Part shown: piece after piece, positions 1-64,000 of the stretch | How the letters are laid out: each line of letters opens with the position of its first letter | How positions within the stretch are numbered: the first letter of the stretch is position 1 | IMG/VR virus record: IMGVR_UViG_3300013093_000017 | Coordinates: 1-64,000 of that record | Length of the DNA: 64,000 nucleotides | Direction: 5' to 3' (one strand) | Translations under genes and position numbers: made by a program | Notes under the pieces: model-generated | What the model was told of the DNA's origin: nothing | Databases searched by the model: none | What the model saw: the letters and a program-made list of their open reading frames with translations, nothing else

Positions 1-96
1 AAGTTAAACGAAGGTGATGGTGCAGAGTTAGACGCTGATTTCACAGCAGATTTTAATGCCCATATTTTATTGTTTCAGGAACAACACAGGTCCTGA
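1..96 (+). CDS. 3' end of a hypothetical protein (partial, starts before window)
   Basis: Open frame 1, KLNEGDGAELDADF...HRS*, TGA at 94-96, followed by the RBS of the next gene. Confidence 0.5.
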   Translation, partial: KLNEGDGAELDADFTADFNAHILLFQEQHRS

Positions 97-108
97 CAAA
101 GGAAAAAC

Positions 109-441
109 ATGTTATCAAAACCAATAGGATCGACTGGATTCTTTAGCTTATCAAGCACCACAGGAACATTCACAGCAACAACCTTTGCCTTTATACAAGG
201 TGATCTAGGTGGTAATGGCCCAGGCCAAAACTTACCAGCAACTAAAGTACGTATCGCAGTTTCAGGACTACCAGCAGTGGTTAATTTTGGCAACAACAAA
301 GTAGCCGATAACAACAGCGACATACTAATACCACCGGGTACAGTGGAACATTTCACTTTACAAAACACAAATACCATAACTTATGTTCTGCCAACAGGCG
401 TAAGCGGCTCTGGTTTAATTTCAATTACACCAGTAGCATAA
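109..441 (+). CDS. Hypothetical beta-rich protein, possibly virion-associated
   Basis: AAGGA RBS; Gly/Thr/Asn-rich 110 aa ORF. Confidence 0.6.
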   Translation: MLSKPIGSTGFFSLSSTTGTFTATTFAFIQGDLGGNGPGQNLPATKVRIAVSGLPAVVNFGNNKVADNNSDILIPPGTVEHFTLQNTNTITYVLPTGVSGSGLISITPVA

Positions 442-451
442 GGAGACCAAG

Positions 452-778
452 ATGCGAGCAAGTGAAATATTAAGAAAATTAGCGGATGTAATTGACTCAG
501 CTGAAGGCGGCGAAGAATCCTCAATGGGCCAAAGTCCAGAAACTCCAAATCGTGCAGAACTAACTCCGGTTAGTGTTGATCACGAAGATCATACTGATAA
601 GACTCATAGATTTGTTCCACCACTTCAAACCAAAATTGAATTACTGAAAAAATCAGTAGATGTAGATAGTATCTACGATCAAGGTGGTCCGACTACAACC
701 TATGGGCTTGTAGAACTAATATGTACAACCAGCGCATTGTCTGGAGTGTTTATGAATATATCAGGCGGAGCCAAGTAA
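452..778 (+). CDS. Hypothetical acidic phage protein
   Basis: AAGGAG RBS; N-terminus MRASEILRK. Confidence 0.6.
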   Translation: MRASEILRKLADVIDSAEGGEESSMGQSPETPNRAELTPVSVDHEDHTDKTHRFVPPLQTKIELLKKSVDVDSIYDQGGPTTTYGLVELICTTSALSGVFMNISGGAK

Positions 779-811
779 TAAATAAACTACCAACATAATA
801 GAGGAATTACA

Positions 812-1255
812 ATGAAAAAATTATTATTAACAGTATTATTAGCAGTATCAACCCTAGCAGTAGCAGATGGCGCAGTACCAGCGGCAAGTATTCGTACACA
901 AGATGTGAATGATATTTGCAACACAAAAACAGGTACAATCCGCGATGTAAGTGAATCAACTAAACAACAAGTTTATCGTCTAGCAAAGATCCCCTACGGT
1001 GATCGCACATTATGTTCATTGGGCTACGAAGTTGATCACCGCATCTCATTAGAGATTGGCGGTACTAATGATATCAGTAATCTACAGTTACAAGCATATT
1101 GCACCAAAGCACAATTAGCACCTAACTTCCCAGCTGGAGTATTATATGATGCTCACGCAAAAGATCAAGCTGAAAACCAAACACACCGTGATATTTGCTC
1201 TAAAGCATTGACACCGGCTCAGGCACAGGCTAAGATCTACAACTGGCACAACTAA
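812..1255 (+). CDS. Secreted HNH-like (His-Me finger) protein
   Basis: Signal peptide MKKLLLTVLLAVSTLAVA; motif YEVDHRISLEIGGTNDISNL; GAGGA RBS. Confidence 0.6.
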   Translation: MKKLLLTVLLAVSTLAVADGAVPAASIRTQDVNDICNTKTGTIRDVSESTKQQVYRLAKIPYGDRTLCSLGYEVDHRISLEIGGTNDISNLQLQAYCTKAQLAPNFPAGVLYDAHAKDQAENQTHRDICSKALTPAQAQAKIYNWHN

Positions 1256-1271
1256 GCTAATCTAGCATACC

Positions 1272-1297
1272 AAACCCGCTCCGGCGGGTTTTTCTTT
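1272..1297 (+). terminator. Rho-independent terminator
   Basis: AAACCCGC-TCCG-GCGGGTTT followed by a T tract. Confidence 0.85.
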
Positions 1298-1324
1298 GAC
1301 TAAATCACAACTTACTGTTATACT
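1296..1324 (+). promoter_or_regulatory. sigma70-type promoter with extended -10
   Basis: TTGACT-N17-TATACT with TG upstream of the -10; implies the glycosyltransferase starts at ATG 1350, not TTG 1296. Confidence 0.75.
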
Positions 1325-1349
1325 ATATCATATAATTAAATATCCGTAT

Positions 1350-4300
1350 ATGAAAACAATCAAAATAGCAATATTAGACTGCGTAGGACTCAACTATGAT
1401 GGCACTACATTAAAGAAAAAGGGGATTGGCGGCAGCGAAAGCTCTATCATTTCCATTGCTCCTGAACTGGTTAAACTAGGTTTTGAAGTAACTATATTCA
1501 ATGACTGCGATACCAGTGAAACTAGCCCGGGTGTATATGACGGTGTTACCTACTATCCTATGCGCACACTTGGCCTGCGCAACTTTAACTTTGATATTGT
1601 TATTAGCCAACGTACTATTATACCATTTACCCCAGAACACCTGTATGATCAAGTTAGACAGCCGCCGCCTCGTGATTATGATCCAAAATGGTTCCATCAA
1701 TTACAACGTCCAACACAGTTAAAGATCCTTTGGCAGCAGGATACATTCATATGGGGTGACCACTTACTAGAACCGTTGATACTCAATGGGCATATCAACG
1801 AAGTGTTTAACATCAGTGATTGGCACATTGCTTACACTACTAACTCTTCACACGGTCCTCGTAGAAACTTTGAAGTATTAAAGAATCACGTGTTCAACAC
1901 ACGCAATGCTATCAATCGTTGGATTGATTGGGTAGATGTCAAGGCCAAAGATCCTAATCTATTTGTCTACAACGCTAGTGTGACCAAAGGCATGGAACCT
2001 TTAGTCCGTGATATATGGCCTAAACTTAAACAACAGTTACCTAATGCCCGATTAAAGATCATCGGCGGATACTACAACTTCCGTGATCAAGCAGTTAACG
2101 AAGCCAACGAAAAAGTAATCGCCCTGCAAAAATTAACTGCCAACGACCCAAGTGTAGAATTTACTGGTATTATTCCGCAACCTGAAATTGCTGCAATTAT
2201 GGCTCAGGCCAGTTATAATCTATTCCCTGGTGCGTTTCCAGAGACCAGCGGCATCAGCACAATCGAAAGCATCAACTACAATACTCCTATTCTAGGTGTA
2301 CGTTTTGGTGCTATGGAAGAAAGCGGAACTGACAGCGCCAGCTATTACATTGACTATGCTATTGAACCTAACGGATTGTTTCCGTGGATCAATAAAGATT
2401 GGCAGGTAGACCGCTATGTGCGTATGGTCTTAGACGCAGTTAACAATCCCTATCTACATCAACAAAAACAATATGCTTGTAATAATGTTAAAGATGTATC
2501 AACTTGGGATACTGTGGCCCTACAATGGAAACAACACTTCTACAAGTGGATGGGAATGGCACTTGATGCCAGTGAACAGGCTCGAGTAGATTGGATTAAC
2601 TATCGCGTGCGTAAGGTGTTTGGTCGTAGAATTGCCAACACAGAGGACATTATACAGGTTGCCAAGAACACTGATCCTATTCCACTTAACCAACCTCGAG
2701 TCAAAGTAGCCTACATTGATATTGTAGGTATGGCCTATGATGGAGATACATTAAATCGTAAAGGTATGGGCGGTAGTGAAAGCGCAGTTATTCTATCAGC
2801 ACAGGAAATGGCCAAGATAGGATTTGATGTTACTGTGTTTAATGCCTGTGATGAGGATGATAACAAGCCCGGAGTATATAACGGTGTACGCTATCGCCCA
2901 TTAAGTGAATTAGCACAAGCTGACGTATATGATATTGTTATTAGTTCGCGAGTAGTAACCCCATTTATAACAGAGCCGTTCTATCAATATCCGCAGACAA
3001 CCAATCGTAAAGTTGATTACGAAATCTTTAAACAGATACGTGAGCAGGCCCAATTAAAAGTATTTTGGATGCACGATACTTTTTGTTGGGGCGATGATAT
3101 CCTAGAAGAGTTAGTAGTCAGTGGAGCCATTGATGAAATATGGACATTAAGTGATTTCCACACCATGTACATTATGAACTGTAGTCATCCTCGTATGCGT
3201 AACTATGAAGTACTGCGTAACCATGTGTTCACCACACGCAATGGTATTGTCAAATACTTTGATAGTGTAGACCTGGATAGTAAAGATCCTAATATGTACA
3301 TCTTCAATGCTAATATGAGTAAGGGACTTGATCCTCTACTTAATCTAGTATGGCCAAGAGTTAAACAACGTTTACCTAATGCACGCTTAACTGTGATTGG
3401 CGGACATTATAAATTAGGTGCTGCATTTTCACACAATGACGAAGAATCAGAATTTATGAAAATGGTGGGACCGCACCTAACTGATCCTACTATCACATTC
3501 ACGGGAATTATTAAACAAGAACAAGTGGCCAACTTATCAGCCAAGGCCAGTTACTTTATCTATCCTGCAGGCCTCCCTGAAACCTATAGTATCAGCGCAG
3601 TTGAGTCATTATATGCTAACACGCCTTTACTGACCTGCCGCTTTGGCGCCTTAGAGGAAACAGCAGGACCGCATAGTTATATGATTGATTATGCTATAGT
3701 ACCTAACGGTCTGTTTCCTAATATCAATTCGGAAGAGCAAGCTGATAAGTTTGTGGACATGGTTGTTAAGGCCTATAACAATCCCACTGAGCATAGAACA
3801 CGCATGCGTGCATTAGATGATATTAAAGATATCGTAGGATGGGAAGTAACTGCTCTAGAGTGGAAGCATCATATCTACAGTAAACTAGGTCTATACTTAA
3901 GTCCTAGTGAAAGTCAACGGGTAAGATATACCAAGGCCAAATATCATCAAGTGTTTGGCCGTAGATACACAACACCAGAAGAGTGTCTGGCTCCTAAACA
4001 AGCAGTTGAACAAAAGATTGTAGTTGTTAGTCCGTTCTTCAATGCACGAGATTATGTTGAACGTTGCATTGCCAGCGTGGCAGCACAGGATTATGAAAAC
4101 TACGAACACTGGTTGATCGACGATGTTAGTTTTGACGGAGCCCGTGAAGTTGCAGAGGATTATATTGCCGATCTACCTGCTGATATACGAGGAAAGTTTA
4201 AGTTAATTAGAAATAGTGATAACCAAGGGGCAGGATACAACTATGTACAGGCAATCCGTGGTCAAAGTCCCGATACCATCGTCTTGATGCTAGACGGAGA

Positions 4301-6032
4301 TGACTGTTTAGTAAATCGTCCAGATGTGTTTGACTACTACAATAAGTTACATCAGGACTATGACTTTACCTATGGCAGTTGTTGGAGCATAGTTGACGGT
4401 ATTCCTCTACAGGCACAACCTTATCCTCCTGAAGTTAAAGCAGCAAAAGCCTACAAGGATTATAAATTTAATTGGAACTTACCGTATACTCACCTGCGTA
4501 CAATGAAAGCAGGATTATTAAACGGAGTATCGGATAGTAAATTCCGAGATGCAGATGGCAACTGGTTTAAAGCAGGTAACGATCTTGCTATATTCTATGC
4601 CGCAATAGAAAATGTAGATCCGGATAGAGTATACGCAGTATCTGATATTGTGTGTAATTACAACGATGCTAGTCCCTTAAATGACTATAAAATACATCGA
4701 GACGAACAAGATCGTACCATTGCCTCAGTCTTGGCCAATGACGATAAGAAGTATTCAGTAGTTGTTCCAACCATGTGGCGTGTTAATGATATGTTCTTAC
4801 CATTCCTTGGTCGTTTATGTAATGAGAATCTAGTTGATGAGATTATTATTATCAACAATGACAACACACGTACTCCGCAGGGGTTAACTCATCCTAAGAT
4901 TAAGATACACGACTTTGGCAAAAACATATATGTAAATCCTGCGTGGAACTTTGGAGTACGTAGCAGTCAAAATGATCGCGTGTGTATCCTTAGTGATGAT
5001 GTAGTGTTTGATACTAATCTGTTTGATAAGTTAAAAGATCTATTAACTGTTGATGCGGGTGTATTTGGATTATGTCCAGGAGATCCTGTATGGAATCAAC
5101 CACCTATCACTGATAAGACTATTGATATCATTCCGTGGACAGGTCAGCATACCTTAGGCTATGGATGTCTAATGTTTATAAACAAAAACAATTGGACTGA
5201 TATCCCGGATGGATTAAACATCTACTACGGTGATAACTTTATATTTGATTTTCAATTAGGTGCAGGTAGAACAAATTATCTAATCACTAATATGGATTTT
5301 GAAACACCAATGGCTGCTACATTGATTACCATACCCGAAGTTACCAAAGGTATGATGGAAGCAGAAACTCTAGTATATGATCAAGTGAAAGCCAATATGC
5401 TCACTCCTAAGGCACCTAAACAATTGAAAAAGATATTAATTGCAATACCTACAAATAGGAATATTGAAGCACAGACATTTAAGAGTATATACGATCTAAT
5501 TACTCCAGATGGGTGTGAAGTTGCCTTCCAATACTTTTGGGGATACCAAGTAGATCAAGTACGCAATCTAATTGCAGACTGGACCTTGCGTAATGGGTTT
5601 GATTATTTGTTCTGTGTGGATAGTGACATAGCGTTTCCGCCCGACACACTATTAAAATTAATGAGCCACAATAAAGATATTGTTAGCGGAGTGTACATTC
5701 AACGCATACCAGGTACACATACAATTGAGATAATGCGAAAAAATCCTTGGGGTGGAGTAACGCATGTTAACTGGGATGATATCAAAGGACAAGGACTAGT
5801 GCCAATTGATGGCTGCGGGTTTGGCTGTGTGTTGATTGATACTAAAGTATTACAGGCTATACCGTATCCGCACTTTCTATATCATAGTGCAATTGATCAT
5901 GCAAATACAGTAAGTGAAGATGTACATTTCTGTAATCAAGCACGGGATCATGGATTTAGTCTATGGTGTGATACCAGCATAACCTGCGAGCATATTGGAT
6001 CTAGCACATTCAGGGTTGGACAGATTACATAA
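1350..6032 (+). CDS. Five-domain glycosyltransferase (2x GT-B/GT4-like + 3x GT-A/GT2-like)
   Basis: Duplicated module (KGIGGSES / KGMGGSES; PETSGISTIES / PETYSISAVES), then VVSPFFNA...LDGDD, VVVPTMW...SDD and IAIPT...DSD...GCGFGCVLI...SEDVHFC. Confidence 0.85.
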   Translation: MKTIKIAILDCVGLNYDGTTLKKKGIGGSESSIISIAPELVKLGFEVTIFNDCDTSETSPGVYDGVTYYPMRTLGLRNFNFDIVISQRTIIPFTPEHLYDQVRQPPPRDYDPKWFHQLQRPTQLKILWQQDTFIWGDHLLEPLILNGHINEVFNISDWHIAYTTNSSHGPRRNFEVLKNHVFNTRNAINRWIDWVDVKAKDPNLFVYNASVTKGMEPLVRDIWPKLKQQLPNARLKIIGGYYNFRDQAVNEANEKVIALQKLTANDPSVEFTGIIPQPEIAAIMAQASYNLFPGAFPETSGISTIESINYNTPILGVRFGAMEESGTDSASYYIDYAIEPNGLFPWINKDWQVDRYVRMVLDAVNNPYLHQQKQYACNNVKDVSTWDTVALQWKQHFYKWMGMALDASEQARVDWINYRVRKVFGRRIANTEDIIQVAKNTDPIPLNQPRVKVAYIDIVGMAYDGDTLNRKGMGGSESAVILSAQEMAKIGFDVTVFNACDEDDNKPGVYNGVRYRPLSELAQADVYDIVISSRVVTPFITEPFYQYPQTTNRKVDYEIFKQIREQAQLKVFWMHDTFCWGDDILEELVVSGAIDEIWTLSDFHTMYIMNCSHPRMRNYEVLRNHVFTTRNGIVKYFDSVDLDSKDPNMYIFNANMSKGLDPLLNLVWPRVKQRLPNARLTVIGGHYKLGAAFSHNDEESEFMKMVGPHLTDPTITFTGIIKQEQVANLSAKASYFIYPAGLPETYSISAVESLYANTPLLTCRFGALEETAGPHSYMIDYAIVPNGLFPNINSEEQADKFVDMVVKAYNNPTEHRTRMRALDDIKDIVGWEVTALEWKHHIYSKLGLYLSPSESQRVRYTKAKYHQVFGRRYTTPEECLAPKQAVEQKIVVVSPFFNARDYVERCIASVAAQDYENYEHWLIDDVSFDGAREVAEDYIADLPADIRGKFKLIRNSDNQGAGYNYVQAIRGQSPDTIVLMLDGDDCLVNRPDVFDYYNKLHQDYDFTYGSCWSIVDGIPLQAQPYPPEVKAAKAYKDYKFNWNLPYTHLRTMKAGLLNGVSDSKFRDADGNWFKAGNDLAIFYAAIENVDPDRVYAVSDIVCNYNDASPLNDYKIHRDEQDRTIASVLANDDKKYSVVVPTMWRVNDMFLPFLGRLCNENLVDEIIIINNDNTRTPQGLTHPKIKIHDFGKNIYVNPAWNFGVRSSQNDRVCILSDDVVFDTNLFDKLKDLLTVDAGVFGLCPGDPVWNQPPITDKTIDIIPWTGQHTLGYGCLMFINKNNWTDIPDGLNIYYGDNFIFDFQLGAGRTNYLITNMDFETPMAATLITIPEVTKGMMEAETLVYDQVKANMLTPKAPKQLKKILIAIPTNRNIEAQTFKSIYDLITPDGCEVAFQYFWGYQVDQVRNLIADWTLRNGFDYLFCVDSDIAFPPDTLLKLMSHNKDIVSGVYIQRIPGTHTIEIMRKNPWGGVTHVNWDDIKGQGLVPIDGCGFGCVLIDTKVLQAIPYPHFLYHSAIDHANTVSEDVHFCNQARDHGFSLWCDTSITCEHIGSSTFRVGQIT

Positions 6033-6040
6033 ATACTTCT

Positions 6041-6134
6041 AACACGCTTAGGACCGTTGGAGTTACATCCAATGCAGGCGTCAGGCGGAACCTGCCTAGG
6101 ACAATCTGATTCGCTACCAGACTCCTAAAGTGTC
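6041..6134 (+). ncRNA. Structured ncRNA, resembles manA-type RNA motif
   Basis: Closing helices ACAC/GTGT and TTAGGA/TCCTAA; hairpins TTGGA/TCCAA, CAGG/CCTG, TCTG/CAGA with loop ATTCGCTAC; preceded by CATAAATA. The manA name is from memory. Confidence 0.45.
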
Positions 6135-6146
6135 CAAGGACAATTT

Positions 6147-6239
6147 ATGCAAACAGCGAGCGACGGACAATTACCACAACCAGAACAACCGATTGATAGC
6201 GATCGTCTGTTAGTTCCTTGGGCGCCGACAATATTATGA
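6147..6239 (+). CDS. 30 aa small ORF
   Basis: AAGGA RBS; MQTASDGQLPQ...PTIL*; ATGA overlap with the next gene. Confidence 0.4.
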   Translation: MQTASDGQLPQPEQPIDSDRLLVPWAPTIL

Positions 6240-6640
6240 ACATAAACGAAGTTATTATACGCAGTGAACCAGATATAGTTGATATGATAGGCAAAGCATT
6301 GCCTGTGATAATGAAGCAACTTAATCTCAAAACCTTACCTAAGATTAAAATAGAAAAACGTATCAATGACAAACGACAACCGACATTTGGCAAATATGAA
6401 AATACTGAAAATACTATCTACCTAGCTTTGGACAATAGACATCCTGTAGATATTCTACGTACATTCGCACACGAAATGGTACACTACTCGCAAGACCTAA
6501 AACACGAATTAGATCACACCAGCGGAGAAACTGGTAGCCCTGCAGAAAATGAAGCACATGCAGTAGCTGGTGTAATCATGCGTCATATCAATAAATTGCA
6601 CCCAGAGTTTATGAGTGCAGATAATATAGAACTTCCATAA
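6236..6640 (+). CDS. Zincin-like metallopeptidase domain protein
   Basis: AHEMVH (HExxH) plus downstream ENEAH. Confidence 0.7.
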   Translation: MNINEVIIRSEPDIVDMIGKALPVIMKQLNLKTLPKIKIEKRINDKRQPTFGKYENTENTIYLALDNRHPVDILRTFAHEMVHYSQDLKHELDHTSGETGSPAENEAHAVAGVIMRHINKLHPEFMSADNIELP

Positions 6641-6670
6641 CCCCTTAATAAATACCAAAAAGGACCAGCT

Positions 6671-6970
6671 GTGCAAAAAAGAACAAAAAGCCTATTAGAA
6701 GAACTTAACGAGTTTGCTGCTAAAAAAGATCGTGAAACAGTCTTAGAAACAAGGGCTACACATATTATTGATTCAGCTATTAACCTATTAAATTCTATCA
6801 AAGAAAACTTTGATCCAGAAGCAGCATATGAATTAGAACGTAGATTCATTAATTCAATTAAAGGCGCAGATGCTAGTAAGTTCGTAAGAAGCATACGTAA
6901 ACTGCGTGACAATAAAGAAACAGCCACTAAACTACGCATTGTAGAAGGCGATATCAAAGACGAAGATTAA
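6671..6970 (+). CDS. Hypothetical phage protein
   Basis: GTG start with AAGGA RBS; ATAAATA upstream. Confidence 0.65.
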   Translation: MQKRTKSLLEELNEFAAKKDRETVLETRATHIIDSAINLLNSIKENFDPEAAYELERRFINSIKGADASKFVRSIRKLRDNKETATKLRIVEGDIKDED

Positions 6971-7059
6971 GGCCTATTTGCCTGTTTTTTTCCGATCGGC
7001 ATAAATATTTGCACGATAGTCCTAGATAGGACAAGTCATTCGATTAAGGAGATATTAAA

Positions 7060-7494
7060 ATGACATTTGGAATCAACCGTGTACATGGTACACTATTAAA
7101 CCCTAAGAACTTTGCTGGTGTAAGTTTACAAGACTTTACATTAACATTCTGGAGCGGCGATGTTGCTCAAACTTTAGCTACTGATGCTCAATTAGCTGGT
7201 GGTGCTTTAGAACAAGCATTCCGTACAGCTTTAGAAACAGTTGGTACAGTTTCTCGTGTTGGTACTTTAAACACAGCTTCACGTACAATCAACTTTGCTA
7301 TTGAATCATTAGGTTTTGATGGCGCTAACAGTGGTCAAGGTTACTTAGGTACTGGCCCAACTGATGGTTCACCAAGCCCAGCTGATACTCAAAGTGCTTT
7401 AACTGCTGCTATTAATGCATTAAATGTAGTAACTAACTCAGCAGGCGGAGTAATCCACTTAAATTCAGCTACAGTTACTTCTTGGACATACTAA
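7060..7494 (+). CDS. Probable virion structural protein
   Basis: CATAAATA late motif, strong AAGGAG RBS, strongly biased codons, downstream terminator. Confidence 0.55.
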   Translation: MTFGINRVHGTLLNPKNFAGVSLQDFTLTFWSGDVAQTLATDAQLAGGALEQAFRTALETVGTVSRVGTLNTASRTINFAIESLGFDGANSGQGYLGTGPTDGSPSPADTQSALTAAINALNVVTNSAGGVIHLNSATVTSWTY

Positions 7495-7518
7495 GATTTA
7501 ATCAGCTGTAAATAAAAC

Positions 7519-7548
7519 AAGGCATTCATTTTTTGGATGCCTTTTTTT
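7519..7548 (+). terminator. Rho-independent terminator
   Basis: AAGGCATTC...GGATGCCTT followed by a T tract. Confidence 0.7.
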
Positions 7549-7586
7549 GCGACCATAAATACTAGAAACAAATATATAGGTATATA

Positions 7587-8009
7587 ATGGAAATCATCGA
7601 AATCAAAACCCTAATAGACATAACAAAACCAAACGTACAACGTCCGGGACAGGGCTCATTATTAGAACAGAGTCAATACAAGAATTGGATCACATTACAG
7701 CAGTGTATTGGCCTAAGATCAATCATAACCTATGATAATATACCTACAGCAGAAACAGTAGATGTTAAAGGCCTTGGCTTTGGCAGCAAGTATAAAGGTC
7801 GTCATAAAGTATGGTCATTTACCTTCTATCCAGATCGTCCTCATGCCTACGAAGATGACCAAGGCCGCACAATAGGCTTGCTGCGCGGGGATTTCCACCA
7901 AGTACCGGTTATTGAAAAATTAACTGAATCGATAAATATATCGAAGGCGGTTTTCGATGTAGAAGATCCCGAATATAAAAATATCATCATCATGGCAACC
8001 ACAGGCTGA
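7587..8009 (+). CDS. Hypothetical phage protein
   Basis: 140 aa ORF after CATAAATA. Confidence 0.65.
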   Translation: MEIIEIKTLIDITKPNVQRPGQGSLLEQSQYKNWITLQQCIGLRSIITYDNIPTAETVDVKGLGFGSKYKGRHKVWSFTFYPDRPHAYEDDQGRTIGLLRGDFHQVPVIEKLTESINISKAVFDVEDPEYKNIIIMATTG

Positions 8010-8043
8010 CTAAATTAGTACTACTGTTAATGGAGAAATTGCG

Positions 8044-8274
8044 ATGACATCGCCAACTGATATTGAAAAAACAAACCTCGAGTCGCACGTAGAATTATGT
8101 GCCCTGCGTTATTCAGCCCTAGAAGGCCGTTTAGATAACATCGAAAAGAAAGTAGGCACCCTACAAGATCTTATCGAAAAAAGCAATAGTAGTATGATCA
8201 AGGTAATGATCGGCACAGCAGGTACAGTGGTAGCAGGTGTACTATCCGTGGTTGTAACAATATTACTCAAATGA
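8044..8274 (+). CDS. Small coiled-coil protein with C-terminal transmembrane helix
   Basis: Heptad region followed by hydrophobic VMIGTAGTVVAGVLSVVVTILL. Confidence 0.6.
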   Translation: MTSPTDIEKTNLESHVELCALRYSALEGRLDNIEKKVGTLQDLIEKSNSSMIKVMIGTAGTVVAGVLSVVVTILLK

Positions 8275-8492
8275 AAATACATCACTTATTAAATCACCCA
8301 TCAATAGCAATAACCAACGAAGAACAATCGTTTATCAAACAGCACCATGGCGAAATCCCACTAACATCTCTAAGAGATCGTGACGTAGTGATCGCTCAGA
8401 ATCTTGTCCGCAAAGGCGTATTTACGATAACTAAAGATAACAAGAACATCGTAATCAACCGTGGCCAAGACTCAAATAGATCAATTATATAA
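8271..8492 (+). CDS. Hypothetical protein
   Basis: ATGA overlap with the upstream gene. Confidence 0.6.
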   Translation: MKIHHLLNHPSIAITNEEQSFIKQHHGEIPLTSLRDRDVVIAQNLVRKGVFTITKDNKNIVINRGQDSNRSII

Positions 8493-8931
8493 GAAAGTAT
8501 CGGACCTAACAGCAGGAATCAAACAAGAATTCCGTGCCAAGGGCATAGTTATTCCAATACGCGGAATAAATGGCGGTATACGTTTAGATGATTATACAGT
8601 TAGTAAAGAAGTAGATGGTACATATACAGTCGCTGACAGTACAGATATATTGTATGAAGGCCTTAATCTATCATATGCAGCCATATTAATTGCCAACGAT
8701 CTAGCATTGGGCAAAACACCAGAATATAATGTTATAGAGAATGATAAGGTCTACGGTTATAGTGTGTTCGAAGAAGAGCATTATCGAAAGATGTCCGCTA
8801 GTCTAATAGCAAAAAAGGATTGGGATCGCGCAGAAACCATGACACACAAGCAGAAAATAGCCCGTGAGAGAGCCAAAAATGCTAAGAGTGCAGTGTTAAT
8901 AAGTTTTGAAAAGATCCGACGACTTCGATAA
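8461..8931 (+). CDS. Hypothetical protein
   Basis: 156 aa ORF in operon. Confidence 0.6.
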   Translation: MAKTQIDQLYKKVSDLTAGIKQEFRAKGIVIPIRGINGGIRLDDYTVSKEVDGTYTVADSTDILYEGLNLSYAAILIANDLALGKTPEYNVIENDKVYGYSVFEEEHYRKMSASLIAKKDWDRAETMTHKQKIARERAKNAKSAVLISFEKIRRLR

Positions 8932-8959
8932 ATAGTTTTATATATTTTTGGAACTTACC

Positions 8960-10207
8960 ATGAAAACAACAGATTTTAATATTACCCCAACAGCCGCTAC
9001 ATTAAACGAAAATATGTTTAAGAAATTTGGTAGTCGCGTAGATTTTGAAAAATACTCACGCGAAGATTTGGAGAACTATCGTAATCTATTACGCACTAAA
9101 GTGAATCAAACTGAAAGTGCTGCTGGTTTCAATGATTTACTGGCTAATGAAGATTACCAAAAAGACAAGTTCATGATGAACTTATTAAACACAAGGATTA
9201 AAGAAATGTTAGGTGAAAGCAAAAAAACAATTAGCGAGAAAGCTGTAAGTAAAGCACAACAACAGGCTGCAGGCATTGCTCTAGCTGCTAAGAAAGCAGG
9301 TAAGAAACCTACAGGCGGTGCAGCATCGGCTGAAATGGCCAAGATGTCAACTAAAGAATTAGAAAAGTTTGCAGGTACAAAACACAAAGGTCTTCCAAAG
9401 AAAGTTAAAGAAGGTGCTAAACCAGATTTCTTAGATCTAGACAAAGACGGTGACAAAAAAGAACCTATGAAGAAAGCCGCTAAAGAAGGTAAATGCTGCT
9501 GTGCTACAAAAGGTAAAGCAAAATGCCCAGTACATGGCAACGTGTCAGAAGCTAAGAAAGCAAAACCAGACTTCTTAGATGTAGATAAAGATGGCAATAA
9601 GAAAGAGACATTCAAAAAAGCCGTTAAAGACAACGCTAAGAAAAAACCAGTTAAGGAAAGCACAATGCGTTCACACTACAGAACAATCCTTGAAGGCCTA
9701 AATCAATTCCTTAAAGAAGATGAAGAAGGCAAAGCTAAAGATATTACTGCTGGTACAGATATGGTTAATGACTTTACAAGTTGGATGCAACGTGTTGGTC
9801 AATACCAAACTAAATCAATGATTGAACTAGCAGACAGTATCCGTGCTAACTTTGGTCAAGCTGAAGCAGACGCTTTCAAAGCAGCAATTACTCCAGCACT
9901 GCAAGAAGCATTATCAGCACTAACACAAAGCCGTGAAACAATCACTCGTGCAGTAGCAGTGTTAGCAGGCGAAGAAGCAGCTCAAAACCCAATGGGTGGC
10001 GAAACACCAGATCTAGCAGGTGGTGCAGAAGATCTTCCACCAGCTCCAGAAGATTCAATGAATCCAGCAGGCGACGAGTTTGGTGCTAGCGATGCAGCAG
10101 TAGGCGGATCAGAAGCAAGTGGTCGTGAAATGCGTGAAAGCCGTGCTTTCGCTCGCGCACGTAAGCTAGCTGAGTCACACTCAATCATGAGCAAGTTGGC
10201 TCGCTAA
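8960..10207 (+). CDS. Charged low-complexity protein, possible head core/scaffold, with two DxDxDG repeats
   Basis: KPDFLDLDKDGDKKE / KPDFLDVDKDGNKKE repeats, CCC...CPVH, acidic C-terminus; GATAAATA upstream. Confidence 0.6.
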   Translation: MKTTDFNITPTAATLNENMFKKFGSRVDFEKYSREDLENYRNLLRTKVNQTESAAGFNDLLANEDYQKDKFMMNLLNTRIKEMLGESKKTISEKAVSKAQQQAAGIALAAKKAGKKPTGGAASAEMAKMSTKELEKFAGTKHKGLPKKVKEGAKPDFLDLDKDGDKKEPMKKAAKEGKCCCATKGKAKCPVHGNVSEAKKAKPDFLDVDKDGNKKETFKKAVKDNAKKKPVKESTMRSHYRTILEGLNQFLKEDEEGKAKDITAGTDMVNDFTSWMQRVGQYQTKSMIELADSIRANFGQAEADAFKAAITPALQEALSALTQSRETITRAVAVLAGEEAAQNPMGGETPDLAGGAEDLPPAPEDSMNPAGDEFGASDAAVGGSEASGREMRESRAFARARKLAESHSIMSKLAR

Positions 10208-10563
10208 TGCGTTTATTTGAAGTAGCAGACCGTTTCGTAGACGACCTTGAAACGGTTTTACGCAATCTCGTAGGACGTGGGGACAGTAAACATGCCCCAC
10301 AAAGCCTATCTTATCCAGCACTGAGTAATCTATTAAAGAACATGGGCTACGGTGGTATTACCTACGACCAGTTTGCTCAGATCTATGATAACAATCCACA
10401 ATTACAGCCATTGATCCGCGACTACAACGATCAGGGGCTTGTACTAGGCACTAAGAAAGAACCAGAAGGCAGTGAACAATCGTCCTCTGAGGTTCCAGAT
10501 GGTCCTAGTGTTGATCAAATGGCGCACAGTGGCGCACAGCAACATTTAAACGATTTATCTTAA
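10207..10563 (+). CDS. Hypothetical protein
   Basis: TAATG coupling with the upstream gene. Confidence 0.6.
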   Translation: MRLFEVADRFVDDLETVLRNLVGRGDSKHAPQSLSYPALSNLLKNMGYGGITYDQFAQIYDNNPQLQPLIRDYNDQGLVLGTKKEPEGSEQSSSEVPDGPSVDQMAHSGAQQHLNDLS

Positions 10564-10570
10564 TTAATTC

Positions 10571-10599
10571 TTGTAATAGTTAAATCAATCTGTTATAAT
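10571..10599 (+). promoter_or_regulatory. sigma70-type promoter
   Basis: TTGTAA-N17-TATAAT with TG extension. Confidence 0.65.
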
Positions 10600-10606
10600 T
10601 AATGTT

Positions 10607-11359
10607 ATGACAATTACAACTCTAACCCCGCCTCCATTTATTGAGCGTTATCAATATAAAGCATGCCAGCAGATTAATGATCCAGTTACTCGCAAACGTG
10701 TATACCTAACTCCAGACGGAGAAAAACTACCCTCAGTTACAACCATTCTAAGTGCTACCAAAGATATGACGCACTTAAACGAATGGAAGAAACGTGTGGG
10801 TGTAGAAAATGCACAGCGCATTACTACAGAAGCGGCAGGGGTAGGGACTAGCCTTCATGCTAACTTAGAAAGATTCTTATGTGGCATACAACGGCAACCG
10901 GGAAATAATACAGTTCACATTAAAGCTAATGCTATGGCTAATGTTATTATTGAGAATGGATTAAAAGATGTCGACGAAGTTTGGGCCATGGAACAGAGCT
11001 TATACTTTCCTGGACTATATTCAGGTACTACTGATCTAGTGTGTGTATATAAAGGAAATCCGTGTATTGCTGATTATAAACAAACTAACAAGCCAAAAAA
11101 AGCAGAGTGGGTTGAAGATTATTATCTACAACTAATGGCATATACCTTAGCCCATAATGAAATTTATGGAACGGATATCCGTGAAGGTCATATCTTTATG
11201 GTTAGTCGAGGTAATGATAATCTTCAACCCGGTGGCGAACAATATCAACAGTTCGATCTACTGCCGGAAGATTTTAACAAATATCAAGATATGTGGCTAA
11301 ACAAGGTTGAAGAATACTATACATCAAACTTGCAAGGTCTCAAACCTCTTCTAACATAG
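10607..11359 (+). CDS. PD-(D/E)XK exonuclease (phage Cas4/RecB-like)
   Basis: LPSVTTIL, GTTDLV, IADYKQT, YYLQLMAY motifs. Confidence 0.8.
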   Translation: MTITTLTPPPFIERYQYKACQQINDPVTRKRVYLTPDGEKLPSVTTILSATKDMTHLNEWKKRVGVENAQRITTEAAGVGTSLHANLERFLCGIQRQPGNNTVHIKANAMANVIIENGLKDVDEVWAMEQSLYFPGLYSGTTDLVCVYKGNPCIADYKQTNKPKKAEWVEDYYLQLMAYTLAHNEIYGTDIREGHIFMVSRGNDNLQPGGEQYQQFDLLPEDFNKYQDMWLNKVEEYYTSNLQGLKPLLT

Positions 11360-11363
11360 AGGT

Positions 11364-11387
11364 ATGGCTATAGTAGAAATAGCTAAA
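11364..11387 (+). pseudogene. Relic 5' end of the downstream 12097 gene
   Basis: GAGGT RBS plus ATG GCT ATA GTA GAA ATA GCT AAA (MAIVEIAK), versus MAVIEVAK at 12097. Confidence 0.6.
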
Positions 11388-11394
11388 TACATTT

Positions 11395-12078
11395 ATGTAT
11401 ATCTATAAAATAACAAACAATATTAACGGTCGCTGGTATATAGGCAAGCATAATGGAACTGATCCTACCTATATGGGATCAGGTAAGTTGCTTAAACAGG
11501 CTTATAAGAAATACGGAAAAGAGAACTTTAAAAAAGAAATACTCGAAACTTGTGATACTGAGGAACAATTAAATTTTTGTGAAGCCCGTTGGATAGCTTT
11601 AACCGGTGCTATAACTGATCCTAACAGTTATAACTTAGTAGATGGTGGTACAGGTGGCGACCGCAGTAAATTTATTGCATATAGTAAAATTGATTATAGC
11701 AATCATAAATGTCAGGGTGCTACTGCTTGGTACCGTTCATTAACTCCTGAAGAAAGATCACAAAAACATGCTCGCACTGCGGAAAGTGTTGCTAAAGGTT
11801 GGTATGTAAGCCGCATAGACGATCCTACTGAAATTTATGTACACAATATTGCTAAATGGTGTAAAGAACATGGAGTAGGGACATCATTTGTTTCTGAATC
11901 AAATAATCCCAATCATCCATTATTTCAAAAACAATCGAAAGGTTGGCGTATTAGAAGATCGGATATGCCTGCGCTACCTCCATATGAAAATCGCCGAAAG
12001 ATCGGCCATCCTAATATTGCCTGTAAAGGCAGAGGTTGGAAACTCGTAGATGGAAAACGTGTTTGGTACGATAAATAG
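11395..12078 (+). mobile_element. Free-standing GIY-YIG homing endonuclease (Seg-like)
   Basis: MYIYKITNNINGRWYIGKH...YMGSG...YNL; late motif GCTAAATA upstream. Confidence 0.85.
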
Positions 12079-12096
12079 AGTATTAGGAGATATATT

Positions 12097-13764
12097 ATGG
12101 CCGTAATTGAGGTGGCGAAGTTACAAGTCCGCCGAGGACAAGAAGGTATTACAGGATTACCACAGCTGGACAGTGGTGAATTTGGTTGGGCTATTGATGC
12201 ACAATCTTTATATATCGGTAACGGTTCGTTAGCAGAAGGCGCTCCAGCAGTAGGTAACACCCGTGTCTTAACAGAACACGATGTTAATCTATTCAATTTA
12301 TCTACCAGCACTTCTTATCTGCAAAATGATGCAGGCCAGCATCGCGACAGCGGTATAAATTTATATACAGATCCATCTGGTAGTGCGTATACCTATAGAA
12401 CTGTAGCCGATAAACTTAATGACTTTGCCACAATATATGACTTTGCGGGCATCAATGATGGTGTTACTGATAACACTGAAGCATTGCAAAATGCCATTGA
12501 TCAAATTTGGTTAAACTCCGACAAGAACAGCACACGCAGTAGAATAGCATTACGTATTCCTGCCGGCACATATCTTGTTTCTAATACAATATACATTCCA
12601 CCTTACACAACCTTAATTGGTGATGGGCAAGAAAAGACTGTTATTCGTTTAATGTCAACATCTGCATCTCTATTACAGACCTGTGATGTAACTAGTTCAG
12701 CCGGCGAGTATGTGTACTTCCAACCAGGTAATACAAATATTACCACTAATATTCCTAATATAAGTCTAATTGGAATAACATTTGAATACAATCCAACATT
12801 TAGTGGTGGCGGCAATAATACTATGCAACCTACCCTGCCGATTGTACGTCTTGACTGTGCTACTGATTCTCAAATTATTGATTGTAGATTTAACGGTTAT
12901 TATGTGGCCGGTAATTTAGACGTCTATGGTAGTAGTGTAGATTACTGTGGATTAGAGCTACGCGGACAAGGGGCAATTGCCACTAAAGATCTATTAATTG
13001 AAAATTGTACGTTTGATGGGTTTATATACGATATTAACTCAAATTACGATATACAAGATACTGTTATCAACAGTTGTATATTTAGAAATTCCAGCAGAGG
13101 AATTGTTGGTGGACAAACATTGGCTTCTGGAAATAGTGCAGGACCAGTAAGAACCAAAATACAAAATAGTAAATTTGTCAACATTGAACAAGAAGCTATC
13201 TATTTCTTTGATAATGGTATTCCTGCTTATAATATCAGCACACACAATACATTCCAAGAAGTTGGTAATAATTTAAACGGTGATATTAATCCTGTTACTG
13301 CGGTTCTTAATTTCCAAAGTCAGGGTAACAGATCAATTGAGGATTATTTTGGTCGATTTGATGTAATGAATGCCGATCAGGGTGGAAATTATTTCCGTGA
13401 ACTAGTTGAAGGCAAGGGCTACGAAGAACGCACCAGCGTATTAGAACATAATTTATCTGCCGGCACGGTGTTATTGGCTAAATTTCCAATAGCCATAAGT
13501 GATCAAGCAATTAATATGCAATATTCGATTATTAAACCTGTTGCAAACGTATACAGAACGGGCGAGCTACATATACATGTATCAGTTAATGGTGATGTTC
13601 CAACTGCTACACTTACTGAAAATTATTCATATAATGGAGCCAACAATGGATCTATTGAGTTTTCAGCGGCTACTAATACTCTTACCAATACTTTGAGTCT
13701 TAGTTTTATAAACAATGGCACCGCAGAAGGTGTCTTACGTTACAAATATAACCAACTACAATAA
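12097..13764 (+). CDS. Virion protein with pectate-lyase-like beta-helix (tailspike/baseplate type)
   Basis: N-terminal LQVRRG...GEFGWAID..LYIGNG; DGVTDNTEALQNAID; repeated ..NC.F. beta-helix turns. Confidence 0.7.
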   Translation: MAVIEVAKLQVRRGQEGITGLPQLDSGEFGWAIDAQSLYIGNGSLAEGAPAVGNTRVLTEHDVNLFNLSTSTSYLQNDAGQHRDSGINLYTDPSGSAYTYRTVADKLNDFATIYDFAGINDGVTDNTEALQNAIDQIWLNSDKNSTRSRIALRIPAGTYLVSNTIYIPPYTTLIGDGQEKTVIRLMSTSASLLQTCDVTSSAGEYVYFQPGNTNITTNIPNISLIGITFEYNPTFSGGGNNTMQPTLPIVRLDCATDSQIIDCRFNGYYVAGNLDVYGSSVDYCGLELRGQGAIATKDLLIENCTFDGFIYDINSNYDIQDTVINSCIFRNSSRGIVGGQTLASGNSAGPVRTKIQNSKFVNIEQEAIYFFDNGIPAYNISTHNTFQEVGNNLNGDINPVTAVLNFQSQGNRSIEDYFGRFDVMNADQGGNYFRELVEGKGYEERTSVLEHNLSAGTVLLAKFPIAISDQAINMQYSIIKPVANVYRTGELHIHVSVNGDVPTATLTENYSYNGANNGSIEFSAATNTLTNTLSLSFINNGTAEGVLRYKYNQLQ

Positions 13765-14196
13765 ATGTTTAATAAATCACCAGACGAGCGATTGTCTGAT
13801 TGGTCAGATTTCCGTAAGGAACTAACCACCTCAGAAGATCCGCTTGAAACATTAGCCAACTTTTGGTCAGCAGCACCTAGGATTATTCATAATCCTAAGA
13901 TTGACCCTTATAACCCAAAAAGTTGGCCAACACCGTGGGAACTCATCTACGAAAACAAGTATGATGATTTCACCCTAGCATTAATGATGGGTTATACTCT
14001 GAAACTTTCAGATCGTTTCAAAAATGATAAGATAGAACTCAAAACAATGGTTGATTCACAAAAGACTAGGCTGTATAATTTAGTTTATGTGAATGAAACT
14101 GACGTGTTGAATTATGAGTCCGGTAGTATCAAGGCTCAAGATCTAGATAGTGAATTATACCTCGAAAATATTATCGAGATTGTTTACCCTAGGTAA
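13765..14196 (+). CDS. Hypothetical phage protein
   Basis: 143 aa ORF abutting the upstream stop. Confidence 0.6.
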   Translation: MFNKSPDERLSDWSDFRKELTTSEDPLETLANFWSAAPRIIHNPKIDPYNPKSWPTPWELIYENKYDDFTLALMMGYTLKLSDRFKNDKIELKTMVDSQKTRLYNLVYVNETDVLNYESGSIKAQDLDSELYLENIIEIVYPR

Positions 14197-14246
14197 ATAT
14201 CTTCCTAGTCAGTGTAAGTAAAAATTTAAAATAATAAAGGTCACAA

Positions 14247-16586
14247 ATGATCACAGTAGTCAAACGCAATGGGCAAAGAGTGCCTCTAGACATCTCTAAA
14301 ATTCAAAGACAAGTAGCATTTGGTTGTAGAGGTATAGACGGAGTAAGCCCGTCGATGATTGAAATTAAAGCACAGATAGAATTACACGATGGTATGACAA
14401 CAGAAACTATCGATGAACTACTATTAAAGGCTATGGTGGACCTAATCGACGAAACCGAAAATCCAGAAACAAACAATACAAATTATCAATACGTAGCAGG
14501 ACGACAGAGAGTTAGTATGCTACGCAAAGAAGTATATGGAGAATATGATCCTCCTAAACTTTACAGCATAGTACAGGCAAATGTAGCCGCAGGTATGTAC
14601 ACCTCTGAATTATTAGATTGGTACACAGAAGATGAATGGAATATCATTGATCTGTTCATTGACCATGCTAAAGACGAAGATTATACCTACGCTGCGATTG
14701 CACAGTTAGCTGAAAAATACCTAGTACAAAATCGTGCTACTGGGCAAATTTACGAAACTCCGCAAGTGCGTTATGCAATAGCCGCTGCTACAGCATTCCA
14801 TAATGAACCCAAAGAAACAAGACTAAAACTTATTAAGGAATATTATGAATGCGCTAGTGATGGGCACTTTACTCTCGCTACTCCTGTGCTTGCTGGCTTG
14901 GGAACTACAACTAAACAGTTTTCGAGTTGTGTACTTATTAGCTCGGATGATACATTAGACAGTATATTCGCTGCTGGAGAAATGATGGCCAAATATGCTT
15001 CAAAACGAGCCGGAATTGGTCTCGAAATAGGCAGAATCCGCCCCTTAGGTGCACCGATTCGCAATGGTGAAATCAAACATACGGGTATGATACCCTTTCT
15101 AAAGAAATGGTTTGCCGATTTACGTAGTTGTAGTCAAGGAGGCATCCGCAATGCCAGTTGTACTGTGACTTTCCCTGTTTGGCACTATCAGTTTGAAGAC
15201 CTTATCGTATTGAAAAACAATCAAGGTACTGAAGAAGTGCGTGTACGTCAAATGGACTATTCAGTTGTTGTGAACAAGATGTTTTGGAATCGCTATCGCA
15301 ACGGTGAAACAATGAGTTTGTTCGATCCAAGTGAAGTCCCAGACTTGTACGAAGCGTACTATCGCGACAGTGATGAATTTGAAGCATTGTATTTGAAATA
15401 TGAAGCTGACAAGAGCATCAAGAAGAAAGTGGTATCAGCAGAAGAAGTGTTTAAGAACGGTATCCTAAAAGAGCGCACTGACACTGGTCGTATCTATCTA
15501 GTGAATATAGACAATGTTATTAACCAAGGTCCGTTTGATACCACAGTAGATCCTATCTATCAAAGTAATCTTTGTCAAGAGATCCTATTACCAACTAAGC
15601 CTTTTCAACGTATTGAAGATCCAGATGGTCGTATTGCGCTATGTACGCTAGGTAGCATTAACTGGGGTGCCTTTACTAATCCACAACAGATGCGTAAATG
15701 CTGCCGTGTGTTAGTGCGTAGTCTAAGCAACTTGTTAAACTATCAAGACTTCCTAAGCATACAAAGCAAACTGGCCAATCAGGACTTTGAACCCTTAGGT
15801 GTAGGTATCACTAACCTAGCCTATTGGCACGCTAAACGTAACTTGAAATATGGCCAACCAGAAGCACTTGCTGAAGTGCGTCGTTGGATGGAACATCAAG
15901 CATACTATCTAACTGAGACCAGTGTTGAACTAGCACAAGAGCGTGGCAAATGTCAGCGCAGTGACAACACCTGGTATGGTAAGGGTGTGTTTCCGTGGGA
16001 ACGTCGTAGCAAGAATGTTGACGAACTAGCAGACTTTACTCCGAGTATGGATTGGGAACCACTACGTGAACGTATGAAACTATACGGTATCCGTAATGCT
16101 ACATTGATGGCAGTAGCACCAGTTGAATCAAGTTCGGTAGTATTAAACAGCACTAACGGTATCGAAATGCCTATGGAAATGATCAGCATCAAAGAATCAA
16201 AAGCAGGAAGTTTTGTACAGGTAGTTCCAGAATACAAGCGTCTAAAGAATCGCTACCAATTAATGTGGGATCAAACTGACTGTGTTGACTATTTGAAAAC
16301 TGCGGCAGTACTAGCAGCTTATATTGATCAAAGCCTAAGTACCAACACTTTCTACAATCCAGCACACTTTGCTGAAGGTAAGATTCCTGGCACGCTAATT
16401 GCCAAGAACCTAATGTTGGCATACCGTTGGGGATTGAAAACTATGTACTATAGCCTAATCAATAAGGTTGGTACTAAGACCACGGTCACAGATGATGTGG
16501 CAGCAAAGATTACCGGCACTATCAGTAGCCGAGATGATATTATTATATATGACAACGAAGAAGATTGTTTAGCTTGTAAATTATAA
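14247..16586 (+). CDS. nrdA: Ribonucleotide reductase class Ia alpha subunit
   Basis: ATP-cone VVKRNG, SSCVL, SNLCQEI, ALCTLGSIN, C-terminal CLACKL. Confidence 0.97.
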   Translation: MITVVKRNGQRVPLDISKIQRQVAFGCRGIDGVSPSMIEIKAQIELHDGMTTETIDELLLKAMVDLIDETENPETNNTNYQYVAGRQRVSMLRKEVYGEYDPPKLYSIVQANVAAGMYTSELLDWYTEDEWNIIDLFIDHAKDEDYTYAAIAQLAEKYLVQNRATGQIYETPQVRYAIAAATAFHNEPKETRLKLIKEYYECASDGHFTLATPVLAGLGTTTKQFSSCVLISSDDTLDSIFAAGEMMAKYASKRAGIGLEIGRIRPLGAPIRNGEIKHTGMIPFLKKWFADLRSCSQGGIRNASCTVTFPVWHYQFEDLIVLKNNQGTEEVRVRQMDYSVVVNKMFWNRYRNGETMSLFDPSEVPDLYEAYYRDSDEFEALYLKYEADKSIKKKVVSAEEVFKNGILKERTDTGRIYLVNIDNVINQGPFDTTVDPIYQSNLCQEILLPTKPFQRIEDPDGRIALCTLGSINWGAFTNPQQMRKCCRVLVRSLSNLLNYQDFLSIQSKLANQDFEPLGVGITNLAYWHAKRNLKYGQPEALAEVRRWMEHQAYYLTETSVELAQERGKCQRSDNTWYGKGVFPWERRSKNVDELADFTPSMDWEPLRERMKLYGIRNATLMAVAPVESSSVVLNSTNGIEMPMEMISIKESKAGSFVQVVPEYKRLKNRYQLMWDQTDCVDYLKTAAVLAAYIDQSLSTNTFYNPAHFAEGKIPGTLIAKNLMLAYRWGLKTMYYSLINKVGTKTTVTDDVAAKITGTISSRDDIIIYDNEEDCLACKL

Positions 16587-16596
16587 AGGGAAATAG

Positions 16597-17691
16597 ATGT
16601 CAAAAGCACAGTATGATATTAGTAAGCAAACCAACTACTTAAAAAGAAAGATGTTTCTTGATGGAGTTGTTACCGTTCAGCGATTTGAAGAATTTAGGTT
16701 TCCTCGGATAGCTAAGTTCGAAGAGATTCAGAGGGGGTATTTTTGGGTACCTGAAGAGATTAGTCTAACCAAAGACAAGATGGATCATAAGGATGCTACT
16801 GATGCTGTCAAGCACATCTTTACCAGCAACTTGTTGCGCCAAACGGCTTTAGATAGTATACAGGGTCGCGCTCCGGTTCAAATATTCAGCCCAGTAGTTA
16901 GTGTTCCAGAACTAGAAGCACTTGTAAGTATTTGGTCGATGTTCGAAACAAATATCCACAGTAAGTCATACAGTCACATCATCCGTAATGTCTACGGAGT
17001 ACCTAAGGACGAGTTTAATAAGATCCACGACACACAAGAAATCATTAGTATGGCTGCTAACATTGGCCGCTATTATGAAGATCTACATCAACTAAACTGT
17101 CGTAAAGAGTGTGGCGAAGTGATTGACACTTACACACATAAGAAGGCCATATGGTTAGCTCTACACGCTAGCTATGCGTTAGAAGCCTTTCGATTTATGG
17201 TGTCATTTGCCACCAGCTTGGCCATGGTTGAGAACAAGATCTACATTGGTAATGGTAATATTATTAGTTTAATCCTACAAGACGAGATCTTACATGCAGA
17301 ATGGACTGCGTGGATTATCAACAATGTGACCAAAGATGATCCAGATTTTGTTCAACTTGATCTAGAATGTGCCGATGAAGTCTACGCAATGTACATGGAA
17401 GTGATTGAAGAAGAAAAATCCTGGGCTGACTACTTGTTTAGCAAGGGTGTGGTCATTGGTCTTAACGCAGACATCCTTAAGAACTTCGTTGACTACACAG
17501 CATTTACACGCCTAAAGGACATTGGCATCAAGTATCTAGGTGATCATCCTAAACAAAGTCCAATACCTTGGTTTAACAAACATACAAACATCAACAAGAA
17601 ACAATCAGCACTACAAGAAACAGAATCAACAAACTACGTAATTGGAGCGATGTCAGATAACGTTAGTTTTGATGAACTACCGGAACTATAA
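16597..17691 (+). CDS. nrdB: Ribonucleotide reductase class Ia beta subunit
   Basis: FWVPEEI, ETNIHSKSYS, EAFRF, DEILH, C-terminal QETESTNYVIG. Confidence 0.97.
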   Translation: MSKAQYDISKQTNYLKRKMFLDGVVTVQRFEEFRFPRIAKFEEIQRGYFWVPEEISLTKDKMDHKDATDAVKHIFTSNLLRQTALDSIQGRAPVQIFSPVVSVPELEALVSIWSMFETNIHSKSYSHIIRNVYGVPKDEFNKIHDTQEIISMAANIGRYYEDLHQLNCRKECGEVIDTYTHKKAIWLALHASYALEAFRFMVSFATSLAMVENKIYIGNGNIISLILQDEILHAEWTAWIINNVTKDDPDFVQLDLECADEVYAMYMEVIEEEKSWADYLFSKGVVIGLNADILKNFVDYTAFTRLKDIGIKYLGDHPKQSPIPWFNKHTNINKKQSALQETESTNYVIGAMSDNVSFDELPEL

Positions 17692-17739
17692 GGAAAATAA
17701 CATGGCTGAAATTAAAGAAACAAAGGAATTACCTAACAA

Positions 17740-17964
17740 ATGCGAGCAATAGTATGGAGTAGGAATCAATGTCCATTTTGCGACCAAGCAAAAGCATTGT
17801 TGAAAATGAAAGGCATTGAGTTCGAAGAGCGCAATGTAAGTACAGACTGGACCAAAGAGCAATTGCTTGAAGCAATTCCGACTGCTCGCACAGTACCTCA
17901 GATTGTATTAGACGGTGAATTAGTAGGTGGCTTCACAGAGCTACGTAAAAAATTAGCGGAGTAA
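17740..17964 (+). CDS. Glutaredoxin
   Basis: CPFC active site, TVPQI, GGFTEL. Confidence 0.92.
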   Translation: MRAIVWSRNQCPFCDQAKALLKMKGIEFEERNVSTDWTKEQLLEAIPTARTVPQIVLDGELVGGFTELRKKLAE

Positions 17965-17966
17965 TT

Positions 17967-18410
17967 ATGAACGAACAAGAAAATAATGCCAATGTGACCA
18001 TCGGTGATGAACAAGATGTTGATTTAGAAATTAACAATACTATTACTATTAATACTGATGACTGGCTTAATCAATTTATGTCAACTCCTAGTCTGGGAAA
18101 TATAACAATATCTGCCTCTACTGGTAATAACTATGGAACAACTATATCTTCTGGATATAATCCTTCTTGGACATCTGCTAATCATTATGGCCCAGCAAGT
18201 GCTCAGCTTGATCTAGAAGGCGAAGACGCCGATGTTGTTATCAACGGTAAGAGTTTGACTAAATTTATGGAAACAATGGAAAGTCGGTTGGCTATCCTAA
18301 CTCCAGATTTAGAAAAGTTAGAACACTTTGCGGCACTTAAGAAAGCATACGACAACTACAAAATGTTAGAAGCTCTATGTGAAATGCCCGCCAAGGAACA
18401 AGATGATTGA
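17967..18410 (+). CDS. Hypothetical protein
   Basis: GGAG RBS; 147 aa. Confidence 0.6.
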   Translation: MNEQENNANVTIGDEQDVDLEINNTITINTDDWLNQFMSTPSLGNITISASTGNNYGTTISSGYNPSWTSANHYGPASAQLDLEGEDADVVINGKSLTKFMETMESRLAILTPDLEKLEHFAALKKAYDNYKMLEALCEMPAKEQDD

Positions 18411-18546
18411 TCCAGAAATCAAAGTATTACAAGACATAGTTAAACGTCAATCTAGAGCCATAGACGATCTAATACAACGTGTGTTATATCTTGAAAGAGA
18501 AAACAAACGCAGACGTAGTGAAATACAACAAATACCAACAAAATAA
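18403..18546 (+). CDS. 47 aa coiled-coil small protein
   Basis: AAGGA RBS; MIDPEIKVLQDIVKRQ...TK*. Confidence 0.55.
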   Translation: MIDPEIKVLQDIVKRQSRAIDDLIQRVLYLERENKRRRSEIQQIPTK

Positions 18547-18559
18547 TAAAGGAAAATAA

Positions 18560-19162
18560 ATGAGTTTTGATAAGTTCATAGTCGTAGACGACTTTATCCC
18601 TCTTTCATTGCAAGAAGAAATTAAAGGAAATTTAATTGGTAAATCTGAGGGACACGGTTTTCCTTGGTTTTATACAAATGATATAACATACGGAGTACAT
18701 GCAAAAAATTCTGAAAGAAATCCTGCATTTAGTCATTTGTTTAAAGTAGGCGATAAGGTAGTTTCGCCACATTTTAGTTTTGTTGCAGGATTAGCACATA
18801 TTGGCGCAGGGCTAGTTGATTTTAATTTTAAGAGTATTATACAAGCTAGAGCATTTATACAACTACCTTTAGAGTCTAGCTTTAAGAGAGCTGAAACTGA
18901 TCTATTACATATTGACTCAATTGATCCTCATCTAGTAGTACTATATTATGTTGTAGATGCTGACGGTGATACCTTATTAACAGATACTAAGTATACTCCT
19001 GGCGAAGAAGATCGTTGGGATATGAAAGTTGAAGATCATAATGTTATTGCTAGAGTTACTCCAAAACAAGGTCGTGCGTTAATATTTGACGGAAGCTATT
19101 ATCATACTGCCGAGCAACCTACAAACAGTTTAAGATGTGTTATCAATTTTGATGTTGCATAA
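18560..19162 (+). CDS. 2OG-Fe(II) oxygenase-like protein
   Basis: H-x-D (LHID), VLYYV, distal His (YHTAE), RCVINF. Confidence 0.75.
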   Translation: MSFDKFIVVDDFIPLSLQEEIKGNLIGKSEGHGFPWFYTNDITYGVHAKNSERNPAFSHLFKVGDKVVSPHFSFVAGLAHIGAGLVDFNFKSIIQARAFIQLPLESSFKRAETDLLHIDSIDPHLVVLYYVVDADGDTLLTDTKYTPGEEDRWDMKVEDHNVIARVTPKQGRALIFDGSYYHTAEQPTNSLRCVINFDVA

Positions 19163-19204
19163 ACATCTAACAATAAAAATAGTAAATTATAAAAGGAAAA
19201 TTAA

Positions 19205-19489
19205 ATGTTAATAAGCAAAGGTTTTACACAAGGTGATGTAGTAAGTTTAAAGTTAGTTAACGGTGATGAAATTATCGCACGTTTTGAATCGCAAACAACG
19301 GACTCTGTGACCATCAATCGTCCACTAGCGTTGACCATGAGTAATAATGGATTAGGTATGATCCCATGGTGCTTCTTAGGTGAAGATGACAAAATCACTA
19401 TCAACAAATCAAATACATTCTTTATAGTGGCCAGCAAAGCAGATGCTGCCAAGCAATATCTAGAAGGCACCACCGGCCTAACACTATAA
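19205..19489 (+). CDS. Small beta-rich protein, possible Sm-like fold
   Basis: VVSLKLVNGDEIIARF pattern resembles the Sm1 motif. Confidence 0.45.
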   Translation: MLISKGFTQGDVVSLKLVNGDEIIARFESQTTDSVTINRPLALTMSNNGLGMIPWCFLGEDDKITINKSNTFFIVASKADAAKQYLEGTTGLTL

Positions 19490-19492
19490 ATA
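19485..19492 (+). promoter_or_regulatory. T4-type late promoter
   Basis: Exact TATAAATA. Variants (N)TAAATA precede many genes, e.g. near 6030, 7001, 7555, 8929, 12071, 19594, 41502, 48592. Confidence 0.7.
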
Positions 19493-19496
19493 TCTT

Positions 19497-19585
19497 ACCC
19501 CGGTAGAGGCATGATCGCATAGCGTTCAGCATAGGTGAGAGACCTATGGGCTTGGTAACGGCCACACACGCTCTAAGGGGTTACC
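19497..19585 (+). ncRNA. Unidentified structured RNA
   Basis: ACCCC/GGGGT and TAGAG/CTCTA closing stems, GCGT/ACGC, CATAGGT-GAGAG-ACCTATG hairpin; GC-rich island in an AT-rich intergenic region. Confidence 0.5.
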
Positions 19586-19625
19586 TATTAAACGATAAAT
19601 AAAGCATAATGTACAGGAATACACG

Positions 19626-19922
19626 ATGGCAACAATATTAGAAAATGGTGATATAAAATTCGGTGACGGCACAACCCTTGCATCTGCTAATATTCCCTAT
19701 GCTAACATTACGGGAAAGAAAACTAATTTAACTCAATTTACTAACAATCTCGGAAATTATGGAGATCCTACATACGGTGCTTTCTTGGTAGCTGCAAATA
19801 TTAATACCGCTGCTATCGGCACAGGAGCATTTGCTAGTATGGCAATAAATGCAAATGTAACAACAGGTGCACTGTTTTTGACTACAAATAATTGTAACTG
19901 TAATTGTAACTGTAATTGCTAG
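19626..19922 (+). CDS. (Asn-Cys)-tail protein 1, putative radical-SAM substrate
   Basis: Shared leader (NGxIxFGDGT...QFTNxLGNYG) and C-terminal (NC)5. Confidence 0.8.
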   Translation: MATILENGDIKFGDGTTLASANIPYANITGKKTNLTQFTNNLGNYGDPTYGAFLVAANINTAAIGTGAFASMAINANVTTGALFLTTNNCNCNCNCNC

Positions 19923-19933
19923 GAAAATAAAAT

Positions 19934-20212
19934 ATGTCAACACAATTAGGAAACGGTAATATTACATTTGGCGACGGAACAACGTTATCGTCTGCTAATG
20001 TTGCCTGGACCGCAGTAAGCGGAGTTCCTACTGCTCTAAATCAATTTACAAATAACCTAGGCAACTATGGTGGTTTTTTAACATCAGCAAATGTAAACTC
20101 AGCTTACTCTGGATATTATGCATATAATGAGGTTGGGTACAAATGGTTAAATTGGAACGGATCGCAGTGGCAAATAATATCACCAAATTGTAACTGTAAT
20201 TGTAACTGTTAG
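19934..20212 (+). CDS. (Asn-Cys)-tail protein 2
   Basis: Same leader, C-terminal (NC)4. Confidence 0.8.
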   Translation: MSTQLGNGNITFGDGTTLSSANVAWTAVSGVPTALNQFTNNLGNYGGFLTSANVNSAYSGYYAYNEVGYKWLNWNGSQWQIISPNCNCNCNC

Positions 20213-20226
20213 GAAAATAACAAAAT

Positions 20227-20550
20227 ATGTCAGCAAATATAGGAAACGGTAATATCACATTCGGCGATGGTACGTCTACAAGTACCAACGTATTCTTGTG
20301 GTCTTCAGTTGCGTCACATCCAACTACATTAAGTCAATTTACAAACGACCTAGGTAACTATGGTGGTTTTTTAACAGCAGCAAACGCATTGGCCGGAGCA
20401 AACTTAGATAACAGCAACGGAGTTATTACTAATTGCGGAAGTAGACGAGGCGGAGTCGGACACTTAACATCAGGTGCATGGGGTCTAACATGGAACGGAT
20501 CTACTATGAATTTGAAATGCTATAATTGTAATTGCGCATGTAATTGCTAA
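20227..20550 (+). CDS. (Asn-Cys)-tail protein 3
   Basis: Same leader, C-terminal CYNCNCACNC. Confidence 0.8.
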   Translation: MSANIGNGNITFGDGTSTSTNVFLWSSVASHPTTLSQFTNDLGNYGGFLTAANALAGANLDNSNGVITNCGSRRGGVGHLTSGAWGLTWNGSTMNLKCYNCNCACNC

Positions 20551-20568
20551 TATTAAGAGGAAAAAAAT

Positions 20569-21354
20569 ATGGATTTTATTAAATTAAGTACAACAAGAAC
20601 ATTAACAACTAATAATGTTTCTATTAATGGCGATACATTGACACTTGAAATAGTTGATGCAACCGTTAATGATCTTATTGGAACTACTAATGCAACAGGC
20701 ACATTTAGTCTATCAGAGCTGATATCAACTTATTCACAGGACCACGGTTGCATTGCGTTATTTCCAAAAGCAATGCACATTGGTGAAATGCAAGACTTTA
20801 TGCCTATGGAAACTACTCAACTTTCATTAAATGAAAGAGCAGGTGGCGACCCGGGTTCTATACAACAAAAAACAACAGTAACACCGGCGGCAGCGGGCAA
20901 AGAATATCCAGGCTCTCCTTGGTCAGTTATTAATAGCAGATACGCATCTTATTCATACCTATACATATTAACACCGTATGCAGGATGTTCAGTTGATGAA
21001 ATAACTATTGTATATCGTGATAGTGCTCCGGTAGTTACAAAAGATAGTCAAGAAGTTACACCAGCCCAATCAATCCTATCAATGAAAGTATTCCTTAATT
21101 CATGGTTACCAATAACAGTTGCCGGCCCTGATACTATTACTCTAGGACAAACTGCTACCTACACAGTAACAGCACCTGCAAATACTACAGTGTATGTATC
21201 TAGTGATATTGGCATTGTTAATAGAGCTCGTGTTGCTCCTGGAAAAACATTTATATTAAACACAGATGGTTTAGAGGTTGGCGAAACTGTAACAATTAAA
21301 GCAGGTTACAAATTTTGGGCAGGCGTAACTAAAAAAACTATTACAGTATCATAA
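20569..21354 (+). CDS. Hypothetical protein with Ig-like C-terminal domain
   Basis: GAGGA RBS; VAGPDTITLGQTATYTVTAP. Confidence 0.65.
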   Translation: MDFIKLSTTRTLTTNNVSINGDTLTLEIVDATVNDLIGTTNATGTFSLSELISTYSQDHGCIALFPKAMHIGEMQDFMPMETTQLSLNERAGGDPGSIQQKTTVTPAAAGKEYPGSPWSVINSRYASYSYLYILTPYAGCSVDEITIVYRDSAPVVTKDSQEVTPAQSILSMKVFLNSWLPITVAGPDTITLGQTATYTVTAPANTTVYVSSDIGIVNRARVAPGKTFILNTDGLEVGETVTIKAGYKFWAGVTKKTITVS

Positions 21355-21414
21355 ATCAGAAAGCAATTATCACCGTTATATAGATAGTAAATACAGTTTT
21401 GGAATGAATCAAAC

Positions 21415-22056
21415 ATGAGTATACTATCTATATGGCCCACCAATATCCTGTATGAACCACAGGCGATCGAGGCAACTCCTCAGTTTTTGTCAGGAATGAT
21501 AGAGATAGGCGAGGAGTACGAAAAACACCATCCTGAAGCACATGTTCCTTATTATATGCGTAAGAGTCAAGAGACTGCTTACAACCTATTAGCAGATCCT
21601 CGACCATTTTGTCAAACATTTAAACAAATGCTAAAAGATCGAATGATAGAACTTGCTAAATTGGAAGGATTTGCTAAACCTGAAGAAGTTAAGTTTGAAG
21701 CAATCACTAGTCTACGCAAATTTGGACCTCAAGAATATGCCAAACCTCATAACCACAGAAGTGTAGACTATGTGTCAGTATTGTATCTATCATTGGAAGT
21801 AACCGATTTTCCTGGAAATAATACTCATCAAACGATGGCAGGTAATAGATTACACATAATTGATCCTACTGCTGCTAGAAGCAGATTACTAAATCATAGT
21901 ATGTTATTTCCAATAAGTCCGTTGCCAGGAACATTTATTGTACATCCTGCATCAATCTTTCATACTACTGAATTGAACTTAGGCCTAGCTGACACTATAG
22001 CCTTAGTTACTAACATTAAAGTAGTTGAAACTGTAAGAAACTACGTTACCTTATAA
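21415..22056 (+). CDS. 2OG-Fe(II) oxygenase family protein
   Basis: PHNH...VSVLY, PGTFIVHPASIFH. Confidence 0.75.
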   Translation: MSILSIWPTNILYEPQAIEATPQFLSGMIEIGEEYEKHHPEAHVPYYMRKSQETAYNLLADPRPFCQTFKQMLKDRMIELAKLEGFAKPEEVKFEAITSLRKFGPQEYAKPHNHRSVDYVSVLYLSLEVTDFPGNNTHQTMAGNRLHIIDPTAARSRLLNHSMLFPISPLPGTFIVHPASIFHTTELNLGLADTIALVTNIKVVETVRNYVTL

Positions 22057-22077
22057 ACCTAACCAAGAAGAAGAAAA

Positions 22078-23451
22078 ATGGCAAAATTTAGAATTAGATG
22101 TGTTACCCCCGTCACCAACGAAGAAAAAGAATTTTGGTATGACAATTTAAGTTCATTAGTATTTGATGCTACTGGGCAAATTATTAACTTTGGTAATACA
22201 GCAGATACCTCTTACCAATCAGCACCCGTTGTAAGTAAAGATACTCCGCTAGGCAAAAGCCACGATATTAAAATACTCAAAATACAATTAGGTTTATCCT
22301 GCAACTACGAGTGTACATATTGTAGTCAACGATTTGTTCCTAAGGCTGATGAAACTAATCTTAATGATATAGACCCGTTCCTTGAACAGTTACCAACTTG
22401 GTTTAACGGTGGAGATGGATCAGATGTTAAAGTGGAATTTTGGGGTGGCGAACCGTTTGTTTATTGGAAAACCCTTAAACCGTTAGCTGACCGCATTAAA
22501 GAAATGTATCCTAATATTACATTTTCAGTTGTTACTAATGGTACCATTCTCGATCTAGAAAAGAATGAATGGCTTGATAAGTTAGGATTTAATGTTGGAA
22601 TTAGCCACGACGGCCCCGGTTATCATGTACGAGGATTAGATCCGTTTGACAATCCAGAGCAGTTGTCTATGATCATAGACCTATGGAATCGTATTGGTGC
22701 CCAAGGTCGCATGAGCTTTAATGCTATGTTACATAAAGATAACCCAAGTCGCGCGGCAATTGTTGATTGGTTTGTAGAAAGATTAGGATTTGAGCCGCCA
22801 ATAGGTGAAGGCAGTTTTATTGATCCGTACGACGAAGGTGGAGTAAGTTTGTGTATGAATGAGGTTTCTGAACATATCACATACCGTAGTAATAGTTTTG
22901 CTGAGTTACGAGCAGGAAAAGGTGTTAATGTTTCATCTGCACAACGTAAAATTAAAGACTTTATTAAAAGTATCATGACTCAGCGGCCTGCTAGTACATT
23001 AGGACAAAAATGCGGAATGGATAATCCGGATAATATTGCTGTAGATTTAAAGGGCAATGTATTAACATGCCAAAACGTAAGTCCGGTTGCTACTAGCTTT
23101 AATGGTGAAAGCCATTTAATTGGACACGTTAGTGATTTTGACAACATTAAACTTAAAACATCTACACATTGGAGTCATCGTGAAGAATGTCCTAACTGCC
23201 CTGTATTACAAATATGTCAAGGTAGCTGTATGTTCTTAGCAGGTGATATGTGGGAACTAGCATGTGATAATGCTTACAGCGACAATGTTCCATATTTTAT
23301 GGCAGCATGGGAAATGTTAACAGGTACTATTCCTTATTACATTGATGGTCCGCAGGCAGAAGATCGCAAAGATATCATCGGAGCGGTACACGGCATTCCG
23401 GAAACTACTCCAAAACGTAAACCATTTCCAATCCCGGTAGTTGCAGGATAG
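22078..23451 (+). CDS. Radical SAM/SPASM domain enzyme
   Basis: CNYECTYC, FWGGEP, VTNGT, ISHDG; SPASM CGMD...CQNV...CPNCPVLQICQGSC...C. Confidence 0.92.
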   Translation: MAKFRIRCVTPVTNEEKEFWYDNLSSLVFDATGQIINFGNTADTSYQSAPVVSKDTPLGKSHDIKILKIQLGLSCNYECTYCSQRFVPKADETNLNDIDPFLEQLPTWFNGGDGSDVKVEFWGGEPFVYWKTLKPLADRIKEMYPNITFSVVTNGTILDLEKNEWLDKLGFNVGISHDGPGYHVRGLDPFDNPEQLSMIIDLWNRIGAQGRMSFNAMLHKDNPSRAAIVDWFVERLGFEPPIGEGSFIDPYDEGGVSLCMNEVSEHITYRSNSFAELRAGKGVNVSSAQRKIKDFIKSIMTQRPASTLGQKCGMDNPDNIAVDLKGNVLTCQNVSPVATSFNGESHLIGHVSDFDNIKLKTSTHWSHREECPNCPVLQICQGSCMFLAGDMWELACDNAYSDNVPYFMAAWEMLTGTIPYYIDGPQAEDRKDIIGAVHGIPETTPKRKPFPIPVVAG

Positions 23452-23666
23452 AAGTTAAATAACTAATAGCGATCCCGATATCTGCCATTCTCGTATCCCG
23501 ACCGTTACTGAATGGAGATAACAATGAAAAAGTTTCTAATATTACTAGCAGTATTAATTGCCAGGCCAACACTACCTTTCCTTATATCGATATAAAATCA
23601 AAGTATAATACTGTTACATATTATTAACATCTCTAGTGTTAAATACCATTAACCAGGGAGATAAGT

Positions 23667-24071
23667 ATGAACAAGATATTAATACTAGTATTGGCATTAT
23701 TCTCTTTCACAGCATTTGCAGAGGAAGATGGTATAGAGCTCACAGAGTTATATGCTAAGAACGACGCAAACGGCTACATCGTAATAACAATCAAACCATG
23801 CTCGAATACTGCATGGGCTAAGAAATATCCAAACGAAGCGTATGCTACAGAAGCTAATGGTACTACGCACGCAGGCTGCTGGGATCGCCCAGATACAAGT
23901 GCTGCACCAAAAGTACCAGATGTAACAATCGTTCCTATAGTGAATACCATATGGGAAGATGGCAGCAAGTATACTTTTCCAGCAAATATCTTTGGCCTAA
24001 AAGATCATGAAGATACCGTCAACGAAAAGATACCAGAGGGCAGTGTACCTCCAGTTAAAGGAACTTTATGA
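23667..24071 (+). CDS. Secreted hypothetical protein
   Basis: Signal peptide ending AFA; one Cys pair. Confidence 0.65.
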   Translation: MNKILILVLALFSFTAFAEEDGIELTELYAKNDANGYIVITIKPCSNTAWAKKYPNEAYATEANGTTHAGCWDRPDTSAAPKVPDVTIVPIVNTIWEDGSKYTFPANIFGLKDHEDTVNEKIPEGSVPPVKGTL

Positions 24072-24367
24072 TGAATTATATTGCAGGATTGATATTATTA
24101 GTAGCAAGTATTACAGCCTGGGCGCAGACATACATGGTGTTTGAATACAACGCAAATGCTCGCATAGTCCTAGGACAGGGCAGTTGTCTAGTACAAGGGC
24201 TTACGGGAGCTCGTGCCAGTGTACAACGCAATGATGGTAAGTTTATCCGCGGATGCTGGCAGTTCATTGACAACGATGCACATGTGAAGATAGAGTGGGA
24301 GAACCCCGCCAAACCCGGTGACTTTGCTATATTAAACGCCAAGGATTTCCATCCGGTTGACGAATAA
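24068..24367 (+). CDS. Secreted hypothetical protein
   Basis: Signal peptide ending AWA; shares a GCW motif with the upstream protein. Confidence 0.65.
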   Translation: MMNYIAGLILLVASITAWAQTYMVFEYNANARIVLGQGSCLVQGLTGARASVQRNDGKFIRGCWQFIDNDAHVKIEWENPAKPGDFAILNAKDFHPVDE

Positions 24368-24407
24368 ATAGTTTCACTGTATAATAACTAGATTAAGGAG
24401 TAAGGTT

Positions 24408-24539
24408 ATGAAAACTAAGAAACTAATACGCAAGATGTACCGTGCCAGCGTTAGGCATAACCTAAAGAAACAAAAGAAATTGTGGCTTAAGATCCTTAAG
24501 AAAAGTTTGGAACATAAGCACACAGAAGTAGTACAATAA
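24408..24539 (+). CDS. 43 aa basic small protein
   Basis: TAAGGAG RBS; MKTKKLIRKMYRASVRHNLKK...; paralogue at 53834. Confidence 0.6.
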   Translation: MKTKKLIRKMYRASVRHNLKKQKKLWLKILKKSLEHKHTEVVQ

Positions 24540-24540
24540 A

Positions 24541-24795
24541 GGATTGTTGTAATTCCTTCAACGTGAAGGCATGGCGGACGGGGATTCGATTTCCCCCTCC
24601 TACACTAAGGGTATTTGAAATAGTATCTTTAGTGTGGGAGACCAGGTTTCGACGGCGTGAGATAGCGAACAAGGCAACACAGTAGGCGATGACTGTAAAT
24701 CAAGCAAAATCTATAAATGCAAGCAATGATAGCATTTTCGCACTTGCGGCCTAAAATCCGTTGTGCCGAGTTTAACTAACTTGGGAACAGAATAG
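24541..24795 (+). ncRNA. ssrA: Two-piece (circularly permuted) tmRNA
   Basis: T-arm and acceptor 3' strand CTCCTAC-A (24597-24604) come before the 5' strand GTGGGAG (24634-24640) with G3.U70, joined by an intervening hairpin; tag frame 24719-24754 ASNDSIFALAA*. Confidence 0.88.
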
Positions 24796-25572
24796 TTACA
24801 GGGTCTTCGGACCCTGTTCTTTTGATAATTTATTCTGTTTTCTAGTCTCTAACATTTTTTTGACAGATTCAGGATTTTTCATAGGATTTAATCGACTGTC
24901 GCCAAATCCTGTATCAGATTTTCCTTTATTCCACGCAGGTGCTACCCTGTTGTGCTTTTTTCCAACTTGCGATGGGCGTATTTTGGCCTGATATCGATTC
25001 CGGCAAGTCGCATTGCAATAGTAATGTTCTTTAGGTGAATGATGGCAAAACTCTTCATAGATTAATTCAGCATTACAGTTAGTACACTTATAATATCGGA
25101 GTTCTTTTGGTTTCTTTTTTGTTTTATTAATTTCTCGCATTATTTCTGCTTGCCGACTTCTTCTTTCATCCGATGCAGATACCCAAGATCGTTTAGCCTG
25201 CAATCCGTCTGCATTATGATTATTTGATATCATATAGGCAATGTGCTCTTTGCGAACAATTTCATAACATTTAGAATTATTACGTTTTAATCGATCACAC
25301 ATAAGTTTAAAGGCCTGTGATTGCTTGCCACCGTATGCTTTCCATAATAATCTATGGGCAACATAATGTTGTCGTAGGGTTAATGCTGCTTTATTCCAGG
25401 GATATTTCTTAAATGATTTAAATTCTGGGAATAAATCAGACGATTTAGGGCATATATGATGATCTTCAGTTTCAAGTAGATGAGTAGTAACAATGCATTG
25501 ATTAATAAATTTAATATATCTATTAAGGTAATGTGAATTATGAGGTTTAGATTTTAATATATCAGCAAACAT
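24796..25572 (-). mobile_element. Free-standing HNH homing endonuclease (Mob-like)
   Basis: HHICPK...N...LTLRQHYVAHRLL; CxxC...CxxxC; TATAAATA on the minus strand at 25593-25600. Confidence 0.8.
24798..24823. terminator. Terminator overlapping the HNH gene 3' end
   Basis: ACAGGGTC-TTCG-GACCCTGT followed by a T tract. Confidence 0.8.
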
Positions 25573-25645
25573 AATATTTCCTTATTATATTGTATTTATA
25601 TAACGACAATATTTATGTGTTTGCTGCCTCGTAACAGAAACAACC

Positions 25646-25671
25646 AAAACCCGCTTCGGCGGGTTTTTTTT
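25646..25671 (+). terminator. Rho-independent terminator
   Basis: AAAACCCGC-TTCG-GCGGGTTTT followed by a T tract. Confidence 0.85.
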
Positions 25672-25681
25672 GGCCATGAGG

Positions 25682-25710
25682 TTGACAATGATAAATTAAT
25701 ACACTATACT
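25682..25710 (+). promoter_or_regulatory. sigma70-type promoter of groEL
   Basis: TTGACA-N17-TATACT. Confidence 0.8.
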
Positions 25711-25720
25711 ATACAAATAG

Positions 25721-27364
<1,644 letters not shown>

Positions 27365-27381
27365 TAGGATCTGATCCAACG

Positions 27382-27406
27382 AAAAGGCACCTAAGTGCCT
27401 TTTCTC
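27382..27406 (+). terminator. Terminator after groEL
   Basis: AAAAGGCAC-CTAA-GTGCCTTTT. Confidence 0.8.
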
Positions 27407-27435
27407 TTGACAACTATGGTAAAATCAAGTATACT
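27407..27435 (+). promoter_or_regulatory. sigma70-type promoter
   Basis: TTGACA-N17-TATACT. Confidence 0.8.
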
Positions 27436-27456
27436 TGTATTTGTTATTAACTAACT

Positions 27457-27981
27457 ATGAAAGCAACTATTATGGATCGTCTTAAAGCAACGTGGTATAG
27501 CAAACGTATCAAACAGAATAGAAATATTAAGAACTATCTAATTAATATTATCAAAAAGCACAGAACTTCCGAAGTTGAATGGGCTGATGTTGAACTATTT
27601 TGTTTAAACTACGAAGATTTATTTGAAATTGCAGTAGCGGTTGTAAACAAAGATTGTTCAATTATCCTAGGCGAAGGACAAGATTGGAGTTGCGGTCGCG
27701 ATGGGAAGGTTAGTATTGCCAGAACTCATAGTTATGGTAAAAACTACACTGCTGGGATTACGGGCTGCAAAAATAAGAAACATATCGTTGCGTTAGTTTA
27801 TGAAGGAATCCAGGAAAAATTCTATTTCTTTAATTTTCCTGCGAAAATTGATGAACATTCAATCCCATTTGATCTAGAAACTGGAGAACCTAAACGCATC
27901 ACACGAACTGGCCCAAATGCTATGTGGCAAAATTATGAATGTGCGTCATTTGAAGATATGGTATTGAAAAATAACGGTTGA
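27457..27981 (+). CDS. Possible PD-(D/E)XK restriction-endonuclease-like protein
   Basis: FEIAV...QDWSCGRDGKVS resembles the E...D...(D/E)xK arrangement. Confidence 0.4.
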   Translation: MKATIMDRLKATWYSKRIKQNRNIKNYLINIIKKHRTSEVEWADVELFCLNYEDLFEIAVAVVNKDCSIILGEGQDWSCGRDGKVSIARTHSYGKNYTAGITGCKNKKHIVALVYEGIQEKFYFFNFPAKIDEHSIPFDLETGEPKRITRTGPNAMWQNYECASFEDMVLKNNG

Positions 27982-28006
27982 CCTTTAGGTAAAACCGTAG
28001 TATAAT
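27978..28006 (+). promoter_or_regulatory. sigma70-type promoter
   Basis: TTGACC-N17-TATAAT. Confidence 0.75.
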
Positions 28007-28037
28007 ATATACATAAACTGTAAACAAGGAACAAGTA

Positions 28038-30257
28038 ATGATTAATATATACGCCTTCACTTATCCAGGTGCTATGCAAAAATATATCAAACAAGGATAT
28101 ATTCTTGCCAAGGTAGGTGACTCAATACGTGATACAGAGATACGTATGCGTGAACAAGGTGCTTCTGCCGAGTACGAAGGAAAAATTAATATTTTTTCTT
28201 GGAACAATCTAAAGAATATTAAGCGTGACTACCAGGTTCACCGTGTGTTAACTAAACGTGGCCTACACAATCAAGAAGGGCTTGGTACAGAATGGTTTAA
28301 AATCCCTGCTACGACCATCGAAGAGGTCAAACAATATCTAGACGATATCATTACAGGATTTGAAAATCGCAAAGTACGTAATAACATTAAACTACGTACC
28401 CTACAACACCGCAAGTTAGATCAAGCAATGGCCATTATCGATAAGTGTCCAACGGACGCATCGATCCTTGCTAACCTTTGCCCAAGATTTGGCAAAACAA
28501 TTTGGGCTTTGAGCTTATTCAATCGTATATCGGAAAAATACGGCAATCGTGTTATGCTATTGCCTGCATACTGGTTAAGCGTACACAGCTCATTTATTAA
28601 CGAGCTAGATGAATACGCAGAGTTCACTGATATTGCTGAGATCGATGTAAACGATCCAAATGCTGAACAATTAGCCAATGATTATCTAGCACAGGGTATG
28701 CGTATTGTAGTACCAATGAGCCTACACGGTGACCTTGCTGAATGGCAGACCAAACACACCTGGTTATCCAATATCCCTAACAACGATATTTTCATGTTTG
28801 CAGATGAAGGTGACTTTGGGACTCACACAGAAAATCAAGTGGCTAAACTAAAGTATATATTTGACCACGGTACTAATACCAAAAAAGGTAAATTTGTGTC
28901 AGTATATGCTTCAGGCACCAACGTACAACGTCTAGCCAAATGTTCTAAGCACATTGATGGTGTGTTATACACAGCATACTCTCAGCTCGAACTAACAGAA
29001 CCAGGTATTGTTAAACGTAAATTCTATTGTTTAGAAGTAGACACGTTAAAGAAACAAGTAGAGTCTTTGGGACACGAGGTACAGGCATCTTGGATTAAAC
29101 TAAATGCTAAACCTTTGGCCAATAAGGCGTTCTTTGAACAACTAGGCTTATCACTGTTTGGTTACGATTCATTACGTCGCGAGCTTAATCTTTCAGCAAT
29201 GGCAGATGAGCCAGTTTACTGTGCTATGATGTTAACATCTGCAGATAAGAAAGGCATGAAGCAGATTTCTGAGATCATGCAACACAGTATGCCAGACATT
29301 CACGTTAAGGTGCTTAATGGTGATTTCACTACCAACAAGAATGCCGAAACTGAAACAATTCGTGAGATCAATGAAGCAAAGATTGCGGGTAAGAAAGGTG
29401 TGTTAATTATCGCTAATCAAATGGGCAGTCGTAGTTACAGTATTCCAGAAATACAGGCAACTATAATTGCTTTTGATCGCGGGTCAGTTGATGCTACTAC
29501 GCAAAAGGTCAGTCGCTGTCTAACACCTGGTGTTAAGTACGATGGCGAGGACAAAGAGTTTGGTATGATTGTAGACCTATCATTTGATCCAAACCGTGCT
29601 GAAAATATTGAACGTCTAATCTTAGAGGAAGCCATACAGGTACAACGTGATGGAGAAGATGCCCTAGACTTTACACAAGCAGTTAAGTATGTGCTGTCTA
29701 GTGTAGACATGTTTAAGATGAATCAATATGGACTGCCAGTTGAAGTCACTGAAGAAGACCTATTTAAGATCTTTGGTGATAACGAAACCATGCTCAAAGT
29801 AGCTGATATATCAGTCGACCTTGCGGCTGCAATTGAATCGGGTATGTTTAATGTCTTGGCCGCAGTAACAGGTGGCGGCAAAGAGTCTGCTAAGAAAAAA
29901 GATATCGTAGGCGAAGGTGTTAAGAATTCAATTAAAGAAGGTGGCAGTAATGCTACTAACAATCTATCCGATGCAGATAAACGCAAAATGGAAGACATTA
30001 TTAACAATGCTATACGTGCGTTGAATATGAGTGCTACCAGTGTATATAATTTAGCTAATCTTGACGGTAATAGTTATCGAGAGTGTATTGCAATTATTAA
30101 TGCTGATGCAGAGTTAGATGCAGAGTTTAAAGAATTCTTTGGTATTACTGCTGGCAATACTTTATCATTATTAGATAACAAAATCTTAAATGAAGCTATC
30201 TTAGATGTTATTGTACAAAATAGCAAACCAAAAGAGATTGACAACCTATTCATTTGA
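28038..30257 (+). CDS. GIY-YIG/T5orf172-like domain fused to a divergent SF2 helicase-like domain (R-M-like subunit)
   Basis: N-terminal KVGDS.RDTEIRMREQ...GTEWF; CPRFGKT Walker A-like, ADEGDFG Walker B-like, QKVSRCLTP motif VI-like. Confidence 0.65.
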   Translation: MINIYAFTYPGAMQKYIKQGYILAKVGDSIRDTEIRMREQGASAEYEGKINIFSWNNLKNIKRDYQVHRVLTKRGLHNQEGLGTEWFKIPATTIEEVKQYLDDIITGFENRKVRNNIKLRTLQHRKLDQAMAIIDKCPTDASILANLCPRFGKTIWALSLFNRISEKYGNRVMLLPAYWLSVHSSFINELDEYAEFTDIAEIDVNDPNAEQLANDYLAQGMRIVVPMSLHGDLAEWQTKHTWLSNIPNNDIFMFADEGDFGTHTENQVAKLKYIFDHGTNTKKGKFVSVYASGTNVQRLAKCSKHIDGVLYTAYSQLELTEPGIVKRKFYCLEVDTLKKQVESLGHEVQASWIKLNAKPLANKAFFEQLGLSLFGYDSLRRELNLSAMADEPVYCAMMLTSADKKGMKQISEIMQHSMPDIHVKVLNGDFTTNKNAETETIREINEAKIAGKKGVLIIANQMGSRSYSIPEIQATIIAFDRGSVDATTQKVSRCLTPGVKYDGEDKEFGMIVDLSFDPNRAENIERLILEEAIQVQRDGEDALDFTQAVKYVLSSVDMFKMNQYGLPVEVTEEDLFKIFGDNETMLKVADISVDLAAAIESGMFNVLAAVTGGGKESAKKKDIVGEGVKNSIKEGGSNATNNLSDADKRKMEDIINNAIRALNMSATSVYNLANLDGNSYRECIAIINADAELDAEFKEFFGITAGNTLSLLDNKILNEAILDVIVQNSKPKEIDNLFI

Positions 30258-30266
30258 TTGTATAAT
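30238..30266 (+). promoter_or_regulatory. sigma70 promoter embedded in the helicase 3' end
   Basis: Perfect TTGACA-N17-TATAAT with TG extension. Confidence 0.8.
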
Positions 30267-30296
30267 AGTTATAACATAACCCAATAGAAAGCAATA

Positions 30297-31343
30297 ATGA
30301 AATTTGCAGTTGATCTATCAAAAGGTGTATTAGGTAATGCAGATAGTACTGAGTTGTGGACTGATATCATTTCACATATTCCGGATTCAGTACTACTTAC
30401 TCCAAATGTTCGTATCTTATCAGTAGCCTGCGGTCATTGTACCGAAGCTGTCATTATTGCTAAACGCATGCTAGCCCTGGGTATAAGTAAAGAAACAGTG
30501 CGTAATTCAGTTTGGTTGATTGACAAATACCGAGTATTTACAAATCAAGCTAAATCTACACACGGATTCACTAATGTAATCACTGCTGATTTTATGGAAT
30601 GGGAAATAGATATGAAATTTGATGTAATCGTAGGCAATCCTCCTTATCAAAGAACAGATAATAAAGCCAAACGCTGGACGTTATGGGAAGAATTTATCAA
30701 AAAGTCATTAGGTATAGCTGACATTGTAGCAATGGTAGTGCCGCAAAGTTTAACCAGTCCAAACGCTTCATTTGAATCGATTAAAGATAAATGCGCTGTA
30801 TTAAACATCAACGTTAGTAAATATTTCAATGTAGGTAGCACCTTTTGTTATTTTATTGCAGATAATAGACAAAAAATCACCACCACTAAAATTATTACAG
30901 ACAAAAAAGAATATATACGAGATATTAGTAATTTGCCATTTTTGCCTATGAATATTACTGATCAAAGTCTACAACAACTTGATGACCTAATAGCTCGTCC
31001 TAAACGGGTATGGAAGCGTGGAGAATTACATACTAGCAATGCTAATTTATTTTCTATCAATGGTCAATATCCTGTTATGCATACAAATGCACAATCACTC
31101 AAATCTAATATCGAGCATAAGAACAAAACAAAAATTCGAGTAGCGGTGTCTCTTAGTGGGTACCCTACATTTCGTGTACTTCAAAATGAATATGCAACCC
31201 AGGCATGTTTTTGGACAGAATTTAGTAATTTAGCCGATGCTCAAACATTTGCAGACGAATGCAATGGAACAGATATTCAAGAACTTTTGAAAATATTTAA
31301 ATGGTCAGGATGGAATAGTAAGGAAGTGATTCAATGTCTGTAA
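30297..31343 (+). CDS. N6-adenine DNA methyltransferase-like protein (Eco57I/TaqI-like) with target-recognition region
   Basis: KFDVIVGNPPY catalytic motif; degenerate motif I (SVACGHCTE). Confidence 0.75.
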   Translation: MKFAVDLSKGVLGNADSTELWTDIISHIPDSVLLTPNVRILSVACGHCTEAVIIAKRMLALGISKETVRNSVWLIDKYRVFTNQAKSTHGFTNVITADFMEWEIDMKFDVIVGNPPYQRTDNKAKRWTLWEEFIKKSLGIADIVAMVVPQSLTSPNASFESIKDKCAVLNINVSKYFNVGSTFCYFIADNRQKITTTKIITDKKEYIRDISNLPFLPMNITDQSLQQLDDLIARPKRVWKRGELHTSNANLFSINGQYPVMHTNAQSLKSNIEHKNKTKIRVAVSLSGYPTFRVLQNEYATQACFWTEFSNLADAQTFADECNGTDIQELLKIFKWSGWNSKEVIQCL

Positions 31344-31786
31344 ACAGTGTTATCAAGCACCTGCGCGATCGTGAATACATGAGTGGGGTTGAACGTGATA
31401 AGTTGCGTGTTAAAGCAACAGGTGAAGTGTTTACTCCAACACCGCTGGTACAGGAAATACTTGATCAATTACCGCAGGATATATTCCAAGATCCAACTAA
31501 GACATTCCTTGATCCTAGTTGTGGAGATGGACAGTTTTTGAGCGAAGTGTTAATACGCAAAGTTGAAAACGGTATTGATTTTGAAACAGCGTTAAGTACC
31601 ATCTATGGTGTGGACCTAATGCAAGACAATGTAGAACTGTGCAGAGAACGCTTGCTGTGCGGACAAGAGCATCTACGTCATATTGTAGAAAAGAATATTG
31701 TATGTCACAATGCACTTACATATGATTATCAGTTTGGTGAACCAGAAATCTTTGGCTACGGGAATTTTGAGGTAGTTGCAAAATAA
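31334..31786 (+). CDS. Short DNA methyltransferase SAM-binding subunit
   Basis: GEVFTP, FLDPSCGDGQFL, IYGVDL; no NPPY. Confidence 0.8.
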   Translation: MSVNSVIKHLRDREYMSGVERDKLRVKATGEVFTPTPLVQEILDQLPQDIFQDPTKTFLDPSCGDGQFLSEVLIRKVENGIDFETALSTIYGVDLMQDNVELCRERLLCGQEHLRHIVEKNIVCHNALTYDYQFGEPEIFGYGNFEVVAK

Positions 31787-31815
31787 CAACACCTGTGCCA
31801 AAATGCAACAGTTGG

Positions 31816-31844
31816 TTGACAGCAAGAAATAAGTAGTATATACT
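31816..31844 (+). promoter_or_regulatory. sigma70-type promoter
   Basis: TTGACA-N17-TATACT. Confidence 0.75.
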
Positions 31845-31878
31845 TATACAGTAAGTTCAATTTAATTAAGGAGAAGTA

Positions 31879-32457
31879 ATGAAAAAGTTTTTATTAGCAG
31901 TACTTTTAGCAGTAGCATCAGTATCAGCATTTGCTGACGCAGGTAATTATGCATCAGCAGGCATCGACTTTAAAGACAAGCAAGATTCAACTAACAACCA
32001 CACAGTATATGGTTTAACAGTTGGGCATGACTTTGGCAACACATGGAAAGTTGAAGCACGCATGGAAGACGAAACTGTTAACGGTGGCGCACACGAAGGT
32101 CTAGTTCAACTTAAAGTGAACAAAGACATCGGTACTTGGTATGGTGTTACTCCATACGCAGGGGTAGCAGTTGGTGAGAAAGACAAATCAACTACTAACT
32201 TTATCTATTACCTAGGTGAAGTTGGCGCAAAGTACACAGTATTGCCAGGTTTAACAGCGTTTGTTCAAGAACGTCTACGTACACCATTTAACGAAAACTT
32301 AGATGGCCATACAGGCTACGGTTACAAGACTTGGGAAACATCAGTAGGTGCAAAATACGCAATTAACAAATCAAATGCTGTTGGCCTACGATTTGCTGTA
32401 GAGCGTGGAGATAGCGCATACAACACAGTTGGTGTTAACTACACATACTCATTCTAA
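31879..32457 (+). CDS. Outer-membrane beta-barrel protein
   Basis: Signal peptide, alternating amphipathic strands, C-terminal YTYSF beta-signal. Confidence 0.8.
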   Translation: MKKFLLAVLLAVASVSAFADAGNYASAGIDFKDKQDSTNNHTVYGLTVGHDFGNTWKVEARMEDETVNGGAHEGLVQLKVNKDIGTWYGVTPYAGVAVGEKDKSTTNFIYYLGEVGAKYTVLPGLTAFVQERLRTPFNENLDGHTGYGYKTWETSVGAKYAINKSNAVGLRFAVERGDSAYNTVGVNYTYSF

Positions 32458-32476
32458 TTTAATTTAGAATATATTC

Positions 32477-32515
32477 AAAAAGGCCTTGACGGGCCTTTTT
32501 GTTTGGCTATATAAT
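32477..32515 (+). promoter_or_regulatory. Terminator hairpin whose loop carries the -35 of the tRNA promoter
   Basis: AAAAAGGCC-TTGAC-GGGCCTTTTT; TTGACG-N18-TATAAT. Confidence 0.55.
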
Positions 32516-32523
32516 ATGTATAT

Positions 32524-32597
32524 GCGCTTGAAGCTGATCGAATAGCAAGAGCTTCTAAACCTCCAGGTAGTGGGTTTGACTCCCACCAAGCGCACCA
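32524..32597 (+). tRNA. Atypical tRNA: anticodon CUA (amber) in canonical register, or degenerate Arg(UCU)
   Basis: Acceptor GCGCTTG/CAAGCGC-A-CCA, D stem GCTG/TAGC, T stem GTGGG/CCCAC, variable loop AGGTA; anticodon loop TTCTAAA; anticodon stem has only 3 pairs. Confidence 0.75.
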
Positions 32598-32614
32598 ATT
32601 AATTAAGGAATAAG

Positions 32615-32914
32615 ATGAATTTCAAACCATTACAAGATAAGATTTTAGTTAAACGTATTGAAAACGCTAATGTGTCGCAAGGCGGTATATTAGTACCAGA
32701 TGCCTCAGTTGAGAAACCAAATCAGGGTGTTGTACTGGCAGTGGGTCCGGGTAAGTATCTGGCCAATGGAACATTTCAACCAATGACATTAACAGTCAAC
32801 GATAAGATCTTATTCACCAAAGGCGCAGGTGCTCCTGTTAAAGTGGATGATGAAGAATACGTTGTTCTGAAAGAAGACGATGTTTATGCCGTGATAGGAA
32901 CTGTGGCTAAATAG
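32615..32914 (+). CDS. groES: Co-chaperonin GroES
   Basis: FKPLQDKILVKR, GGILVP, VLAVGPG, LKEDDVYAVI. Confidence 0.95.
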   Translation: MNFKPLQDKILVKRIENANVSQGGILVPDASVEKPNQGVVLAVGPGKYLANGTFQPMTLTVNDKILFTKGAGAPVKVDDEEYVVLKEDDVYAVIGTVAK

Positions 32915-32985
32915 AATTGTAGGAAGGTCCTACAACCGACAGACTTTAATACAAGCACTTAGTCTGTGTGCTATAAGGAAGAAAA

Positions 32986-33810
32986 ATGATGTACTCAAAC
33001 AAAATGGCAGCCGCCATCAAAGTCAACGGAAAAGTTTTACGCGAATTTAAGGATACAGTTTATATCCCATTTGGCAGTCAATATTCCATCTTAGTAAAAA
33101 ATCTAAACACAGTACGAGCAGTGGTCCATATTGAGCTAGACGGTGAAGAAGTAGTTGCCGGAGGTCTAGTAGTTGGCGCTGGACAGGAAGTAGATTTAGA
33201 ACGCTGGGTCAAAGCTGACAATCTAAAGAAAGGCAATAAGTTTAAATTTATTGAGCGTACTGCCAACATTGAACAACATCGCGGTGTTGGTCTTGAAGAT
33301 GGTATTGTTCGCATTACCTATCAATTTGAGCAGGTAATGAATCCAGTTATAGGAATTCACCGTGGTAATATGCCCGGAGTTATTACAACAACTAACCCTT
33401 GGGATACTCATGGCATTCTGCGCAGCTCCACATCAGGTGGGCAAAGTGCTAGTTACAGTTCTTCTATGATTAGCACGGCAGCATTTAACAATGTAGCAGT
33501 TAGTGCCACTTCTGCAACCGGATTGCCTGGTGTAACAGCATCAATGAAACATGAGCAGAGTAACGATGCAGGTATTACTGTACCGGGTAGTAAGAGTGAT
33601 CAAAAATTCCAAACTGCCAGTTGGTTTCCTACAGAATCCGAAACACACTCAATGGTGTTTAAACTATTAGGTGCTACTGAAGATAATCAACCTGTGTATA
33701 AGGCAGTGACAGTCAAAGCAAAACCTAAGTGTGTGACCTGTGGCAAACAGAATAAGGCAACTGCTAAATTCTGCGCCGAATGTGGCACAGCATTAGAAAT
33801 ATTTGCATAA
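32986..33810 (+). CDS. Hypothetical protein with C-terminal zinc ribbon
   Basis: CVTCG...FCAECG. Confidence 0.7.
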   Translation: MMYSNKMAAAIKVNGKVLREFKDTVYIPFGSQYSILVKNLNTVRAVVHIELDGEEVVAGGLVVGAGQEVDLERWVKADNLKKGNKFKFIERTANIEQHRGVGLEDGIVRITYQFEQVMNPVIGIHRGNMPGVITTTNPWDTHGILRSSTSGGQSASYSSSMISTAAFNNVAVSATSATGLPGVTASMKHEQSNDAGITVPGSKSDQKFQTASWFPTESETHSMVFKLLGATEDNQPVYKAVTVKAKPKCVTCGKQNKATAKFCAECGTALEIFA

Positions 33811-33824
33811 TCAGTAATGAGGGG

Positions 33825-33853
33825 TTGACAGCCCCTCACTTTATAAGTACAAT
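33825..33853 (+). promoter_or_regulatory. sigma70 promoter of tRNA-Cys
   Basis: TTGACA-N17-TACAAT; the -35 lies in the loop of TGAGGGG/CCCCTCA. Confidence 0.7.
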
Positions 33854-33863
33854 GTAAGTTAAT

Positions 33864-33938
33864 GGGCATGTAGCAGAGTATCACATGCGCACCGTTGCAA
33901 ACGGTGAGAGGAAGGGTGAAAATCCATCCGTGCCCTCC
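33864..33938 (+). tRNA. tRNA-Cys(GCA) with non-canonical D and T loops
   Basis: GGGCATG/CGTGCCC, U73, CCA; stem CACCG/CGGTG with loop TTGCAAA; T loop GTGAAAT. Confidence 0.85.
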
Positions 33939-33957
33939 ATATTCTAAAGGTAAGAAA

Positions 33958-34227
33958 ATGAAACTATTTACTGTTACATCAAGATACGAAGGAGAAATGT
34001 ATCCGCAGGCTGTATTCAGTATAGGAAAATGTTTTCTTTCTGAAGGTAAATTTGATGGTTGGTATCTAAAGATAGAACTGCCCATTAATAAAATGAAAAG
34101 TTACATTAGTCCAAAGACATTCGAGCCTACAGTAGGTAAATGTAATTGGGCAATGTTATTACGCAAACGCCCAATGTATAGTAATATATTCAAAGCAATC
34201 ACATGGGTTCCAATCGAAAAAGTATAA
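33958..34227 (+). CDS. Hypothetical protein
   Basis: AAGG RBS after the tRNA; the ORF-track start lies inside the tRNA. Confidence 0.6.
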   Translation: MKLFTVTSRYEGEMYPQAVFSIGKCFLSEGKFDGWYLKIELPINKMKSYISPKTFEPTVGKCNWAMLLRKRPMYSNIFKAITWVPIEKV

Positions 34228-34304
34228 TGGATGTCCTAGAACGAGCAGCACGATTAACAGAAATATATGAAGTAAAATAAATATAAATTTAAGGAGAAGT
34301 AACA

Positions 34305-34880
34305 ATGTTATAGATTGGTAAACAAATTGAATATAAATGTGAAGATGTAGTTTTTCACTTTAACAAGAAACATCTCGAAGACCCAACTGTTCCTATGTGG
34401 GTTGTCAAAAGCCATGGTGTTACATTTTATGTAAATCATGTATCAGCAGAAATTCCGTGGAGTACTAAAGAAACTCCAAATAACGATCATACCAAAGGTA
34501 GTATCAAATTTAAGAAATGTAAGTTAAGCATTAGTCGTGAGAACGAGGCAACCTTGTCGCCGCTTGGTCTAATGGATAGATTACTATCTCACCCAAAAAT
34601 TTCCACACGTATTATCGCTAGCAGAAACGGACATTTCCACGATGCTCTACGTGCAGGTGAGTATAAGCACAGTGATATTAAAGAAATTGGCGGCGGCTGC
34701 GGCAGTGCGTTTATTATCTGTGACCTAACGGATAAGAACGAATCGCTTATGGCTGCATTAAAGTATTCGGGCAAGTTCCGCATACTTGCGCCAAACGAAC
34801 GTTACTATATTGACTACGAAGCTGGTAATGACCTGTACGAATATGACGAGGAGGAGTTTGATGATGACGATCTTTATTAA
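34305..34880 (+). CDS. Hypothetical protein with in-frame TAG at codon 3 (readthrough or disrupted allele)
   Basis: AAGGAG at 34291-34296; ATG TTA TAG, then 27 open codons in frame with ORF 34395-34880. Confidence 0.6.
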
Positions 34881-35061
34881 GTATAACGAGCTTGAAGAAT
34901 TTATCAAAATTATTAAGCAATTTGGTGTTCGACACGGACCATTCCGTAAAGGAGTTACCCACACCGATGGCGGACATGTGGGATATTATATTGAAGTACT
35001 CAATCCCGGCGCTGCCGAAACCTATCTTAAATTAAAGTACAATTTTAATAAATTTTGGTAA
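34861..35061 (+). CDS. Hypothetical protein
   Basis: GAGGAG RBS. Confidence 0.55.
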   Translation: MMTIFIKYNELEEFIKIIKQFGVRHGPFRKGVTHTDGGHVGYYIEVLNPGAAETYLKLKYNFNKFW

Positions 35062-35069
35062 ATCAATGG

Positions 35070-35098
35070 TTGACACAGAGATGGTTTTGTCATATAAT
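35070..35098 (+). promoter_or_regulatory. sigma70 promoter
   Basis: Perfect TTGACA-N17-TATAAT. Confidence 0.85.
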
Positions 35099-35129
35099 AG
35101 TATTGTTAATTAAACAACTGGAGATAGAA

Positions 35130-35465
35130 ATGTCAGCAACAAATACAATCGATGCACTATCGCAATTTTGCAAACAATCTAGCGGTGATACACAGGTATG
35201 GACTGGTAAGAGCGGAACATATCATTGGAACATCGGTAAGCTAACTCGTCAACAAATTCTTAACGGAGTAGTACGTAAGCTAGCAGGTACAGATGTATCA
35301 ACTGGCGAAAAGATTTGGGTAGTAGCAGGATCATTTAAGATTGCACCAGATGGTAGTATCTTACGATTTACAGGACTTGCTCGTAAAGATCAAATCTTAA
35401 TCGCACGTATTGCTGATGTTACTGAGCAAGCACATACTATTCAAACTGATGCTGTGTTAGCCTAA
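35130..35465 (+). CDS. Hypothetical early protein
   Basis: GGAG RBS; start placed downstream of the promoter. Confidence 0.65.
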   Translation: MSATNTIDALSQFCKQSSGDTQVWTGKSGTYHWNIGKLTRQQILNGVVRKLAGTDVSTGEKIWVVAGSFKIAPDGSILRFTGLARKDQILIARIADVTEQAHTIQTDAVLA

Positions 35466-35477
35466 TGGTGTGTTACT

Positions 35478-35891
35478 ATGACCATGCACCTTGTAGGCCC
35501 TGCACTTACTACAACAGGTAAGAAAAAGGGTAAGAAAAAGTTTCGTAACGCAGAAGCGGCTAACAAAGCACGCCGCGCGGCAGAATCGTGGAATGAACTA
35601 TTGGAGAAATACGATGCTAAAGTGGTGGTGGACAAATCTAAGTCCGTTCGAAAAGGGTCTAGTAAAACTGTGGCTACTTATAGGAATGATTGGCGTAGTC
35701 GGGTTGACCCTAGGCGTCTTACTGATCATATACCAAGTGTTGACACAGGGGTAAGTGTAGCTGCAAAACCAGCTGACAAAGTCTACACAGGCGAAGCTAT
35801 GATCGGTATTGGACAACTACACAAGAGTAATGGTGTCCCGATATTTTCTAAGGAAGATGCAGTAGATATAAGTAAAATGAGACGTGGGTAA
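35478..35891 (+). CDS. Basic hypothetical phage protein
   Basis: TTTGKKKGKKKF; HKSNGVPIFSKEDAVDISKMRR. Confidence 0.65.
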   Translation: MTMHLVGPALTTTGKKKGKKKFRNAEAANKARRAAESWNELLEKYDAKVVVDKSKSVRKGSSKTVATYRNDWRSRVDPRRLTDHIPSVDTGVSVAAKPADKVYTGEAMIGIGQLHKSNGVPIFSKEDAVDISKMRRG

Positions 35892-35892
35892 T

Positions 35893-36066
35893 ATGTTAGA
35901 TAAGACATCATTTATTGTTATCATGTTGATTTGGACTGTGCCTATATTAATTGTTGTAGCGTGTATGCACAAAGCAATAAGTCGATCATTTGACCGTATA
36001 GAAGCTACTAGAACAAAACGGTCTAAGAAAATGGAAGATTGTTTATCAGAGATAGGGAGAGATTAA
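35893..36066 (+). CDS. Small membrane protein
   Basis: One hydrophobic helix. Confidence 0.5.
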   Translation: MLDKTSFIVIMLIWTVPILIVVACMHKAISRSFDRIEATRTKRSKKMEDCLSEIGRD

Positions 36067-36152
36067 TGAGTCCAGAAAAATTAGCACTAGTATTCTACAT
36101 GGCAGGATCAGTATGTTTCTTGCTTGGTTCACTAACATTATGGTTTAAATAA
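36066..36152 (+). CDS. 28 aa membrane peptide
   Basis: GGGAG RBS; MSPEKLALVFYMAGSVCFLLGSLTLWFK. Confidence 0.5.
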   Translation: MSPEKLALVFYMAGSVCFLLGSLTLWFK

Positions 36153-36153
36153 T

Positions 36154-36291
36154 ATGAGTAAATGGATTATGATTCCTGCTGTTATTATCGGCGTTCCGTT
36201 GATATGTATATACATGTTTCTCCGTCATCCTAGATTAATTTGGCGAGAAGCAAGAAAGAGTTGGGATTTAGTTAACGGTAAAGGAGAATAA
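36154..36291 (+). CDS. 45 aa membrane peptide
   Basis: MSKWIMIPAVIIGVPLICIYMFLRHPR... Confidence 0.5.
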   Translation: MSKWIMIPAVIIGVPLICIYMFLRHPRLIWREARKSWDLVNGKGE

Positions 36292-36292
36292 A

Positions 36293-36454
36293 GTGGCATC
36301 ATTACAAGATGTAGTTAAGGCAGCACTAGAAAAGAAAAAAGCAGAACAGCACGCTTCAACTAACAGCACTAATGTAGATACAGGCAAAGGTGCTCCAAAA
36401 TCACAGGTAGTAAGCAATAAACCTAGCAAAAAATCAGCAGGAAGAGGTCGCTAA
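36293..36454 (+). CDS. 53 aa basic protein
   Basis: AAGGAG RBS, GTG start; MASLQDVVKAALEKKK...GRGR. Confidence 0.55.
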   Translation: MASLQDVVKAALEKKKAEQHASTNSTNVDTGKGAPKSQVVSNKPSKKSAGRGR

Positions 36455-36462
36455 ATAATCCT

Positions 36463-37743
36463 ATGAAACAAGAAACTACACAAAAGCTCGTAGCCTATTT
36501 GGCTCTAATAAGTGGACTATCAATTTCCGCAGTAGCAGTCTACTATTCAGTAGTAGGGTTAACTGCTATTTTTGCAGCCGCAGTAATTCCTATTATAGTT
36601 ATGGGTACCACATTAGAGATCAGTAAACTAATCGCCACAGTATGGCTTAAACAGAATTGGGATACTGCACCTGCTACAATTAAAGCATATCTAATCGGTG
36701 CTATTATTGTGCTGATGCTGATCACCAGTATGGGGATCTTTGGCTTCTTGAGCAAAGCCCATCTAGATCAAGGCGTGCCTACAGATGATATCGCTGCCAA
36801 AGTATCAGTAATTGACGAAAAGATTAAGACACAAAAAGATAATATCGACACAGATAAGAAAGCCCTAGCACAAATGGATGCACAGGTAGACCAACTGCTT
36901 AGTCGTACCACAGATGATCGAGGTGCTAGCAAGGCTGCACAGTTACGCAAAACACAGGCTAAAGAACGTGCAGGCTTACAAGCAGACATAGCCACTGCAC
37001 AAAAGACCGTAACAGCCCTAAATGATGAGCGTGCACCTGTTGCTAGTCAACTGCGTAAAGTAGAAGCAGAGGTTGGTCCTATCAAATATATTGCTGCGTT
37101 CTTCTACGGTAGCACAGATCAAACTATCCTAGAGAAAGCAGTGACCTGGGTTATCCTTACACTAATTGTAGTATTTGATCCACTGGCAGTTATCTTATTA
37201 TTAGCCAGTCAAATCAGTTTTCAAAACATACGCAAGAAGCGTGAGTATGATGAACATAACTGGTCGCAGACTGCAACACCAGACGAAGCGTTAGATGATG
37301 CAGAGGAAAAAGCATTCTTTGCCCGAGGCAAGGAGATCGCCAGACAAGCTGATAAAGTATCACAAGTAAATGACAGCACACCGCCAGCAGAAACTAAAGA
37401 GGTAGATCCTCTTGAATTATGGAATAAGATATTAGCGGCTGCTGAAAAACAATCTAGTGTACCGCAGCCTGTTACATTGCCGCCACAGCCCCATGTTTGG
37501 AAAACCACTGTATATCCTCCTGCAGCACCTACTGTGCCTAGTACAGAAAGTTATGTTCAAAATGAAGAACAATCTGAAAGTGGATTATGGAATCAAATCA
37601 GCGAAAAAGAATACAGAGAAACTGCGGTTGAACGTACCATTGACGAAATAGTTACAAGTGTACGCGAAGGTCGTTTACCTTTATATAAAGTGCCCGATGA
37701 AATACGAGCTCAGGTTAAAGAAAGGTTAGACAATGACCGCTAA
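36463..37743 (+). CDS. Membrane protein with long coiled coil
   Basis: Three N-terminal TM helices, heptad region, a further TM helix, Pro-rich tail. Confidence 0.7.
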   Translation: MKQETTQKLVAYLALISGLSISAVAVYYSVVGLTAIFAAAVIPIIVMGTTLEISKLIATVWLKQNWDTAPATIKAYLIGAIIVLMLITSMGIFGFLSKAHLDQGVPTDDIAAKVSVIDEKIKTQKDNIDTDKKALAQMDAQVDQLLSRTTDDRGASKAAQLRKTQAKERAGLQADIATAQKTVTALNDERAPVASQLRKVEAEVGPIKYIAAFFYGSTDQTILEKAVTWVILTLIVVFDPLAVILLLASQISFQNIRKKREYDEHNWSQTATPDEALDDAEEKAFFARGKEIARQADKVSQVNDSTPPAETKEVDPLELWNKILAAAEKQSSVPQPVTLPPQPHVWKTTVYPPAAPTVPSTESYVQNEEQSESGLWNQISEKEYRETAVERTIDEIVTSVREGRLPLYKVPDEIRAQVKERLDNDR

Positions 37744-38122
37744 AATAACATTAATTACTCCTCCAGACATTTATCAAAATGATCAAGAAAGTATATTGTT
37801 CATAGACCTTAATGAAATTGAACAGGATTTAGTCAGCACTTGGTTAGGCAAAGCAGACCTTAGTCTTAATATCTATTTCTATCAAGGCGAAGCTAATGTT
37901 CCTTGGCTATTACACTCTCTATCTTGTTCTCAATATAGATATGTAAACTTAAATAACATGTCACCGGTAGTATCGTATCTAGCTGGATACATATTATCTA
38001 AACCTGGGGTTTGTTATAGCACAAGCGACGACAACGTAGCCGAACTATACAGCCACATTAACCTTAATCGCGTAGACGACGTTATTAAATTTTTGGAAAG
38101 ATCATTCAATGGACAAGAATAA
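37733..38122 (+). CDS. Hypothetical protein
   Basis: Overlapping operon gene. Confidence 0.6.
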   Translation: MTAKITLITPPDIYQNDQESILFIDLNEIEQDLVSTWLGKADLSLNIYFYQGEANVPWLLHSLSCSQYRYVNLNNMSPVVSYLAGYILSKPGVCYSTSDDNVAELYSHINLNRVDDVIKFLERSFNGQE

Positions 38123-39341
38123 ACCACACACCTGCGACTTCTGCGGCAAAAGCAAAGAAGATGTTGAAAAACTTATCGTAGGAGAAGCTGCGGCAATCTG
38201 TAATGATTGTGTTGATTTATGCCAAGGCATATTAGACGAAGATAAGGTTAAGAAATTCCCAAATAGCGACAATAAGATTATTTTCAATCCTACTAAAATC
38301 AAGGAGTATCTTGATCAATATGTAATTGGACAAGACGAAGCTAAAATTGCATTAAGTGTAGCAGTATGCCAGCACTTTAAACGCACGTTTAATCCTACCA
38401 AGGAAGTTGAATTAGAAAAGACCAATGTAATGTTATTAGGCCCTACAGGCTGTGGTAAGACTATGTTGGCTAAGAAACTAGCAGAGTACTTGGATGTGCC
38501 GTTTGCTATCTGTGATGCTACAGGTATTACAGAAGCAGGTTATGTAGGTGATGACGTAGAAAGCGTACTAATTCGTTTGCTTGCAGCGGCCGATGGTGAT
38601 ATTGATCGTGCGCAACACGGTATTATCTACATTGACGAAATTGACAAACTAAGCCGCAAAGGTGAAAGTACCAGTATCACCCGCGATGTCGGAGGTGAAG
38701 GAGTACAACAAGGTCTGCTTAAAATGGTTGAAGGTACAATTGTACGTGTGCCGACCAACGATAAACGCAAACATCCAAAAGGTGATATGAATGAAATCGA
38801 CACAGCCGGTATCTTGTTTATCTGTGGCGGTGCATTTGTGGGTCTAGATAAGATCATTGAAAAACGTGCTAATAGTGGTGGTGCTGGATTTAGTGCTACT
38901 CTTAAAGATCCTAAATCTACAACCAGCTATAATGATGTTACTACCAAGGATATTATTACGTTTGGTATGATTCCAGAATTTATTGGACGCTTTGGGTTAA
39001 TTACCAGTGTTGAAGAATTAGATACTAAAGATATGGTGCGTATCCTTAAAGAACCAAAGAACAGTCTGGTGCGACAATATCAACATTTATTTGAGTTAGA
39101 TGGCATTAAGATTGAGTTTGATGATGACGCATTATTAGCAGTTGCAGAAAAAGCCAAAGAGATGAAGACCAATGCACGCGGCCTCAAAAATGTATTAGAA
39201 AAGATTCTAGTGCCTTATCAATTTGATGCTGTAGATCTTGTTGAACGCGGTTTAACTAAGATTATGATAAGTAAAGATACAGTAGCAGGCAAACCTGCCA
39301 CACTAATATTTGATAAAAAAGAGAACACGGTAAACCTATGA
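38109..39341 (+). CDS. clpX: ClpX AAA+ unfoldase
   Basis: C4 zinc finger CDFC...[16 protein letters not shown] pore loop, DEIDK, RKH loop. Confidence 0.95.
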
Positions 39342-39544
39342 GGGTAATTGTAAAAGATAATAATGTCACTGTGGCATTACGTAAATTCAAAAAGAAAATA
39401 GAAGAAAGTGGAATCCTAATGGATTATATGGCCAAGATGCATTATGAAAAGCCAACCACAAAGAAAAAACGCAAAGCAAGTGCAGCCAAAGCACGCTGGG
39501 CCCGTAAGCTCAGAGATCAACAACTTCCAAAGAAAAACTATTGA
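39338..39544 (+). CDS. rpsU: Ribosomal protein bS21
   Basis: VALRKFKKKIE.SGIL...HYEKPTTKKKRK..AA.ARW. Confidence 0.88.
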   Translation: MRVIVKDNNVTVALRKFKKKIEESGILMDYMAKMHYEKPTTKKKRKASAAKARWARKLRDQQLPKKNY

Positions 39545-39569
39545 CCTTTAACCTAATAGACTATATAAT
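39541..39569 (+). promoter_or_regulatory. sigma70 promoter
   Basis: TTGACC-N17-TATAAT. Confidence 0.75.
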
Positions 39570-39604
39570 ATAATGTAGTTTATTATAATCAATGAAAGAA
39601 TCAA

Positions 39605-40138
39605 ATGGCAAAACATTTAATGGTCGATTTGGAGACTATGGCAGTTTCTCCAAATGCAGTAGTATTAACGCTAGGCGCAGTTACATTTAATCCATATGGC
39701 AACGGGTATAGTGATAAACTATACTTTCGCTTAGATCTAGATGACCAAGACAAACTAGGGCGAGAAATTGACCCCAACACATTAGATTGGTGGGCAAAAC
39801 AAGATCCAGTAGTGATGGAAGAAGCTTTCAGCCCAGATAATCGAATTCCAGTAGCAGACGGTATTGATCAGTTCCACAAATTTGCCTGGGGCTGCGATGC
39901 ATTTTGGTCACACGGTAGTGTATTTGATATTGTTATCCTTGAAAATTTATACAGACAACTAGAAAAAACTCCACCTTGGAATTTCTGGCAGATACGCGAC
40001 ACACGCACATTGTTTGATCTCGGCCATGATAGTGATATGCCCAAAGGTGGATTACATGATGCCCTACAAGATGCTATTCGTCAATCAGTGGGCGTACAAA
40101 ATATCTATAGAAAGTTGAACATTAAAGAAAATAGGTAA
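39605..40138 (+). CDS. DEDD 3'-5' exonuclease (DexA/RNase AS-like)
   Basis: MVDLET, HGSVFD, RDTRT, HDALQDA. Confidence 0.85.
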   Translation: MAKHLMVDLETMAVSPNAVVLTLGAVTFNPYGNGYSDKLYFRLDLDDQDKLGREIDPNTLDWWAKQDPVVMEEAFSPDNRIPVADGIDQFHKFAWGCDAFWSHGSVFDIVILENLYRQLEKTPPWNFWQIRDTRTLFDLGHDSDMPKGGLHDALQDAIRQSVGVQNIYRKLNIKENR

Positions 40139-40893
40139 TGTCTAAGATTTTTGATAAACTATTTTTTCTAGGGCCAATGACATTAGGTGATAACTTTGTC
40201 TATTCTGGAGTGGCACACTATTACGGTGATAGATGCGAAGAATTACATCTACCTGTGTTCGCTGCTTTCTATGATACTATGAAAACCCTGTATCAAGATC
40301 ATCCTCACATCAAAGTAGTAGAAATGATGCCATATGATCAGGGCGAAAATCAATACGTTAAAGATCACGGGTTATCAAGACTGATCAGACATGATATGTT
40401 TAGGACTGAAATCAATGGAGTTCCTGTTAGCGTAATGTGGGATGAACAGATATACGCTCAATTTGAATTACCGTTTGGTCTGCGTTATAGTAATTTCAGA
40501 TTGCCAAAGCATATTGCAGGCTCACAAGAACTGTATACTCGTTTGTCTAATAATGAGCCATATATCCTAGTACATAAATTTACAGGATTACATCCAGACG
40601 GGATTCCAATCGATATAGCTGGATTTAGAAAAGCAAACAATTTGCCCGATATCAAGGTCATTGAGGTAACAGCAGGTATAACTACTGATATGATGCAATA
40701 TGTTGAGCTGATCAAAAATGCAACAGAAATACACTGTGTTCCAAGTAGTTTTTTCTGCTTAGTTGACAGCATCTATGATAAGACTAATGCTAAATTATTT
40801 TATCATGATGTTAGAGCTAATACCTTAATGCGAATAAACTCAAAATGGAACAACAATCCCTGGAATATTGTTAACTATGCTACCAAACTATAA
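40138..40893 (+). CDS. Hypothetical, glycosyltransferase-like protein
   Basis: LGDN...; PYILVH; IHCVPSSF; context next to a methyltransferase. Confidence 0.5.
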   Translation: MSKIFDKLFFLGPMTLGDNFVYSGVAHYYGDRCEELHLPVFAAFYDTMKTLYQDHPHIKVVEMMPYDQGENQYVKDHGLSRLIRHDMFRTEINGVPVSVMWDEQIYAQFELPFGLRYSNFRLPKHIAGSQELYTRLSNNEPYILVHKFTGLHPDGIPIDIAGFRKANNLPDIKVIEVTAGITTDMMQYVELIKNATEIHCVPSSFFCLVDSIYDKTNAKLFYHDVRANTLMRINSKWNNNPWNIVNYATKL

Positions 40894-41503
40894 ACAAGAT
40901 GAATTTGGTGTTATACATCAAATTGACCGTAAACCTTATGTATATGATACATCCTACATTGACAAAGGATACGGAACACTAAGACAATTAACTGACGAAA
41001 TGGCCTATTTAAGATTAGGATACATTCGCGGTGCTATCGGCATTCCAATTAATTCTATATTAGATGTAGGGTATGGTACTGGTGATTTCTTAAAGGTATG
41101 TAAACGTACTATTCCAAATAGTTGCGGACATGATCTATTCAAGGACCTATTACCCGAAGGTTGTACATTTATTGATTCTATTACTGATACATATTTTGAT
41201 GTAATAACATTCTTTGACTCACTTGAACATTATCCAGATATTGATTTTGTGCGAAATCTACAGTGTAGGTATGTGGTAATATCATTACCATGGTGTCACA
41301 ATATCAACGACGAATGGTTTGAAAATTGGAAACATCGTAAACCAGATGAACACCTGCATCATTTCAACAGAGCAAGCCTACAGGCATTTATGAATGACAA
41401 AGGGTTTGATATGGTAACCTACAATAACGTTGAAGATACTATTAGAACATCGACTAGCAAATATCCAAATATATTAACAGCAGTGTTCAAGAAGCGCGAT
41501 TAA
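40877..41503 (+). CDS. Class I SAM-dependent methyltransferase
   Basis: ILDVGYGTGDFL, FDVITFFDSLEH. Confidence 0.85.
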   Translation: MLPNYKQDEFGVIHQIDRKPYVYDTSYIDKGYGTLRQLTDEMAYLRLGYIRGAIGIPINSILDVGYGTGDFLKVCKRTIPNSCGHDLFKDLLPEGCTFIDSITDTYFDVITFFDSLEHYPDIDFVRNLQCRYVVISLPWCHNINDEWFENWKHRKPDEHLHHFNRASLQAFMNDKGFDMVTYNNVEDTIRTSTSKYPNILTAVFKKRD

Positions 41504-41514
41504 TAAATAGTAGT

Positions 41515-41775
41515 ATGAAGATCAATGAGCTACTAACAGAACTAACATTTATGGGTCATACCTGTACCAAAGACTGTAGCGGGCATGCGGCAGGTTATGC
41601 CTATGCTCAGGCTAAAGGACTAAAGTCTCCTACTCATAGCAAGAGCAAAAGTTTCGATTTTGGCACAGGAATAGCAGTCAAGGCTAATAAAGACAAAAAG
41701 ATTCCACCTAAGCCCCAAGCTGAAGAACCAGAAGAGGAAGAAACAGCACCTCCTGGTCCTAACGATACAATTTAG
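41515..41775 (+). CDS. Hypothetical late protein
   Basis: ATAAATA upstream; CTKDCSGHAAGY. Confidence 0.6.
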   Translation: MKINELLTELTFMGHTCTKDCSGHAAGYAYAQAKGLKSPTHSKSKSFDFGTGIAVKANKDKKIPPKPQAEEPEEEETAPPGPNDTI

Positions 41776-42188
41776 AACCAGCCAATCTTTTCACCGCGAG
41801 CTTTGCGTTCGTCATACTCTTCGGGAGTACTGGGATATTTCAGAGCCCACACAGCAACCAATAGCATAACAAATCCCACACCTAATACCAGTTTCCAATT
41901 GTGAGTAGTAAACCACATGATAACCAAGCTAGTGTCCATGGTAGCAACCATGGCCCATTTACCGTAGGTAGGAAACACACGCTTTTCACTCCAATTGCGT
42001 AGGAAAGGTCCAAAAATCTTATGATTCATCATCCAATCATACCAACGTTTATTGCTCTTACCAAAACAGTAAGCAGCCCCTACTGTTGGAGTACTCCACG
42101 GAATACCCGGAGTGACTAATCCAATGTAGGCTAATCCTAATAACAGCATACCTAATGTGAACCAAAGTGTTTGTTTAAATTTATTCAT
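41772..42188 (-). CDS. YbaN/DUF454-family membrane protein
   Basis: LGLAYIGLVTPGIPWSTP...AYCF.KSN.RWYDWMMNHKIFGP. Confidence 0.8.
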   Translation of the reverse strand: MNKFKQTLWFTLGMLLLGLAYIGLVTPGIPWSTPTVGAAYCFGKSNKRWYDWMMNHKIFGPFLRNWSEKRVFPTYGKWAMVATMDTSLVIMWFTTHNWKLVLGVGFVMLLVAVWALKYPSTPEEYDERKARGEKIGWF

Positions 42189-42203
42189 AATGGTATTTAT
42201 TGG

Positions 42204-42232
42204 TTGACACTTTTACCAGAATAGTATATAAT
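42204..42232 (+). promoter_or_regulatory. sigma70 promoter of the small-gene early cluster
   Basis: Perfect TTGACA-N17-TATAAT. Confidence 0.85.
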
Positions 42233-42261
42233 GTATGTATATTAGCAATGAAGGATATTAA

Positions 42262-42525
42262 ATGAAAATCTTAAAGTTTATCAAATGGCAGTGGGCAAAG
42301 TTTGATGCATGGCAGAAATGGTATATTGTAGCCTGTGCATTAGGTGGAGCAGGTGCGTTTAATCGTAATCCCACAGAACAAAAATATTTGCTAGGAATCG
42401 CAGTACTTATTGGCATAGGATTAGTATTCAACTGGTTAGTATTAAGTACTATCAAATCAAGTTACAAAGAGTTTGAAAAAGAATATAACGGATTATTTGA
42501 CAAGATTAAGGATTCGGAAAAATGA
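42262..42525 (+). CDS. Small membrane protein
   Basis: Two hydrophobic segments. Confidence 0.6.
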   Translation: MKILKFIKWQWAKFDAWQKWYIVACALGGAGAFNRNPTEQKYLLGIAVLIGIGLVFNWLVLSTIKSSYKEFEKEYNGLFDKIKDSEK

Positions 42526-42824
42526 AAATCATTGCCAAGGTAGATTCAGAAAAGTTATTTTGTGAAATAACCCGTGACGAAATTGCTCTAATGCTAGGTA
42601 TAGAACACGCATACGATATTGATCCTGATGATATCACCGTTGGCGAAAATATTGACCTTGCTCGTATTATCAAAGCCACACGTTTGATACGCAGCCTTGA
42701 TGAGAGACACTTAGTTAACATCATCGCAGAGATGAAAAATGCATTAACAGTTGTTGAAAAAGTTAAAGAAACATTGGGTGCATTAACCTTGTTTGACAAA
42801 ATAAGAGAATCGGACACATTATGA
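42522..42824 (+). CDS. Hypothetical protein
   Basis: ATGA-coupled. Confidence 0.6.
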   Translation: MKIIAKVDSEKLFCEITRDEIALMLGIEHAYDIDPDDITVGENIDLARIIKATRLIRSLDERHLVNIIAEMKNALTVVEKVKETLGALTLFDKIRESDTL

Positions 42825-43636
42825 AAATTACAGTAGTATCGGATCTACACTTAGAATTTGGATATCAATCTCTTCCGGGTGGCGAAGTGTTGATCCTTGC
42901 TGGCGATATGTGTGAGAAGCGTAGCATTAGCAAAGCCTTACATCAAACTAAACCTTATCCACGTGAAGCAGGATATTACCCTTGCTGGGACTTCTTTGAG
43001 TTTGAATGTGCCAAGTATGAAAAAGTATTTTATGTCTTGGGCAACCATGAACACTATCACAGCCATTTGGACAAGACTGTAAATGAAGTTAAAGAGTTGT
43101 TAGCTGGTTACAACATTACAATCCTTGAAGATGAGTGTGAAGAATACAAGGGTGTGTTATTTGTGGGCTCTACTCTTTGGACTGACTGCAACAAGGGCGA
43201 TCCAATAACTTTTCATGCGTTGAAGAGTTTCATGAGTGACTTTAGAGTTATCACTGAACACAACAAGGCTAAAGGTATCTATCATAAGTTAAGTCCTGAA
43301 AAAACTGCTGATGTACATTTTGCCAGCAAACAGTATATCAGTAAGATAGCAGAACTTAATAGAGATAAGCCTGTTGTGGTTATTACTCATCACGCACCAA
43401 GTTTTGCTAGTGTGAATGAAAAGTATGCGAATGAACTAACAGTCAACGGTGGATATGCTAGTGACCTAAGTGAACTAATTTTAGATAATCCTAATATCAA
43501 ATATTGGTTCCACGGACACATGCACGATCCAGTTGATTATACTATTGGTGAAACACGCATTATTTCTAATCCAAAGGGGTATACGGGTCATGAGGATACT
43601 TGGCAGTTTGATCCAGACTTTGTAGTTGAACTATGA
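42821..43636 (+). CDS. Calcineurin-like metallophosphoesterase
   Basis: SDLHLE, LAGD, GNHEHY, THHAPS, HGHMH. Confidence 0.9.
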   Translation: MKITVVSDLHLEFGYQSLPGGEVLILAGDMCEKRSISKALHQTKPYPREAGYYPCWDFFEFECAKYEKVFYVLGNHEHYHSHLDKTVNEVKELLAGYNITILEDECEEYKGVLFVGSTLWTDCNKGDPITFHALKSFMSDFRVITEHNKAKGIYHKLSPEKTADVHFASKQYISKIAELNRDKPVVVITHHAPSFASVNEKYANELTVNGGYASDLSELILDNPNIKYWFHGHMHDPVDYTIGETRIISNPKGYTGHEDTWQFDPDFVVEL

Positions 43637-43848
43637 AGATTAAATTCAAAAATAGCCTTGAACTTGAAAGGGCTACTTTGTGGTTGAGTCAGCACGTCAG
43701 TCCGTTAAAGTACTACCTGCACGATGGACGTATGGGTAGTACTGATTGGCGCTACAATACCAAGACCTACGAATTAGAGGTAGATGATGAGCGTCAGTTA
43801 ACTATGTTATTATTAAGATTTACTCCCGATGATACATATTTGCGGTGA
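43633..43848 (+). CDS. Small paralogue (F-x-L-R/K-W/F family)
   Basis: C-terminal EVDDERQLTMLLLRF. Confidence 0.55.
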   Translation: MKIKFKNSLELERATLWLSQHVSPLKYYLHDGRMGSTDWRYNTKTYELEVDDERQLTMLLLRFTPDDTYLR

Positions 43849-43855
43849 GGTGGAC

Positions 43856-44020
43856 ATGAAAACAATCAAGTGGCAATACAACGGTGTTGCACCGTGGCAT
43901 ACAATCATTGCTTGGTGCTATGATCATCTTAAGAAGGATGATTGGGAAACCAACATGAATGAAACTATTTGCTTTGAAAGTGAACAAGCATATATCTTGT
44001 TTATATTGAGGTTTAGCTAG
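43856..44020 (+). CDS. Small paralogue (F-x-L-R/K-W/F family)
   Basis: CFESEQAYILFILRFS. Confidence 0.65.
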   Translation: MKTIKWQYNGVAPWHTIIAWCYDHLKKDDWETNMNETICFESEQAYILFILRFS

Positions 44021-44021
44021 C

Positions 44022-44204
44022 ATGACCATTGGGGTTTTTGTTTCAGATGACAAATTTGATGCTGCCTATGATTGGTGTTTGGAAACATTTGGTCACGATC
44101 ATAATAATGATAGATGGTATACTATAGTAGAACCATTATATTCAGAAGAATTTATTTTTGAGCATGAAAAAGATGCTATATTGTTTATGTTGAGGTGGGT
44201 ATGA
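44022..44204 (+). CDS. Small paralogue (F-x-L-R/K-W/F family)
   Basis: IFEHEKDAILFMLRWV. Confidence 0.65.
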   Translation: MTIGVFVSDDKFDAAYDWCLETFGHDHNNDRWYTIVEPLYSEEFIFEHEKDAILFMLRWV

Positions 44205-44476
44205 TAATTACCAACAGCTTAGATTGGACAGATATTGAAATAGAGATCAATAGAATGAGCCTACTTGTGCAGGCAAAGTACAAGCGTGATATTAATCGTA
44301 TCACAGGCAATCTCTACAATATGGTTCAAGAACTTAGTAAGTTAGAATTAAAGCATAGACGAACAAATACTAAGAATAGTCTGTTGGCCTGTGAAAACAA
44401 GGCTGCTGAAATAAATGCTGTATTGAACCAATTTGAAAAACTTCATCTAATGGCCATGTTAAGCGGTGATCGTTAA
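44201..44476 (+). CDS. Hypothetical helical protein
   Basis: GAGGT RBS inside the upstream paralogue motif. Confidence 0.55.
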   Translation: MIITNSLDWTDIEIEINRMSLLVQAKYKRDINRITGNLYNMVQELSKLELKHRRTNTKNSLLACENKAAEINAVLNQFEKLHLMAMLSGDR

Positions 44477-44478
44477 TA

Positions 44479-44871
44479 ATGATATTAACTAAAGAACAGA
44501 TCCGCAATAAGAAATGGGCAGTTACATGGGACAATGCCAGTGAGGCGGAAGAAATCTTCTATTGGAAATTGTGGAAGTTTGCCTTTGCTAAATGTCGTGC
44601 AATGGGGGAAGTTGGTATAGGATATAAACCAACGATCATCGGCGAGTCGGGATTCGTACATTGGATCAGTTGGGAAGCGTGGCAATATATCCCCGAAGAC
44701 GATGAAAGTCAAGAAAGATATAGACAGATGTTGTTTAGAAATGTTCCAGAAGGTGCTACTATAAATGCCATGGTATTTTCAACTGAACACGAAGCAGATG
44801 CGTTCAAAAATGAAATTGAAAAGCGCATGATCTGGAAACATCTCGGAGGCACTCCGTACTGGCATGTATGA
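44479..44871 (+). CDS. Hypothetical protein (weak family motif)
   Basis: VFSTEHEADAFK. Confidence 0.55.
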   Translation: MILTKEQIRNKKWAVTWDNASEAEEIFYWKLWKFAFAKCRAMGEVGIGYKPTIIGESGFVHWISWEAWQYIPEDDESQERYRQMLFRNVPEGATINAMVFSTEHEADAFKNEIEKRMIWKHLGGTPYWHV

Positions 44872-45136
44872 ACTAACACAAGAAGATATTGATACCTACT
44901 GGATGGCCATAGAAGGTGGCATGGGCTGGATGCGTAAGTGGCTAGGGTGGTGGGTATGCCCTAACTACGAACACTCAACTTTAATACGAGAATGGTGTAA
45001 TGATGTTGTGGGAGAATTTGATATAGAATGGGCCTACTATGACGGACGTTATTACTTTAAGGATAAGAATATTGCATTGATGTTCTTATTAAAGTTTGGT
45101 ACCAAAGATCGTCGTATTGATTATGAAGGATGGTAA
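44864..45136 (+). CDS. Small paralogue (F-x-L-R/K-W/F family)
   Basis: YFKDKNIALMFLLKFG. Confidence 0.65.
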   Translation: MYELTQEDIDTYWMAIEGGMGWMRKWLGWWVCPNYEHSTLIREWCNDVVGEFDIEWAYYDGRYYFKDKNIALMFLLKFGTKDRRIDYEGW

Positions 45137-45397
45137 ATGGTATACTATGAAATACATTCAGGACCGATAGTACACGCATTTCGCAATGCCCTTAAGAACG
45201 ATACTCGTATAGTTGATTATACAGATCATATAGATCTAGTAGAACAATTGGGTCAGTATAATAATTGTCGTATTGTTGGTAATGCATTTTCTGTTACTGA
45301 TCCGACAACTAAACAGGTTAAGAGAACTTGGGAAACTACGGGTATAGAGTTTCCCGATGAAAAAGCCTACATGTGGTTTATGTTGAGGTGGGGATGA
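45137..45397 (+). CDS. Small paralogue (F-x-L-R/K-W/F family)
   Basis: EFPDEKAYMWFMLRWG. Confidence 0.65.
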   Translation: MVYYEIHSGPIVHAFRNALKNDTRIVDYTDHIDLVEQLGQYNNCRIVGNAFSVTDPTTKQVKRTWETTGIEFPDEKAYMWFMLRWG

Positions 45398-45612
45398 AGG
45401 TTCGGATACGCGATATACCCTCAGCGTTTCATAATGCCAATCAAGCTGTAATTGCCAAAGGTGGCTTTGGGTTAGAGAGATTCAGTCACATAGACGCATT
45501 TGAACAGGCTTACAATGTTAAGATTATTCAAAGTGCATGGGGTTCCTGGGATGAATTAGAGTTTCCTAGCAGTGAAGCATATACTTGGTTTATGTTAAAG
45601 TGGGGATGTTAA
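45394..45612 (+). CDS. Small paralogue (F-x-L-R/K-W/F family)
   Basis: EFPSSEAYTWFMLKWG. Confidence 0.65.
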   Translation: MKVRIRDIPSAFHNANQAVIAKGGFGLERFSHIDAFEQAYNVKIIQSAWGSWDELEFPSSEAYTWFMLKWGC

Positions 45613-45884
45613 TGAGAGCAGCACCAGCAGAACGACATATGGCAGAACATCAGCTACTCAATCAAGGGTGGCAGGCTGTTCGCATACCCAAAGTCCAACC
45701 ACGATCCTATTACAGTATGATGAAGTGGTGTGAGGATACTCTTGGACCGGGCAGACCAGAACCTGGCCATAATTGGTTAGATGGAGAAGATGTTTGGTAC
45801 ACATTTAGTTGGTTTGGGTATTATAATTTTCACTTTAAGAATGAGCGTGATGCTACTATGTTTATATTAAGGTGGGGAGGATGA
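45612..45884 (+). CDS. Small paralogue (F-x-L-R/K-W/F family)
   Basis: HFKNERDATMFILRWG. Confidence 0.65.
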   Translation: MRAAPAERHMAEHQLLNQGWQAVRIPKVQPRSYYSMMKWCEDTLGPGRPEPGHNWLDGEDVWYTFSWFGYYNFHFKNERDATMFILRWGG

Positions 45885-46093
45885 GAATATTGAACAAGAA
45901 GTATTGGCCGCATCGTGTGAAACTTGAATGTAAGACCTATGATAATTTTGATGATATGCGTGCTTGGTTACATAGTTCACTCAAGTGTGAGTGGCAGGTG
46001 GTACAGGGCATGAGCGATAAGACTCTAGACTTCTACTTCAAAGAAGCCAAGTATGCAACCTTGTTTATGTTAAAGTGGGGAGAACACCAATGA
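45881..46093 (+). CDS. Small paralogue (F-x-L-R/K-W/F family)
   Basis: YFKEAKYATLFMLKWG. Confidence 0.65.
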   Translation: MRILNKKYWPHRVKLECKTYDNFDDMRAWLHSSLKCEWQVVQGMSDKTLDFYFKEAKYATLFMLKWGEHQ

Positions 46094-46347
46094 GCAAATC
46101 TGTTATAATGTCGCCGCCCGGCTGGGATAGACTTAATGCTCGTTTGGTCAATGATCACAAACCTAGTATAATGTTGATACGTGAAAAGATGCGTCGAGTG
46201 TTGGGATTTACTGTTCGTACGCACAACTACTACAACACAGATGATGACTACTACGTAGAAGAAGTACACCTTGACTTCTACGATGAAGCTAAACGTACTA
46301 TGTTCTTATTAAAGTATTCGGAATATCTAGATGAAAAAGTTCGATAA
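46090..46347 (+). CDS. Small paralogue (F-x-L-R/K-W/F family)
   Basis: DFYDEAKRTMFLLKYS. Confidence 0.65.
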   Translation: MSKSVIMSPPGWDRLNARLVNDHKPSIMLIREKMRRVLGFTVRTHNYYNTDDDYYVEEVHLDFYDEAKRTMFLLKYSEYLDEKVR

Positions 46348-46522
46348 CGAACCCTACGATCAATATATTAAACGTGTTAGGATACACGAGCTTGGCATTG
46401 CCTTACAAGCATTGGCCAACGGGGGTGATCCTAAGTTAATTCTAACGGCCATGAGTATGCGTATTGTAGACAAAGCTCTACATCCGTTATATAAGAAAAT
46501 AAATGAACAAAATATCACTTGA
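46331..46522 (+). CDS. Hypothetical protein
   Basis: 63 aa ORF in operon. Confidence 0.55.
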   Translation: MKKFDNEPYDQYIKRVRIHELGIALQALANGGDPKLILTAMSMRIVDKALHPLYKKINEQNIT

Positions 46523-46552
46523 CATTAAGTGTACATTTATCTATAATAAATA
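46519..46552 (+). promoter_or_regulatory. Overlapping sigma70 and late promoters of hsp20
   Basis: TTGACA-N17-TATAAT running into AATAAATA. Confidence 0.75.
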
Positions 46553-46629
46553 GTGTTGTAGAGCACCTTATGGGCTTTACACAATGGGCAAACTGCCCCT
46601 TATGATTCTTACTTATAAAGGAGAAAATT

Positions 46630-47064
46630 ATGAATCAATTAGTACGCTTTGACACAAACTCTTTGAATAGAGTATTTTTAGGATTTGATACATTGTTTAA
46701 CGATTTAGAAAATCGTATCGCAAATCAAGTCAACAATAACTATCCACCTTACAATTTCTTAAAGCACGACGATGACTCATATGAGATACAGGTCGCTGTT
46801 AGCGGATTTGATCCAGATGAGGTTACTGTTGAAGTTAATCAAGATCAATTAATTGTTAAAGGTCAACGCAAAAATCCTAATGATGAAGATGCTAATTATC
46901 TACATCGTGGGCTAGCTGGGCGAGACTTTGTTCGCTCTTGGACACTAGCGGATCACATCGAAGTAGGTAAAGGTCGTATCAAAAACGGAATTCTTACTGT
47001 AGAACTTACACGAATAATTCCAGAGGCATTAAAACCTCGTTTAATCAAAGTCACTGCTGAGTGA
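46630..47064 (+). CDS. Small heat-shock protein (Hsp20/IbpA-like)
   Basis: YPPYN, IQVAVSGF, YLHRGLAGRDF, NGILTVEL. Confidence 0.92.
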   Translation: MNQLVRFDTNSLNRVFLGFDTLFNDLENRIANQVNNNYPPYNFLKHDDDSYEIQVAVSGFDPDEVTVEVNQDQLIVKGQRKNPNDEDANYLHRGLAGRDFVRSWTLADHIEVGKGRIKNGILTVELTRIIPEALKPRLIKVTAE

Positions 47065-47113
47065 TAATCCGGGAGGGGAAACCCTCCCTTACATACTATA
47101 GAATGGATATATA

Positions 47114-47416
47114 ATGGCTGAAGCTATCACCACAAGAAAAGACCAAACAAAGAACAAACTAAAAGAACCGGGTAAATTTAAGGTTGTTGTATTAAACGAT
47201 GACTTCACACCTATGGATTTTGTTGTAGCAATGTTTATGGCTGTGTTCAAACATTCAGAAGCACAGGCAGTTGATCTTACAATGAAGATTCATAATGATG
47301 GGTCAGCAATCGCTGGGATTTACACCTATGAAATCGCAGAACAGAAAGCAATTGACTCAACTACGCTGGCACGCGAAAATGGTCATCCACTCCAAATTAA
47401 GGTAGAACCAGAATGA
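47114..47416 (+). CDS. clpS: ClpS N-end-rule adaptor
   Basis: FKVVVLNDDFTPMDFVV...IHNDG.AIAGIYTYEIAEQK...GHPL. Confidence 0.93.
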   Translation: MAEAITTRKDQTKNKLKEPGKFKVVVLNDDFTPMDFVVAMFMAVFKHSEAQAVDLTMKIHNDGSAIAGIYTYEIAEQKAIDSTTLARENGHPLQIKVEPE

Positions 47417-47943
47417 GTTTGAAAGATCTAACCTGGGCCAAACACCAGGCGGCAGAAGATACGCCTTTCATGAAGGCAGTATTCAACCAAAAGATGCCCG
47501 AATCAGTTTGGGCAGACTATACATACAACAAAATGTTGTGGTACGGTGCTATTGAATCAAAAGCACGGGCAGAAGGTTTGTTAGATGATTTGCCAGGTAT
47601 CGAACGTGCATACTTCTTATGGCAAGATAGTAATGAAATGTTTGAAGGTAACTTTCCTCGTTGCAAACAAATAGCACGTGAATATCAATTATATATTTTC
47701 AATTTAGAGCCAGGCAAGGTCCTAGCACACTTGTACACATGGCACATGGGCGATTTATTTGGTGGACAGATGATTAAGAAAATGTTGCCAGGTCCACACC
47801 GTAATCTAGAGTTTAAAGAAGCAGATGATCTAAAGCGTGCTATCCGAAGCAAACTTACAGATGATCTAGCACCGGAGGCTAATATCGCATTTGATTGGGC
47901 TATCCGTATTATGAACAGTTATAATGACCAGTTCGATATTTGA
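47413..47943 (+). CDS. Heme oxygenase
   Basis: LKDLTWAKHQAAE, AHLYTWHMGDLFGGQMI. Confidence 0.85.
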   Translation: MSLKDLTWAKHQAAEDTPFMKAVFNQKMPESVWADYTYNKMLWYGAIESKARAEGLLDDLPGIERAYFLWQDSNEMFEGNFPRCKQIAREYQLYIFNLEPGKVLAHLYTWHMGDLFGGQMIKKMLPGPHRNLEFKEADDLKRAIRSKLTDDLAPEANIAFDWAIRIMNSYNDQFDI

Positions 47944-48601
47944 TCAAAGTACAGCCTGCGCAGACGAAATACTAAAACGTTTTCAAAAAGTAGGTACTAC
48001 ACATAAAGAAAACTACACTGAGGATTATCCCAGTGTAGATTTTTCTTTTGAAAGCCCTAACTTTCGTAGAGCACATCTTAGCATAGTAGATGCACGTGAG
48101 ACTAAGAAAGTGTGGATGATGCATTGCTGTATATTCCCAAACCTAACAGATCCTAGTCCAATATTTGGATTTGACATCATTGCTGGTCCTAGCCGTGCAA
48201 GTGGAGCATTTCAGGATTTTTCGTGCGGCGGCGATATTGATCACCCTATGATAAAGTGGTTTAGCAAGCGTGCTGAACAAGCGGCATGGCAGCGTGAGCG
48301 TGAACTGCCAGAGTGGGGACAACGCATATTCAGCAAAGATATGGTTGCTGTGGGCAACCTAGATGATCTTGAGTTATACAAGTTTGTTAAGTTTGGTTTA
48401 GAAAACCTAGACTACTATCTTGCTAATGTTGGTGCTACTCGTGGACAACGATTAGACACTAGAGGAAAACAAAACTACTATTGTGAAAATCAAAAGTTAA
48501 ATCCCCACACTCCTAGATTTATGCAGAGTCTAGGACTTACTGAACTACAGGCCACTAAATTCATGAACGAAGTCTTGTTCCCAGAGTTAGATAAATATTA
48601 G
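47924..48601 (+). CDS. Ferredoxin-dependent bilin reductase (PcyA/PcyX-like)
   Basis: FRRAHL, MMHCCIFP, PIFGFDIIAG, ELPEWG.RIFS, LNPHT. Confidence 0.85.
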   Translation: MTSSIFDQSTACADEILKRFQKVGTTHKENYTEDYPSVDFSFESPNFRRAHLSIVDARETKKVWMMHCCIFPNLTDPSPIFGFDIIAGPSRASGAFQDFSCGGDIDHPMIKWFSKRAEQAAWQRERELPEWGQRIFSKDMVAVGNLDDLELYKFVKFGLENLDYYLANVGATRGQRLDTRGKQNYYCENQKLNPHTPRFMQSLGLTELQATKFMNEVLFPELDKY

Positions 48602-48603
48602 CT

Positions 48604-49662
48604 ATGAGAGCAAAAGAATTCCTTAAAGAAGATCCGGCAAAGATCAGTCAAATTGCGCAAAGTGTACAAAAAATACCACCTAATGCTGATCCACGATTAT
48701 TACAGAAGCTTCAGGATTTGATAGATTTAGCTATTAATGGACCTGAAGCTGCACCTAAACCTAACACGCCATCAACATACGGAGCGGTTGCTACACCCCT
48801 TTCGAATGTAGAAGATCGCGATGTTAGAGCACATTATAAAGTAATGGCTAAATTTATGATTGGAAACGGATTAACCTCACAAGAGATTAAAGATATAATC
48901 CGTGGATTACAAGAAGACAAGCTAATAAGTATAGCTGCGTTAACTTCAACATCTAGTGATCTTTCAAAGATTATTCCTTATTATAATACATCACCTGAAG
49001 TAGCTCATTATTTTGATGATATGTTAATGTATCAACCAGGGCAACGAATTGGTCCAGGAGAAATTCTATTTGCCACACATAGTAAAAATTTAACTAAAGG
49101 TGTAAAAGGTGACCTAACAGTTATTAGTGATAATCGCGAAATTGAAGTTAAAGGTGGAAAAACTGCTGGAAGATTTAGTGATGATGATGTAAAAACAAAT
49201 ATTGCTCCGTATTCGGCAGCAGTTGCAAACTTTATGAACAAATACAGTTCATTAATTAAAGGGGCAGGTAAAAGCGGGTATTCTATGGAACATATAGTAG
49301 CCGGAATGAACGCTAATCCAGATATGGCCAACGAGATCGCATCAGATGCTACTGCTACTATAGGAGCACTATGGGGATCTAATAATAGGTATATTCCTGA
49401 AATAGAAAAAGCATTAAAAAACAAAGATCCAAAAAATGCACTATACTATCACGGGTTAGCTAACTTAGACATCTATTTTGGAGCTAAAGCGGCAGGAATG
49501 GGTATACTGTTTATTCATGCCGGTCAATCTCCGGCACACACAAATTATGCCGATAGTTTAGAAGATCTAATCAAAGTGAGTAATATTACTGTCAGTTCTG
49601 CATATCCTATATCACCTAGACCAGCTGAAGCATTTCCTAAGATTTCTGCTTTAGCAAAATAA
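48604..49662 (+). CDS. Hypothetical late protein with nuclease-like motif
   Basis: GPGEILF...GDL...IEVKGG; GATAAATA upstream. Confidence 0.55.
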   Translation: MRAKEFLKEDPAKISQIAQSVQKIPPNADPRLLQKLQDLIDLAINGPEAAPKPNTPSTYGAVATPLSNVEDRDVRAHYKVMAKFMIGNGLTSQEIKDIIRGLQEDKLISIAALTSTSSDLSKIIPYYNTSPEVAHYFDDMLMYQPGQRIGPGEILFATHSKNLTKGVKGDLTVISDNREIEVKGGKTAGRFSDDDVKTNIAPYSAAVANFMNKYSSLIKGAGKSGYSMEHIVAGMNANPDMANEIASDATATIGALWGSNNRYIPEIEKALKNKDPKNALYYHGLANLDIYFGAKAAGMGILFIHAGQSPAHTNYADSLEDLIKVSNITVSSAYPISPRPAEAFPKISALAK

Positions 49663-49755
49663 TATACCAACATAACTCATTGTTTCTACAGATATCTACC
49701 AACTTAATCTAGATTAAACTCTCCGTAAATAGTTACACACTACCTCGGAGAGAAA

Positions 49756-50211
49756 ATGCGAACAATTGTTCGAATACTAATCTGCAATCTTTTAATGGTC
49801 GCCAGTTTGTCTGCCGCACCTCTACAAGACTTTCAATTCAAAAGTCCAAGTTTCAACGGCAATGGATATGGCACCTATGTGCTAACCATTCAGAACGAAG
49901 AATATACCCGTACACAAGCAATACAACAGGCATTAGAAGCAGCTAAACAAGCCGCAGCCACCGCAGCAGCTAATACTCCATTAAATCAATTCTTAACTAA
50001 TTTAGAAAGCCGTGTACTGGCACAGGTAAGTCAAAACCTAGCCACAGCTATGTTTGCTCCGGGAGCGGCCACAAGTGGAACATTTAACTTCCAAGGTAAT
50101 ACAATATTTTGGCAGAACAATGGCGGTAGTATAACATTACAAGTAACAGATAGTTTGGGCAATCAAACAACTATCAATGTGCCATTAGGATCATTTACAT
50201 TTACACCATAA
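49756..50211 (+). CDS. csgF: Curli assembly protein CsgF-like
   Basis: Signal peptide, FQFKSPSFNGNG, FLTNLESRVLAQVS, GNQTTINVP. Confidence 0.85.
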   Translation: MRTIVRILICNLLMVASLSAAPLQDFQFKSPSFNGNGYGTYVLTIQNEEYTRTQAIQQALEAAKQAAATAAANTPLNQFLTNLESRVLAQVSQNLATAMFAPGAATSGTFNFQGNTIFWQNNGGSITLQVTDSLGNQTTINVPLGSFTFTP

Positions 50212-50993
50212 TGAAAAAACTATTAATCATCGCATTGTTATTATTGTTAAACGGCTGTGCTACTATACAGAAAGCAGGGCTTGAGCATGCTCCGGAACTA
50301 GCAAAAAACAAAATGGAAAAAGAGTTCGATGCTATTCCGGCTCCAGCAGGTCCTAGAGTGACTGTGGCAGTCTACAGCTTTAAAGATATGACCGGTCAGC
50401 GTAGAAATACACCAAACATAGCCAGCTTTAGCACTGCGGTAACGCAAGGTGCTGAGCCATTCTTAATCAATGCTCTACAAGAAGTAGGACATGGACAATG
50501 GTTTGATGTTGTGGAACGTGTAAACGTAGATAACTTGATCAAAGAACGTACTATTATTAAACAGATGCGAGATGCCTATGAAGGTAAAGAAGCTAAACCT
50601 CTAGCACCATTACAATTTGCCGGTATCATTATGGAAGGCGGTATTGTTGGATTTGATAGCAGTACAGAATCAGGTGGCATTGCTTATAAATGGTTAGGTA
50701 TTGGTCCACAGACACAATATTCAAAAGATATCGTAACAGTTAGTCTACGTGCGGTGAGTGTTAGTACAGGCAAAGTACTAACCACAGTAACCGTTACCAA
50801 AACTATTTACAGTACCGCAGACAGCATGGCTGTATTGAAGTTCTTCAAAGGTGGCACACAGGCTTTTGAATTTGAAAGTGGCTTAACTATTAACGAACCA
50901 GAAACACTAGCAGTTAAGACCACAGTCGAAGCGGCTGTGGTAGAGTTGATCAAGGAAGGTCAACAGAAAGGAATTTGGGACTATCGTAAGTAA
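50211..50993 (+). CDS. csgG: Curli secretion lipoprotein CsgG
   Basis: Lipobox LNGC, VAVYSFKDMTGQR, STAVTQGA, WFDVVER, EGGIVGFD. Confidence 0.93.
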   Translation: MKKLLIIALLLLLNGCATIQKAGLEHAPELAKNKMEKEFDAIPAPAGPRVTVAVYSFKDMTGQRRNTPNIASFSTAVTQGAEPFLINALQEVGHGQWFDVVERVNVDNLIKERTIIKQMRDAYEGKEAKPLAPLQFAGIIMEGGIVGFDSSTESGGIAYKWLGIGPQTQYSKDIVTVSLRAVSVSTGKVLTTVTVTKTIYSTADSMAVLKFFKGGTQAFEFESGLTINEPETLAVKTTVEAAVVELIKEGQQKGIWDYRK

Positions 50994-51057
50994 GACCCAA
51001 ATAATAAGAATCCGTCATTCGGATCATTAAGACAGTAACATGTCAAGGAGCAAGCAA

Positions 51058-51885
51058 ATGAAAAAGTCATATAAACTTTTGAGTTTAATTTTAGCATTAA
51101 CAACATCAGCAGCATTTGGTGCAGATAACAGCATCTATATTGAACAAAGCGGTAGCACATCTAATGTTACTGTAACTCAAGACGGTGCCGGCAACGTAAT
51201 GCGTGGTATACAAGGATCAGGTAGTGGTAATACTACTCCTTCTGTGATCTTTGGTAATAGCAATAATGTTACAATTGATCAAGTCGGTACTGGTAATACA
51301 TTAGACCTTGGTATTCAAACCAGCACAGTTAACGGTGTAACTAATGGCAACAACTTTAGCTATACAGTTAATGGTAATAATGCTACAGCTATTATTGATA
51401 GTAATAATAATGGACAAGGTGTAAGTGGAAGTAACAATGTATCAGTTACTCAAAACGGTAATAACGCTAATCTTGATATTAATCTATTAGGTAATACTAA
51501 TAATATTACAGCAACTACCACAGGTGGTGCAAATAACAGTTTAGTATCTACTATTAATGGTAACGATAATAGTCAAACTATTAGTGTAACTGGTGCTAGC
51601 AATAGTCTTGTGGTTAATCAAGGTATCGGCGGTAGTGCGTTAACAACTGGACAATCTGCTACAACTAACAGCAATGGTAGTGTAGATATTACTATCGTAG
51701 GCACTAGCAACGTTCTTAATCTAGCACAGACCAGTGCTGGATATACCAACACCGCAGTGGTTAGTTTAGATGGATCAAGCAACGTTACTAATATCACACA
51801 AAATGCCGCAGCAGGTAACACTACTGTAAATCTTCACAGTGTAGGCAGCAGCAATAACTTTACGATCAATACTAACGCTCACTAA
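51058..51885 (+). CDS. Secreted curlin-like repeat protein
   Basis: Signal peptide; repeats of I/V-x-Q-x-G-x-x-N; Asn/Gly/Ser/Thr-rich. Confidence 0.75.
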   Translation: MKKSYKLLSLILALTTSAAFGADNSIYIEQSGSTSNVTVTQDGAGNVMRGIQGSGSGNTTPSVIFGNSNNVTIDQVGTGNTLDLGIQTSTVNGVTNGNNFSYTVNGNNATAIIDSNNNGQGVSGSNNVSVTQNGNNANLDINLLGNTNNITATTTGGANNSLVSTINGNDNSQTISVTGASNSLVVNQGIGGSALTTGQSATTNSNGSVDITIVGTSNVLNLAQTSAGYTNTAVVSLDGSSNVTNITQNAAAGNTTVNLHSVGSSNNFTINTNAH

Positions 51886-51896
51886 GGGCTACAGTA

Positions 51897-53018
51897 ATGC
51901 GTAAACTACTACTTCTTGTGCTGTTCAGCATTTCACTGGACAGCACAGCTTCAGTAGGCACAATCACAGAACAAACATCAGTGCCTGGCAGTATTCTGCG
52001 GGCAAGCAAAACATTGCCGGGAACCAAAGGCCAAGGTGTAGAAATGGCAGATGCTATTGCCACAACCAAAGGCAAGGTTGGTATTACATTTGAAGATCAA
52101 ACCAAAGTAGAAGTTAATGATAACAGTAAATTAGTTATTGATGATTTTGTCTACGATCCAAAGAAAGGATCGGGTAAACTAGCAATGAAATTCACTGCTG
52201 GCACAGTGCGCTATGCTAGTGGTGCTATTGCACACAATGATCCAAGTAAGGTAGCCTTAAACACCCCTAGCGCGACCATAGCAGTGCGCGGTACTGACTT
52301 CAGTGCTACTGTAGACGAAACTGGTGCCAGCACTATCGTCCTATTGCCAAGTTGTCCCCTAGGTTGGGTTGATATTGAACGTGACTGCAAGACGGGTGCT
52401 ATTGATGTTATGAACGAGGCAGGTAGTGTTAGTCTAACCAAACCATTCCAAGGCACCAAGGTAGAGAATCGTAATACAGCACCAATGAAGCCTGCTATAT
52501 TAAATCTAACCTTAGATACTATTAATAATCTATTAATCATTAGCCCACCTAAAGAAATTGACAAACACAAAATAGAAAAAGGTGATGCCGAAACTAAGGA
52601 AGCAGGTAATATGCTTGATCAAAACTTTCTTAAACAAGATTTCCTAAAGAATGAATTTGATGTAGAAGGGCCTGTTTGGACCGACCCACTTAATCAACCA
52701 CTGCTTCAACAGTATTTTCTAGAGAACATCTTTAACATATTGTCAGATCAACTGGCAGAAGAATCACAAAATTTATTAAAGAATCAACTTGATCCAAAAA
52801 CGCAGTTATTGCCAGACTGGTTTAAATCAAGTCAGATCACAGTAGCACAAGATCCTACCAGTGTAACTCTATGTCGCCCAGACGGCAGTAGCAATGTAGA
52901 GTGCGTTAAGACTCCACACGATCAAAGCACCACAGTTTATATGACACAGGGTAGTGTGACATTTAAGAATCGTATCAATCAAGGAAATAATACTATTATT
53001 ATTCTAAAACAAAACTAA
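51897..53018 (+). CDS. Secreted FecR-domain protein
   Basis: ITFEDQTKVEVNDNSKL, GTVRYASG, TPSATIAVRGTDF. Confidence 0.85.
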   Translation: MRKLLLLVLFSISLDSTASVGTITEQTSVPGSILRASKTLPGTKGQGVEMADAIATTKGKVGITFEDQTKVEVNDNSKLVIDDFVYDPKKGSGKLAMKFTAGTVRYASGAIAHNDPSKVALNTPSATIAVRGTDFSATVDETGASTIVLLPSCPLGWVDIERDCKTGAIDVMNEAGSVSLTKPFQGTKVENRNTAPMKPAILNLTLDTINNLLIISPPKEIDKHKIEKGDAETKEAGNMLDQNFLKQDFLKNEFDVEGPVWTDPLNQPLLQQYFLENIFNILSDQLAEESQNLLKNQLDPKTQLLPDWFKSSQITVAQDPTSVTLCRPDGSSNVECVKTPHDQSTTVYMTQGSVTFKNRINQGNNTIIILKQN

Positions 53019-53581
53019 TGCGTAAACTACTCTTACTTTTATTATTTTGTACTAGTGCATGGGCCGATTCGGGCATCTACATAGATCAGGTTGGCAGCAA
53101 TAACCAAATCACTATTACACAAGACGGAGATGGACATTCTATAAATCTTACTCTAGGTAAAGATAGCCCACTTGACAATTCTATTATTAATATCACACAA
53201 CAAGGACTAGGCGCCAAGAATGCCAATATAGATATGCCCGGCGGCTATAATAACACAGTGCGAGTCAGTCAAGACGGCAACGGAAGTCAAACTGCGAATA
53301 TTACCTCACTCAGTGGTGCTGCTAATTCTGTTGATATAACCCAATCCGGTGCGAGTAATAATACATTTAATATACTAGGTCTCGGTATTAACAATGCTAA
53401 TACTATTACTGCAACACAATCAGGCAATGCAGGCGCTGACAAGAGTTTCACCCTTAATATGAGCAATACCAATGGTGCTACAGTAAATATACAACAAACA
53501 AATCCCTCTCAACCAAATACTGGCAGTATGAGCATTAACTGTTATACAGGCTGCGGAACATACAGTTACATAAGAAACTAG
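53018..53581 (+). CDS. Second curlin-like repeat protein
   Basis: IDQVGSNN, ITQDGDG, ITQQG, VSQDGNG, ITQSG repeats. Confidence 0.75.
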   Translation: MRKLLLLLLFCTSAWADSGIYIDQVGSNNQITITQDGDGHSINLTLGKDSPLDNSIINITQQGLGAKNANIDMPGGYNNTVRVSQDGNGSQTANITSLSGAANSVDITQSGASNNTFNILGLGINNANTITATQSGNAGADKSFTLNMSNTNGATVNIQQTNPSQPNTGSMSINCYTGCGTYSYIRN

Positions 53582-53590
53582 GAGTAGTAA

Positions 53591-53755
53591 ATGACAAATC
53601 TAAGCGAAGCAATAGTTAGACTACATGATGTGGCAAGAAAGATTGAAAGAGAATTAGATTCAAAAAAATACAGTTCTGAAATACTTGAGATAGCTGATCT
53701 AATTACCAAAGTAGATTATAAACTTCGCATAGAAGAATACGACGCAAGAGATTAA
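53591..53755 (+). CDS. 54 aa hypothetical protein
   Basis: AGGAG RBS; MTNLSEAIVRLHDVARKIE... Confidence 0.55.
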   Translation: MTNLSEAIVRLHDVARKIERELDSKKYSSEILEIADLITKVDYKLRIEEYDARD

Positions 53756-53784
53756 TGTAATCAAACTGTAACACAAATTGTAAT
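53756..53784 (+). promoter_or_regulatory. Pho-box-like direct repeats
   Basis: TGTAAT, TGTAAC and TGTAAT at 53756, 53767 and 53779. Confidence 0.45.
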
Positions 53785-53833
53785 CTAACTATTTGATTTA
53801 TTTTATAAATACCATTCTAAAAGGAGATATGTT

Positions 53834-53992
53834 ATGAAACAACGTAAATTATTAAAACAGTTGTATCAAGCGTGCCTCGAACACGATACAGACAAGATCC
53901 AAGAGCTCAAGTTATTAGAGTTTCAGAAAATTTTGAAACACAAGTCCGAAGGTAAGTCGTTTGGTAGCAAATGGACTTTGGTAAGGATTTAA
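53834..53992 (+). CDS. 52 aa small protein, paralogue of 24408
   Basis: AAGGAG RBS; MKQRKLLKQLYQACLEH... Confidence 0.6.
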   Translation: MKQRKLLKQLYQACLEHDTDKIQELKLLEFQKILKHKSEGKSFGSKWTLVRI

Positions 53993-54001
53993 TCTTATTA
54001 C

Positions 54002-54027
54002 AAACCCGCTTCGGCGGGTTTATTTTT
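54002..54027 (+). terminator. Rho-independent terminator
   Basis: AAACCCGC-TTCG-GCGGGTTT. Confidence 0.8.
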
Positions 54028-54031
54028 GTTC

Positions 54032-54049
54032 TTGTAATATTGTTGTAAT
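54032..54049 (+). promoter_or_regulatory. Pho-box-like repeat upstream of the plcP-like gene
   Basis: TGTAAT at 54033 and 54044 (11-bp period). Confidence 0.5.
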
Positions 54050-54071
54050 CTAATTATGTTTAAATATTAGC

Positions 54072-54833
54072 ATGACTAAAGACATCATCAAATATAAAAC
54101 CATCTGTATATCAGATGTTCATCTTGGCACAAAAGACTGTCAAGCCGATGTATTAAACGACTTCCTCAAATATCATACCTGTGAAAATTTATTCCTAATC
54201 GGTGACATCATCGATGGGTGGAAAATACAGCAGAATAAATGGCGCTGGCGTCAGAGCCATTCAAACGTAATACGCAGAATATTAGGTATGGGTAAACACG
54301 GAGTTCGTGTTACCTATGTAACTGGCAATCATGACGAGTTCCTTCGTCCGTTTGTTGCTGAAACATTCCGTATGGGAAATATACATATTGTTAACCATGC
54401 AGAATATCGTAGCATAGATGGTGATTTATATTTTATCACTCATGGTGATATGTTCGACGGTATAACTCGTGCAGCCAAATGGTTAAGTTTCTTAGGTGAC
54501 AAAGCCTATGATTTTGTCTTATGGATCAATACAAGATTTAACTACATACGCCACAAAATGGGGTTTGGATATTGGAGTTTAAGTAAATACCTTAAACATA
54601 AAGTAAAGAAAGCATTAGATTTTATCTTTGAGTTTGAAATAACTGTAACTGATTATGCTGCTAAACGTGGGTTTGATGGAGTAATATGTGGACACATACA
54701 CACTCCGGAAATCAAAACTATGCCAAACGGTATTATCTATATGAATGACGGTGACTGGGTAGAAAGTTGTTCAGCCCTAGTAGAACACTATGATGGCCGT
54801 TGGGAAATAGTGTATTGGAATAAATCTATATAA
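54072..54833 (+). CDS. PlcP-like phospholipase C (LpxH-family metallophosphoesterase)
   Basis: SDVHLG, GDIIDGW, GNHDEFLR, HGD, CGHIH, NDGDWVESCSALVE. Confidence 0.85.
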   Translation: MTKDIIKYKTICISDVHLGTKDCQADVLNDFLKYHTCENLFLIGDIIDGWKIQQNKWRWRQSHSNVIRRILGMGKHGVRVTYVTGNHDEFLRPFVAETFRMGNIHIVNHAEYRSIDGDLYFITHGDMFDGITRAAKWLSFLGDKAYDFVLWINTRFNYIRHKMGFGYWSLSKYLKHKVKKALDFIFEFEITVTDYAAKRGFDGVICGHIHTPEIKTMPNGIIYMNDGDWVESCSALVEHYDGRWEIVYWNKSI

Positions 54834-55003
54834 TGTGGTTGCTGATGATATTATCCGTCAGCATAACTAATCCAAATGACATTCCTGGCATCGTAACTAT
54901 AGATTATAAAACGCAACAAGAATGCGAAGCAGCAATCGCTTCGATGACTTCGTGGTTAAAGTTTGATTCATTTAAGGTAACTGCGCAATGCCTGAAAAAA
55001 TAA
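54833..55003 (+). CDS. 56 aa small exported protein
   Basis: Hydrophobic N-terminus, Cys pair; overlaps both neighbours. Confidence 0.5.
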   Translation: MWLLMILSVSITNPNDIPGIVTIDYKTQQECEAAIASMTSWLKFDSFKVTAQCLKK

Positions 55004-56007
55004 TATTAATAATAACAGACAATCTAAGGAATCAAGTAAATGGCGTGGTCACAACGTTTAAAAGTATCGAAGCGCACGCAGCTTCTGATGGGTATCGCAT
55101 TGTTTATCTTGATCCCGGGCAGTTCGCTCATATTGATTGCCCTGGCTACCCTGAAGTTAAACTCAGCTGGCCTTGGAAGATTGGTCGTAAAATTAAGACG
55201 ATGGCTCCGGATTATATTCACATCGCAACCGAAGGTCCCTTAGGATTAGCCTCACGGTGTTATTTAGATTTCTTAGGTATAAGATATAACACCAGTTATC
55301 ATACCAAATTTCCAGAATTCTTAAACAAGATGTACAAGATTCCAGAATGGATAACCTACGCTTATATGCGCTGGTTCCATAAACACAGCGGTCGTGTGCT
55401 GACCACAACACAAACAATGGTTGATGATTTGCGGGCACGTGGATTTGATGGTGATATCATTCCTTGGACACGCGGCGTAGATCGTTCAATATTTAACAGC
55501 CTGCACCGAGGTGAAACAGTAGCAGGTCGCCCAATCTTAGTCAGTGTTGGCCGCGTTAGTAAAGAGAAAAACCTAGATGAGTTTTGCCAAATAGATTATC
55601 CGGACTGTACTAAGATAGTAGTAGGTGATGGACCGTATCGAAAAGAATTGGAATCCAAGTATCCAGATGTTATATTTGCTGGTGCTAAGTTTGGAACCAG
55701 TCTAGCAGAATATTATGCCAATGCGGATGTATTTGTGTTTACTAGTTTAACTGACACATTTGGCATCGTGATTATAGAAGCCTTAGCCTGTGGTACTCCA
55801 GTAGCGGCATATCCAGTACCGGGGCCTATTGATATATTAGAGCAAGGAGTTACTGGCTATATGTTCCGCGGGGATCTACGTACCGCAATAGACGGATGTC
55901 TAACATTAGACCGCAATGAGGTTGAACAGGCTAGCCAAAAATGGTCTTGGCAACACTGCTGGGACATTTTTCGTACCAATCTAATAGAAAAACAAAAAGA
56001 TTACTAA
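54988..56007 (+). CDS. GT4 glycosyltransferase (Agt-like glycolipid synthase)
   Basis: QVNGVVTT, IHIATEGPLG, YHTKFPE, VGRVSKEKN, DTFGIVIIEALACGTPV. Confidence 0.85.
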   Translation: MPEKIILIITDNLRNQVNGVVTTFKSIEAHAASDGYRIVYLDPGQFAHIDCPGYPEVKLSWPWKIGRKIKTMAPDYIHIATEGPLGLASRCYLDFLGIRYNTSYHTKFPEFLNKMYKIPEWITYAYMRWFHKHSGRVLTTTQTMVDDLRARGFDGDIIPWTRGVDRSIFNSLHRGETVAGRPILVSVGRVSKEKNLDEFCQIDYPDCTKIVVGDGPYRKELESKYPDVIFAGAKFGTSLAEYYANADVFVFTSLTDTFGIVIIEALACGTPVAAYPVPGPIDILEQGVTGYMFRGDLRTAIDGCLTLDRNEVEQASQKWSWQHCWDIFRTNLIEKQKDY

Positions 56008-56209
56008 TCTTTAATGATTTTCTGTATGTACTTTATGGGATTTTAGTGTATAATTATATATAAGTACTAGTAACAAGGAAGCAAAAGATTAGCAGACTTG
56101 TTGTAATACTTAAAGTGATCTCAAGTTGGACCTTTATCAAAACATCGATATCTCCAATGATCTGATTTGTTATTATTAATTTAATTTACAAATACAGGAG
56201 TAATATACT

Positions 56210-56281
56210 ATGTGGACTAAACCAGCAGCAACAGAAATGCGTTTCGGGTTTGAAGTCACGATGTATGTAATGAACAAGTAA
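56210..56281 (+). CDS. pqqA: PQQ precursor peptide PqqA, copy 1
   Basis: CAGGAG RBS; MWTKPAATEMRFGFEVTMYVMNK with E-x-x-x-Y. Confidence 0.92.
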   Translation: MWTKPAATEMRFGFEVTMYVMNK

Positions 56282-56343
56282 TTGTTCGTTCTACAGAGTG
56301 ATCAAACAAAATTGTTTTAATTAATCTCTAAAGGAGAAATATT

Positions 56344-56415
56344 ATGTGGACTAAACCAGCAGCTACTGAAATGCGTTTCGGGTTTGAAGTCACGATGTAT
56401 GTAATGAACAAGTAA
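56344..56415 (+). CDS. pqqA: PQQ precursor peptide PqqA, copy 2
   Basis: AAGGAG RBS; identical peptide with synonymous differences. Confidence 0.92.
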   Translation: MWTKPAATEMRFGFEVTMYVMNK

Positions 56416-56442
56416 TTGTTCTTACTATAAAGTGCATGAAAG

Positions 56443-56471
56443 AAAAAGCTCTACTTAGGTAGGGCTTTTTT
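56443..56471. terminator. Terminator overlapping the HNH gene end
   Basis: AAAAAGCTCTAC-TTAG-GTAGGGCTTTTTT. Confidence 0.75.
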
Positions 56472-56924
56472 ATTGGCTCTAGTTTGGGCTAAGGTTGCTC
56501 TAATCTTTGCGCGAGTTTCTTCACTAACCGCATGTCCTTTACGACTTTCTACCCAATTAGCTTTGTGCTCTTCGGATTTTACTTTTCCTTTCATTGCTTC
56601 AGACCGTTTTTTATTAATCTCTTCCCAGCGTCCTTCATCCTTTAGCCGTTGTAGATATTTTTTAGCACCTTCTGAATATCTTTCTTTTTCTTCATCGGTG
56701 CGTTTCTTACCCTTGTTAGCCATACCTTGTTTCATCCTTAATATTTCTTCTTGTCCTATGCGTCCAGACAATGCTTGCCAAGCACAGTAGTCTTGCCAAT
56801 TGCCGTGTTGTTCGTACAGCAAGCGATGTGCTTCTGCATGTTCTTCTACAGTGAGTTCTATTAGATTACTAGGATCGTCGTTGCCGCCTAGGTATTGTGG
56901 TATAATGTGATGTATATGTTTCAT
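56451..56924 (-). mobile_element. Free-standing HNH homing endonuclease with NUMOD3-like repeats
   Basis: HHIIPQYLGGNDDPSNLIELTVEEHAEAH; GKVKSEEHK and GHAVSEETRAKI repeats. Confidence 0.85.
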
Positions 56925-57078
56925 ACAGTTATTTATCATTGTTACTTCATAACCTATAAGTAAAATTTATTATGGTCATTAAAAAATACAATTAAAAAAA
57001 CCTATTAAAACCACTTGATTAATAGGTAAACTTGGATATATAATATATGTATATTAACAATTTAACAAGGAGAGTAAT

Positions 57079-57642
57079 ATGAAGATCGGACAACAAGTTC
57101 AACCATTCACTGCACAAGCATACCGTCAAGGTAAGTTTATCGAAGTTTCAGATCAAGCCCTACAAGGTAAATGGAGCATTGTGTTCTTTTACCCAGCAGA
57201 CTTTACATTTGTCTGCCCAACAGAACTAGCAGACCTACAAGATGTCTACGCAAGTGATTTCCAAGCACTAGGGGTTGAAGTATATAGCGTAAGTACAGAC
57301 ACACACTTTGTTCATAAAGCATGGGCCGATGCCACAGACACAATCCGTAATATCCAATATACAATGATTGGAGACCCTAATCATCAACTTGCTACACAGT
57401 TTGGTGTGTTAATTGAAGGCGAAGGACTAGCTGACCGTGGTACATTTGTCATTGATCCAGATGGTAAGATTCAAATCATTGAAATTAATCCAGGTGGTGT
57501 AGGTCGTGATGCTAAAGAATTACTACGCAAAGTTAAGGCAGCAAAATACACACGCGAACATCCAGGTGAAGTATGTCCAGCTAAATGGACAGAAGGTTCA
57601 GCTACTCTAGCACCTAGTTTAGACCTAGTAGGTAAACTATAA
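57079..57642 (+). CDS. ahpC: Peroxiredoxin AhpC
   Basis: [14 protein letters not shown] and GEVCPAKW. Confidence 0.96.
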
Positions 57643-57717
57643 TGTACGCCAGCGAGTATTATGATTATGTTAATTATTGTAGAATTCTTGGCCTTAATAA
57701 TTGCCCTGTTTGATTAA

Positions 57718-57743
57718 TAAAAGCCCTTCGGGGCTTTTCTTTT
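57718..57743 (+). terminator. Terminator
   Basis: AAAAGCCC-TTCG-GGGCTTTT. Confidence 0.8.
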
Positions 57744-57759
57744 GGTTAAATACTAGACT

Positions 57760-59781
57760 ATGAGAAAACTTTTATTGAGTCCTTGGACTGCTTTATTAAC
57801 ACTTTGTCTTATTGTTGGATTGCGAATAGTAGATCCTCCATTTGTTGAAAGCGTAAGATTACGCTACTTTGATACACTAATAACCAGCAAATCTCCCACC
57901 ACTAATAATATCTACACTGTAAACATCGATGAAGCAACCTTAGACAAGTACGGACAATGGCCATTTAAGCGTGACATCTACGCTAATCTAATTGATAGTT
58001 TATACGCTCATAATGCTGGTCTAGTTGTTTGGGATATTATGATGCCAGAAAAGGATCGTCAAGGTGGCGATGCAACACTAGCCTCGGTACTGCAAACACA
58101 ACATAATGTTATTCTTACCAACATGCCTGCACAGGCCAGCAAGAATATTCCACGTAAACCAGGCAGTGCTGTAATTGGCAGTGACTATTTAGATACTATA
58201 ATTAACTATCCAGGCATTATTGCCAACATTCCAGAATTAGAAAAGAATGCCGCAGGCGTTGGTATTGCTAACACATTCCCAGAAGTAGATGGTGTTAACC
58301 GCAGACTACCTTTGTTTGTGGCCAGTAACGGTAATTTATATCCTAGTATTCCATTAGAAGTTCTACGTGTTCTAGTAAACACAACTACATTTCAAGTTAA
58401 GCTAAATGCCAACGGTGTTGAGAAAATGCGTGTTCCTGGATTTAATCCTATTAGCACAGACAGCCTAGGCCGTATCTGGGTAGACTGGAGTCAAAAATCA
58501 CAACAGGTATCAGCAGTTAATTTACCTAAAGACTTTGGCGGTGCTGTGGTCATTGTAGGTCTAAGTGCCGCAGGTTTAGCTAATCCGGTAGCAACCAGCA
58601 TGGGACCGGTATGGCCACAAGACATGCAGGCTGCTGTTGTTGGTACATTGGCCAACAACGTACACATTGAACGTCCAGACTGGGCAGATAGTGCTGAAAT
58701 ATTAGCATTGGCTCTAGTTGGTTTGTTGTTATTGTTCTTAACACGTTGGACCTACGTGGGATTAGCAAGTGTTGTAGTATTATCAGTAGGTGGTATCGCA
58801 GGTAGTATGTACGCATTTAGTCACGGTCTATGGCTATTTGATGCTACTGCATTTACTGTGGGCATAGTATTAGTATCATTACATGCCTATGGTGTGAAGT
58901 TTATAAGTGAGTTTTTACAGAAGCAGCAAATTAAGAAACAGTTTGGCACATACCTATCACCGGCAATGGTAGAGAAATTACAGAAGAATCCAGAACTATT
59001 AACATTAGGAGGGGAATCACGTGAATTATCAATCATGTTTACAGATGTCAGGGGCTTTACGAGTATTAGCGAGCATTACGGCAAAGATGTTCAAGGACTT
59101 ACTAAAATAATGAACCGTTATATGACAGCAATGACAGCAAAGATTATCGAGAATGAAGGCACCCTAGACAAGTATATCGGCGATGCGCAAATGGCTTTTT
59201 GGAATGCCCCTCTTGATGATCCGCAACATGCTAAGAATGCCGTTCGAACAGCACTAGAAATGATGGAGAGCTTAGATGCATTTAATAAAGAAGTTACAGC
59301 AGAGGGTATCCCAGCTTTCGGAATGGGATTGGGAATTAATACAGGAGTGGTCGTCGTTGGTAATATGGGTAGCAGTCAACGTTTCGATTATACTTGTCTT
59401 GGTGATGCTGTCAACTTGGCATCTCGCTTAGAAGGACAGAGCAAGCCATGCGGTGTTAAGATGATACTAGGTCCTGATACCGCAGCACAGGTTGAAGACG
59501 AATTCCCTACAGTAGAATTAGATTGCATTGCTGTTAAAGGTAAGACAGAAGGTGTTAAGATCTACACACTATCAACCTATCAACCTGAACACTATAAATT
59601 ACATAAGAAATATTTACTGGCTTACTATAATGGCGAATGGGAAGGTGCTATATTCCTAGCTAAACAGCTAAAGAAAGACGGTCCTACAGAAATGCGTCAA
59701 TACTATTATAATATGATAGAGCGTATGGAAGAAGGTAAACCAGAAAACTGGGACGGAACATTTAGGGCAACTAGTAAGTAA
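57760..59781 (+). CDS. CHASE2-domain membrane adenylate cyclase (class III)
   Basis: CHASE2 (IDEATL..YGQWP), 3 TM helices, FTDVRGFT, DKYIGD, RFDYT.LGDAVNLASRLE. Confidence 0.92.
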   Translation: MRKLLLSPWTALLTLCLIVGLRIVDPPFVESVRLRYFDTLITSKSPTTNNIYTVNIDEATLDKYGQWPFKRDIYANLIDSLYAHNAGLVVWDIMMPEKDRQGGDATLASVLQTQHNVILTNMPAQASKNIPRKPGSAVIGSDYLDTIINYPGIIANIPELEKNAAGVGIANTFPEVDGVNRRLPLFVASNGNLYPSIPLEVLRVLVNTTTFQVKLNANGVEKMRVPGFNPISTDSLGRIWVDWSQKSQQVSAVNLPKDFGGAVVIVGLSAAGLANPVATSMGPVWPQDMQAAVVGTLANNVHIERPDWADSAEILALALVGLLLLFLTRWTYVGLASVVVLSVGGIAGSMYAFSHGLWLFDATAFTVGIVLVSLHAYGVKFISEFLQKQQIKKQFGTYLSPAMVEKLQKNPELLTLGGESRELSIMFTDVRGFTSISEHYGKDVQGLTKIMNRYMTAMTAKIIENEGTLDKYIGDAQMAFWNAPLDDPQHAKNAVRTALEMMESLDAFNKEVTAEGIPAFGMGLGINTGVVVVGNMGSSQRFDYTCLGDAVNLASRLEGQSKPCGVKMILGPDTAAQVEDEFPTVELDCIAVKGKTEGVKIYTLSTYQPEHYKLHKKYLLAYYNGEWEGAIFLAKQLKKDGPTEMRQYYYNMIERMEEGKPENWDGTFRATSK

Positions 59782-60147
59782 TTAGCTTTCGCCAGCTGCC
59801 GCAGTATTATCATCCTCAGTTGGTTTTTTTGTTCTTCTTTTCTTATGCTCAGGTTCTGCGATGTGCGCACGAGCATTAATTTCTTTTTCAGCTTCTACAC
59901 GTTCGTGTTCGATGATCTTACCACGTAGATGTAATACTGTATTAACTTTTTGATTCAAACGTATCAAATCGTTGTCTAACATACGTATGCGATCAATTAA
60001 GGCAATAAGCACAGTATTTGCGTCAGATATGACAGGTTTTACTTCTTTTGTGGCCCATTCCCATACATATTTGATGATAAATCCCATGCCCACTGCCATG
60101 ACAATTGGAAAGCCATACTTGTTAACTAAATCCACTATATCCATCAA
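59782..60147 (-). CDS. Small membrane protein
   Basis: YGFPIVMAVGMGF TM helix followed by a coiled coil. Confidence 0.65.
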   Translation of the reverse strand: MMDIVDLVNKYGFPIVMAVGMGFIIKYVWEWATKEVKPVISDANTVLIALIDRIRMLDNDLIRLNQKVNTVLHLRGKIIEHERVEAEKEINARAHIAEPEHKKRRTKKPTEDDNTAAAGES

Positions 60148-60329
60148 TTTCTCCGTCCATCTTTTAGGAATTTCAGAAGCGGGTCAAGTTTAACCAACAT
60201 ATTTTTTCCATCGACCTTTTTGATCACAAAATAGTCACCTTCTTTCCACCCTAATGCATCTATGTCAAGCTCGTGATCAAACACTAATCCGTCTTTAGAT
60301 AAATCCCAACCATAGTCTAAGTATTTCAT
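60144..60329 (-). CDS. Small hypothetical protein
   Basis: 61 aa ORF in the minus-strand operon. Confidence 0.55.
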   Translation of the reverse strand: MKYLDYGWDLSKDGLVFDHELDIDALGWKEGDYFVIKKVDGKNMLVKLDPLLKFLKDGRRN

Positions 60330-60428
60330 TTAAGAAAATATCACTGTAAAGGTAACGATCCACGACCAGGCAATTAACGCCCCTACTATCGTTAATGGTA
60401 AATTTTCAAATGTAAAGTATTCTTTCAT
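60330..60428 (-). CDS. 32 aa membrane peptide
   Basis: MKEYFTFENLPLTIVGALIAWSWIVTFTVIFS. Confidence 0.5.
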   Translation of the reverse strand: MKEYFTFENLPLTIVGALIAWSWIVTFTVIFS

Positions 60429-60429
60429 A

Positions 60430-60711
60430 TTAGTCCCTACGAGCATCCGTCTTACCGTCTGCACGAGCAATACGGTCTGTGTCTGGTTTTAAACCAAGTG
60501 CGTTACTAACGATAGTATCAATACGTATAACATCGTGGTTCATTGTCTTAACACGATTGTCTAGGGCTGTGATAATACCAGCCATGCCTTTGATACTACC
60601 CAATACACCTTGTAGTAGCAATTTTATAGTAAGATAAACAAAATAGCCGCCTGCTAGTGCAGCAGCAACTGGCATGCCTAAATCACCGATAATTTTAAAG
60701 ATTTCGTTCAT
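60430..60711 (-). CDS. Small membrane protein, similar architecture to 59782
   Basis: LGMPVAAALAGGYF TM helix, ALDNRVKTMNHDVIRID. Confidence 0.65.
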   Translation of the reverse strand: MNEIFKIIGDLGMPVAAALAGGYFVYLTIKLLLQGVLGSIKGMAGIITALDNRVKTMNHDVIRIDTIVSNALGLKPDTDRIARADGKTDARRD

Positions 60712-60776
60712 TACTTGCTCCTAGTGTACTACTATTTACTGAGCATATAATTAATCAAATGTTGGTACATAATAGA

Positions 60777-60804
60777 TTGACATACGTTAAATATCCTGTA
60801 TAAT
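60777..60804 (+). promoter_or_regulatory. sigma70 promoter
   Basis: TTGACA-N16-TATAAT with TG extension. Confidence 0.7.
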
Positions 60805-60828
60805 AATAAAATAACTCTAAGGACCATT

Positions 60829-61449
60829 ATGCAAGAAACTTCTAAAGCACTTATTCGTCGACTACAAGACGCACGTTTTGCTAATACATATTTCAAAGGT
60901 GAAGGTATTGATATCGGATGTGGACCAGACCCACTGTCAAAATACTCACAACAATTTCCATTAATGACATCGCTAAAGCCTTGGGATTTAGAGGACGGTG
61001 ACGCACAACTAATGACTAACGCAAAAGACGAATCATACGACTTTGTTCATAGTAGTCATTGTTTAGAACATCTACACGATCCATATGAAGCATTTGATAA
61101 TTGGATACGTATCTGTAAACCAGGTGGGTATATTATTACAACTATTCCAGACGAAGATCTATATGAGCAAGGTGTGTGGCCCAGCACACATAATCCAGAT
61201 CATAAAACATCGTGGACAATTTCAAAAGATAAGAGTTGGAGTCCTGTGAGTATTAACCTACTTGAATTCTTATATCAATATAAAGACAAAGTTGAAATTC
61301 TTAAAGTTGAATTGATTAATTCGGCATTTATATATAATGTACAACGCTTTGATCAAACATATCACAGCATTGCGGAGTGTGCTATTGAATTCATCGTCCG
61401 TAAACGTACAGACGACGAAATCAAACGTATGGGAAGATTACCTAAATAA
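60829..61449 (+). CDS. Class I SAM-dependent methyltransferase
   Basis: GIDIGCG, DFVHSSHCLEHL, KPGGYI. Confidence 0.85.
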   Translation: MQETSKALIRRLQDARFANTYFKGEGIDIGCGPDPLSKYSQQFPLMTSLKPWDLEDGDAQLMTNAKDESYDFVHSSHCLEHLHDPYEAFDNWIRICKPGGYIITTIPDEDLYEQGVWPSTHNPDHKTSWTISKDKSWSPVSINLLEFLYQYKDKVEILKVELINSAFIYNVQRFDQTYHSIAECAIEFIVRKRTDDEIKRMGRLPK

Positions 61450-62113
61450 CATCGTTAACATGGGACTGTAAGATATTTAATTTCCAATCATACAGCTCCC
61501 TAGATCCAACGGCTACTCCTGGCAAGTAGCCGGTTACTGCTTGTATTAGAAAATCGCCAGGTTGCCAATTTACCCTTCCGCCTACTTGATCTATCTGAGC
61601 CTTATGTGGATACCATCTTAGATCATATGAATTCATTTTGTTTTGTGAAATATATTTTGTGATAGCACGCCACTTAGGATTGTGTTCATCGTCCCACATA
61701 TGACCTTGTTCAGTATTTGAATTGTGCGGGGCTTCGAGATGTTTCATATATTCTCTACCCTCTGGACTATTCTTAATAAAGAACACATCACCGTTAATAC
61801 CGTGATCGTCTTTGGTTACAATGAAATGATAATCAGTATCTATTAAATCTTCTAATTTAATGTCAGTGTTGGTAATTAAGCAGTCACATCCAGAATACCA
61901 AAACCAATCTATATCCAGATTATCATTCATCAGTTCTGATAGATAGAATACCTTTTCAAAACTAGGATGTACTCCCGGAAGATTTAAGAAGCCGTCAGTC
62001 TTTACAAAATCTGCATAACCGTGCTTCTCAGCATATCGTACTTTAACCGGACGAGTGATATCTGCCATCTCTTGATAGTTTGGTGTGTGATGCGTTACTA
62101 ATGCTATTTTCAT
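61442..62113 (-). CDS. Glycosyltransferase (GT34/MNN10-like)
   Basis: YAEKHGY, WFWYSGCDCLITN, INGDVFFIKN, EQ, WQPGDFLI. Confidence 0.7.
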   Translation of the reverse strand: MKIALVTHHTPNYQEMADITRPVKVRYAEKHGYADFVKTDGFLNLPGVHPSFEKVFYLSELMNDNLDIDWFWYSGCDCLITNTDIKLEDLIDTDYHFIVTKDDHGINGDVFFIKNSPEGREYMKHLEAPHNSNTEQGHMWDDEHNPKWRAITKYISQNKMNSYDLRWYPHKAQIDQVGGRVNWQPGDFLIQAVTGYLPGVAVGSRELYDWKLNILQSHVNDVI

Positions 62114-62829
62114 AGTGTTTCCTTGTTGTTAAATGGTGTATTTGGGACTGTCCATCCTATACCTTTTCCGGGACATCCCCAATCTGTTAGATTAGGCCAC
62201 GCAGACCAAGCGTTAGCTGATGCTAGTCCAACCCATGCTTCTGCTTCGTGTCTATTAGTCCAACCTCGCATGTCTAATACAGTAGGACTGTTAGGTGAAG
62301 TGGGCAATGGTAGTAATGGTAACCTGCGTATGTAACTGCTGGTGGCCCACCAAACGTTACCGCAAAAATGCGGCCACGGTTCTGTTAGCCATTGTTGCCC
62401 GGCGGCATCAAAACCTTCTTCTAGTTTGCTATAGAGTAAAGACCAGCGAACAATATTCCAATACTCAATTGAATCTCTCCAGGTAAAGGCAATGTCTTGT
62501 TCAGGATGATTAACATAGTTAGAACTTTTATTGTGCAATCTTAATACTGCCCACTCTTCTGTATCCCTATCACATATCTCTTTCAATCGATGATTAGAAA
62601 AACTCTCACCTCGTGATTTAATACTGTCAGTAAAGAAGTGCCAAATTATTTTATCGGATGAATGTGCGTTCTTAAATTCTGTAAATAGTTCCGGAGTATA
62701 ATGACACATCATATGTATTTCATCTGCGGACTCCCATAACCCAGCCGCGGTCATTTTAGCAATACAATTGTTGGTTAATTCTTGCCACCCGCCTTGTGCT
62801 ACTATATGATAGGATATTCTTATTTTCAT
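62110..62829 (-). CDS. Glycosyltransferase-like protein
   Basis: LRLHNK, PHFCGNVWWATSSYIRRLP, RHEAEAWV. Confidence 0.6.
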   Translation of the reverse strand: MKIRISYHIVAQGGWQELTNNCIAKMTAAGLWESADEIHMMCHYTPELFTEFKNAHSSDKIIWHFFTDSIKSRGESFSNHRLKEICDRDTEEWAVLRLHNKSSNYVNHPEQDIAFTWRDSIEYWNIVRWSLLYSKLEEGFDAAGQQWLTEPWPHFCGNVWWATSSYIRRLPLLPLPTSPNSPTVLDMRGWTNRHEAEAWVGLASANAWSAWPNLTDWGCPGKGIGWTVPNTPFNNKETL

Positions 62830-63626
62830 AATTTATTGTATTCTTTGAATCCAGCAGCTAGTCCATCTAGTTCTATGTTTAATGAATAGAGTGTACTATG
62901 GTCGCCGGTTAATGGAACACCTAGCGATTTAGTTTCTATCTTGGGAGATATATTGTTAATATCACAGAACATAGTTACCTGCTCGGACAGCATATATTTT
63001 TCTTTATAAACTAGATTAATATCTCTACTATCTGGTCTATTGTCTATGACAAATTTAACTACCTTGAGCACATCGTTTAGATTAAAGTAATCGAAACATT
63101 TATCTTCGTTGATTACGAAATTAGTAGATGTGTATAATTTTCTAAAGAATCTAAATTCTTTTTCAGTGTAGTGAAAATTGCCAAACAATCTTAATGTGTA
63201 GAAATTATCAGTATCAGCACATACCCTTGCCATAATATTCTTAGCATAGCCATAGCTGTTTCTTGGCAAGGTATTTCTAACATCAGCTAGTGTAGCATTT
63301 ACATTATCAACTGCTAGATCTAATTCATAAGCTGATCCAAATTGTATCAGTTGAGTGTATCTATGTCTATTGTAGTATATATTGCGCCACATTAATAGAC
63401 TGTCAATAAGATATTGAGGATCAGAGGAGAATAAGTTTTCTCTTCCTGTCAACGCTGTATGTATTACAATGTCTATACTATGCTGTTGGAAGAACGTATC
63501 AACTGATTGTTTATCCAAGCAATCTAATTCTTTTCGAGTAGGAGCATAGATAGTATGTTGATCTTTTAGATATGCTGTTAAATGCCCTGCAAGAAATCCA
63601 GAGCCGCCTGTTATCAATATGTTCAT
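62826..63626 (-). CDS. NAD-dependent epimerase/dehydratase
   Basis: ILITGGSGFLA, YGYAK (YxxxK). Confidence 0.88.
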   Translation of the reverse strand: MNILITGGSGFLAGHLTAYLKDQHTIYAPTRKELDCLDKQSVDTFFQQHSIDIVIHTALTGRENLFSSDPQYLIDSLLMWRNIYYNRHRYTQLIQFGSAYELDLAVDNVNATLADVRNTLPRNSYGYAKNIMARVCADTDNFYTLRLFGNFHYTEKEFRFFRKLYTSTNFVINEDKCFDYFNLNDVLKVVKFVIDNRPDSRDINLVYKEKYMLSEQVTMFCDINNISPKIETKSLGVPLTGDHSTLYSLNIELDGLAAGFKEYNKL

Positions 63627-64000
63627 AGTTGAGAGATCAGTGGTTGATTCTTATCCTTGTCGCTGATGATCGGTTCGGCGCCATTTAACGGCCAAGGAAT
63701 ATTTACTTCAGGATCGGCCCAATGTATTCCGGAATCTAGATCCGCTGAATGATACTGATCAACTTTATATCCTAGTATTACATTATCTGTTAGTGTAAGA
63801 TACCCGTGATAACAGCCTGGTGGTACTAGAATCAAATAGGGCATGTCACCTGATAGTGTTACCGATATGTGTTTCTTGTAAGTAGGCGAATCTTTCCGAG
63901 CATCGACAATTACATCAAATATATCACCTTGCAGTACAATTATCAATTTATATTGTGCTGCTTCTTCTTTAAGGGCATGCATGCCTCTTAATGTATATTT
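63623..64000 (-). CDS. rmlC: dTDP-4-dehydrorhamnose 3,5-epimerase (5'-partial)
   Basis: LRGMH, DVIVDARKDSPTY, PPGCYHGY, WADPEVNIPWP...SDKD. Confidence 0.92.
   Translation of the reverse strand, partial: KYTLRGMHALKEEAAQYKLIIVLQGDIFDVIVDARKDSPTYKKHISVTLSGDMPYLILVPPGCYHGYLTLTDNVILGYKVDQYHSADLDSGIHWADPEVNIPWPLNGAEPIISDKDKNQPLISQL

What the first reader, a model, noticed from the sequence alone, without database searches (positions are those of the whole stretch)
19594..23451. RiPP-like module: three (Asn-Cys)n-tailed paralogues with a 2OG-Fe oxygenase and a radical SAM/SPASM enzyme
Seen: three tandem 92-107 aa genes share a leader of about 55 aa (NGxIxFGDGT...TxLxQFTNxLGNYG..FL..AN). Each has a divergent middle and ends in (NC)5, (NC)4 or CYNCNCACNC. 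They follow a late-promoter motif and are co-oriented with an unknown protein, a 2OG-Fe(II) oxygenase and a radical SAM enzyme with a complete SPASM Cys set. Established: SPASM radical SAM enzymes install Cys-to-carbon thioethers (sacti/ranthipeptides) on leader-bearing substrates, and 2OG oxygenases hydroxylate Asn/Asp. Inference: the phage cross-links or modifies the NC tails. The leader resembles tail-fibre repeat motifs (ITFxDGT, PTxLSQFTND), so the products may be modified virion mini-fibres with variable tips rather than secreted peptides. I know of no described phage system of this kind.
Basis: partly seen in the sequence, partly recalled or inferred. Interest (0 to 1): 0.93.

Follow-up and report, generated by a model that had tools for sequence, protein, structure and literature searches.

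The report
Radical-SAM cassette for cysteine-tipped phage fibres
A large uncultured phage encodes three small tail-fibre-tip proteins that end in an Asn-Cys ladder. Next to them are a dedicated radical-SAM enzyme and oxygenases that most likely modify that ladder chemically, and the same gene pairing, not described in the papers I could search, recurs across many environmental phages.

Summary
Three tandem genes (98, 92 and 107 aa) share an N-terminal ~57 aa and end in NCNCNCNCNC, NCNCNCNC and CYNCNCACNC. Downstream lie a 261-aa beta-sandwich protein, a 213-aa oxygenase-like protein and a radical SAM enzyme with a complete, invariant SPASM cysteine set.

Comparative genomics backs the link. 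Of 70 phage ORFs ending in (NC)>=4, 56 have a homologue of this enzyme in the fetched locus, all on the same strand. For NC runs elsewhere the figure is 1 of 50.

The shared "leader" is not a RiPP leader. It matches an internal segment of longer, bona fide tail fibres that carry the same tail.

In relatives the cysteine repeat is followed by a stop codon, a self-cleaving Hint domain or a Peptidase_S74 chaperone. The mature fibre would therefore usually end at the repeat, although one class carries a ~170-aa C-terminal domain of unknown nature.

My best reading is a fibre-tip maturation cassette: thioether cross-linking of the Cys ladder plus Asn/Asp hydroxylation. The genetic coupling is shown; the chemistry is inferred.

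The three paralogues are an ancient triplet, one of each per phage, so a heterotrimer is possible. I found no published description. The late-promoter claim is not supported.

The parts
18560..19162 (+). Second oxygenase (200 aa), a probable upstream member of the cassette
   Evidence: Pfam hits are weak: Asp_Arg_Hydrox at 3.8e-3 and 2OG-FeII_Oxy_3 at 0.015, both below cut-off. PHROG 274 scores 3.8e-28, although PHROGs annotates that family as 'DNA endonuclease V'. H-I-D ... H ... R residues are visible in the sequence (printout). A 53-54% identical orthologue lies directly upstream of the three NC genes in L115, L116 and L141. Related copies occur in L007 and L055.
19485..19492 (+). Exact TATAAATA octamer (T4-type late-promoter consensus); significance doubtful
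   Evidence: There are 3 copies in the window against 9.5 expected. It overlaps the stop codon of the unrelated 94-aa ORF at 19205-19489.
19626..19922 (+). NC1: 98-aa fibre-tip protein. The (NC)5 tail is encoded at 19890-19919.
   Evidence: It falls in the 'NC1-type' orthologous clade (100/92 support).
19934..20212 (+). NC2: 92-aa fibre-tip protein. The (NC)4 tail is encoded at 20186-20209.
   Evidence: Residues 9-51 are 58% identical to residues 297-333 of a 393-aa tail-fibre protein in L114 (E 4e-11). The AF2 monomer model is extended and non-globular.
20227..20550 (+). NC3: 107-aa fibre-tip protein. The NCNCACNC tail is encoded at 20524-20547.
   Evidence: Residues 25-103 align with residues 200-271 of a 284-aa fibre-like protein in L113 (E 8e-12).
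20569..21354 (+). 261-aa all-beta protein with a C-terminal Ig-like domain ('F4' family). It is a conserved partner encoded right after the Cys-tailed protein; its function is unknown.
   Evidence: No Pfam, NCBIfam or PHROG hit. It is homologous to RSP15 ORF047 (1e-9) and to the gene following the Cys-tail gene in 21 of 57 loci. The AF2 model has pLDDT 73.7 and pTM 0.70. PDB matches are generic Ig folds only. BFVD matches are uncharacterised phage proteins only, with TM 0.5-0.72.
21415..22056 (+). 213-aa Fe(II)-oxygenase-like protein (PF13759 / PHROG 81 family, 'F1')
   Evidence: PF13759 scores 19.4 bits, below the gathering score of 27; PHROG 81 scores 5e-8. Family members in related loci hit PF13759 at 1.4e-19. 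H112, H114 and H183 are invariant in 36 members. 42 of 57 related loci carry at least one oxygenase.
22078..23451 (+). 457-aa radical SAM / SPASM enzyme, the invariant core enzyme of the cassette
   Evidence: PF04055 and TIGR04085 both score above cut-off. All ten cluster cysteines are invariant. The best curated family is the PapB ranthipeptide maturase, aligned over nearly the full length but at 62 bits against a 340-bit cut-off. PDB relatives are 8vpo, CteB (5wgg) and anSME (4k37). At least 3098 protein clusters match at E<=1e-20, and none shown carries an informative name.

Best explanation
This is a phage cassette that matures fibre tips. NC1, NC2 and NC3 are stand-alone versions of the last ~95 residues of a tail fibre. 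Each has a conserved N-terminal segment that in other phages is continuous with the fibre shaft, a variable middle (the probable receptor-contacting part), and a C-terminal Asn-Cys ladder.

The SPASM radical SAM enzyme encoded downstream acts on that ladder. The most likely reaction joins cysteine sulfur to a carbon of a neighbouring residue or chain, giving thioether cross-links as ranthipeptide/sactipeptide maturases and QhpD do. The accompanying Fe(II) oxygenases would hydroxylate Asn/Asp side chains. The product would be a covalently stapled fibre tip that resists reduction and proteases.

The 261-aa beta-sandwich protein is a conserved accessory, perhaps a chaperone, scaffold or adaptor.

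Shown: the gene anatomy, the enzyme family, the statistical coupling of tail and enzyme, the tail-fibre homology, and the placement of the repeat at or near the mature C-terminus in most classes.

Inferred: that the enzyme modifies the tail, the type of bond, the hydroxylation, the oligomeric state and presence in the virion.
For: 1. Coupling, starting from the enzyme. Among 58 viral loci found with the enzyme, almost every locus with enough flank has a co-oriented ORF with an (xC)n repeat at or near its C-terminus. The usual order is fibre, Cys-tail protein, F4, oxygenase(s), rSAM.

2. Coupling, starting from the pattern. A scan for (AAYTGY)x4 in viral contigs gave 70 C-terminal NC tails. Of these, 56 have an rSAM homologue in the locus, 56 of 56 are on the same strand, and most lie 0-3.2 kb downstream. 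For internal or non-coding NC runs the figure is 1 of 50. Fisher p = 2e-19, or 3e-14 after removing duplicates.

3. Fibre identity. Cys-tailed proteins of 307-616 aa hit tail-fibre PHROGs, with E-values down to 2e-70. They follow a T7-type fibre gene (PF03906, 2e-35). The NC 'leader' aligns to an internal segment of longer fibres. In L004 the NC triplet closes a tail-fibre block and is followed, after the enzymes, by an endolysin.

4. The repeat is kept at the mature C-terminus by three routes. These are a stop codon 0-6 residues later, a Hint domain beginning at the last Cys (JWF gp28, 3e-12; L034), or a Peptidase_S74 self-cleaving chaperone domain just after it (L026).

5. All 109 small homologues end in the repeat. 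Three Cys are invariant and two Asn are nearly so.

6. Enzyme type. The SPASM set is complete, with exactly seven conserved C-terminal Cys. From my own knowledge, this matches thioether-forming enzymes, which leave one site on an auxiliary cluster open for a substrate thiolate, better than the eight-Cys anSME. The best curated match is PapB.

7. Oxygenases recur: PF13759, PF13640 and a bona fide Asp/Asn beta-hydroxylase family hit (PF05118, 4e-14).
Against: - No chemistry was or could be tested here.
- The enzyme fails the curated cut-off of every named maturase family, so its reaction cannot be transferred by homology.
- The residue before each Cys is not strictly Asn. In a sample biased towards NC it is N 67%, A 15% and D 6%. 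An Asn-specific acceptor therefore cannot be general.
- In this window the cassette sits beside nucleotide-metabolism genes (nrdA, nrdB, glutaredoxin), not in an obvious tail module.
- The small proteins themselves have no direct tail-fibre family hit. The link is through longer homologues.
- The AF2 monomer model is uninformative (pTM 0.36).
- One class of Cys-repeat proteins ('F2') carries a ~170-aa C-terminal domain of unknown nature after the repeat, so 'always at the mature end' is not proven for all classes.
Confidence: 0.6

Rival explanations
1. The Cys ladder is a structural zipper in its own right. In a trimeric tip, the inward-facing cysteines would bind metal ions or form inter-chain disulfides after lysis, analogous to the His-x-His iron ladder of T4 gp37. 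The radical SAM enzyme would then do something other than C-S cross-linking on the same tail, for example Cys-to-formylglycine oxidation (anSME-like) or epimerisation of alternate residues (PoyD/YydG-like).
For: - The strict period-2 pattern, with Cys invariant and the partner residue variable, is what an inward/outward beta-strand ladder would give.
- A related small-protein class combines an H-T-H motif with the NC repeat (L070, L122, L138, L164).
- anSME is among the PDB and NCBIfam hits.
- Period-2 modification is known for proteusin epimerases (my own knowledge).
Against: - A pure zipper leaves the near-obligate, co-oriented rSAM unexplained.
- The anSME hits are partial and weaker than PapB.
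- Only seven, not eight, conserved SPASM-region cysteines are present.
- No epimerase family scored among the listed hits.
Confidence: 0.22
2. It is a true RiPP pathway. The three small proteins are precursors whose ~55-aa leader guides the enzymes, and the modified C-terminal peptides are released as diffusible products such as a bacteriocin, signal or anti-defence peptide.
For: - The proteins are small (92-107 aa) and occur as tandem paralogues with a conserved N-terminus and a Cys-rich C-terminus next to a SPASM enzyme, the classic RiPP layout.
- The best curated match of the enzyme is a ranthipeptide maturase.
Against: - The 'leader' is homologous to an internal segment of 284-393-aa fibres.
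- The same tail ends proteins of up to 616 aa with tail-fibre hits.
- No protease, exporter or RRE/PqqD domain was detected in the module.
- A 30-45-aa hypervariable stretch lies between the 'leader' and the 'core'.
- Relatives use Hint or S74 self-cleavage on the C-terminal side of the repeat, not the N-terminal side.
- In L004 the module lies in a tail-fibre and lysis block.
Confidence: 0.1
3. The adjacency is fortuitous. The radical SAM and oxygenase genes would be auxiliary metabolic genes unrelated to the NC proteins.
For: In this window the cassette neighbours nucleotide-metabolism genes. Marine phage genomes are known to carry many radical SAM genes of unknown role (PMC5332604).
Against: The association holds across enzyme identities from 100% down to ~40%. 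It holds in different phage types (a T7-like tail-fibre gene neighbourhood, Ackermannviridae per the RSP15 record, siphovirus JWF, and this 230-kb phage). It also holds in a search that started from the peptide pattern alone (p = 2e-19).
Confidence: 0.02

Closest known systems
Ranthipeptide/sactipeptide maturases (PapB, CteB, NxxcB-type SPASM radical SAM enzymes)
   Same: Both have a radical SAM core plus a full 7-Cys SPASM domain. Both act on a Cys-rich substrate encoded next to the enzyme. PapB is the best curated hit, aligned over residues 65-385, and CteB is among the PDB hits. NxxcB links Cys to the Asn beta-carbon (my own knowledge).
   Different: The score is 62 bits against a 340-bit cut-off, so this is not a family member. 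No RRE domain was detected. The substrate is the C-terminal end of a structural fibre protein of 90-616 aa, not a leader-guided peptide. The motif is xC with period 2, not Cx3D or NxxC. The system lies in phage tail-fibre gene modules in relatives.
QhpD and the gamma subunit of quinohemoprotein amine dehydrogenase
   Same: A SPASM radical SAM enzyme installs several Cys-to-Asp/Glu thioethers in a small protein (~80-110 aa) that stays part of a larger assembly. This is protein maturation rather than peptide natural-product synthesis (my own knowledge). The family appears among the hits at 5e-11.
   Different: The score is 41.8 bits against a 453-bit cut-off. QhpD is a bacterial periplasmic redox-enzyme system with no repeat ladder, and has nothing to do with virions.
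His-x-His iron ladder of the phage T4 gp37 needle, with similar motifs in other fibre tips
   Same: Both are period-2 repeats of a metal- or bond-forming residue at the distal end of a trimeric fibre, which suggests an inward-facing ladder that locks the three chains (my own knowledge of the gp37 structure).
   Different: The residue here is Cys rather than His. The His ladder needs no dedicated enzyme, whereas here a radical SAM enzyme and oxygenases are genetically obligatory.
Intramolecular chaperone (Peptidase_S74) and Hint self-cleaving C-terminal domains of tail fibres and spikes
   Same: They are found directly after the Cys repeat in relatives, as in endosialidase-type fibres where the domain is cut off after trimer folding.
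   Different: The window's proteins have neither domain and simply stop after the repeat. In the relatives these domains appear to serve to expose the repeat as the new C-terminus.
Aspartyl/asparaginyl beta-hydroxylase acting on Cys-rich EGF domains
   Same: An Fe(II)/2OG hydroxylase family (PF05118) sits in the same cassette as Asn/Asp-Cys repeats (4e-14 in L024; weak hit for 18560-19162).
   Different: The connection is a family-level resemblance only. The substrate motif differs and no activity was tested.

Membership tests
Radical SAM superfamily (PF04055) | CX3CX2C motif binding the SAM-cleaving [4Fe-4S] cluster, and a Pfam score above the gathering threshold | tested here: met
   C75-x3-C79-x2-C82 is invariant in 48 homologues. 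PF04055 scores 32.7 bits against a 29.5-bit cut-off.
SPASM subfamily (TIGR04085) | C-terminal seven-cysteine motif (C..GxxxxC .. CxxCxxxxxCxxxC .. C) for two auxiliary clusters | tested here: met
   C312, C331 (preceded by GNVLT), C371, C374, C380, C384 and C396 are all 100% conserved. TIGR04085 scores 33.7 bits against a 27-bit cut-off.
PapB-family ranthipeptide maturase (NF047865) | Score above the curated equivalog cut-off (340 bits) | tested here: not met
   62.4 bits.
PapB/CteB-type RiPP maturases | N-terminal RiPP recognition element (PqqD-like) that binds a leader peptide | tested here: not met
   No PqqD or RRE family appeared among the Pfam or NCBIfam hits. Only ~64 residues precede the core, which is too few for a canonical RRE (my own knowledge). 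A divergent RRE cannot be excluded without a structure.
Anaerobic sulfatase maturase (TIGR03942) | Score above cut-off (349 bits), and eight Cys fully ligating both auxiliary clusters | tested here: not met
   44.4 bits, and only residues 71-180 align. Seven, not eight, cysteines are conserved in the C-terminal half. The eight-Cys criterion is from my own knowledge.
QhpD (TIGR03906) | Score above cut-off (453 bits) | tested here: not met
   41.8 bits.
RiPP biosynthetic gene cluster | Precursor with a leader that is removed, plus a leader protease and/or exporter | tested here: not met
   The 'leader' is homologous to internal fibre segments. No protease or transporter family was found in 18560-24367. 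Actual cleavage cannot be tested here.
2OG-Fe(II) oxygenase, PF13759 (213-aa protein) | Pfam score above gathering (27 bits), and an H-x-D/E...H iron triad | tested here: inconclusive
   19.4 bits, below cut-off. However, PHROG 81 scores 5e-8 and homologues in related loci score 70.8 bits. The invariant ligand candidates read H112-x-H114...H183, not H-x-D.
2OG-Fe(II) oxygenase / Asp-Asn hydroxylase (200-aa protein at 18560-19162) | Pfam score above gathering, and an H-x-D...H triad plus a 2OG-binding Arg | tested here: inconclusive
   PF05118 scores 17.5 bits and PF13640 16.7 bits, both below cut-off. H-I-D, a distal H and an R are visible in the sequence (printout). PHROG 274 scores 3.8e-28, but that family is annotated 'DNA endonuclease V'.
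Phage tail fibre protein | Homology to recognised tail-fibre families | tested here: met
   This is met indirectly. NC2 and NC3 align to the C-terminal ~100 aa of proteins of 393 and 284 aa (4e-11 and 8e-12); the 393-aa one (L114) has tail-fibre PHROG hits, and other Cys-tailed proteins reach 2e-70. The small proteins alone give only one weak PHROG hit of unknown function.
Phage tail fibre protein | Presence in the virion and a trimeric fibrous fold | not testable with these tools
   No proteomics and no multimer prediction were available. The AF2 monomer model is extended, with pTM 0.36.

The most novel reading that the evidence does not exclude
Phages use radical chemistry to finish their receptor-binding fibres. 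A dedicated SPASM radical SAM enzyme would weld the Asn-Cys ladders of three different chains (NC1, NC2, NC3; one of each per genome) into a covalently cross-linked, hydroxylated heterotrimeric tip. As far as I know, this would be the first enzyme-installed C-S cross-link in any virion protein. The enzyme family has at least 3000 90%-identity protein clusters in public genome and metagenome data, and the related loci examined are largely viral.
Probability: 0.35. Interest if true: 0.92.

Novelty: new variant of a known kind. Interest (0 to 1): 0.85.

Why it matters
Tail-fibre tips decide which host a phage can infect. Their assembly is known to rely on chaperones, self-cleaving domains and metal ladders, but, to my knowledge, not on radical enzymology. 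If confirmed, this cassette would have several consequences:
- It would add a new class of post-translational modification to virion biology.
- It would give a function to a very large family of phage radical SAM genes with no informative name (at least 3098 clusters), and probably to some of the many orphan 2OG-type oxygenases of environmental phages.
- It would provide a new substrate class (period-2 xC repeats at a protein's C-terminus) for SPASM enzymology.
- It would offer a compact, genetically encoded way to staple protein trimers.

It is directly testable by co-expression in E. coli and by mass spectrometry.

Tried and rejected
- **Megablast of the region against phage records:** no match. 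Relatives had to be found at protein level.
- **Family scans of the three small proteins and the 261-aa protein (Pfam, NCBIfam, PHROGs):** nothing usable.
- **AF2 model of NC2 with a 106-sequence alignment:** extended chain, pTM 0.36, tail at pLDDT 38. It is too poor for a fold search and cannot address trimers.
- **AF2 model of the 261-aa protein:** decent quality (pTM 0.70). It matches only generic Ig folds in PDB (TM ~0.22) and uncharacterised phage proteins in BFVD, so no function was gained.
- **BLASTP of the 213-aa protein against the genes at the same position in RSP15 and JWF:** no similarity. The oxygenase slot is filled by different families in different phages.
- **T4-type late promoter:** the octamer is under-represented in the window, so I rejected it as evidence.
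- **Terminator scan:** no + strand terminator after the rSAM gene.
- **Genome scan of bacterial and archaeal species with the single protein:** only 4 loci, which says little about bacterial distribution.
- **Automated Trp-in-tail versus Trp-halogenase test:** too crude, because it counted Trp upstream of the repeat. I kept the point only as a passing observation after reading the tails directly.
- **Eight literature searches and four paper look-ups:** no description of Cys-repeat fibres with a radical SAM enzyme. The library lacks most subscription journals, so this absence is not proof of novelty.

Full report
**What is in the window**

Between 19626 and 23451 six + strand genes lie head to tail. 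The first three encode proteins of 98, 92 and 107 aa.
- Their first ~57 residues align well, with the pattern GNGxITFGDGT ... PTxLxQFTNxLGNYG ... FL..AN. Their middles differ.
- They end in NCNCNCNCNC, NCNCNCNC and CYNCNCACNC.
- Gaps between the genes are 11-18 nt, and each gene is preceded by a purine-rich stretch that could serve as a ribosome-binding site.
- In all six frames of the 64-kb window, (NC)>=2 occurs only at these three places. (NC)>=3 never arose in 100 simulated sequences.

The next three genes are as follows.
- **261-aa protein.** It has no family hit.
- **213-aa protein.** It resembles PF13759 oxygenases weakly (19.4 bits against a cut-off of 27) and PHROG 81 more clearly (5e-8).
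- **457-aa radical SAM enzyme.** Its CX3CX2C motif and seven SPASM cysteines are invariant in 48 homologues.

The claimed late promoter is not. One exact TATAAATA lies 134 nt upstream, but the octamer is under-represented in the window, with 3 copies against 9.5 expected.

**Origin**

The window is part of IMG/VR contig 3300013093_000017 (229,675 bp), a large uncultured phage. No phage record matches at DNA level. Upstream are ribonucleotide reductase genes and a glutaredoxin. Downstream are two small signal-peptide proteins and a GroEL-like chaperonin.

**The key test: do NC tails and the enzyme travel together?**

*Starting from the enzyme.* 58 viral loci encode a relative with 39-100% identity over most of its length, plus one weak 25% match. 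Six-frame scanning and gene-family clustering show a strong pattern. Almost every locus with enough flank has a co-oriented ORF carrying an (xC)n repeat at or near its C-terminus. The recurring order is fibre gene, Cys-tailed protein, homologue of the 261-aa protein, one to three oxygenases, rSAM, and often another oxygenase. The only full-flank loci where the repeat scan found nothing (L032 and L056) still have a Cys-rich segment in the gene just upstream of the enzyme.

*Starting from the peptide.* I scanned viral contigs for (AAYTGY)x4 with no reference to the enzyme.
- 70 hits are (NC)>=4 runs within 12 residues of the end of an ORF of at least 60 aa.
- 56 of those 70 have an rSAM homologue in the fetched locus. 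All 56 are on the same strand, and most lie 0-3.2 kb downstream.
- Of the 14 without the enzyme, 12 have less than 2.7 kb of downstream sequence.
- Among the 50 hits that are internal or lie in short non-coding frames, one has the enzyme.
- Fisher's exact test gives p = 2e-19, or 3e-14 after collapsing identical tails.

**What the Cys-tailed proteins are**

- Longer proteins with the same tail (307-616 aa) give tail-fibre and collagen-like-fibre PHROG hits, with E-values down to 2e-70.
- In T7-like contexts the Cys-tailed gene directly follows a gene with the T7 tail-fibre N-terminal domain (2e-35).
- In the cultured phages RSP15 and JWF, the enzyme (52% and 46% identical) lies two or three genes downstream of an annotated side tail fibre or a T4 gp36-like fibre.
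- The window's 'leader' is not specific to small proteins. NC2 residues 9-51 match residues 297-333 of a 393-aa fibre (58% identity, 4e-11). NC3 residues 25-103 match residues 200-271 of a 284-aa fibre-like protein (8e-12).

NC1-3 are therefore free-standing copies of the last ~95 residues of such fibres. In L004, whose enzyme is 73% identical, the same three small genes close a block of tail-fibre genes (1.7e-50 and 1.7e-13). After the accessory genes and the rSAM comes an endolysin.

**The repeat is kept at the mature C-terminus**

In most families the stop codon comes 0-6 residues after the last Cys. There are two other arrangements.
- In JWF gp28 and in L034, a Hint self-splicing domain begins at the last Cys (3e-12).
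- In L026-28, a Peptidase_S74 intramolecular chaperone begins just after the repeat. From my own knowledge, this domain cuts itself off trimeric fibres after folding.

These are three independent ways to leave the ladder at the very end of the mature fibre. They argue that a free, terminal ladder is what matters. One class ('F2', for example L024) has a further ~170 aa of unknown nature after the repeat and remains unexplained.

**The small-protein family**

A profile search found 109 proteins of 86-167 aa. All come from metagenomes and none carries an informative name. All 109 end in the repeat, with the consensus ...NCNCxCNC at the C-terminus. Three Cys are invariant and two Asn are nearly so.

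A maximum-likelihood tree shows that paralogues from one contig never group together. Instead there are three orthologous clades, with supports of 100/92 and 99/96 for two of them, and each phage carries one gene from each clade. It is verified directly for the window and for L004.

The triplication is therefore old and all three copies are retained. This fits three distinct fibres or, more intriguingly, one heterotrimer.

**The enzymes**

*The rSAM.*
- It passes the Pfam and SPASM cut-offs but fails the cut-off of every curated maturase family.
- Its best hit is the PapB ranthipeptide maturase, aligned over residues 65-385 at 62 bits against a 340-bit cut-off.
- Next come the geopeptide, Nif11-type, CcpM, anSME, QhpD and SCIFF maturases.
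- PDB relatives are 8vpo, CteB and anSME, all matching only over the N-terminal core.
- Exactly seven cysteines are conserved in the SPASM region. From my own knowledge, thioether-forming SPASM enzymes leave one auxiliary-cluster site free for the substrate thiolate, whereas anSME uses eight Cys. This favours C-S bond formation but is an inference.
- No RRE domain was detected.
- The family is large, with at least 3098 90%-identity clusters at E<=1e-20, and none shown carries an informative name.

*The oxygenases.*
- The 213-aa protein belongs to a family with 47 members in the related loci. Other members hit PF13759 at 1.4e-19.
- Other loci add PF13640 proteins and a clear Asp/Asn beta-hydroxylase family member (PF05118, 4e-14).
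- 42 of 57 loci have at least one such gene.
- In the 213-aa family the invariant ligand candidates are H112, H114 and H183. This is H-x-H...H rather than H-x-D...H, so '2OG-dependent' is not assured.
- A second oxygenase at 18560-19162 has H-x-D...H...R. In three relatives it sits directly upstream of the NC genes, so it probably belongs to the cassette. The 94-aa ORF between them (19205-19489) is absent from those relatives.

*The 261-aa protein.* It recurs immediately after the Cys-tailed gene. Its model is all-beta with a C-terminal Ig-like domain (pTM 0.70). It matches only uncharacterised phage proteins.

**Interpretation**

The coupling, the fibre homology and the terminal position of the ladder are shown. 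That the enzyme modifies the ladder is a strong inference from obligate co-oriented synteny and from what SPASM enzymes do.

The bond type is a weaker inference. I favour thioethers, with hydroxylation of Asn/Asp by the oxygenases. The residue before Cys is Asn in 67% of positions, Ala in 15% and Asp in 6%, in a sample biased towards NC. A strictly Asn-directed reaction therefore cannot be universal.

The rivals are:
- a metal or disulfide zipper, with a different radical reaction such as formylglycine formation or epimerisation;
- a true diffusible RiPP;
- chance adjacency.

**Novelty**

Eight searches and four paper look-ups in the held library found no description of this pairing. One paper notes many radical SAM genes of unknown role in marine T4-like genomes (PMC5332604). 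The enzyme type is known, but the substrate class and the virion context appear to be new.

Noticed in passing
L021, L026-L028, L031, L058 (for example L031:10257-11777): A flavin-dependent Trp-halogenase family gene (PF04820, 1.6e-92) lies 2-3 kb downstream of the rSAM in a subset of loci. In those loci the Cys tails end with Trp-containing motifs (..CDCWICACTW, ..CPWICACACW, ..DCFW before the S74 cut site). Tails in the other loci read lack Trp in their last residues. This suggests Trp tailoring of the same tip. One halogenase locus (L119) has no Trp in its tail.
   Followed up: partly
L002:3799-5250 (JWF gp28), L034:218-850, L026:6313-6990: In some relatives the Cys repeat is followed by a Hint domain that starts at the last Cys. 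In others it is followed by a Peptidase_S74 intramolecular chaperone. Either would expose the repeat as the new C-terminus after self-cleavage.
   Followed up: yes
window 19626-20550, and P0001-P0096: The three paralogues form three ancient orthologous clades, with one member of each per phage contig (tree). This fits a heterotrimer or three non-redundant tips.
   Followed up: partly
L185 (Ralstonia phage RP12, 80935-96122): The jumbo phage RP12 has three radical SAM genes in a row after virion structural genes. One is 26% identical to the window enzyme. They are preceded by ORF075, which gives a weak structural match to the 261-aa protein model, and by a 125-aa protein with H-T-H motifs but no NC tail.
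   Followed up: partly
L070, L078, L122, L138, L164: A separate class of 71-82-aa ORFs reads ..HTH(I/V)F(Y/F)DDY(S/G)T(A/N)C-NCNCNC.. In three of the five loci a distant rSAM (~26% identity) lies 1-7 kb away. The class combines a His-x-His motif with the NC ladder.
   Followed up: no
window 23380-23451 and the homologues' C-termini: Many rSAM homologues (30 of 48 by a loose pattern) end with a short basic-x-(I/F)-I-P-I-like motif after a variable linker. In the window this reads ..KPFPIPVVAG. It may be a docking peptide.
   Followed up: no
window 19205-19489: A 94-aa ORF (PHROG 527, function unknown) sits between the upstream oxygenase and NC1. It is absent at that position in relatives L115, L116 and L141, so it looks like an insertion into the cassette.
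   Followed up: partly
window 23667-24071 and 24068-24367: Two overlapping small ORFs (134 and 99 aa) with signal-peptide-like N-termini follow the rSAM gene. They have no homologue in any related locus.
   Followed up: partly
window 25745-27364; 1296-6032; 24796-25572 (- strand): The phage encodes a 539-aa protein whose sequence looks like a GroEL-type chaperonin (not scanned against any library), and a 1578-aa protein with two glycosyltransferase-like regions. It also has a lone minus-strand 258-aa Cys/His-rich ORF between the cassette and the chaperonin.
   Followed up: no
L181 (Limnohabitans sp. JirII-31, NZ_NESA01000007.1 43045-58397): A complete cassette lies inside a 202,852-bp contig of a Limnohabitans sp. 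JirII-31 whole-genome-shotgun assembly. It has a 190-aa Cys-tailed protein, a homologue of the 261-aa protein, three oxygenases and the rSAM. It is a possible prophage and, if the strain is in culture, an experimental handle.
   Followed up: partly
window, whole: The T4 late-promoter octamer TATAAATA is under-represented (3 copies against 9.5 expected). This phage probably does not use T4-type late promoters.
   Followed up: partly

What the first reader, a model, noticed from the sequence alone, without database searches (positions are those of the whole stretch)
32524..32597. tRNA with a CUA (amber) anticodon in canonical register, apparently derived from tRNA-Arg(UCU)
Seen: counting from the D stem (A26; AGAGC; loop TTCTAAA; CCTCC; variable AGGTA; T stem) puts CTA (32555-32557) at positions 34-36, with U33 and A37. 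Reading TCT as the anticodon instead needs no base 26 and a 6-nt variable loop, and leaves only 2 stem pairs. The D loop is short, the T loop is TTTGACT and the anticodon stem has 2 mismatches. It has its own promoter and an encoded CCA. Inference: a one-base shift of an Arg(UCU) loop made a weak amber suppressor, or a dual-register tRNA, in a code-11 genome.
Basis: partly seen in the sequence, partly recalled or inferred. Interest (0 to 1): 0.75.

Follow-up and report, generated by a model that had tools for sequence, protein, structure and literature searches.

The report
Phage amber-suppressor tRNA with partner gene
This is a real, conserved phage tRNA that reads the UAG stop codon, and it travels with one conserved phage gene that carries a UAG just after its start codon, so the tRNA probably acts as the key that lets that single gene be translated.

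Summary
Window 32524-32597 is a tRNA with CUA at positions 34-36, an encoded CCA and its own sigma-70-type promoter (Rfam 45.4 bits against a cut-off of 29). ARAGORN finds it only at a relaxed threshold.

It is not a shifted or decaying Arg(UCU) copy. It belongs to a large family of phage tRNA(CUA): 52 distinct sequences, with relatives in the cultured phages XacN1, Xoo-sp13 and RHph_I1_18. Stems covary, the 19-56 tertiary pair covaries perfectly, and CUA and A73 are invariant. The odd traits (A8, non-Watson-Crick 31-39, A27.C43) recur across the family.

The phage uses code 11, and 16% of its stops are TAG. One exception is new. A conserved gene 1.7 kb downstream (34305-34880) reads RBS-ATG-TTA-TAG and continues in frame for 188 codons. 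In 79 of 79 homologous loci chosen by protein alone, the stop before the conserved region is TAG, never TAA or TGA. In 78 of them it follows a 2-6 codon leader. A tRNA(CUA) lies in 67 of 78 of these loci. Close relatives without the tRNA at this locus also lack the gene there.

Best reading: a two-part cassette in which the tRNA gates translation of one gene. Decoding, the inserted amino acid and the protein's function are untested.

The parts
32476..32501 (+). Terminator hairpin after the OMP-like gene. Its loop and 3' arm contain the -35 box of the tRNA promoter.
   Evidence: Terminator-like hairpin found by the scan. It is identical in 10 related loci and homologous upstream of the tRNA in L054, L062 and L063.
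32486..32515 (+). Sigma-70-type promoter: TTGACG, 18 nt, TATAAT. The -10 box ends 8 nt before tRNA position 1.
   Evidence: 11 of 12 matches. In 38 of 48 distinct family contexts a -10-like hexamer ends 6-12 nt before the tRNA, most often 8 nt.
32524..32597 (+). tRNA(CUA) with encoded CCA. The anticodon is at 32555-32557.
   Evidence: Rfam 45.4 bits. ARAGORN -ps90 calls tRNA(cta). Family covariation. Independent contigs.
32615..32914 (+). groES (Cpn10), lying between the tRNA and its partner gene. It ends in TAG here.
   Evidence: The homologs carry Pfam PF00166. The stop is TAG in the window and TAA in 10 of 10 relatives that lack the tRNA.
32986..33810 (+). Gene for a 274-aa protein with a C-terminal zinc ribbon. 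Its homologs follow the tRNA directly in L060 and L062.
   Evidence: Pfam Zn_Ribbon_1, E 1.3e-6. Synteny.
34291..34296 (+). Shine-Dalgarno AAGGAG, 8 nt before the leader ATG of the partner gene.
   Evidence: Read directly from the sequence. An equivalent RBS is present in 78 of 79 homologous loci.
34305..34313 (+). Leader ATG-TTA followed by the in-frame amber codon TAG (34311-34313).
   Evidence: The TAG is conserved in 79 of 79 loci chosen by protein homology and in 9 of 9 earlier loci.
34314..34880 (+). Body of the amber-gated gene: 188 codons plus the stop. The first canonical in-frame start is only at codon 28 (34395).
   Evidence: Third-position-dominated variation in the 23 codons after the TAG. 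Residues 5-16 form a confident beta-strand in the AF2 model. Alignments A2 and A4.

Best explanation
The element is a functional phage-encoded amber-suppressor tRNA. It belongs to a widespread family that forms a two-part cassette with one conserved gene. The tRNA is transcribed from its own promoter with a leader of one or two bases. It is presumably charged by a host synthetase; the amino acid is unknown. It then decodes a single conserved UAG, which sits 2-6 codons after the start codon of the partner gene (34305-34880 in the window). Without the tRNA, ribosomes that start at the only RBS-served ATG terminate after a di- to hexapeptide. With it, they read on into a 188-residue two-domain protein. 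The UAG is therefore a translational gate that ties this protein's synthesis to the supply of the phage's own tRNA(CUA). The gate could act as a timer or threshold, or, by analogy with prfB, as a sensor of UAG decoding. Shown: tRNA family membership, structural selection, the conserved TAG and its co-location with the tRNA, and the coding nature of the sequence after the TAG. Inferred: that this tRNA decodes that TAG, the regulatory purpose, and the amino acid inserted.
For: tRNA authenticity:
- Rfam score above the cut-off.
- 52 distinct family sequences. The acceptor stem is paired in 363 of 364 cells, the T stem in 260 of 260, and pairs 28-42, 29-41 and 30-40 in 156 of 156, with many compensatory changes.
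- A73 is invariant (52 of 52) and so is CUA.
- The 19-56 tertiary pair covaries perfectly: GG with C56 in 46, G-A with U56 in 5, G-U with A56 in 1.
- The nearest variants (L054 group, L096 group) differ from the window copy mainly by paired substitutions.

The partner gene:
- The window reads RBS-ATG-TTA-TAG and then an open frame.
- It is the only such arrangement in the 230 kb.
- In 80 loci fetched by protein homology alone, the first upstream in-frame stop is TAG in 79 of 79 evaluable loci, never TAA or TGA. The phage's stops are 63% TAA and 16% TAG.
- The TAG is preceded by 20 different leader peptides.
- It is followed by ATT, ATC or ATA, and by AAC in RHph_I1_18. Variation after it is of the coding type, 2.65: 1.51: 7.85 by codon position, and 14 of 55 segments have no canonical start there.

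Co-location:
- A tRNA(cta) lies in 67 of 78 loci, on the gene's strand in every locus where strand was recorded and often 24-50 nt upstream. Seven of the 11 without one have under 900 nt of upstream DNA.
- In the cultured Rhizobium phage RHph_I1_18, the TAG-bearing gene is unannotated and ends 15 nt before the annotated tRNA-Pyl(cta).
- Ten groES relatives without the tRNA at this locus also lack the gene there.
Against: - No experiment or RNA or protein data shows suppression or the read-through product.
- The aminoacylation identity is unknown. No synthetase or release-factor gene was found in the 65%-complete record.
- The window copy has a weak anticodon stem (3 Watson-Crick pairs), A8 and no GG. 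Free-energy folding of the bare RNA prefers an alternative pairing of the D and anticodon regions.
- 41 other phage genes end in TAG without obvious avoidance or tandem stops, so a strong suppressor would have side effects.
- Four loci with 3-4 kb of flank show the TAG gene without a detectable tRNA(cta).
- One homolog (L103) has an ordinary ATG start.
- Atu_ph07 and Phosso carry the domain without a TAG.
- The codon after the TAG is nearly always an AUH codon, which could in principle serve for re-initiation.
Confidence: 0.7

Rival explanations
1. The tRNA is a general, low-level amber suppressor with no dedicated target. The TAG in the partner gene merely ends a regulatory mini-ORF, and ribosomes re-initiate at the adjacent AUU, AUC or AUA codon.
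For: The codon after the TAG is an AUH codon in nearly all loci. The mini-ORFs are very short. 41 phage genes, including groES, end in TAG and would also be read through. The authors of XacN1 found no target for its CUA tRNAs.
Against: A coupling mini-ORF could end in any stop, yet TAG is used in 79 of 79 loci while TAA is the phage's commonest stop. RHph_I1_18 has AAC after the TAG. The window and L101 have four further codons before the conserved Ile. ATT, ATC and ATA alternate as synonymous Ile codons. The gene and the tRNA(CUA) are physically linked across distant phages.
Confidence: 0.15
2. One reading: a recent one-base register shift of a tRNA-Arg(UCU) copy produced a weak or dual-register suppressor, or a decaying pseudo-tRNA.
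For: The phage's own Arg(UCU) is its best internal match (57 identities) and shares the 9-mer GAGCUUCUA. Acceptor stems starting GCGC with A73 resemble proteobacterial tRNA-Arg (from general knowledge). The window copy has degenerate-looking features.
Against: All 52 family members have CUA in the canonical register. The arm aligns without gaps to the CUA tRNAs of XacN1 and Xoo-sp13 but needs four gaps against Arg(UCU). Stems and the 19-56 tertiary pair covary. An identical 74-mer variant sits in at least four different flanking contexts. ArgRS determinant C35 is U here.
Confidence: 0.03
3. A non-decoding tRNA-like element in the 5' UTR of groES. It would act as an RNase P or RNase E processing site, or as a 5' stabiliser of the chaperonin mRNA.
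For: It lies between the conserved groES promoter and the groES RBS, and is absent from 10 relatives that keep both. Transcription probably starts 1-2 nt before G1. The bare RNA is not predicted to form the full cloverleaf.
Against: In other phages the same tRNA precedes unrelated genes. A processing signal would not need an invariant CUA anticodon, the loop YUCUAAA, A73 and CCA across 52 sequences.
Confidence: 0.05

Closest known systems
tRNA-Sup(CUA) genes annotated in standard-code jumbo phages (Xanthomonas phage XacN1, Cronobacter phage GAP32, Pectobacterium phage CBB, Yersinia phage fHe-Yen9-04; unannotated in Xoo-sp13)
   Same: A phage-encoded tRNA with CUA at positions 34-36, A37 A38 and an encoded CCA, in a genome that otherwise uses TAG as a stop. 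The XacN1 copies share the AGAGC...CUCC arm with A27.C43 and a 31-39 mismatch.
   Different: In those phages no target is known; for XacN1, reading through 18 amber stops revealed nothing (PMC5852040). tblastn found no homolog of the gated gene in them. Here a conserved partner gene with an N-terminal UAG accompanies the tRNA. The window copy also has A8, G18-A19 with U56 and a C.C 31-39 pair.
Stop-codon recoding (code 15, TAG to Gln) in crAss-like, Lak and other gut phages with suppressor tRNAs (Borges et al., bioRxiv 10.1101/2021.08.26.457843)
   Same: A phage-encoded tRNA(CUA) lets phage genes with in-frame TAG be translated in a standard-code host. The idea that this times or gates gene expression is shared.
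   Different: There, many late, structural and lysis genes carry many in-frame TAGs, and TAG is depleted as a stop. Here exactly one codon in one gene is involved, always in the first 3-7 codons. TAG remains 16% of stops and no release-factor gene was found.
prfB (RF2) autoregulation through an early in-frame UGA (general knowledge, not tested here)
   Same: A single early in-frame stop codon whose decoding outcome sets the expression of the gene that contains it.
   Different: prfB bypasses the stop by a +1 frameshift and senses RF2. Here the frame is unchanged and a dedicated suppressor tRNA is encoded alongside. Whether the protein acts on UAG decoding is unknown.
Laboratory amber suppressors of E. 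coli (supE, supF, su7) (general knowledge)
   Same: CUA anticodon, the A36-A37-A38 context typical of tRNAs that read U-starting codons, and charging by a host synthetase.
   Different: Those are single-mutation derivatives of cellular tRNAs. This is an old, diversified natural family with its own promoter and a conserved non-Watson-Crick 31-39 pair.
Promoter-early stem-loop (PeSL) cassettes of T4-type phages (general knowledge)
   Same: A terminator hairpin fused to an early-type promoter, conserved at gene-module boundaries and flanking a variable cargo.
   Different: Homology to T4 PeSLs was not tested. The motif occurs only once in this window.

Membership tests
tRNA (Rfam RF00005, elongator type) | Score above the curated gathering threshold, with a full-length match | tested here: met
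   45.4 bits against 29, model positions 1-71 of 71.
tRNA (Rfam RF00005, elongator type) | Cloverleaf stems supported by covariation among relatives | tested here: met
   52 distinct relatives. The acceptor stem is paired in 363 of 364 cells and the T stem in 260 of 260. Pairs 28-42, 29-41 and 30-40 are always paired, with compensatory changes.
tRNA (Rfam RF00005, elongator type) | Conserved elbow and core nucleotides: U8, G18 G19, T54 Psi55 C56 | tested here: not met
   The window copy has A8, G18 A19 and U56. However, 19-56 stays Watson-Crick (A-U) and covaries across the family, and A8 occurs in 24 of 52 members.
tRNA (Rfam RF00005, elongator type) | Seven-nucleotide anticodon loop with U33 and a purine at 37 | tested here: met
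   Loop UUCUAAA.
Phage-encoded amber suppressor tRNA | CUA at positions 34-36 in the canonical register | tested here: met
   Infernal alignment and the ARAGORN drawing. CUA is invariant in the family.
Phage-encoded amber suppressor tRNA | Homology to suppressor tRNAs annotated in cultured phages | tested here: met
   57 of 76 identities to the Xoo-sp13 tRNA(cta), with no gap in the anticodon arm. Xoo-sp13 is in turn 88% identical to the XacN1 tRNA-Sup. The window sequence alone gave no significant blastn hit in the phage collection.
Phage-encoded amber suppressor tRNA | Aminoacylation and decoding of UAG in vivo | not testable with these tools
   This needs a reporter assay, an acid gel or tRNA-seq, and mass spectrometry.
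tRNA-Arg(UCU) | UCU at positions 34-36, with C35 as the ArgRS determinant | tested here: not met
   Position 35 is U. A UCU reading needs a shifted register with only 2 stem pairs.
tRNA-Arg(UCU) | Closer to Arg(UCU) genes than to other tRNA classes | tested here: not met
   Identity to the phage's own Arg(UCU) is 57 of 79 with 4 gaps in the anticodon arm, no better than to foreign CUA tRNAs. Canonical family members hit Asn, Lys and Phe tRNAs.
tRNA-Pyl (the label ARAGORN gives) | Six-pair anticodon stem, 3-nt variable loop and one base between the acceptor and D stems (general knowledge) | tested here: not met
   There is a 5-position anticodon stem, a 5-nt variable loop and two bases (A8, A9). 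The label only reflects the anticodon.
Stop-codon-recoded (code 15) phage | Many genes interrupted by in-frame TAG, and coding density restored by reading TAG through | tested here: not met
   Code 11 already covers 89% of the record with ORFs of at least 100 aa. Reading TAG through adds no more than reading TGA through. Only one gated ORF was found in 230 kb.
Stop-codon-recoded (code 15) phage | Depletion of TAG as a stop, and a phage release-factor gene | tested here: not met
   TAG ends 41 of 263 called genes. There is no RF-1 domain in the record, which is 65% complete.

The most novel reading that the evidence does not exclude
A minimal one-codon genetic-code switch. A family of phages that use the standard code keeps a dedicated tRNA(CUA) whose conserved job is to open a single UAG gate. 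The gate sits in the first 3-7 codons of one partner gene, and both are often encoded on the same transcript. This would be a natural orthogonal tRNA/codon expression gate. It could also be a stable intermediate on the road to genome-wide TAG recoding. The gated protein may itself act on tRNA or termination, since distant homologs sit beside PTH2 and a Pnkp-like RNA-repair gene.
Probability: 0.6. Interest if true: 0.85.

Novelty: new variant of a known kind. Interest (0 to 1): 0.8.

Why it matters
Suppressor tRNAs are regularly annotated in cultured phages that use the standard code. No target has been identified for them; the XacN1 authors looked and found none.

Here a specific, conserved and testable target appears: a UAG directly after the start codon of one gene. 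It is linked to the tRNA across freshwater metagenomic phages and a cultured Rhizobium phage.

If confirmed, this is a natural single-gene amber gate. It bears on how stop-codon recoding begins in phages and on phage gene timing, and it could serve as a ready-made orthogonal switch.

It also exposes annotation blind spots:
- ARAGORN misses this tRNA at default settings.
- Gene callers start the partner gene 27 codons too late or skip it. It is unannotated in RHph_I1_18, and the ESM Atlas holds it only from residue 28.

Tried and rejected
- ARAGORN at default settings found no tRNA here. Only -ps90 did.
- blastn of the locus and of the tRNA against cultured phages gave nothing useful. An exact 28-mer of the T arm and acceptor end found nothing in viral contigs.
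- Genome-wide TAG recoding was rejected. Coding density is normal under code 11. The only long same-frame TAG junction (12076) is a true stop followed by an RBS and ATG.
- Excess tandem stops or short extensions after TAG stops: none seen.
- Release-factor, GlnRS/GluRS-class and LysRS/AspRS/AsnRS-class domains are absent from the record.
- Function of the gated protein: no Pfam or PHROG family. The protein atlas gave only weak, unnamed neighbours. Foldseek on PDB and AFDB gave nothing significant. VIA-align gave only a generic ferredoxin-like (ACT/RRM-like) match for residues 97-173, at Z of 6 or less.
I removed those rows and did not send them elsewhere.
- Free-energy folding of the single sequence does not reproduce the D and anticodon arms. 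I rely on covariation instead.
- Whole-record searches of five tRNA-bearing fragments for the gene were mostly uninformative, because the records are 6-32% complete.
- Literature searches found no description of the tRNA-plus-gated-gene pair.

Full report
SETTING

The window is the first 64 kb of a 229,675-bp IMG/VR virus record, which CheckV rates 65% complete. It comes from a freshwater metagenome. The record is a jumbo-phage fragment. In the window it encodes GroEL (25745-27364), GroES (32615-32914) and a beta-type tmRNA (24515-24845). A cluster of 24 ordinary tRNAs, all with an encoded CCA, lies at 72-81 kb.

THE OBSERVATION

- Rfam's tRNA model matches 32524-32594 end to end at 45.4 bits, against a gathering score of 29.
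- The alignment places CUA (32555-32557) in the anticodon position, with U33, A37 and A38. It marks two non-standard pairs in the anticodon stem: 27-43 (A.C) and 31-39 (C.C).
- ARAGORN misses the gene at default settings. At -ps90 it draws the same cloverleaf with anticodon cta.
- A promoter, TTGACG-18-TATAAT (32486-32515, 11 of 12 matches), ends 8 nt before position 1.
- Contigs of two independent lake runs reproduce the sequence without a difference.

IS THE PHAGE RECODED?

No. Under code 11, ORFs of at least 100 aa already cover 89% of the record. Reading TAG through adds no more than reading TGA through. A simple gene call gives 263 genes ending in TAA (165), TGA (57) or TAG (41). The one long same-frame junction across a TAG (12076) is a genuine stop followed by an RBS and an ATG. 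No release-factor, GlnRS/GluRS-class or LysRS/AspRS/AsnRS-class domain is present.

THE LOCUS IN CLOSE RELATIVES

GroES homologs of 80-91% identity led to ten loci from four lineages. All keep the same terminator hairpin and the same promoter upstream of groES, base for base. None has the tRNA: in the window, about 74 extra bases sit between the -10 box and the groES RBS. No tRNA is detectable within 2.5 kb in those loci. Taken alone, this suggested a lineage-specific insertion.

A LARGE tRNA FAMILY

Searching viral contigs for the 15-mer of the anticodon arm plus a loose T-loop motif returned 18 loci. Every one is a tRNA that ARAGORN calls cta, 16 of them at default settings, with acceptor stems like the window's.

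One variant (the L054 group) differs from the window copy at four positions that form two compensatory pairs. It occurs as an identical 74-mer in at least four different flanking contexts. In the same lakes it is about eight times more abundant than the window version.

Cultured phages carry relatives, annotated tRNA-Sup, tRNA-Pyl or tRNA-OTHER: XacN1 (two copies), GAP32, CBB and fHe-Yen9-04. Xoo-sp13 has an unannotated one. The XacN1 copies have the same AGAGC...CUCC arm, with A27.C43 and a mismatched 31-39 pair.

Across 52 distinct sequences:
- the acceptor stem is paired in 363 of 364 cells and the T stem in 260 of 260;
- pairs 28-42, 29-41 and 30-40 are paired in all, with several pair types each;
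- A73, CUA, C2-G71 and G30-C40 are invariant;
- 31-39 is non-Watson-Crick in 46 of 52 (C.A 27, A.C 10, C.C 9);
- A8 occurs in 24 of 52;
- the tertiary 19-56 pair covaries without exception: GG with C56 in 46, G-A with U56 in 5 (including the window), and G-U with A56 in 1.

The odd features of the window copy are therefore family traits or compensated changes, not decay.

A -10-like hexamer ends 6-12 nt before the tRNA (most often 8 nt) in 38 of 48 distinct contexts, so the fused promoter is also a family trait.

THE Arg(UCU) IDEA

The phage's own Arg(UCU) is its best internal match. It gives 57 identities over 79 aligned columns, with four gaps in the anticodon arm. The Xoo-sp13 CUA tRNA gives 57 of 76 with no gap in that arm.

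With the anticodon left free, the same arm sequence turns up in phage tRNAs with anticodons CCA, UCA, GCA and CAA. All of them have A36. This fits the A36-A37-A38 context of tRNAs that read U-starting codons rather than an Arg origin. The 'UCU' one base upstream is inherent to U33-C34-U35.

A recent register shift is excluded. A remote Arg ancestry of the family remains possible.

THE PARTNER GENE

Listing the TAG-terminated genes showed that groES itself ends in TAG here, whereas its ten relatives end in TAA.

The genes downstream of the tRNA in other phages then revealed a shared pattern. In the window, an AAGGAG box (34291-34296) is followed after 8 nt by ATG TTA TAG (34305-34313). The frame then stays open for 188 codons to 34880. 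The first canonical start in that frame is only at codon 28 (34395), which is where ORF finders begin the gene.

Nine homologs (48-60% identity) all show RBS, ATG, one to three codons, then TAG, then I-E-Y/L-A/K-C and a conserved VFHFNKKHLED block. All lie 86-1915 nt downstream of the tRNA(CUA) on the same strand.

An unbiased test used the protein alignment to fetch the 80 best of 376 relatives in IMG/VR.
- The first in-frame stop upstream of the conserved region is TAG in 79 of 79 evaluable loci, never TAA or TGA.
- In 78 of them it follows an RBS-served ATG and a leader of 2-6 codons (20 different leaders). One locus (L103) has an ordinary ATG start instead.
- A tRNA(cta) lies within the fetched 4 kb flanks in 67 of 78 loci. 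It was on the gene's strand in every locus where strand was recorded and is often 24-50 nt upstream. Seven of the eleven exceptions have under 900 nt of upstream DNA.
- The 23 codons after the TAG vary mostly at third positions (2.65: 1.51: 7.85). Of 55 distinct versions, 14 have no ATG, GTG or TTG there.
- In the AlphaFold model (pLDDT 82.5, pTM 0.70), residues 5-16 form a confident strand of the N-terminal domain.

So the region is coding, and it can only be reached from the ATG before the TAG.

In the cultured Rhizobium phage RHph_I1_18, the gene reads MSEFM-TAG-NESCREVIFHFNK... It is unannotated and ends 15 nt before the annotated tRNA-Pyl(cta).

In the whole 230 kb of this phage, it is the only ORF with such a gate. 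The ten groES relatives without the tRNA also lack this gene at the locus. There, groES is followed directly by the homolog of the window gene near 35.1 kb. The nearest relative of the gated gene (L096, 72%) has the order OMP-like gene, tRNA(cta), a small ORF, then the gated gene. The window therefore looks like that arrangement with groES and a zinc-ribbon gene inserted between the two parts.

INTERPRETATION

The simplest account is a two-part cassette. The tRNA(CUA) decodes the single UAG and so gates translation of the partner protein.

The main rival is termination of a mini-ORF followed by re-initiation at the adjacent AUH codon. It does not explain:
- why the stop is always TAG in phages whose commonest stop is TAA;
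- why AAC follows the TAG in RHph_I1_18;
- why the gene and the tRNA stay linked in distant phages.

The conserved weak 31-39 pair may tune the tRNA's decoding strength, which would limit read-through of the 41 ordinary TAG stops. This is conjecture.

The protein's function is unknown. It has no Pfam or PHROG family and no significant fold match. Its C-terminal half is a generic ferredoxin-like domain. In Phosso and Atu_ph07, the N-terminal domain occurs without a TAG inside a longer protein. In Phosso that protein lies two genes after a PTH2 peptidyl-tRNA hydrolase and just before a kinase-phosphoesterase of the RNA-repair type; the Atu_ph07 neighbours were not scanned. This hints at tRNA-related biology.

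COMPARISON WITH WHAT IS KNOWN

Suppressor tRNAs in standard-code phages are known but have no known target (PMC5852040). Suppressor tRNAs that serve genome-wide TAG recoding are known in gut phages, where acquisition of the tRNA is proposed to precede recoding. I found no paper describing a conserved single-codon gate paired with the tRNA.

I therefore file the tRNA as a member of the known kind 'phage amber-suppressor tRNA', and the cassette as a new variant of stop-codon recoding. Decoding, charging and purpose remain to be shown experimentally.

Noticed in passing
window 24515-24845: A phage-encoded tmRNA (ARAGORN permuted type, tag ASNDSIFALAA; Rfam beta_tmRNA 165.5 bits). In related phages a tmRNA lies 0.7-2 kb from the tRNA(CUA) (L048, L053, L059, L063). 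A ribosome-rescue RNA and a stop-codon-reading tRNA therefore recur together.
   Followed up: partly
window 32912-32914: groES ends in TAG, followed by 15 sense codons and a second TAG. All ten groES relatives that lack the upstream tRNA end in TAA. This may be chance, since TAG is 16% of stops, or it may yield an extended GroES.
   Followed up: partly
window 32476-32515: The terminator hairpin carries the -35 box of the next promoter in its loop and 3' arm. The whole module is base-identical in ten relatives whose proteins are only 80-91% identical. It resembles the promoter/stem-loop shuffling cassettes of T4-type phages. It occurs once in the window.
   Followed up: partly
window 25745-27364 and 32615-32914: The phage encodes both GroEL and GroES, but about 5 kb apart rather than as an operon.
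   Followed up: no
window 31879-32457: A phage-encoded outer-membrane beta-barrel protein with a signal peptide (Pfam OMP_b-brl, E 3.3e-8) lies just upstream of the tRNA. The homologous gene precedes the tRNA in L063 and L096.
   Followed up: partly
window 30297-31786: Two adjacent ORFs look like DNA methyltransferase pieces; an NPPY motif is visible in the first. The preceding 739-aa ORF (28038-30257) is helicase-like by eye. None of these was tested against family libraries.
   Followed up: no
window 11395-12078: An ORF whose N-terminus resembles a GIY-YIG homing endonuclease lies directly before a 555-aa tail-fibre or pectate-lyase-like gene. Not tested.
   Followed up: no
G000:C1:85405-85499 and 76755-76846 (outside the window): ARAGORN reports a 95-nt tRNA-like gene with an uninterpretable two-base anticodon. 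It also reports a 92-nt tRNA(UAU) with a long extra arm or insert.
   Followed up: no
L094 1534-4059 (Sinorhizobium phage Phosso); L095 (Agrobacterium phage Atu_ph07): In both phages a TAG-free homolog of the gated protein's N-terminal domain forms the C-terminal half of a 173-176 aa protein. In Phosso it lies two genes after a PTH2 peptidyl-tRNA hydrolase and directly before an AAA_33 plus metallophosphoesterase gene of the RNA-repair type. Atu_ph07 shows the same gene order, with a phosphatase annotated downstream, but its neighbours were not scanned.
   Followed up: partly
window 32529 and 32571 (read laying, runs X2-X4): A sister variant of the tRNA (U6 to A and U50 to C, each with its compensating partner) from other phages coexists in the same lakes at about eight times the depth. 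It breaks the assembly graph inside the tRNA.
   Followed up: yes

What the first reader, a model, noticed from the sequence alone, without database searches (positions are those of the whole stretch)
34291..34880. Strongly initiated gene with an in-frame TAG at codon 3: possible amber-gated expression
Seen: AAGGAG-N8-ATG TTA TAG ATT GGT AAA CAA... stays open for 27 more codons straight into the 161 aa ORF at 34395, which has no clear Shine-Dalgarno. The full product would be 191 aa only if UAG is read through. It lies 1.7 kb downstream of the putative CUA tRNA. Inference: translation may depend on the phage suppressor tRNA, acting as a timing or toxicity switch reminiscent of stop-codon recoding in phages but limited to one gene.
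Basis: partly seen in the sequence, partly recalled or inferred. Interest (0 to 1): 0.75.

Follow-up and report, generated by a model that had tools for sequence, protein, structure and literature searches.

The report
Suppressor-tRNA-gated phage gene (amber gate)
A lake-water jumbo phage that otherwise uses the normal genetic code carries one gene that starts with a deliberate UAG stop at codon 3 plus its own UAG-reading tRNA, and this pairing is conserved in about a hundred related phages, so the gene very probably can only be made in full when the phage's suppressor tRNA is working.

Summary
AAGGAG-N8-ATG TTA TAG sits at 34291-34313, in frame with 188 further codons. Rfam finds a CUA-anticodon tRNA at 32524-32597 that ARAGORN misses.

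The TAG is not an error. An independent lake metagenome shows the same bases. All 92 distinct gated DNA versions recovered from IMG/VR keep a short ATG leader followed by TAG, never TAA or TGA.

The invariant FHFNK motif lies upstream of the ATG at 34395, so that ATG cannot be the start.

78 of 89 unique gated genes have a CUA tRNA within 4 kb, mostly just upstream on the same strand.

The held genome (229,675 bp, 65% complete) uses standard code. TAG ends 29 of 207 ORFs, and this is the only gated gene found.

In relatives where this gene is not gated, a PTH2-like peptidyl-tRNA hydrolase gene upstream in the same gene cluster carries the same gate. Three phages use TGA as the gate codon, and each encodes a UCA tRNA.

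A two-piece tmRNA gene lies within 4 kb of the gated gene in 16 of 98 unique homologue loci.

Best reading: translation gated by the phage's own suppressor tRNA (0.8). A role in ribosome rescue or peptidyl-tRNA handling is inferred only.

I found no published description. No translation data exist.

The parts
32486..32515 (+). Sigma-70-like promoter match (TTGACG-18-TATAAT, 11 of 12) ending 8 nt before the tRNA 5' end
   Evidence: This is a consensus match only. It follows a terminator-like hairpin at 32476-32501.
32524..32597 (+). Amber suppressor tRNA, anticodon CUA (loop UUCUAAA), G1-C72, C2-G71, G3-C70, discriminator A73, CCA encoded. The anticodon stem has only 3 Watson-Crick pairs (27-43 A-C and 31-39 C-C mismatches).
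   Evidence: Rfam 45.4 bits. Own model R1 scores 78 bits. The family alignment A5 has 92.5% of cells paired and 18 of 21 pairs with compensatory changes.
33825..33853 (+). Second sigma-70-like promoter match (TTGACA-17-TACAAT), upstream of ORF 33895-34227 and the gated gene
   Evidence: Consensus match only.
34291..34296 (+). Shine-Dalgarno AAGGAG, 8 nt before the leader ATG
   Evidence: An equivalent AAGGAG or AAAGGA precedes the leader ATG in the related loci.
34305..34310 (+). Two-codon leader ATG TTA
   Evidence: Leader length in relatives is 1-6 codons and the sequence is not conserved.
34311..34313 (+). Gate codon TAG, followed by ATT GGT (a TAG-A context)
   Evidence: reads. TAG is present in 92 of 92 unique gated DNA versions. 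The next codon is ATT in 80 of 92, against a 43% ATT share at other Ile codons of the same genes.
34314..34880 (+). Body of the gated gene: 188 codons plus TAA. N-terminal all-beta domain with FHFNK...PMW...TKETP...TKGSIK (residues 3-83, 34320-34562); ferredoxin-like beta-alpha-beta-beta-alpha-beta domain (residues 97-173, 34602-34832); acidic disordered tail (34836-34877).
   Evidence: Alignments A2 and A4. AlphaFold models have pLDDT 81.6 (whole protein) and 92.4 (N domain). Fold searches.
24494..24845 (+). Two-piece (permuted) tmRNA gene, tag ASNDSIFALAA. It is about 9.5 kb from the gated gene here, and within 4 kb of its homologue (11 within about 300 nt) in 16 of 98 unique related loci.

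Best explanation
This is a gene gated by a suppressor tRNA. Ribosomes start at the strong SD-AUG at 34305. One codon later they meet UAG. Either host release factor 1 ends translation after a dipeptide, or the phage's own tRNA(CUA) at 32524-32597 inserts an amino acid and translation continues into the conserved 188-residue protein. Full-length output therefore follows the balance between charged suppressor tRNA and RF1, so it works as an AND gate between the gene's mRNA and the tRNA.

Shown: the anatomy, the conservation of the gate, the linkage to the tRNA, the standard code elsewhere in the genome, and the match between gate codon and suppressor anticodon in relatives.

Inferred: that readthrough actually occurs, and which amino acid is inserted. 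By E. coli precedent for class-I CUA tRNAs with A73, the residue is probably Lys or Gln.

Inferred with less confidence (about 0.35): the gate ties production of translation-rescue or peptidyl-tRNA-handling functions to the amount of stop-codon suppression going on. The basis is context. The same gate sits on a PTH2-like peptidyl-tRNA hydrolase in the same gene cluster in relatives, and a phage tmRNA gene often abuts the gated gene.
For: 1. The extension is coding. tblastn hits cover residues 9-82 of the post-TAG piece, and the FHFNK motif upstream of Met28 is invariant.
2. All 80 IMG/VR loci of the first scan have TAG as the first upstream in-frame stop, and 79 have SD + ATG + 0-5 codons before it. 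Over all scans there are 92 unique DNA versions, all with TAG, while the codon before it takes 16 different forms.
3. Proteins called as 'MAQIAY' and 'MSQQQIEY' have TAG in their DNA.
4. A CUA tRNA lies within 4 kb of 78 of 89 unique gated genes. 74 are upstream on the same strand and 54 are within 500 nt.
5. The tRNA family shows strong covariation.
6. The genome is standard code: stops are TAA 135, TGA 43, TAG 29; there is no internal TAG gene; the gate signature is unique.
7. A second, unrelated gene (PTH2-like) carries the same SD-ATG-x-TAG-ATT gate exactly where the FHFNK gene is not gated.
8. Gate codon and anticodon match. Atu_ph07 has ATG...TTT TGA ATT with a UCA tRNA; the L180 and L184 genomes have a TGA gate with a UCA tRNA about 4 kb downstream; Phosso, RHph_I1_18 and L178 have a TAG gate with a CUA tRNA.
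9. The gate is in the zero frame, so no frameshift is needed.
10. Reads confirm the TAG.
Against: - There is no proteomic, ribosome-profiling or RNA evidence, so readthrough is inferred only.
- The codon after the gate is ATT far more often than codon usage predicts. One lineage has TAG ATG (L163). Termination followed by reinitiation at AUU or AUG could therefore give some product without the tRNA.
- Lineages that lost the gate on this gene still keep the CUA tRNA (L019, L158, L160, L163), although most of these have the gate on the neighbouring PTH2-like gene.
- 11 of 89 gated genes show no CUA tRNA in the sequence held. One complete genome with a TAG-gated gene cluster (L193) gave none with a strict pattern.
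- In the window the tRNA is 1.7 kb away with three ORFs in between, not adjacent.
- The window tRNA has a weak anticodon stem, so its efficiency is unknown.
- The protein's function is unknown. There is no Pfam, PHROG, NCBIfam or PADLOC hit, and no convincing match to a solved structure.
Confidence: 0.8

Rival explanations
1. Minigene plus reinitiation. The two-codon ORF (AUG UUA UAG) is terminated normally, and the ribosome restarts at the adjacent AUU. The suppressor tRNA would then not be needed.
For: ATT follows the stop in 80 of 92 versions, against 43% expected. ATT also follows the gate in the PTH2-like genes and in Atu_ph07. L163 has TAG ATG. The form matches the lambda bar minigenes (own knowledge).
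Against: Reinitiation does not care which stop codon is used. Yet TAA, the commonest stop in this genome (135 of 207 ORFs), never occurs at the gate. The gate codon follows the suppressor anticodon. The tight linkage to a CUA tRNA is left unexplained. ATC, ATA, AAC, GTT and GAA also occur after the gate. A purine at +4 is also the known good context for suppression.
Confidence: 0.1
2. The real gene is the 161-aa ORF from ATG 34395, and the upstream frame is open by chance.
For: This is how gene callers annotate it (P0151). Met28 is conserved.
Against: The invariant FHFNK.HL motif and a predicted 12-residue beta strand lie upstream of Met28. No SD precedes 34395. Homologues without a TAG start 2-6 residues before the equivalent of Ile4. 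The Atlas model of the truncated form is poor (pLDDT 0.34), against 81.6 for the full form.
Confidence: 0.03
3. Genome-wide reassignment of TAG (code 15), as in crAss-like or Lak phages.
For: A CUA tRNA is present. Some pipelines translated homologues with TAG read as Q.
Against: TAG ends 29 of 207 ORFs of at least 100 aa. Coding coverage is 86% under code 11. No gene has an internal TAG. No RF-1-domain release factor gene (which would include RF2) is found. Only 65% of the genome is held.
Confidence: 0.02
4. Sequencing or assembly error, a rare variant, or a pseudogene.
For: None beyond the prior expectation for a premature stop.
Against: Contigs from two independent studies are identical over the site. 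The gate is conserved in 92 unique sequences spanning down to about 51% protein identity.
Confidence: 0.01
5. The gate mainly senses release factor 1 activity. It would open when host RF1 is depleted or inhibited, with the phage tRNA playing a secondary part.
For: UAG is read only by RF1. Output depends on the tRNA-to-RF1 ratio in any case. Context with tmRNA and PTH2.
Against: TGA-gated relatives carry a matching UCA tRNA rather than relying on RF2 loss. The tRNA is cis-linked.
Confidence: 0.04

Closest known systems
Stop-codon recoding in phages (TAG read as Gln, 'code 15', crAss-like, Lak and other gut phages; Borges et al., bioRxiv 10.1101/2021.08.26.457843)
   Same: A phage-encoded suppressor tRNA reads a stop codon inside phage genes in a standard-code host. 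The proposed purpose is regulatory. That paper also reports standard-code relatives that have acquired a suppressor tRNA.
   Different: Here the genome keeps TAG as a normal stop (14% of ORFs). Only one gene, or one gene cluster, is affected. The stop always sits at codons 2-7, just after a strong start. It is physically linked to the tRNA.
Synthetic amber-suppression AND gates and 'leak dampeners' (suppressor tRNA feed-forward loop, PMC7969014)
   Same: The logic is the same: the output needs both the mRNA and a suppressor tRNA, and the early stop codon removes leaky expression.
   Different: Those are engineered circuits. This one is natural, conserved across about a hundred phage lineages, and applied to particular gene families.
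prfB (RF2) autoregulation through an in-frame UGA at codon 26 (own knowledge)
   Same: A premature in-frame stop near the 5' end makes expression report the efficiency of termination at that stop.
   Different: prfB needs a +1 frameshift, and its product is the factor that reads the stop. Here the frame is unchanged, a cognate tRNA does the reading, and no feedback by the product is shown.
Lambda bar minigenes (SD-AUG-AUA-stop; own knowledge)
   Same: A strong SD followed by AUG, one sense codon and a stop. There is a link to peptidyl-tRNA hydrolase biology.
   Different: Bar minigenes are not followed in frame by a conserved protein and are not tied to one particular stop codon or to a suppressor tRNA.
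PTH2 peptidyl-tRNA hydrolase family (PF01981) in large phages
   Same: The second gated gene in relatives belongs to this family or resembles it (Phosso 72.9 bits; L158 type 21.1 bits, below the cut-off).
   Different: The window gene itself is not PTH2, and no PTH2 gene is found in the 65% of this genome that is held. PTH2 genes of four other cultured phages have ordinary starts.

Membership tests
Alternative-code (TAG-recoded) phage | Many genes with in-frame TAG; TAG rare or absent as a true stop | tested here: not met
   TAG ends 29 of 207 ORFs. Only one gene has the gate and none has an internal TAG.
Alternative-code (TAG-recoded) phage | Phage-encoded CUA suppressor tRNA | tested here: met
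   32524-32597: Rfam 45.4 bits, R1 78 bits.
Suppressor-tRNA-dependent readthrough gate | In-frame stop in the zero frame, with a start signal before it and conserved coding sequence after it, and no alternative canonical start | tested here: met
Suppressor-tRNA-dependent readthrough gate | The identity of the gate codon follows the anticodon of the co-encoded suppressor | tested here: met
   TAG with CUA in 78 of 89 unique genes. TGA with UCA in Atu_ph07 and in the L180 and L184 genomes. One complete genome with a TAG gate gave no CUA tRNA with a strict pattern.
Suppressor-tRNA-dependent readthrough gate | Readthrough product demonstrated, and dependent on the tRNA | not testable with these tools
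   The runs listed were DNA metagenome contigs (the search was kind 'any', not a search for RNA), and there are no proteomic data.
tRNA | Cloverleaf supported by covariation; acceptor stem, T arm and encoded CCA | tested here: met
   92.5% of cells paired and 18 of 21 pairs with changes on both sides; 0 of 500 shuffles reach the observed values. The 31-39 pair is unpaired in 38 of 44.
Pyrrolysine system (ARAGORN labels CUA tRNAs 'tRNA-Pyl') | PylS synthetase present | tested here: not met
   No TIGR02367 match in G000, which is 65% complete.
prfB-type autoregulatory recoding | A +1 frameshift is needed to pass the stop | tested here: not met
   The downstream conserved frame is the same as the ATG-TAG frame.
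SmpB (protein partner of tmRNA) | SmpB sequence family or fold | tested here: not met
   No PF01668 match in the genome. Pfam gives no hit for the gated protein. No SmpB appears among the fold matches. The tail is acidic, whereas SmpB's tail is basic (own knowledge).
PTH2 peptidyl-tRNA hydrolase | PF01981 match above the cut-off | tested here: not met
   The window protein has no Pfam hit, and G000 has no PF01981 match. The feature is met only for the neighbouring gated gene in Phosso and Atu_ph07.

The most novel reading that the evidence does not exclude
Standard-code jumbo phages carry a self-contained 'suppression sensor'. A suppressor tRNA (CUA or UCA) is paired with a matching stop codon placed just after the start of a small set of genes: the FHFNK-domain protein and a PTH2-like peptidyl-tRNA hydrolase, often beside a phage tmRNA. 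The clean-up machinery for ribosome rescue and peptidyl-tRNA would then be made in proportion to the stop-codon readthrough the phage is imposing on the cell. This would be a natural translational feed-forward or feedback circuit. It would also give a first functional reason why phages that are not recoded keep suppressor tRNAs.
Probability: 0.3. Interest if true: 0.9.

Novelty: new variant of a known kind. Interest (0 to 1): 0.8.

Why it matters
Suppressor tRNAs in phages have so far been discussed as tools for recoding many genes at once. Why standard-code phages keep them has been unclear.

This finding gives a conserved, dedicated target for such a tRNA. It is a single stop codon at codons 2-7, matched to the anticodon and usually next to the tRNA gene. 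That makes the question testable, and three cultured phages carry the arrangement: Rhizobium phage RHph_I1_18, Sinorhizobium phage Phosso and Agrobacterium phage Atu_ph07.

It is also a natural counterpart of the amber-suppression gates used in synthetic biology. It could be an early step on the road to full recoding.

On the practical side, gene callers mis-annotate these genes. They truncate them at an internal Met, miss them altogether, or translate them under code 15. The family has more than 1,100 clusters at 90% identity and carries no name.

Tried and rejected
- Megablast of the region against phage records found nothing.
- Pfam, PHROGs, NCBIfam and PADLOC gave no hit for the protein. 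A profile search of PDB sequences gave nothing. The ESM Atlas gave nothing reliable; a weak RF3_C lead at 0.62 was treated as chance.
- Fold searches: the whole model gave only weak tandem-RRM or ACT-like matches. The N domain alone gave no match above Z 3.7. Both an SSB-like and an SmpB-like reading were therefore dropped.
- Readthrough extensions after ordinary TAG stops are not longer than after other stops.
- The gene neighbourhood is variable. AhpC- and AhpD-like genes recur downstream but explain nothing.
- The spacer between tRNA and gene in L163 looked structured but has no Rfam match at gathering scores.
- PTH2 genes of RsoM2USA, Xoo-sp13, SCTP-2 and RAS14 are not gated.
- Six literature searches and three papers searched for key terms gave no description of this arrangement. 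That is absence in the held library, not proof of novelty.

Full report
**1. The observation**

The window is the first 64 kb of a 229,675-bp IMG/VR virus contig. It has 38.6% GC, is linear, and CheckV rates it 65% complete. It comes from lake-water metagenomes.

At 34291-34313 the sequence reads AAGGAG, 8 nt, ATG TTA TAG. The frame then stays open for 188 codons to TAA at 34878-34880. The first ATG, GTG or TTG after the TAG is the ATG at 34395, and nothing resembling a Shine-Dalgarno sequence precedes it.

ARAGORN misses it. Rfam places a tRNA at 32524-32594 with 45.4 bits against a gathering score of 29. It has anticodon CUA, discriminator A73 and an encoded CCA. Its anticodon stem has only three Watson-Crick pairs.

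Contigs from the probable source run and from an independent lake study match the window exactly across the TAG, and no variant is reported there.

**2. The upstream extension is coding, and 34395 is not the start**

A tblastn search with the post-TAG piece hits three cultured phages over residues 9-82. That range begins 19 residues upstream of Met28, the ATG at 34395. In the alignment, FHFNK, H, L, P and PMW are invariant, and the FHFNK.HL block lies upstream of Met28.

A deeper alignment of 56 sequences shows the same. AlphaFold places residues 4-16 as the first long strand of a confidently modelled all-beta domain.

More distant homologues, and a few close ones, start with an ordinary ATG two to six residues before the equivalent of Ile4.

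**3. The stop codon is a conserved feature**

The first scan of IMG/VR found 382 relatives, and the 80 best were kept. In all 80, the first in-frame stop upstream of the domain is TAG. In 79 it is preceded by an AAGGAG- or AAAGGA-type site, an ATG and 0-5 sense codons. Further scans raise this to 92 unique DNA versions.

- TAG is invariant, while the codon before it takes 16 different forms and the leader length ranges from 1 to 6 codons.
- TAA and TGA never occur at this position in this clade, although TAA is the commonest stop in the genome.
- Proteins in public sets that begin 'MAQIAY' or 'MSQQQIEY' have TAG in their DNA and were translated under code 15.
- In the cultured Rhizobium phage RHph_I1_18 the homologue is unannotated. 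It reads MSEFM-TAG-NESCREVIFHFNK and ends 12 nt before a tRNA(CUA).

**4. Linkage to the suppressor tRNA**

I combined ARAGORN with a covariance model built from 44 CUA tRNAs.

- 78 of 89 unique gated genes have a CUA tRNA within the 4 kb or less of flank that was held.
- 74 of these lie upstream on the same strand, and 54 lie within 500 nt.
- Of the 11 without a tRNA, five have under 1 kb of upstream sequence available.

The tRNA family is real. 92.5% of cells pair, 18 of 21 pairs show compensatory changes, and no shuffle reaches the observed values. G1-C72, C2-G71, A73, U33 and CUA-A37 are invariant. The 31-39 pair is unpaired in 38 of 44 sequences, which is unusual.

In the window the tRNA lies 1,714 nt upstream. 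A GroES homologue and two ORFs sit in between.

**5. The genome is otherwise standard code**

207 non-overlapping ORFs of at least 100 aa cover 86% of the contig. They end in TAA 135 times, TGA 43 times and TAG 29 times. The gate signature, tested with any stop codon, occurs once in the genome. No gene is split by an internal TAG. Extensions after TAG stops are not unusually long. No release factor, SmpB, PylS or PTH2 gene is found in the part held.

**6. A second gated gene, and a match between codon and anticodon**

The same signature scan over all fetched loci gave, besides this family, only one other recurrent family, and it is a PTH2-like peptidyl-tRNA hydrolase. The gate takes the same form, for example ATG TCG TAG ATT GAA. 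It occurs in exactly the loci where the FHFNK gene has an ordinary start: L158, L160, L019, L132 and Phosso.

- In those loci the genes are closely packed or overlapping, in the order PTH2-like, one or two small genes, then FHFNK.
- In Phosso the annotated PTH2 start cuts into the domain. The piece running from the TAG scores 72.9 bits over profile positions 3-113, against 60.6 bits for the annotated protein.
- Among huge phages of the Atu_ph07 type, 16 of 17 unique PTH2 genes lying next to an FHFNK gene are gated.

In Atu_ph07 the gate codon is TGA (ATG ATT GGC GAA CAC TTT TGA ATT). The best match to the tRNA model in its genome has anticodon UCA. Two further genomes (L180, L184) have SD-ATG-6 codons-TGA before the PTH2 gene. 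Each has one tRNA with UCA in the proper register, about 4 kb downstream of the gene cluster. In those two a GTG directly follows the TGA and could also serve as a start.

Phosso and the L178 genome have TAG gates and CUA tRNAs, and L178 has no UCA tRNA. One complete genome with a TAG-gated gene cluster (L193) gave no CUA tRNA with my strict pattern. That remains unexplained. Atu_ph07 may also carry a CUA tRNA with a long variable region, which I did not follow up.

A stop codon whose identity follows the anticodon of the co-encoded tRNA is what readthrough predicts. Reinitiation does not predict it.

**7. The rival: reinitiation**

The codon after the gate is ATT in 80 of 92 versions, although ATT makes up only 43% of the other Ile codons in these genes. 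Other conserved Ile positions use other codons. ATT also follows the gate in the PTH2-like genes and in Atu_ph07. One lineage has TAG ATG (L163).

Some restart at AUU after termination therefore cannot be excluded, and it may give a basal level of product. It does not explain the exclusive use of the stop codon that the phage's own tRNA reads, nor the linkage to that tRNA. An A at +4 is also a known favourable context for amber suppression (own knowledge). I give this rival 0.1.

**8. What the protein is**

No sequence family matches it. The family is large: 1,125 clusters at 90% identity and 174 representatives at 50%. All are unnamed.

- The model (pLDDT 81.6) has an N-terminal all-beta domain. 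Modelled alone it reaches pLDDT 92.4, and its best match to a solved structure is only Z 3.7.
- A ferredoxin-like beta-alpha-beta-beta-alpha-beta domain follows, of the ACT or RRM kind, with Z up to 6.1. That is a common arrangement and says little.
- The protein ends in an acidic disordered tail.
- The N domain also occurs alone (RHph_I1_18) and at the C-terminus of proteins of about 175 aa (Atu_ph07, Phosso).

**9. Context**

A two-piece tmRNA gene lies within 4 kb of the family gene in 16 of 98 unique loci. It lies within about 300 nt in 11. In five types it begins 12-13 nt before the end of the gene's stop codon. The window's own tmRNA is at 24494-24845.

Taken with the PTH2 gene cluster, this places the gated genes among functions that deal with the end of translation. 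The idea that the gate scales such functions to the level of suppression is an inference. I put it at about 0.3-0.35.

**10. Comparison and novelty**

The mechanism, a phage suppressor tRNA reading a stop inside phage genes, is known from recoded gut phages. Standard-code relatives carrying suppressor tRNAs have also been noted (10.1101/2021.08.26.457843).

What is different here is the combination of features:

- a single dedicated stop codon, placed right after a strong start;
- a match between that stop and the phage's suppressor anticodon;
- cis-linkage of gene and tRNA;
- restriction to one or two gene families;
- a genome that still uses TAG as a normal stop.

It works like the synthetic amber-suppression gates (PMC7969014). 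I found no description of it in the held library.

**Verdict**

This is a new variant of a known kind, with interest 0.8. The main gap is the lack of any direct evidence of translation.

Noticed in passing
window 24494-24845 (+): A phage-encoded two-piece (permuted) tmRNA of the betaproteobacterial type, tag ASNDSIFALAA. No SmpB gene is found in the 65% of the genome that is held.
   Followed up: partly
L006, L036/L117, L105, L114, L126 (about 4537-4955); L022, L120, L130, L151 (about 3360-3847): In relatives the tmRNA gene directly abuts the gated gene. It starts 12-13 nt before the end of the gene's stop codon, or lies within 150-300 nt upstream. 16 of 98 unique loci have a tmRNA within 4 kb.
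   Followed up: partly
alignment A5 columns 34 and 42 (tRNA positions 31-39); window 32524-32597: The pair that closes the anticodon loop is unpaired in 38 of 44 suppressor tRNAs, giving a 4-bp stem and a 9-nt loop. In the window copy 27-43 is mismatched as well, which is probably why ARAGORN misses it.
   Followed up: partly
window 32615-32914 (+): A GroES co-chaperonin homologue (NCBIfam 1e-31) starts 18 nt after the suppressor tRNA.
   Followed up: no
window 11395-12078 and 12079-13764 (+): A 228-aa ORF ends in TAG-A and is followed in the same frame by a 561-codon ORF whose first start is at codon 6. With a CUA suppressor active, a fusion product is conceivable.
   Followed up: no
L045 3471-3554 (-), L048 3467-3547 (-): The Rfam 'freshwater-2' RNA motif (RF02980, 76-78 bits) lies on the opposite strand just upstream of the CUA tRNA in two relatives. 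It is not found in the window.
   Followed up: no
L163 4290-4395: About 105 nt between the CUA tRNA and the gated gene look structured (GC-rich complementary ends) but have no Rfam match at gathering scores. The gene there reads ATG TTA TAG ATG TTA GAA.
   Followed up: partly
L001 534-866 (PV764938, XYS97424.1); L002 549-881 (MF403008, AUZ95035.1); L003 1474-1722 (MN988519): Public annotations are affected. The PTH2 genes of Phosso and Atu_ph07 are annotated from an internal Met inside the conserved RGDLEM motif. The RHph_I1_18 homologue is not annotated at all.
   Followed up: yes
window 31879-32457 (+): A phage ORF with a signal peptide that looks like an outer-membrane beta-barrel protein. 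Its counterpart in L163 and L164 carries PF13505 OMP_b-brl. It lies just upstream of the tRNA.
   Followed up: no
G000:C1 72039-80674 and 85405-85499 (outside the window): The main tRNA array (about 26 genes) lies 40 kb away from the isolated CUA tRNA. It includes a 92-nt tRNA-Ile(UAU) and a 95-nt tRNA-like gene with an odd anticodon loop.
   Followed up: no
Atu_ph07 record 323917-323951 (-): A possible second suppressor (CTCTAAA, then 18 nt, then GGTTCGA), meaning a CUA anticodon with a long variable region, in a phage whose gate codon is TGA.
   Followed up: no
L193 contig (IMGVR_UViG_3300049044_000033, 462 kb, complete): This phage has a TAG-gated PTH2 gene cluster, but no CUA tRNA was found with a strict anticodon-loop and T-loop pattern.
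   Followed up: no
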